Virus record (IMG/VR): IMGVR_UViG_2627854143_000002
DNA: 14,559 nt
Direction: 5' to 3' (one strand)
From: a virus
Lineage: Duplodnaviria > Heunggongvirae > Uroviricota > Caudoviricetes
The notes beneath the pieces are model-generated. The model saw only the letters and a list, made by a program, of their open reading frames with translations, made no database searches and had not been told where the DNA came from. Position numbers and translations under genes: made by a program. Shown here piece by piece: positions 1-14,559 of the stretch; position 1 is the first letter of the stretch; the number at the start of each line of letters is the position of its first letter.

Positions 1-1254
1 ATGGCAGGTTCCCGGCAGCTTCATCGACTCACGGCACTGCGCGTCAGCAAGGCGTTGGAGCCAGGCTATTACAGTGACGGTGGCGGGCTGCAGCTGCAGA
101 TCACGACGAGCGGGTCGCGTTCTTGGATTTTCAGATATACGTTGCGCGGTCGTTCCCGTGAAATGGGGCTTGGCGCGCTATCGTCCGTTTCTCTCGCGGC
201 TGCGCGCGCCAAAGCCGCACGCTGTCGCGAGCTCTTGAAAGATAAGATCGACCCGATCGAAGCTCGGGACGCAGAGCAGCGCGAGTTGGCCGAGCGCCTG
301 AAGCAGGAGCGGCAGAATGCTCGCGTCTTCAGCGACGCCGCAGTTGACTATATCGAGCGGCAGAAGCCGAACTGGAAGAATGCGAAGCACGCGCAGCAAT
401 GGCTCAACACTCTGACAACGTATGTTTTTCCGACTATCGGCGACGTCCATGTGCGCGATATCGATACCCCGATGATGGTCAAGATCTTGCAGCCGATCTG
501 GTCGACAAAGCGCGAAACGGCGGCGCGTGTTCGCGGGCGCGTTGAATCGATACTCGATTCGGAGAAGGCGCTCGGCTATCGCGAGGGAGAAAACCCGGCT
601 CGCTGGCGCGGACACCTTGATCAGATCCTGCCGAAGGGAAATCGGCGCAAGGTTAAGCACCATGCGGCGCTCGCCTGGACCGACATTCCCGAATTCATGC
701 GCGACCTGCGCGCGAGCAACGCACGTTCGGCGCGGATGCTCGAGTTACTGATCCTCACAATTGTCCGTACGAACGAGGTTCAGTTTGCGGTGCCCAGTGA
801 ATTTGATCTGCAGCGCAAAATCTGGACGATTCCGGGTGAGCGGATGAAGATGAGCGAGCCACAGCGAATCCCGCTATGTGAGCGGGCCTGCGAACTCGCG
901 CGTGAAGCCTTGGCAACTGCGAGATACGGCTACTTGTTCCCCGGTGAACGGAAAGGGAGGCCGTTCTCGAACATGGCGATGCTCAACCTGCTCAAAGACC
1001 TGGGCTACCATGACATTACGGTGCATGGATTCCGGTCGACATTCCAGGACTGGGCCGAGGAATCAGCGGAATATCCGGACGTGCTCGTAGAGAAGGCGCT
1101 AGCCCATGCCACGAAAAACAAAACGCGTGGCGCCTATCAACGCGGCGATATGCTTGAGCGTCGCCGAAAGATGATGGACCATTGGGCCAGATATTGTGCG
1201 GGTGAAACCGCCACGGTGGTTCCTATTACGCAGGCAGTGATTCGAGCAGCGTAG
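1..1254 (+). CDS. int: Tyrosine recombinase/integrase, P4-like with N-terminal arm-binding (DUF4102-type) domain
   Basis: 417 aa. N-terminal 'YSDGGGLQLQITTSGSRSWIFRY' arm domain; catalytic motifs 'VRTNEV' (R), 'HGFRSTF' (HxxR), 'LAH', 'AYQR' (Y). Confidence 0.97.
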   Translation: MAGSRQLHRLTALRVSKALEPGYYSDGGGLQLQITTSGSRSWIFRYTLRGRSREMGLGALSSVSLAAARAKAARCRELLKDKIDPIEARDAEQRELAERLKQERQNARVFSDAAVDYIERQKPNWKNAKHAQQWLNTLTTYVFPTIGDVHVRDIDTPMMVKILQPIWSTKRETAARVRGRVESILDSEKALGYREGENPARWRGHLDQILPKGNRRKVKHHAALAWTDIPEFMRDLRASNARSARMLELLILTIVRTNEVQFAVPSEFDLQRKIWTIPGERMKMSEPQRIPLCERACELAREALATARYGYLFPGERKGRPFSNMAMLNLLKDLGYHDITVHGFRSTFQDWAEESAEYPDVLVEKALAHATKNKTRGAYQRGDMLERRRKMMDHWARYCAGETATVVPITQAVIRAA

Positions 1255-1441
1255 ATTCGGAGGCCGGCTCTTTGCCGGCCTTTTTTGCGAGCCACGCATC
1301 GATGTCCTCCTCAATCCATGCGACTCGATTTGGTGCGAGTTGGAAAGGCTTAGGAAAGCCTCCCTCGGTCATCATTTTGTAGATCGTCGACTGGCTAAGG
1401 CTGACTTTCTCGATTACCTGTTTGATTCTGATTGCTCTCAT
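1226..1441 (-). CDS. alpA: AlpA-family DNA-binding protein, probable excisionase/recombination directionality factor
   Basis: 'IRIKQVIEKVSLSQSTIYKMMTEGGFPKPFQLAPNRVAWIEEDIDAW' is the AlpA winged-helix signature. GAGGA RBS lies 6 nt upstream; overlaps the int 3' end by 29 nt. Confidence 0.93.
   Translation of the reverse strand: MRAIRIKQVIEKVSLSQSTIYKMMTEGGFPKPFQLAPNRVAWIEEDIDAWLAKKAGKEPASESTLLESLPA
1261..1286 (+). terminator. Intrinsic terminator for int, embedded in the alpA coding sequence
   Basis: AGGCCGGC(1261-1268)-TCTTT-GCCGGCCT(1274-1281) followed by a T run to 1286, a few nt after the int stop. Confidence 0.85.
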
Positions 1442-1562
1442 TGCACATCCTCACGAAGGTTGTTGAAGAACAGAATGGAATACGACGCAGTTTGTGTTGG
1501 CCAATGATTGTTCCGTCGAGCCGGCAGTGATCGTCTGGCGGCGGGAATGCGGTATTAGGTCA

Positions 1563-1572
1563 TGCTACGATT
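1563..1572 (+). promoter_or_regulatory. Extended -10 promoter element TGCTACGATT
   Basis: TGn-TACGAT, 36 nt before ATG 1609. Identical 10-mers at 1876 and 8983. Confidence 0.6.
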
Positions 1573-1608
1573 CCTTGCAATTTAATTTCAAAGAATGTTG
1601 AGGTGGCC

Positions 1609-1833
1609 ATGGAACTTGAGACGATCAAGCCGTGCGAGGAATGCATCGATCTGCACGGGCAGCCGTCGACCGTAAAGCCGAGGCATCTCGTGATGGTCGG
1701 CGCAGGTGTGTTCCAAGGCGAATGTCGAGAAGAGCACTACGAGTGCTCGACGTGCGGTGCTGCGTTTGCCCGTGTCTTGACGGGCGAGACAGCGTCCCGC
1801 GTATGGCTTGCGGTGAATTCAATCCAGCACTGA
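1609..1833 (+). CDS. Small Cys-rich, zinc-ribbon-like hypothetical protein (moron), 74 aa
   Basis: CEEC and CSTC pairs. GAGG RBS at 1600-1603 favours ATG 1609 over GTG 1603. Confidence 0.75.
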   Translation: MELETIKPCEECIDLHGQPSTVKPRHLVMVGAGVFQGECREEHYECSTCGAAFARVLTGETASRVWLAVNSIQH

Positions 1834-1853
1834 CGCCCGCGCGCGTCGCGCCG

Positions 1854-1908
1854 TCAGACTCATGAAACCCGGGAGTGCTACGATTGCCCGGTTGGTTTCA
1901 TGATCTGA
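1854..1908. repeat. Long imperfect inverted repeat enclosing a promoter element
   Basis: TCAGA/TCTGA (1854-58/1904-08), TCATGAAACC/GGTTTCATGA (1860-69/1894-1903) and CGGG/CCCG (1870-73/1887-90) flank TGCTACGATT (1876-1885). Confidence 0.8.
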
Positions 1909-1913
1909 TTCAA

Positions 1914-2123
1914 ATGAGGCATTTGTTTACGATGCGGGGCTACCACGTCGACTGCACGCCGCGCGCGACTGAAGACGGCCAGTTCGCCGCACAGGTGACG
2001 TTCGCTTACATTGGCTACAACCCGGAAGCGTCGTTCAAGAATCTCGGGGCTTACGAAACCGAAGAGGCGGCCGTCGAGCGGGCGCGGTTGTTCGCGGTTG
2101 AGTGGCTCGCGAGATACGGTTGA
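1914..2123 (+). CDS. Small hypothetical protein (moron), 69 aa
   Basis: MRHLFTMRGYHVDCTPRATEDGQFAAQVTF...AVERARLFAVEWLARYG has a compact beta/alpha pattern. The track start GTG 1875 lies inside the promoter motif, so ATG 1914 is preferred. Confidence 0.7.
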   Translation: MRHLFTMRGYHVDCTPRATEDGQFAAQVTFAYIGYNPEASFKNLGAYETEEAAVERARLFAVEWLARYG

Positions 2124-2318
2124 CCGGTGGTAAATTGCGAGTGATTGCGATATCGCGGGCGTGATGACTGGGCAGAAAGTCGATCGCGATGCTACGGTTT
2201 CTTGAAGGCGTGAGCCGGCTCGAAACCGCGCGCTGCGGTGCCGCGGCTGAAAATGAACGATCCGTACTGCCGTGCCGATCTTTGGTTCGCAGCGCAGAGC
2301 AAAATGAGGATCTCAGGC

Positions 2319-2867
2319 ATGGACGCTTCAGGGGCAGCCGTTCAGCAAGCCTACGCGGCATGGGTTCAGGCTATCGGTTCGATCATCGGTCTTGCCATTG
2401 CCATCTACGTTCCGTTTCAACAGCGCCGCCATGAAATGCGGCAGCGGGAATTTCGCTATTGGACTGAGCGAGCAGATGTAGAGCACCGTATGCTTATTGT
2501 CGCTGAGGATCTCGGGCGATACGTTCGCCAACTGATCGAAGACAGTAATCCGGCCAAAGGTGCAACACGAATTGCATTCTATGATCAAGCAATACATGAC
2601 GAGCTCTTTCGTAGAATTGCGGCGCTCGAAGCCCGAGACATTGGCGATAGTGGTCATGAACGGGTCGCGATCATGCGTTCCGCTCTCGTTTCCTTATCCG
2701 CGAGATTTGGCCCCACAGGCTACGTTACCATCGAACCCGAATCAAATTTCGGTAGAGAACTTGCAGACGGGATTGCGGCTAGCGATGTCAAAAGCTGCAT
2801 AGATGAGACAAAACAGCGACTCGATAATGCTCGAACGTATGTTCGAAAGTTCAATCACTCAAATTGA
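2319..2867 (+). CDS. N-terminally membrane-anchored hypothetical protein (moron), 182 aa
   Basis: TM segment 'AWVQAIGSIIGLAIAIYVPF' followed by a charged helical domain. GAGGA (2306-2310) lies 8 nt before ATG 2319; ATG 2253 or 2304 are also possible. Confidence 0.75.
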   Translation: MDASGAAVQQAYAAWVQAIGSIIGLAIAIYVPFQQRRHEMRQREFRYWTERADVEHRMLIVAEDLGRYVRQLIEDSNPAKGATRIAFYDQAIHDELFRRIAALEARDIGDSGHERVAIMRSALVSLSARFGPTGYVTIEPESNFGRELADGIAASDVKSCIDETKQRLDNARTYVRKFNHSN

Positions 2868-2911
2868 CGAAGATGCCTTTCTCGGTTGTTTTTATTTGAT
2901 TTGCCCAGTGT

Positions 2912-2957
2912 CACGGACGTGAACTGTAGAAGTGTGGCCCCTCAGTTCACGGCCGTG
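2912..2957. repeat. 14/15-bp inverted repeat at the pseudogene/moron junction
   Basis: CACGG-A-CGTGAACTG (2912-2926) pairs with CAGTTCACG-G-CCGTG (2943-2957) around a 16-nt loop. Confidence 0.85.
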
Positions 2958-3082
2958 CTGCCGCCGAAGCGCGCGTTGCACGCCTCTGCGTAACAGTGGT
3001 CGCATCCCGAGCCGACCTTCCGGCAACCGTCCCACAGGTTGAGCGTGTGGTCGCACCATTCGATTTTGCTGTTCTCGCTCAC
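2942..3082 (-). pseudogene. Truncated phage Gp37/Gp68 (DUF5131) family gene, 46 codons
   Basis: Manual translation gives MSENSKIEWCDHTLNLWDGCRKVGSGCDHCYAEACNARFGGSTAVN*, matching the family N-terminus (KIEWxDHTxNxWxGCxKVxxGCxHCYAE). The GTG start overlaps the upstream stop (GTGA). Family members are several times longer. Not in the ORF track. Confidence 0.85.
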
Positions 3083-3417
3083 GATTTGCTCTCTTGGGTG
3101 CGGGCGGCGTCGAGGGCGCATTCCACCTCGTCTACATCTGGCGGCGGCTCATTGCCGCTGCGCCAGCGCTCACGTAGTTCAAGCGCGTACGTAGCCGCAT
3201 CGACATACCATGCTCGCTCCCGCAGCCAGCGATAGCGCTCTGCGCAGAGCTTGTCGTCATCCGTCACCTCGGAGCGCGGCTCCGGCTGGCTCGGATGGGG
3301 GGCGAGAATTGCTTCCAGTTCTTCCGCAAGCTTGTACTGGCAGGAATGTCGGGCCTCGTCTGCTGCGCGGCTGATCACCTGACATTCGCCGACCGTCAGC
3401 GCGTCGTTATTCGGCAT
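3079..3417 (-). CDS. Phage hypothetical protein with an AERYRWLR motif
   Basis: 112 aa. The 'AERYRWLR' motif recurs in early-region proteins of proteobacterial phages; overlaps both neighbours as in a coupled operon. Confidence 0.8.
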   Translation of the reverse strand: MPNNDALTVGECQVISRAADEARHSCQYKLAEELEAILAPHPSQPEPRSEVTDDDKLCAERYRWLRERAWYVDAATYALELRERWRSGNEPPPDVDEVECALDAARTQESKS

Positions 3418-3649
3418 GGTCGACTTCCCTCACTTCTTTGATGAAGTCGGCGGCATCCTCAGACGACTCGAAGAAAAATGCCTTATTCGTTCCGCCGTCG
3501 TAGACATGCGCCCATTTCTTCAGACTCGGCTCGTAAGCCTGCACGCTGTACTTCGGCTTGAGCGTGTTCATGTCAAGCCACGGATGAGTGCGCATTCTCC
3601 ATTCCGGGCGCACGCTGCTGCGCGCGATTCCAAGTTGCCTCTTAGCCAT
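3407..3649 (-). CDS. Phage hypothetical protein, 80 aa
   Basis: Tiles the operon with short overlaps on both sides; GAGG/GGAG-like RBS lies within the upstream gene. Confidence 0.7.
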   Translation of the reverse strand: MAKRQLGIARSSVRPEWRMRTHPWLDMNTLKPKYSVQAYEPSLKKWAHVYDGGTNKAFFFESSEDAADFIKEVREVDHAE

Positions 3650-3899
3650 GGCTGGCTCCCTCGGCAGTTGACTTGCCGCAAAACGGGCAGTAGCTGGAAA
3701 TGACCGGAATCAGCTTTCCGCGCGTGAATCCTTTCGCCTGCGCGACGATCTTGAACTCGGTCTTGTGGATCACGCGTATCGAATTGCCAGACATGGAGAA
3801 TCCGGCCGATTGGCAGTCGGCCGAAGCGTCCACGCCGAGTTCTTCGCTGTAGCGTTTGGCCAGTTTGATCTCGATCTCGCTAATGCAGATGCAGTTCAT
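3642..3899 (-). CDS. Small phage protein with CxC and YCPFCG motifs (probable zinc binding)
   Basis: 85 aa, 'MNCIC' and 'YCPFCGK'. ATGA overlap with the upstream gene. Confidence 0.8.
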   Translation of the reverse strand: MNCICISEIEIKLAKRYSEELGVDASADCQSAGFSMSGNSIRVIHKTEFKIVAQAKGFTRGKLIPVISSYCPFCGKSTAEGASHG

Positions 3900-5455
3900 G
3901 ATTGGTCGGCTCCATTGAGAAGCTCATTCGCGAAGCAAAAGAGCTTTGCAGCCATTGAGATTCGTTGGTCGGGTGACAAAGTCGTCGTCAAGTACGCTGC
4001 CCTAGTGGTGGGCGGGGCGAGATAGAGAAGGTATTCGCCTGGCTTCAGATCAAGCGCAGCCGCTTCCGGCGCAATGTCGATTGCGTGGCTCGTTGATCCG
4101 GCATCCGTGCTTCTAACGCGCATGTGCGCCACCGCCTCTCCCGCATCGGCGGGGGCGCTGACATCCTGAAGCGTTCCTGCCTTCAGCGCGCGGATGTTCT
4201 TCGCGATCCGAACAGCCTCGTCATTGCCGCCCTCGTCCGCGCCGACGAAATCGTGGAAGAAATCAGCGCACTCGTCGATCACCTGACACATGGCATCGAC
4301 GTGCTCCTGTACCGAGTAGCCGTCCTTCGTGCCGATTCGCTCGGCGATCCAGTGATAGCAGTCCGCCGCGATGCTCTGTTCAGTCTCGATCGGCTCGCGC
4401 GCCTCTGCCACCGCACCGCCGAACGCATCCCGGAACGCTTTCACCGAAATCGACACATGGCCGCCCTCGACCGACGTGGCCGCTGCGATCGCGTTGAATG
4501 TCTTCTGGTACGGGAACGCCTCTGCCGGTGCGTCGGCCTGCGCCCTTCGTGCGCCAAAGGTCGGCATACCTTCCTGCGCATCCCGCTGGCAGGCACACGG
4601 ACTCGTTCCGCTGTCGCCCTCGATCACCCCTTCGCCGTCGCAATGCGGGCATTCCGCCGCATGGGCCGGTGCGTCGGCCCGCGCGGGTTGCGGGGCGGCG
4701 TCGGTTACGGCAAGGAGCACAAAATCTCGCCATAGGGAAAGTTCCGGCGATGCAGGCTTGGGCTCGACTCGCAGGTACTTTTTTGCGAGACCGATCATCG
4801 CTTCGTCGTTCGCCCAACCGTCGCCTAGAGTATGGACATCGGCTGACAACGCTTGGAGGGCGGCGGTCACTCGCTCCGCAGCGGGCGATGCTGCCGCGCG
4901 GGCTTCTTGCCATGCATCCCGCAACCGCTCAACTGCACTGATTTCCGGAAAGCGATCACACCACGCCTCGAACGACGCTGTCCGCTCGTCGGCCGGCGCT
5001 GCCGACGGCTCGCCATCACCCGATTCGAGATAGAAGCACCCAGCGTCGTTGCACGCCTGCGCGGTAGTCGATCCGCAGCGCTTACACGCGCCGTCGGCCG
5101 GCGCTGCTGCGGGCAGCTCGACACGGAAGCCGCCAAACAGGTGCGCGACGAACTCGGTCAGGATGAATCGATCTTCGGCGTTCGGTTCGCGCGAATCGTT
5201 GTTGTCGCCGACGATTTCGAATGTCTCGATTGCAGCGAGGGCGTCCTGTGCCGTCAGCAGTGCGGGCTGCTCGACAGGAGATGCGGCGAGAAAATACATA
5301 CGCTTTCGCAGTTCGTATGCCTGGTCAGTGATTCTCGTTGCCAGCTTCTTATCGGTACGGCCGTGCGACAGCAGGCCAGCAGCCGTTACAACATCCATCA
5401 GAAACTGATTGATTCCCGTCAGCGCATCAGCGCGGCTCTGTTGTTGGTCGTTCAT
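3896..5455 (-). CDS. Modular, Ala/Pro-rich phage early protein, 519 aa
   Basis: Start MNDQQQSRADALT at 5455 with GAGG RBS; the track start at 5500 overlaps the upstream gene. Short modules (CKRC..C...C; CPHC...CAC) are separated by APAD-type linkers. Confidence 0.8.
   Translation of the reverse strand: MNDQQQSRADALTGINQFLMDVVTAAGLLSHGRTDKKLATRITDQAYELRKRMYFLAASPVEQPALLTAQDALAAIETFEIVGDNNDSREPNAEDRFILTEFVAHLFGGFRVELPAAAPADGACKRCGSTTAQACNDAGCFYLESGDGEPSAAPADERTASFEAWCDRFPEISAVERLRDAWQEARAAASPAAERVTAALQALSADVHTLGDGWANDEAMIGLAKKYLRVEPKPASPELSLWRDFVLLAVTDAAPQPARADAPAHAAECPHCDGEGVIEGDSGTSPCACQRDAQEGMPTFGARRAQADAPAEAFPYQKTFNAIAAATSVEGGHVSISVKAFRDAFGGAVAEAREPIETEQSIAADCYHWIAERIGTKDGYSVQEHVDAMCQVIDECADFFHDFVGADEGGNDEAVRIAKNIRALKAGTLQDVSAPADAGEAVAHMRVRSTDAGSTSHAIDIAPEAAALDLKPGEYLLYLAPPTTRAAYLTTTLSPDQRISMAAKLFCFANELLNGADQS
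4524..4684. repeat. Direct repeat pair (20 nt, 19/20 identical) encoding A(Q/R)ADAPA linkers
   Basis: GCCGGTGCGTCGGCCTGCGC at 4524-4543 and GCCGGTGCGTCGGCCCGCGC at 4665-4684. Confidence 0.85.
4987..5107. repeat. Perfect 16-nt direct repeat pair encoding AAPAD linkers
   Basis: CGTCGGCCGGCGCTGC at 4987-5002 and 5092-5107. Confidence 0.85.
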
Positions 5456-5469
5456 GGTCGAACCTCGAT

Positions 5470-5748
5470 TCAAGACGGTTTGCGGATCTCGACCGCACAC
5501 GGCGTGGTCATCACTTCGTGCAAAGCCGCTTCAAGCCATCCCATGACCCACTCATCGCCCACGACGCTTCGAAGCAGTTGGTAAGCGGAGAGCAGCGACG
5601 CGGACAAGTAGGAGACCTTCTCTGATTCAGTCATCGTGGCGATGCCGTTGCGGGTGTAGTCGTCCAACACGAGCTTTATCATCCGCATGTCTTCGGCTTT
5701 CTCGGCGTCGCTGTATGGCGAATCAGCGTGGATGTTCGCGGTGGTCAT
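5470..5748 (-). CDS. Phage hypothetical protein, 92 aa
   Basis: TAATG coupling to the upstream gene, GGAGG RBS, helical composition. Confidence 0.75.
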   Translation of the reverse strand: MTTANIHADSPYSDAEKAEDMRMIKLVLDDYTRNGIATMTESEKVSYLSASLLSAYQLLRSVVGDEWVMGWLEAALHEVMTTPCAVEIRKPS

Positions 5749-6149
5749 TATTCGCGGCCCTCCACGTCTGCCGCAGTGATGACGTACTCACTCACGTTGA
5801 CGACGCTGTAGAACGTCGGTTTTGCATGCTTCTCGATCCAGCCCGAGAGAAGCGTTTCGAGTTCGGCCTTTGCTTCCGGCGCGATGTCCGGATATCCATC
5901 AGCAGCTTCGCCGACCTCGTCATAGGCGCGGTCGCTGATCATATCGATCACGTCGTTGGCGTCGCACAGGCGCACGATTGGGATCGGCTCGACATCGCCG
6001 TAGAACACAACATCGCCGACAGCGAGCTCGTCGTGCATATCGAGTAGTTCGTCGAGCGCATCGCACGAGAAGAACTCGTTGTCTTTGCTCCAGACCGTGC
6101 GTCTCACATCGGTGGTAGCGCTGCTTCCCGTTTCGTTTGTCACGTTCAA
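5748..6149 (-). CDS. Acidic phage hypothetical protein, ~133 aa
   Basis: TTG start overlaps the upstream stop (TTGA) after GGAGG; GTG 6143 is an alternative start. Confidence 0.75.
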   Translation of the reverse strand: MNVTNETGSSATTDVRRTVWSKDNEFFSCDALDELLDMHDELAVGDVVFYGDVEPIPIVRLCDANDVIDMISDRAYDEVGEAADGYPDIAPEAKAELETLLSGWIEKHAKPTFYSVVNVSEYVITAADVEGRE

Positions 6150-6817
6150 AGATCCTCCAATAGCTTGTCGATCGGCTTGCGCGATTGCAGGACGACGAGA
6201 GCCATTTGTCTCTTACCTTCGTCGAACCCCGCCCGATAGGCGGCTTGTTCTGCGGATGTGCGCCCGGTCGGCTCCGTTGTATGCCGTGTGCGATCGCGGC
6301 GCACCTTGGGGGGAATTGCACGTGCAAACAGCGCGTGCGGGCCGTCTTCGGTGTCGTAGATCTCGAGCAGCACCCAACCTTCGCCATCGGGTGGCGTCGG
6401 CGTCCATGCGCTGCAGTCGGCGTCGGCGCGCTCGTGGTACTGCTCGTAGCTTTCGGCATCGACGTCGGATTCCATGCCGATGAATGCCGATTCGATGCCG
6501 AACGCTTCAAGGAACCTGTCGACGCGCACATCCTCGTCGCAGAGGGGAAGCTCGGGATGCGTCAGCCAGCCTTGTTCATCGCGCTGGATCTCGCGCGGTG
6601 CGAGCAGCTTTGCTCGCAGCCCTTCGAGCGAAACGAAGCCGTCGAAGAGCGATTCCCGTGTCGCGGTCGCGAGGTCGAGCCGAAGAGCCTTTGCTTGCTT
6701 CAGTGCCTCGTCGCGCTGCGGAGACTCAGGCAGCCTGCCGACAGCACCGACAAGCTCGAATGCGTACTGCGTCAGGTTCACGATGCCGTTCGCGCGCGGT
6801 TTCGTCTCATTCGTCAT
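6146..6817 (-). CDS. Phage early-region hypothetical protein, 223 aa
   Basis: 'RDEQGWLTHP...CSAWTPTPPDGEGWVLLEIYDTEDGP' resembles a domain recurrent in lambdoid early-left genes (recognition from memory). GGAGG RBS present. Confidence 0.8.
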   Translation of the reverse strand: MTNETKPRANGIVNLTQYAFELVGAVGRLPESPQRDEALKQAKALRLDLATATRESLFDGFVSLEGLRAKLLAPREIQRDEQGWLTHPELPLCDEDVRVDRFLEAFGIESAFIGMESDVDAESYEQYHERADADCSAWTPTPPDGEGWVLLEIYDTEDGPHALFARAIPPKVRRDRTRHTTEPTGRTSAEQAAYRAGFDEGKRQMALVVLQSRKPIDKLLEDL

Positions 6818-6830
6818 GTCGTGCCTCCGT

Positions 6831-7538
6831 TCAATAGTCGCGGCCGGGGTAGTAGGTATTGATGCTGTTCTCGTCGCCGTCGATGATCAGCTTCGTGCCG
6901 GCGGCGTAGAGCTGAAACAGGCGGCGCTTGAAGCCGTGCATGGGGCCGACAAACAGCGTCTTGCTCGGATCCTTTCGATCGATCTGCACGCTGTACACGC
7001 GGCCGTCGTGGACGTCGATCTGATACGGGCAGTCGTGGGACTTGGTGCCGTATTCGCTGTCCAAGTAAATGTGGTGGAACTTCGAGATGAAGCCGCTCTC
7101 CGCGCTAACAATCAGCGTGATCCGGTCCGACTCATCGCACGAGCACGAGCGGTATTGGCGATCGGCGTGCTCGTCCTTGATGAATTCCTCGACGAGTTGC
7201 GAAAGCTTGATCTCTGCCGGTGCGGGTGCGAGCAGTTCCTTCATCTGCTGCTCGATCTGCGTTTCGATTGTCGCGTTCAACTGCGCGTCGACCTGCTGTC
7301 GGATGATCTTGAGAATGAGGTCGTTGTATCCGGGCAGACCAAGGTTATGAAAGTCGACTTGCAGCGCGGCTTTGACGCGCTCTTTCAATTGCTCGCCGAA
7401 GGTCGAGTACGTGCGGAGTTCCTCGTCGATGATCGAGGTGATTGTCTTCGTCAACTTTTCTTCGATCGCCTTCTCGATCGTGCCGGCCGCGACGATGTTC
7501 GAGAAGGCAGTGGAGACGGCTTGTTGCAGTTCTTTCAT
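6831..7538 (-). CDS. Phage hypothetical protein with coiled-coil-rich N-terminal half, 235 aa
   Basis: Start MKELQQ at 7538 with GAGGG 8 nt upstream. The track start at 7625 runs through a terminator-like hairpin. Confidence 0.8.
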   Translation of the reverse strand: MKELQQAVSTAFSNIVAAGTIEKAIEEKLTKTITSIIDEELRTYSTFGEQLKERVKAALQVDFHNLGLPGYNDLILKIIRQQVDAQLNATIETQIEQQMKELLAPAPAEIKLSQLVEEFIKDEHADRQYRSCSCDESDRITLIVSAESGFISKFHHIYLDSEYGTKSHDCPYQIDVHDGRVYSVQIDRKDPSKTLFVGPMHGFKRRLFQLYAAGTKLIIDGDENSINTYYPGRDY

Positions 7539-7569
7539 GGCTTGGCCCTCATGCACGTCATTGGAATTC

Positions 7570-7599
7570 GAAAAAGTGCTGGCCCGTACAGGCGCCAGC
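7570..7599 (-). terminator. Terminator-like hairpin
   Basis: Minus strand reads GCTGGC-GCCTGTACGG-GCCAGC-AC-TTTTT. Confidence 0.5.
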
Positions 7600-7732
7600 T
7601 CAAGCGGGGGTTCATGGGCGGACACTCAGCGCTCGCATAAGGCAGCGTTGCATGAGTGCTTGGCATCAATTTGAGGAAGTGGCGGGACCCAACCGCCACC
7701 GCCGAGCGTCCGCTCTTGAATCTCCGCGGGAG

Positions 7733-7760
7733 AAAAAGAGGGTGCCGAACTGGCCACCCT
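7733..7760 (-). terminator. Intrinsic terminator downstream of the SPFH gene
   Basis: Minus strand reads AGGGTG-GCCAGTTCGG-CACCCT-C-TTTTT. Confidence 0.7.
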
Positions 7761-7761
7761 T

Positions 7762-7785
7762 AAAGGCCGCCCATATCCGAGGGGA
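7762..7785 (-). promoter_or_regulatory. Repeated RNA motif, copy 1, 1 nt before the terminator stem
   Basis: Plus strand AAAGGCCGCCCATATCCGAGGGGA is 21/24 identical to 8854-8877. Confidence 0.6.
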
Positions 7786-7811
7786 GAGCCGGGCGCGGGC
7801 TCAGAATTTCG

Positions 7812-8624
7812 TTACTTGATCTGGACGAACGGGACGCTGCTCGAGCCCATGTACTGGGGGAGCTTGCCGTCCCATTTCTCGATCGCCATCTGTTGCAGGA
7901 TTTGGCTGTTCTCGCGTAGTGCTTTCGCTTTCACCTCGAGCGCTTCGGCCTCGCCCTTGGCGATCGCGACTTGCTTTGCCGCGTCCGCCTCGGCTGCACG
8001 CAGTTCGTTCTCCTTCTGCTGCGCGATCTGCGTCGCTGCGATCTTCCCGTTGATCGAGTTCATGACCTGCTCGGGGAGGCGCATCTGATTCACGAAATAG
8101 ACCTTCTCGACACTGATTCCGACCTTCGCGGCGTTCGCCTTTACCTCGTCCTCGACGCGCTGCTGTAGTGCCGCCTTGCCCCTGCCGTAGACGTCCTCGA
8201 CCGCCATCGACGCGCCAGCGAGATTCAGGGCGTCGCGCACGATCGCGCGCAGGTAGGCGCCCGTGATCTCATCGACTCCGCGCCGATACTTCTGGAACAC
8301 CTTGGGCGCGTTCTCACGCGGGATCGCGTAGCTGACGCCGATGTCGGTGTTGACCGACAACCCCTCCACCGTCTGGAACGTGAACGACTCGTCGGACTTG
8401 CCAGCTTTGTCCCACACGTAGGACTGCGTGAACGTTGGGAAGATGAACATGTCGACGTTGGGCCCGTTGAAGTAGCGGCCGGGGCCTTTCACCTCGACGT
8501 TGACGCCGCGGTCGTCGCCGTAGCGTTGCACCTTCACACCGACGTAGCCGGCCGGGACGTTATCGCAGCCGGCCGCGAGGAACATCGTCGGCGCGAGGAT
8601 CAGAATCAGAAACAGGCGTTTCAC
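7812..8624 (-). CDS. SPFH/Band-7 (prohibitin/HflK/HflC-like) lipoprotein, 270 aa
   Basis: GTG 8624 with AAGGAG RBS. Signal peptide ends in lipobox LAAG-C. SPFH core 'VPAGYVGVKV...FQTVEGLSVNTDIGVSY...LRAIVRDAL...GISVEKV' plus a C-terminal coiled coil 'AAEADAAKQVAIAKGEAEA...IEKWDGKLP'. Confidence 0.92.
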   Translation of the reverse strand: MKRLFLILILAPTMFLAAGCDNVPAGYVGVKVQRYGDDRGVNVEVKGPGRYFNGPNVDMFIFPTFTQSYVWDKAGKSDESFTFQTVEGLSVNTDIGVSYAIPRENAPKVFQKYRRGVDEITGAYLRAIVRDALNLAGASMAVEDVYGRGKAALQQRVEDEVKANAAKVGISVEKVYFVNQMRLPEQVMNSINGKIAATQIAQQKENELRAAEADAAKQVAIAKGEAEALEVKAKALRENSQILQQMAIEKWDGKLPQYMGSSSVPFVQIK

Positions 8625-8803
8625 TTGGTCTCCTTGAAATGAGGGGGGATGAATTTCACAAAGGCGGCGGCATATGCCAGCCACACGAACGGCACGGCGA
8701 GCAGGGTGATGCTGCTGTCCTGATTCACCAGCCACGGGGTGACGATCGACAGCAGCACGAGAAACAGCGCGGCCGCGACGATGAGCTTCGAAGCGGTTTT
8801 GAT
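8621..8803 (-). CDS. Small two-TM membrane protein (60 aa) with an ATC at the expected start position (non-canonical start or inactivated gene)
   Basis: GGAG-ATACCA-ATC-AAA-ACC... reads (M)KTASKLIVAAALFLVLLSIVTPWLVNQDSSITLLAVPFVWLAYAAAFVKFIPPHFKETK*. Its stop overlaps the SPFH GTG. No ATG/GTG/TTG lies between the in-frame stop at 8924-8926 and the ATC. Confidence 0.65.
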   Translation of the reverse strand: MKTASKLIVAAALFLVLLSIVTPWLVNQDSSITLLAVPFVWLAYAAAFVKFIPPHFKETK

Positions 8804-8816
8804 TGGTATCTCCGGT

Positions 8817-8852
8817 AAAAAATGGCGGGGCGCACATACGGGCCGCCCCGCC
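8817..8852 (-). terminator. Intrinsic terminator
   Basis: Minus strand reads GGCGGGGCG-GCCCGTATGTG-CGCCCCGCC-A-TTTTTT (9-bp stem). Confidence 0.8.
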
Positions 8853-8853
8853 G

Positions 8854-8877
8854 AAAGGCCGCGCTTATCCGAGAGGA
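8854..8877 (-). promoter_or_regulatory. Repeated RNA motif, copy 2, 1 nt before the terminator stem
   Basis: Plus strand AAAGGCCGCGCTTATCCGAGAGGA. Confidence 0.6.
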
Positions 8878-8982
8878 AATCCCGCGCGCGGCGAGCGGGG
8901 AACTGCGGTGTGGGTTGCGTTGGTCACAAAATGCCAGGCGTCCGGAGCGCCGGAATGTACGTGGTTATGGGATAAGTCGTCG

Positions 8983-8992
8983 TGCTACGATT
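8983..8992 (+). promoter_or_regulatory. Extended -10 promoter element TGCTACGATT
   Basis: Exact copy of the 1563 and 1876 motif, 24 nt before ATG 9017. Confidence 0.6.
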
Positions 8993-9016
8993 CGCGCCAA
9001 AACAGATGAGGACGTG

Positions 9017-9706
9017 ATGAAAAACTGGAAGCTCGTTGGCGGTTCGCTCGCTGTGATGGTGGCGGTCTTTGGCGTGTCTTACTTCTGTGCCATGATCGGC
9101 GGGAAAGGTGATTACGATCGATCGATCATGGCCGGTTGGCTGCAGGCAATTGGCTCTATTGCTGCAATTGTTGGTGCCCTGTGGGTCGCAGAGCGTCAAG
9201 CGAAAGGCGCAATCGAGTCGATAAAGATGCAGGTGGCTCGAGCGGCGCAAGATAGGCGCGACTCTGCTGTTGCCATTGCTGACGCGGCGTGGGAAAGGGC
9301 TGAGATGATCCGCTCAACAATGTCGATCGCAGACGTCAACGCGGTGCGGGTCGAACTCTACAAGACGTATGATCGTTCGATAATCGACGGGCTTGTTCGC
9401 GCGCTGCAGGGTATTCCAATGCACGAGATCGGCTCGAGCAAGGGGGTGTCGGAGCTGTTGCTGCTCATTGATCAATTCACCTTCCTCGCACGTTCCATTC
9501 AGGTGTTCTTTGACGGACCAATGCGTGATCCTGAGGTGGGTCCAAACATTGAACAGTATCTCAACGGTTCAGCTGAGGACCGAAAGATCGGGCATGATAT
9601 GCACGCGCAAGTCGTCGAGGTGTACAGAGGGAACGTCTATCAGCATCTCAATGCAATACGCGAGCACTACAACTGCTTTTCTGATGCGCTTTCAAAGTTG
9701 GTCTGA
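9017..9706 (+). CDS. Membrane-anchored hypothetical protein (moron opposite to the early operon), 229 aa
   Basis: GAGG at 9008-9011, then ATG 9017. Two hydrophobic segments; the second is 'AGWLQAIGSIAAIVGALWVA', similar to the 2319 protein. Confidence 0.8.
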   Translation: MKNWKLVGGSLAVMVAVFGVSYFCAMIGGKGDYDRSIMAGWLQAIGSIAAIVGALWVAERQAKGAIESIKMQVARAAQDRRDSAVAIADAAWERAEMIRSTMSIADVNAVRVELYKTYDRSIIDGLVRALQGIPMHEIGSSKGVSELLLLIDQFTFLARSIQVFFDGPMRDPEVGPNIEQYLNGSAEDRKIGHDMHAQVVEVYRGNVYQHLNAIREHYNCFSDALSKLV

Positions 9707-9777
9707 TTGACCGTTCTGCATAAGTCTGGCACTTTGATGATGCGGAGCGCAATGCTGCGAAAAGGACTCAATGGCGC

Positions 9778-9933
9778 TTACCGCAGTGCGTCGGCACGAA
9801 ACGCGGCGCAGAGGAACCACACACAGCCGATAGTGATGCCGTAGGCGAGGATCATCCCGACAGCCCGAGCGAGACGCCCGTTCGGCCGAGCGCACGCGGC
9901 GAGTAGGTCATTGTCGAAAGCGACTCTGTTCAT
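9778..9933 (-). CDS. Small membrane protein, 51 aa (not in ORF track)
   Basis: MNRVAFDNDLLAACARPNGRLARAVGMILAYGITIGCVWFLCAAFRADALR*; one TM; fills the operon gap. Confidence 0.6.
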   Translation of the reverse strand: MNRVAFDNDLLAACARPNGRLARAVGMILAYGITIGCVWFLCAAFRADALR

Positions 9934-9954
9934 GATGGTCTCGTGTCGTCGCAA

Positions 9955-10173
9955 TTACCGACGGTATGCATGGGTCGACGCGGCGAAAGGCTCGATGGAC
10001 GTATCGGCTGCCGGCTCAATGCGCTGCATGGCGCCGGACGGCATGAGCTCGATTGCGTCGAGGCAATGTCCGGCGAAGTAGTTGCGATCATGGCGTTCGA
10101 TGGCGTCTTGGAGCTTGGCCCATGTCAGGGTTTCACGGACGTTGTATTCGTGATTTGCATGGATGTGAAGCAT
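9955..10173 (-). CDS. Phage hypothetical protein, 72 aa
   Basis: MLHIHANHEY... with GGGGA RBS. The track's longer version overlaps the upstream gene. Confidence 0.6.
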   Translation of the reverse strand: MLHIHANHEYNVRETLTWAKLQDAIERHDRNYFAGHCLDAIELMPSGAMQRIEPAADTSIEPFAASTHAYRR

Positions 10174-10220
10174 CGCGGTCCCCGGTGGGTTGTGATTGCC
10201 CGCAGGGCGGGCGCGGTTGG

Positions 10221-10436
10221 TCAGACGTGCCAATGCGCGGTATCGATCACGCGAGCGGCGTTCACTTGATTTGCAAGACGCATTGCTTGCTCTTTGGTGA
10301 AGAAAGCCTCGACGCGCGGCCCTTCGTGGTACAGGACACGGCCGCGCGCCACCAAAACTTGCACGTACCACGCGTCATCCGGTGCGTCCGCGCCTACCTT
10401 GTGCGCCGACGCAACTGCAATTTCGATTCGAGCCAT
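10221..10436 (-). CDS. Phage hypothetical protein, 71 aa
   Basis: Clear AGGAG RBS; fits the operon tiling. Confidence 0.7.
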   Translation of the reverse strand: MARIEIAVASAHKVGADAPDDAWYVQVLVARGRVLYHEGPRVEAFFTKEQAMRLANQVNAARVIDTAHWHV

Positions 10437-10465
10437 CGTCGTTCTCCTGTAGCGGCCGGGGTTGG

Positions 10466-10573
10466 TCAGTGCATGTGGTGCTCGTCGTCCCCGATGCGCT
10501 TCACTGCACGCGCAACCTCGACAACGAGCCAGAGAATCAGCAGGGCAAAAGCCCCGATTACGAAGTGCTTCAC
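10466..10573 (-). CDS. Single-TM micro-protein, 35 aa (not in ORF track)
   Basis: GTG start with GGAGG 8 nt upstream; MKHFVIGAFALLILWLVVEVARAVKRIGDDEHHMH*. Confidence 0.6.
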   Translation of the reverse strand: MKHFVIGAFALLILWLVVEVARAVKRIGDDEHHMH

Positions 10574-10574
10574 C

Positions 10575-10706
10575 TCAGCAGCCTCCGCGAAGATCTTCGA
10601 TGCCCTGAGCGATCAGATCGCTTGCAACTTCGCGCAACAGGTGCTCGACAAGCGCGCCGCGAGGCAGACGGCGCAGTTCGAGGAGGTTCTTTGCGGCTTG
10701 GCTCAC
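10575..10706 (-). CDS. Small helical protein, 43 aa (not in ORF track)
   Basis: AGGAG-N6-GTG; MSQAAKNLLELRRLPRGALVEHLLREVASDLIAQGIEDLRGGC*. Confidence 0.65.
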   Translation of the reverse strand: MSQAAKNLLELRRLPRGALVEHLLREVASDLIAQGIEDLRGGC

Positions 10707-10715
10707 GATCGGCTC

Positions 10716-10943
10716 CTAGACCTTGAGTCCGATCGACCGTAGAAAGAGGCGTCGGTCGTATTCGAGCTTTAACCGGGCCGCGTGCCGCATAGCATGGGCG
10801 CGGCCGATGTTCTCGCTGTACCGATGAGATAGGCCGAGTACCGCCCACGTCTCACGGCTCGCGTTTGCGCTGACTTCGAGGTCCGCTGCTGCGTTTTCGA
10901 GCCACTCGACCGACACGGTCGGCAGCTTCCGTTTCGATTCCAC
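10716..10943 (-). CDS. First well-supported gene of the PL operon, 75 aa hypothetical
   Basis: AAAGGAG-N5-GTG start (MESKRKLPTVSVEWLENAAADLE...). Confidence 0.7.
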   Translation of the reverse strand: MESKRKLPTVSVEWLENAAADLEVSANASRETWAVLGLSHRYSENIGRAHAMRHAARLKLEYDRRLFLRSIGLKV

Positions 10944-11369
10944 TGGATCTCCTTTCGAAGGGGCACGATCGCGAGCCTCGTTTCCCCTCATGATTTAGTA
11001 GTCCGAATTCAATACAACGATCAGGGCGTAACACCAATCGATCTGCTTCCTTGTCAGTTTTCATGGGATGGGGCCACTGCCGCGACTTCCGGCTTCGCTT
11101 TCCCCTCCGAACGACAATCCGGCTATCTCGCGAACCGCCACGTGCGTCGCGACCAACTCCGGCGTCCTCTGGCTCCCTCGCCGCGGCCAGACCATGTCCG
11201 CATCGGCAGGACCCCATCTCATGAAAGCTGAGTGGTGTCGGGCGCTACCCCGTTTCTCGGCTACACCGTAGAGCCGGCCGGTTGCTCCCTCGCGGGTCCC
11301 GGCGCGCTAGCACTCTTAAAGATCGACCGCTTCGGCGGCGGCGCAGCGTTCAGTGCCGCGCTGGATCAA

Positions 11370-11397
11370 ACTATACGCGAATGAATGGAAAAGGCAA
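11370..11397 (-). promoter_or_regulatory. PL-like early leftward promoter
   Basis: Minus strand TTGCCT(11397-11392)-N16-TATAGT(11375-11370), overlapped by an operator. Confidence 0.7.
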
Positions 11398-11422
11398 GAG
11401 AAATCTATTCTCGAATGAATGG
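11371..11422. promoter_or_regulatory. OL: two 18-bp operators
   Basis: CTATACGCGAATGAATGG (11371-11388) and CTATTCTCGAATGAATGG (11405-11422), 16/18 identical; the same motif occurs twice between cI and cro. Confidence 0.8.
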
Positions 11423-11526
11423 TTTGTTGTGAGAGAGCAATTGGGGCGGCATGCTTGTGCGGCTGACTTAGGTGGCGTTGGTGAAGGCCCACGCTAGACA
11501 GAACGGGTGGATTGGGGACCAGGCAA

Positions 11527-11859
11527 ATGAATCAATGTAGGATCGCGGTCGCGATTACTGTTGCGGCTGCGCTCACGGCGTGCGGGGACAATGATGGCGG
11601 GCTCGAGGCGGCGCTTAGGGAGCGAGATTCGCGGGCGATCTCCTTGTGCCGGGAATACGCAAGATCTCGAGCGAGTCACCCTAGCACTGTCGACTTTTCT
11701 ACTTGGGGCGCCCGGGTGGTCGAGCAGCCCGACGGTAGCGTCATTGCGCGATCGACGTTTACTGCAAGAAATGGCTTCGGGGCCGAGGTGAAGTTCGAAG
11801 TCGCCTGCCAAGTGAACGGAAGCGGGGTGGTCGATGGAGCGGTCCGCGAGGCTAGCTGA
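11527..11859 (+). CDS. Lipoprotein, 110 aa
   Basis: Signal peptide 'MNQCRIAVAITVAAALTA-C' (lipobox). Mature part has two further Cys and a 'PSTVDF...TARNGFGA...FEVAC' beta-rich pattern. Confidence 0.8.
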   Translation: MNQCRIAVAITVAAALTACGDNDGGLEAALRERDSRAISLCREYARSRASHPSTVDFSTWGARVVEQPDGSVIARSTFTARNGFGAEVKFEVACQVNGSGVVDGAVREAS

Positions 11860-11887
11860 TAGCGAAGTGTTCCTGCCGCGCTAAACT

Positions 11888-11917
11888 AAGAAGCCCTGAC
11901 CGTTGGCAGGGCTCTTC
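11888..11917. terminator. Hairpin between converging genes, possibly a bidirectional terminator
   Basis: AGCCCTG(11892-98)-ACCGTTGG-CAGGGCT(11907-13) with purine/pyrimidine-rich flanks; no long U tract. Confidence 0.5.
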
Positions 11918-11918
11918 A

Positions 11919-12425
11919 TCACTTCACGGCCTTGATTGGGTTCTTTTTCCAACTCTCAGCGAGTTGCTCGAGCTCTTGGAAGAACGTGTCTTTTCCCTCG
12001 ATGCGCCGCACTTCGTGGATGAAGCCGCGGGCTGAATTCCATACTTTGAGGACGTTCGAGCACTGCATTCGTTTGTAGATCTTTTCGTCGAATGCCCCTA
12101 GCCGAATTCCGAGTGCGATGAACTCGTGGTTGTTGAGGACCTTGAGAATCGCATCGCGTTCGCTACTATGCTGCTTCACGAAGTCGCTGAACTGTGAGTT
12201 CTCACGATGAAGCCTGAAGACTAAGGCGGTCGCATCGAGCAACTCCTTGTCAGTCTTCTGGTGAATCATCAGGTCAATCAGGGCTTTGGTTCTGTTTTGT
12301 TTTCCGTTGTAGTAGATGACGGCAACACCAGCGAGCGCGGAAATTAAAAAGGCTCCTGTTTGTATCCAGAAGCCCCAAGTTTCCCCAAGCCAGCCGACCG
12401 TCTTTGCGATCTGCTGGCACTCCAT
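11919..12425 (-). CDS. DUF4760-like membrane-anchored protein, 168 aa
   Basis: N-terminal TM 'WGFWIQTGAFLISALAGVAVIYY'. Core 'LNNHEFIALGIRLGAFDEKIYKRM...VWNSARGFIHEVR...FFQELEQLAESW' matches my recollection of the DUF4760 consensus. Confidence 0.8.
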   Translation of the reverse strand: MECQQIAKTVGWLGETWGFWIQTGAFLISALAGVAVIYYNGKQNRTKALIDLMIHQKTDKELLDATALVFRLHRENSQFSDFVKQHSSERDAILKVLNNHEFIALGIRLGAFDEKIYKRMQCSNVLKVWNSARGFIHEVRRIEGKDTFFQELEQLAESWKKNPIKAVK

Positions 12426-12461
12426 TTAGCCGTCCCAGCCTTCCATCAGAGCCTTCTTCAT
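12426..12461 (-). CDS. 11-aa micro-ORF MKKALMEGWDG directly upstream of the DUF4760 gene
   Basis: GGGGGA RBS-N6-ATG AAG AAG GCT CTG ATG GAA GGC TGG GAC GGC TAA, immediately followed by the ATG of the DUF4760 gene in the same frame. Confidence 0.6.
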   Translation of the reverse strand: MKKALMEGWDG

Positions 12462-12746
12462 GGTGATTCCCCCGTGGTTAGAGTTGTGGATTCCTTGGTG
12501 GCGATCGCACTGTACTGACCCAGTAATAACATGATTACAAAGCCATCAACTTCAAGTGCATCCTTCGTCGGAAGGTGATGGCATTGTACGTCAGATCGTC
12601 AGGCAATGTGTTACGTAGTGATACGGAGTGAGACGAACTGACACGTTGCAGGAACCTGTACGAAATTGGGGTACGCCCCGGCCAATGATTGAAATCTCAG
12701 GCCGAATCGTCGGCCGCATGGACATCGTATACGCTGCCTAACATAG

Positions 12747-12776
12747 TTGAAAGCTCCCCAATTCTGAGGCTAAACT
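12747..12776 (+). promoter_or_regulatory. Sigma70-type promoter adjacent to a LexA box
   Basis: TTGAAA(12747-52)-N18-TAAACT(12771-76). Confidence 0.6.
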
Positions 12777-12777
12777 A

Positions 12778-12793
12778 CTGTACATGCATACAG
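12778..12793. promoter_or_regulatory. LexA (SOS) box
   Basis: CTGT-ACATGCAT-ACAG within TACTGTACATGCATACAGTG: a perfect CTGT-N8-ACAG with an alternating spacer, 40 nt before ATG 12834. Confidence 0.9.
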
Positions 12794-12833
12794 TGTTCTA
12801 AGCAGGTAAGAGGGGGCTAGGGTGGAACGAGAG

Positions 12834-13154
12834 ATGAGCGCAGGGGGGCTGCGGTGCCGGCCGGGGGACTTGGCCAGGGTGGTGGACGCATGGAATCCTG
12901 CCTTGGTCGGCCGGATCGTGCTGATAAAGATGGCCCACTCCGAAACAGAGTGGGTTGTGACGTTGTTGGGCGAGCCTGGCGTAACGCTAACGAAAAACAG
13001 AACGCGGATGGTCGCAAGTAATTCGGCACTGGCCTACGATTCGGCGCTGGAGCCGATTCGTGCCGTTGAGGTCGGCATCGCCGACCAAATTACGGCTGGA
13101 GATGCGGAAGGTTACCGTCGTCGTCAGAGTTGTGCTGCGCCGGTATCGATCTAA
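12834..13154 (+). CDS. SOS-regulated hypothetical protein, candidate antirepressor, 106 aa
   Basis: MSAGGLRCRPGDLARVVDAWNPALVGRIVLI... has a beta-rich N-terminus. It lies downstream of the LexA box and overlaps the cI 3' end by 65 nt. GTG 12822 is an alternative start. Confidence 0.7.
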   Translation: MSAGGLRCRPGDLARVVDAWNPALVGRIVLIKMAHSETEWVVTLLGEPGVTLTKNRTRMVASNSALAYDSALEPIRAVEVGIADQITAGDAEGYRRRQSCAAPVSI

Positions 13155-13527
13155 GCAACGTTGCTACGGCGGCGAACACCTCTTCTGAGACGCCGGCGTC
13201 ATTGGCTCGCTTGATCTCCGAAATCAATCTCTGCACGTGAAGCGGAAGCGCGCGTGGTGCTTCCGCCGCACGATCATGTGTCTGAGGGCTATACAGCTCC
13301 GCCACGAACTTCGGGCCGCGCTCGGTAAGAAGCCACTCGCACGTCACTCCAAACGGGATTGCCAATGCCGCCAGAGTTTCCATCTCAGGCACTGAGCCGC
13401 CCCGCAAAATGCGGCTGATCGTTGGCTGCGGTACCCCAGTGTCGCGTGAAAGCTTGCTCTGCCCGCGTTCCCCGTAGTTGGGATGGGCATGCAGCAGCTC
13501 TCTCAATCGGTCACCGACTTTTTTCAT
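13090..13527 (-). CDS. cI: CI-like XRE repressor without an S24 peptidase domain, 145 aa
   Basis: HTH 'QSKLSRDTGVPQPTISRILRG...TLAALAIPFGVTCEWLL'; divergent from cro. The ~70-aa C-terminal part shows no S24 'GDSM'-type motif and is too short for that domain. ATG 13527 preferred because 13557 lies in the -35 box. Confidence 0.88.
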   Translation of the reverse strand: MKKVGDRLRELLHAHPNYGERGQSKLSRDTGVPQPTISRILRGGSVPEMETLAALAIPFGVTCEWLLTERGPKFVAELYSPQTHDRAAEAPRALPLHVQRLISEIKRANDAGVSEEVFAAVATLLRSIPAQHNSDDDGNLPHLQP

Positions 13528-13533
13528 GGCGTG

Positions 13534-13562
13534 ACTATGCGTCAATGAATAGGCCATATCAA
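13534..13562 (-). promoter_or_regulatory. PRM-like promoter for cI (leaderless)
   Basis: Minus strand TTGATA(13562-57)-N17-CATAGT(13539-34)-N6-ATG(13527). Confidence 0.7.
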
Positions 13563-13606
13563 CAAATCACTCGATCGCGCATTGACAATTAGTCATTCGC
13601 GTATAG
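13535..13606. promoter_or_regulatory. OR: two 18-bp operators
   Basis: CTATGCGTCAATGAATAG (13535-13552, plus) and CTATACGCGAATGACTAA (13606-13589, minus); the latter has its first 14 nt identical to OL1. Confidence 0.75.
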
Positions 13607-13609
13607 AAT
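13582..13609 (+). promoter_or_regulatory. PR-like promoter for cro
   Basis: TTGACA(13582-87)-N16-TAGAAT(13604-09)-N6-ATG(13616). Confidence 0.8.
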
Positions 13610-13615
13610 GTCCGC

Positions 13616-13822
13616 ATGGACATGCCAACTACTGCCACCGCGCTTCTCAGCGACATCAAGGCCCAGCGAGACTTGAGCGAAGTCGCGATCGCGCGTCGTC
13701 TCCAGATTTCCCAGCCGACGGTCAATCGAATCCTGCGAGGGAAATCGGACTGCAAGAGCAGTACGTTTGTGGCGATACAAGCATGGTGGAAAGAGCTCGC
13801 CCAACAAAAGGAGACCGCATGA
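13616..13822 (+). CDS. cro: Cro-like HTH protein, 68 aa
   Basis: 'LSEVAIARRLQISQPTVNRILRG'. The recognition helix QPTVNRI closely resembles QPTISRI of CI. Confidence 0.88.
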   Translation: MDMPTTATALLSDIKAQRDLSEVAIARRLQISQPTVNRILRGKSDCKSSTFVAIQAWWKELAQQKETA

Positions 13823-14007
13823 AGCGCCTGTACGCACGTTTAGTCCTCTGGCTGATTCGGCCGGCGCTCAACTTGCGGACTGAGCGCCAGAAAGCCGCGG
13901 TCCGTTACTACGAGGCAGCTATCGGATCGACTGGGCCAAGTTGGAGAAGCCTTCGGAATACCGTTCAAACGACGACAGGACGCCATCGCCGGCCCGTTCG
14001 CTGTTGA
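13819..14007 (+). CDS. Small phage hypothetical protein, 62 aa
   Basis: AAGGAG RBS and ATGA overlap with the cro stop; MKRLYARLVLWLIRPAL... Confidence 0.7.
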   Translation: MKRLYARLVLWLIRPALNLRTERQKAAVRYYEAAIGSTGPSWRSLRNTVQTTTGRHRRPVRC

Positions 14008-14173
14008 GCAATGTCACACGAGCCACCTCAAGTGCTTGAGTGTGCTCCGTGATGAACCGATTGAGTTGATCTTTGGACATCGACCGAAGTAGAGCGTCAA
14101 CGACTGCAAGAAGCGCCATGTTTTCGCCCTTCAGTTCACAGATCCGGTCAGCCGCGTCTTTTAGATCCTTCAT
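13919..14173 (-). CDS. Helical hypothetical protein, 84 aa, antisense within the PR operon
   Basis: GGGGA-N5-ATG; amphipathic helical sequence; TAGAAT about 40 nt upstream on the minus strand. Confidence 0.6.
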   Translation of the reverse strand: MKDLKDAADRICELKGENMALLAVVDALLRSMSKDQLNRFITEHTQALEVARVTLLNSERAGDGVLSSFERYSEGFSNLAQSIR

Positions 14174-14358
14174 GGGGGTCCCCGTATGGAAATGGTTGTG
14201 TGAGAGCTGCCAATTCTAAGGCGAAAGCTCGGGACCCTCGCCCAATGCAGTAGATCGCGCCTGCATGGCGCGGTTGAGGAAGTTGAATTTTCGTTCGCAT
14301 CATAGGGACACACTTTAGTAGTCTTTACCGCGACAAACAACGTTCAGATGAGGATTGA

Positions 14359-14559
14359 ATGAACATCATCGACGCCGCATACGCGGTTGTTCACGATTAC
14401 CCGGGCGGCAGTGAGTCGCTCGCGCCGCGTCTCGGTATGTCGGCGGCGGTGCTGCGGAACAAGGTGAACCCGAACAACGCTACGCATCACCTCGGGCTCG
14501 CTGACGCGGTTCGCGCGACGGACGTGACCAACGACGATCGGATGCTCGAAGCGTGGGCA
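14359..14559 (+). CDS. cII: Phage regulatory protein CII (CP76/186-CII-like), partial, runs off the window
   Basis: GAGGA RBS; MNIIDAAYAVVHDYPGGSESLAPRLGMSAAVLRNKVNPNNATHHLGLADAVRATDVTNDDRMLEAWA shows the 'LA..LG.S...LRNK.NP....HHL' signature. Not in the ORF track. Confidence 0.88.
   Translation, partial: MNIIDAAYAVVHDYPGGSESLAPRLGMSAAVLRNKVNPNNATHHLGLADAVRATDVTNDDRMLEAWA

Follow-up and report, generated by a model that had tools for sequence, protein, structure and literature searches.

A small gene behind a putative LexA box, converging on cI of a lambdoid Burkholderia prophage, as a candidate for a new antirepressor family

Introduction

How does a lambdoid prophage sense DNA damage if its repressor carries no autoprotease domain? 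This question is raised by the immunity region of the IMG/VR virus record IMGVR_UViG_2627854143_000002, from which we analysed a stretch of 14,559 nt (in the following called the window), corresponding to positions 53740-68298 of the 68-kb record. An earlier reading made from the sequence without database searches (below called the sequence-only reading) had suggested that a small gene, controlled by a LexA box and converging on cI, encodes an antirepressor. All sequence features that it described were recovered at the coordinates given, and comparison with related loci supports its interpretation in part. From our follow-up analysis, we assign a probability of about 0.55 to the interpretation that this gene represents a new family of LexA-controlled antirepressors, which would act on a C-terminal module of the repressor.

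Results and discussion

Gene arrangement of the immunity region and the CI repressor

The window comprises the left arm and the immunity region of a lambdoid Burkholderia prophage, whose nearest relatives are Bcep176 and phiE125 (genus Stanholtvirus). The integrase gene (1-1254) is followed by a long block of early-left genes on the minus strand; a DUF4760 gene, also on the minus strand, lies at 11919-12425. Two OL-like operator copies (11371-11384 and 11405-11418) match the 14-nt operator copies of the switch region (13535-13548 and 13593-13606). This switch region spans 13534-13609 and concerns both strands, with a predicted PRM on the minus strand (-35 at 13562-13557, -10 at 13539-13534) and a predicted PR on the plus strand (-35 at 13582-13587, -10 at 13604-13609). 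A cro-like HTH gene (13616-13822, plus strand) and the gene for CII (CP76; from 14359) follow.

The cI repressor gene is located at 13090-13557 on the minus strand and encodes 145 amino acids from the ATG at 13527 or 155 amino acids from the ATG at 13557. The predicted -10 element of PRM places the transcription start at about the ATG at 13527, so the shorter form fits translation from a leaderless mRNA, and we consider the 145-aa start reasonable. The DNA-binding domain was assigned to HTH_3 (PF01381, E 3.7e-8; 13294-13518, minus strand) and corresponds to helices at residues 14-88 in the AlphaFold model. This model is all-helical: the five helices of the HTH part are joined by a linker to a two-helix hairpin (residues 106-136), and the acidic tail behind it is disordered. 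The hairpin and the acidic, proline-containing tail together constitute a C-terminal module (13093-13248, minus strand; residues ~104-155 of the 155-aa form), which is probably the dimerisation and cooperativity element of CI.

In CI, Pfam recognised HTH families but no Peptidase_S24. Together with the all-helical model, this agrees with the sequence-only reading, which had described CI as a 145-aa protein without an S24 autoprotease domain. We extended the search with the Pfam models to the whole 68-kb record and found no S24 (PF00717), ANT or Bro-N domain, so that this prophage shows no other SOS input of these types.

A putative LexA box overlaps the promoter of the small gene

Upstream of the small gene, a consensus scan identified a sigma-70-like promoter on the plus strand at 12747-12776 (in the following called the SOS promoter), consisting of a -35 element TTGAAA (12747-12752), an 18-nt spacer and a -10 element TAAACT (12771-12776). 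A putative LexA operator of 20 nt follows at 12776-12795, matching the pattern TACTGT-N8-ACAGTA at 19 of its 20 positions. It overlaps the last base of the -10 element and the expected transcription start, and its core CTGT-N8-ACAG (12778-12793) begins at the second base past the -10 element. The perfect box that had been reported 2 nt past a -10 element, as the sole one in the window, was thus recovered.

Taken by itself, one box per 14.6 kb carries little statistical weight. The expectation for the exact CTGT-N8-ACAG pattern in shuffled sequence is 0.13, and at least one exact box appeared in 25 of 200 shuffles of the window. Boxes with one mismatch, of which the window has three, occur at chance level. 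To place the box in a wider context, we compared 99 homolog loci of the small gene, namely those of three phage records, 15 bacterial genomes (Pandoraea, Burkholderia and Paraburkholderia) and 80 IMG/VR contigs together with the window. An exact box lies at most 200 nt upstream of the small gene in 80 of these loci, whereas just 11 other exact boxes were found within 533 kb of homolog loci. The box therefore goes beyond chance, because the same promoter and box recur ahead of the homolog and are otherwise rare. When the upstream regions were aligned on the box (65 distinct sequences), the arrangement TTGAAA, ~18 nt, TAAACT-A-CTGT remained in register while the flanks drifted.

The motif CTGT-N8-ACAG has been assigned to beta- and gammaproteobacteria (PMC3323433), and its earlier attribution to LexA of the host group is upheld by the lexA gene of Burkholderia itself. 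In B. seminalis, whose genome carries one homolog locus, two such boxes lie directly before the lexA start codon. The extended LexA motif matches ~12 sites in this 8-Mb genome and a reversed control pattern none. Judged from these sequence comparisons, the putative site is genuine for the Burkholderia host group, and host LexA would be expected to bind at 12776-12795. Another good box exists in the 68-kb record outside of the window, preceding a gene for an SOS-response-associated peptidase.

The small gene encodes a protein of an unnamed family

The candidate antirepressor gene is located at 12822-13154 on the plus strand, ending with the stop codon TAA at 13154. It can be read as 110 amino acids from the GTG at 12822 or as 106 amino acids from the ATG at 12834, the latter being the form given in the sequence-only reading. 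The GTG follows 5 nt after a GA-rich, Shine-Dalgarno-like sequence (AAGAGGGGG, 12808-12816, plus strand), and a purine-rich block occupies the same place in relatives. The GTG is the likelier start, as the corresponding codon is ATG or GTG in relatives, while the position of the ATG at 12834 is taken there by ACG or CTG. The open reading frame and its coordinates were retained, and the length of the protein was corrected; it is probably 110 rather than 106 amino acids, as judged from the conservation of the start.

The gene is real and under purifying selection in its frame. Within its closest clade, differences at codon positions 1, 2 and 3 amounted to 797, 349 and 2329, respectively, and 2204 synonymous codon changes stood against 748 non-synonymous ones, with the opposite tendency in the other two frames.

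An exhaustive HMMER search yielded a family with 54 cluster representatives at 50% identity. A word-indexed search returned 71 proteins, and every named one was a 'hypothetical protein' from Burkholderia. By tblastn against 50,697 phage records, the window protein matched Burkholderia phages only. The conserved core comprises residues 5-78 of the 106-aa form (~12846-13067) and is characterised in the family alignment by the motif LRC(R/K)PGDLA, an invariant Trp40 and the motif D..LEP; the tail, from ~13068, is variable and predicted to be disordered. Three longer database entries (P0106, P0048 and P0012) were considered as possible fusion proteins and rejected, as their ORF calls are over-extended into the promoter region.

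The AlphaFold model of the small protein displays a confidently predicted small barrel of seven strands (pLDDT >90 at residues 11-70); the tail is disordered. Its best PDB matches in Foldseek were KOW domains of NusG/Spt5, ribosomal L24-type proteins and NdhS, all of them weak (E 0.01-0.07, TM 0.4-0.5). Fold searches of the AFDB clusters and BFVD retrieved mostly uncharacterised small barrels, including phage proteins. The model weakly suggests an SH3/KOW-like fold, which as modelled points to no function and has no counterpart among known antirepressors. The acidic, proline-containing tail of CI would suit such an SH3-like barrel as a partner.

No Pfam family matched the small protein or 49 members of its family, including ANT (PF03374), Bro-N (PF02498) and KilAC. 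No PHROG reached E 0.01 with the window protein; 11 of the 49 family members matched the uncharacterised phrog_2529 (best E 2.8e-7), with the window protein itself below the cut-off. A feature search of the ESM Atlas with the small protein led to unnamed clusters only. The HMM and structure searches that the sequence-only reading had proposed as a check thus ended without a Pfam family and with weak SH3/KOW-like barrels alone, and its statement that the protein resembles none of the known antirepressors holds, including in the direct profile comparison with Tum described below.

Box, small gene and repressor C-terminus form an inherited unit

A convergent short repressor-like gene overlaps the small gene by 15-110 nt in all 80 boxed loci; the sequence-only reading had proposed to look for co-occurrence of the protein with a LexA box and a short CI, and this is what we observed. 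The partner repressors of these loci fall into at least 12 N-terminal types, some with HTH_3 and some without any Pfam match. Sixteen representatives, which cover 12 of the 13 repressor types (T9, the type left out, stems from a mis-called frame), were searched for Peptidase_S24. It was found in none of them, the matches being to HTH families or to no Pfam family.

Across these N-terminal types, the last ~50 residues of the repressors belong to about three related flavours. The flavour of the window reads ...AD.AG...F...LL..IP...DDGDLPHLQP, a second one, mostly found in Pandoraea, ...AD.AGEP..F..LRLLP..EPVGRLNP, and the third, as in phiE125 and KS9, GWE.LD..RA.VEAFI.GLLA...DDRP.G. An HMM of this module gave exactly one match in each of the 80 boxed loci, always in a convergent gene, and a match in 1 of the 19 box-less loci. 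The C-terminal 60 amino acids of the repressor, searched against a large protein collection, retrieved close relatives only. Among the phage records, the repressor C-terminus matched 15, and the small gene adjoined it in all 15; these records agree with the association but do not constitute an independent sample.

We then compared pairs of loci with different repressor N-terminal types. Identity of the small-protein core was correlated with identity of the C-terminal 50 amino acids of the repressor (Spearman 0.65) and hardly with that of the DNA-binding part (0.10), with p-values inflated by the relatedness of the sequences. In the most extreme pair (L068 and L065), the small-protein cores are 97% identical and the repressor C-termini 72%, compared to 6% for the N-termini. 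The closest small protein to that of the window, from locus L032, is 80% identical over 92 amino acids, and the two repressors are alignable over their last 45 amino acids only. A maximum-likelihood tree of the cores splits by module flavour, with N-terminal types mixed within each clade.

This pattern of co-inheritance identifies the box, the small gene and the C-terminal module of the repressor as the inherited unit, onto which DNA-binding domains appear, from the sequence comparisons, to have been swapped repeatedly. Physical linkage alone could explain why the small gene and the repressor C-terminus are inherited together: with overlapping coding regions, part of the pattern would arise even if the two proteins had no functional connection, and the nearest site that tolerates recombination may simply be the repressor's disordered linker.

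The 3' overlap, a possible adaptor role and effects of the transcript

In the window, the 3' ends of the small gene and cI overlap by 65 nt on opposite strands (13090-13154), exactly as originally noted. Its minus strand specifies the acidic tail of CI (...PHLQP), which is conserved, and its plus strand the tail of the small protein, which is not.

These two tails bear on a possible function of the small protein in proteolysis, similar to SspB, an adaptor that exemplifies the adaptor-degron architecture. In this case, CI would be captured at its C-terminal tail by the barrel and then passed to a host AAA+ protease by the disordered tail of the small protein. A small barrel with a flexible tail, facing a repressor with a conserved extreme C-terminus, resembles such adaptor-degron pairs. 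However, the lack of conservation in the small-protein tail means that there is no shared protease-docking motif, and among the explanations discussed here we consider this one very unlikely.

The overlap also raises the question whether the SOS promoter acts mainly through its RNA. Transcription from it could collide with transcription from PRM, run antisense over the 3' end of cI, or read through into cro and thereby bypass the control of PR by CI, with the protein having an accessory or other role. The presence of the 3' overlap in every boxed locus would be in line with this. Moreover, the SOS promoter and cro are both on the plus strand, and our scan of the window detected no plus-strand terminator-like site between 12776 and 13616, so an unterminated SOS transcript would enter cro in the sense direction. 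Such read-through is not assured, since the repressor region of 17 out of 60 loci contains terminator-like hairpins on the plus strand. An RNA-only device would, in addition, need neither the conserved protein core nor purifying selection, and homologs exist that have no convergent repressor at all. The strong conservation at the protein level speaks against RNA as the sole agent, and we judge a mainly RNA-based mechanism to be unlikely. RNA-level interference in addition to an antirepressor is possible. A minus-strand, terminator-like hairpin within the small gene, at 12954-12934, was also considered as a conserved terminator of cI and rejected, as a comparable hairpin was present in just 4 of the 60 loci.

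Homologs without a LexA box

Nineteen of the 99 homolog loci are box-less, and the repressor module is absent in 18 of these. The 18 homologs are located inside plus-strand operons of small genes of unknown function, with apparent translational coupling to the upstream gene and no convergent repressor. Many of them belong to satellite-like proviruses of 12-16 kb encoding an HK97-type capsid protein. In the nineteenth box-less locus (L024), the repressor was kept and the box was lost. Neither the box-less copies nor the C-terminal repressor module had figured in the sequence-only reading.

These exceptions indicate that the small protein can function where no repressor gene is linked to it in cis. 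They fit a trans-acting antirepressor and also a role unrelated to repression; as 18 homologs lack an adjacent repressor, the protein seems not to be tied to the cassette context, which argues against the antirepressor interpretation.

The small protein might accordingly be considered an SOS-induced accessory factor unrelated to the repressor, for instance a division inhibitor, a DinI-like modulator of RecA or LexA, or an exclusion protein, its gene occupying a permissive site behind cI, as rexAB does in lambda. Besides the box-less copies residing in other operons away from a repressor, the missing similarity to any antirepressor and the SH3/KOW-like barrel, a generic binding fold, would be compatible with such a function. 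Yet neither the tie to a single repressor module (80 of 80 boxed against 1 of 19 box-less loci) nor the correspondence between small-protein clades and module flavours would be expected from it, and the phages would be left without a visible path from DNA damage to derepression. We therefore regard an accessory function as improbable.

A model for SOS-controlled derepression

If the small protein is an antirepressor, the following sequence of events can be proposed. In the lysogen, host LexA would occupy 12776-12795 and block the promoter at 12747-12776. Upon DNA damage and cleavage of LexA, the SOS promoter would fire and the ~110-aa protein would be made, with its SH3/KOW-like barrel core and disordered tail. 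This protein would bind the C-terminal module of CI and break dimerisation or cooperativity. CI would then leave OR and OL, allowing PR and PL to fire. The same transcript would run antisense through cI and, if unterminated, in sense into cro, which may reinforce the switch. The contact between the small protein and CI and the loss of operator binding are predictions that we infer from the arrangement and co-inheritance of the genes. Many phages carrying the cassette have been recovered after mitomycin C treatment (PMC12860723), although recovery alone does not show dependence on this gene.

A tentative and less probable extension of this model sees in the C-terminal module a dedicated receiver domain whose ligand is the small SH3-like protein. 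Receiver, ligand and the LexA-controlled promoter would then make up a portable induction cassette, which recombination would have linked to a dozen or more unrelated DNA-binding domains. Such a cassette would do the work of the S24 domain, except that the damage signal reaches the repressor by way of a second protein. The box-less copies in satellites would in this case be weapons derepressing helper prophages that have a matching module, as P4 epsilon acts on P2.

Comparison with known antirepressor systems

The logic of the proposed antirepressor has precedents in Tum of phage 186, AntC of N15 and GfoA/GftA of the Gifsy phages (PMC3121763). With 186 Tum, the locus shares a LexA box overlapping the -10 element of a dedicated promoter (p95 in 186; 186 record and PMC3121763) and, as proposed here, a small protein inactivating a repressor that has no autocleavage domain (PMC3121763). 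The proteins differ: hhalign of our 49-sequence family profile against Tum gave a probability of 0.1% (E 0.63). Tum itself is 146 amino acids long with a DinI-like second half, its gene is located at the far end of the genome and not tail-to-tail with cI, and a receiver module conserved among repressor types is not known for it.

The Salmonella proteins GfoA, GftA and GfhA of Gifsy-1, -2 and -3 and FsoA of Fels-1 are likewise small, LexA-controlled and directed against short uncleaved repressors, and repressors of different types can be targets of a single such antirepressor (PMC3121763). Their genes, ~1.3 kb past the replication genes, belong to an operon that begins with a dinI homologue (PMC3121763), and they show no convergent overlap. 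N15 AntC is cited in PMC3121763 as an antirepressor of the SOS regulon needed for prophage induction. In the phage-wide tblastn with the window protein, N15 was not matched. AntC is encoded in a separate immunity region. Compared to Tum, AntC and the Gifsy proteins, the cassette of the window encodes a protein of another family and fold and is coupled to a conserved repressor module found in many immunity types. It is not linked to a dinI homologue, and its small gene overlaps cI tail-to-tail instead of lying at a distant site.

Very small proteins without family assignment are also found in the TF-smORF modules of plasmid-like phages of Vibrio and Aeromonas, including Qtip-type proteins (PMC10432266). 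They inactivate the cI of their own phage without proteolysis and with strict cognate specificity (PMC10432266). These modules are triggered by a phage transcription factor independently of SOS and act on a cleavable cI (PMC10432266), in contrast to the LexA box and the non-cleavable CI of the window.

The regulatory logic is thus known, while the protein family and the modular architecture are new as far as these sequence comparisons reach; our literature search on Burkholderia phages found no description of this gene or cassette. Should the small protein prove to be an antirepressor, its family would be structurally new, and it would explain how a large group of temperate phages of Burkholderia, Pandoraea and Paraburkholderia sense damage without a cleavable repressor. 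Among these phages are phiE125, KS9, Bcep176, Magia and the prophage of B. thailandensis E264, a model strain. The system would also be one of few instances where genomes reveal which surface of a repressor is targeted, in the form of a module common to many immunity types, and cross-induction of co-resident prophages as well as induction of helpers by satellites would become testable questions. Phages with this cassette are also of practical use as candidates for phage therapy of the B. cepacia complex in combination with fluoroquinolones; the result of such treatment hinges on how induction is controlled.

Members of this cassette are found in KS9 (gp40/gp41), phiE125 (an unannotated ORF/gp52) and Bcep176 (gp21/gp20), where true homologs of the two genes occur together with the box, the promoter and the 3' overlap. 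The small gene is annotated as hypothetical in KS9 and Bcep176 and is unannotated in phiE125 and several newer records. KS9 gp41, one of the partner repressors, is a repressor by its GenBank annotation, and Lynch et al. (2010) is the source for its experimental identification as such, with inactivation making KS9 lytic.

Switch region of the prophage and its counterpart in Bcep176

We found four copies of a 14-nt motif of the CTATACGCGAATGA type, two at the predicted PL (11371-11384 and 11405-11418) and two at PRM/PR (13535-13548 and 13593-13606). The copy at 11371 is the exact reverse complement of that at 13593. The four copies are likely the operators bound by CI. The ATG of cI (13527) lies approximately 7 nt past the PRM -10 element (region 13527-13539) and that of the cro-like gene (13616) 7 nt past the PR -10 element (region 13604-13618), and both genes look as if they were translated from leaderless mRNAs. 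The same cro start codon is covered by one copy (13612-13623) of an exact 12-nt direct repeat, CCGCATGGACAT, the other copy of which (12714-12725) is located just upstream of the -35 element of the SOS promoter. This repeat may be a recombination scar of module exchange or may have occurred by chance (about 0.2 expected).

In phage Bcep176 (L001:3244-5025), the interval from the cI homolog gp20 to cII contains five extra minus-strand genes, gp19 to gp15, one of them encoding a DUF2513 protein; in the window, this place is taken by the OR/cro region. The switch region of Bcep176 must therefore be organized differently from that of the window.

Box-less homologs and overlooked small genes

Among the homologs of the candidate antirepressor that lack an upstream LexA box, the closest case is found in IMGVR_UViG_2791355346_000007, with a small protein 81% identical. 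The convergent repressor and its C-terminal module are retained in this locus, but the region upstream of the small gene has been replaced and the LexA box is absent; the locus may represent a naturally occurring variant that is non-inducible. Other box-less homologs, 58-68% identical, are encoded in IMG/VR proviruses of 12-16 kb (L040-L052), inside an operon of small genes and with the convergent repressor absent. Each of the five proviruses tested (L040, L045, L049, L051 and L052) has an open frame of ~637 aa that includes an HK97-type capsid domain. The group therefore looks like capsid-forming satellites, and the homolog could be the means by which a satellite induces helper prophages.

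In phiE125, the small-gene homolog (L002:2477-2806; NC_003309, about 40901-41230; 109 aa, TTG start) has no annotation in the record; in its place stands a 'gp51' CDS (L002:2323-2511) that spans the promoter and the LexA box, probably a mis-call. Annotation of the small gene is likewise missing from vB_E192a, vB_PL1, PhiBt-E264.1 and phiBt-TXDOH, which are among the records matched by phage-wide tblastn.

Possible accessory genes and further LexA boxes

Between OL and the cI cassette lies a minus-strand DUF4760/phrog_2284 gene (11919-12425). As rexAB occupies the same position in lambda, this gene is a candidate for an accessory or defence function expressed in the lysogen. The early-left region contains a minus-strand gene (7812-8837) for a 341-aa SPFH/Band_7 protein, an unusual cargo for a phage.

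Outside the window, the 68-kb record has a second good LexA box (G000:C1:14856-14871; L103:4557-4572), flanked by a minus-strand SRAP gene (SOS response-associated peptidase, PF02586) and a divergent 213-aa ORF without known family. This region, ~40 kb away from the immunity region, may belong to the host or to a different element. A further, A/T-rich box is located at record position 11294.
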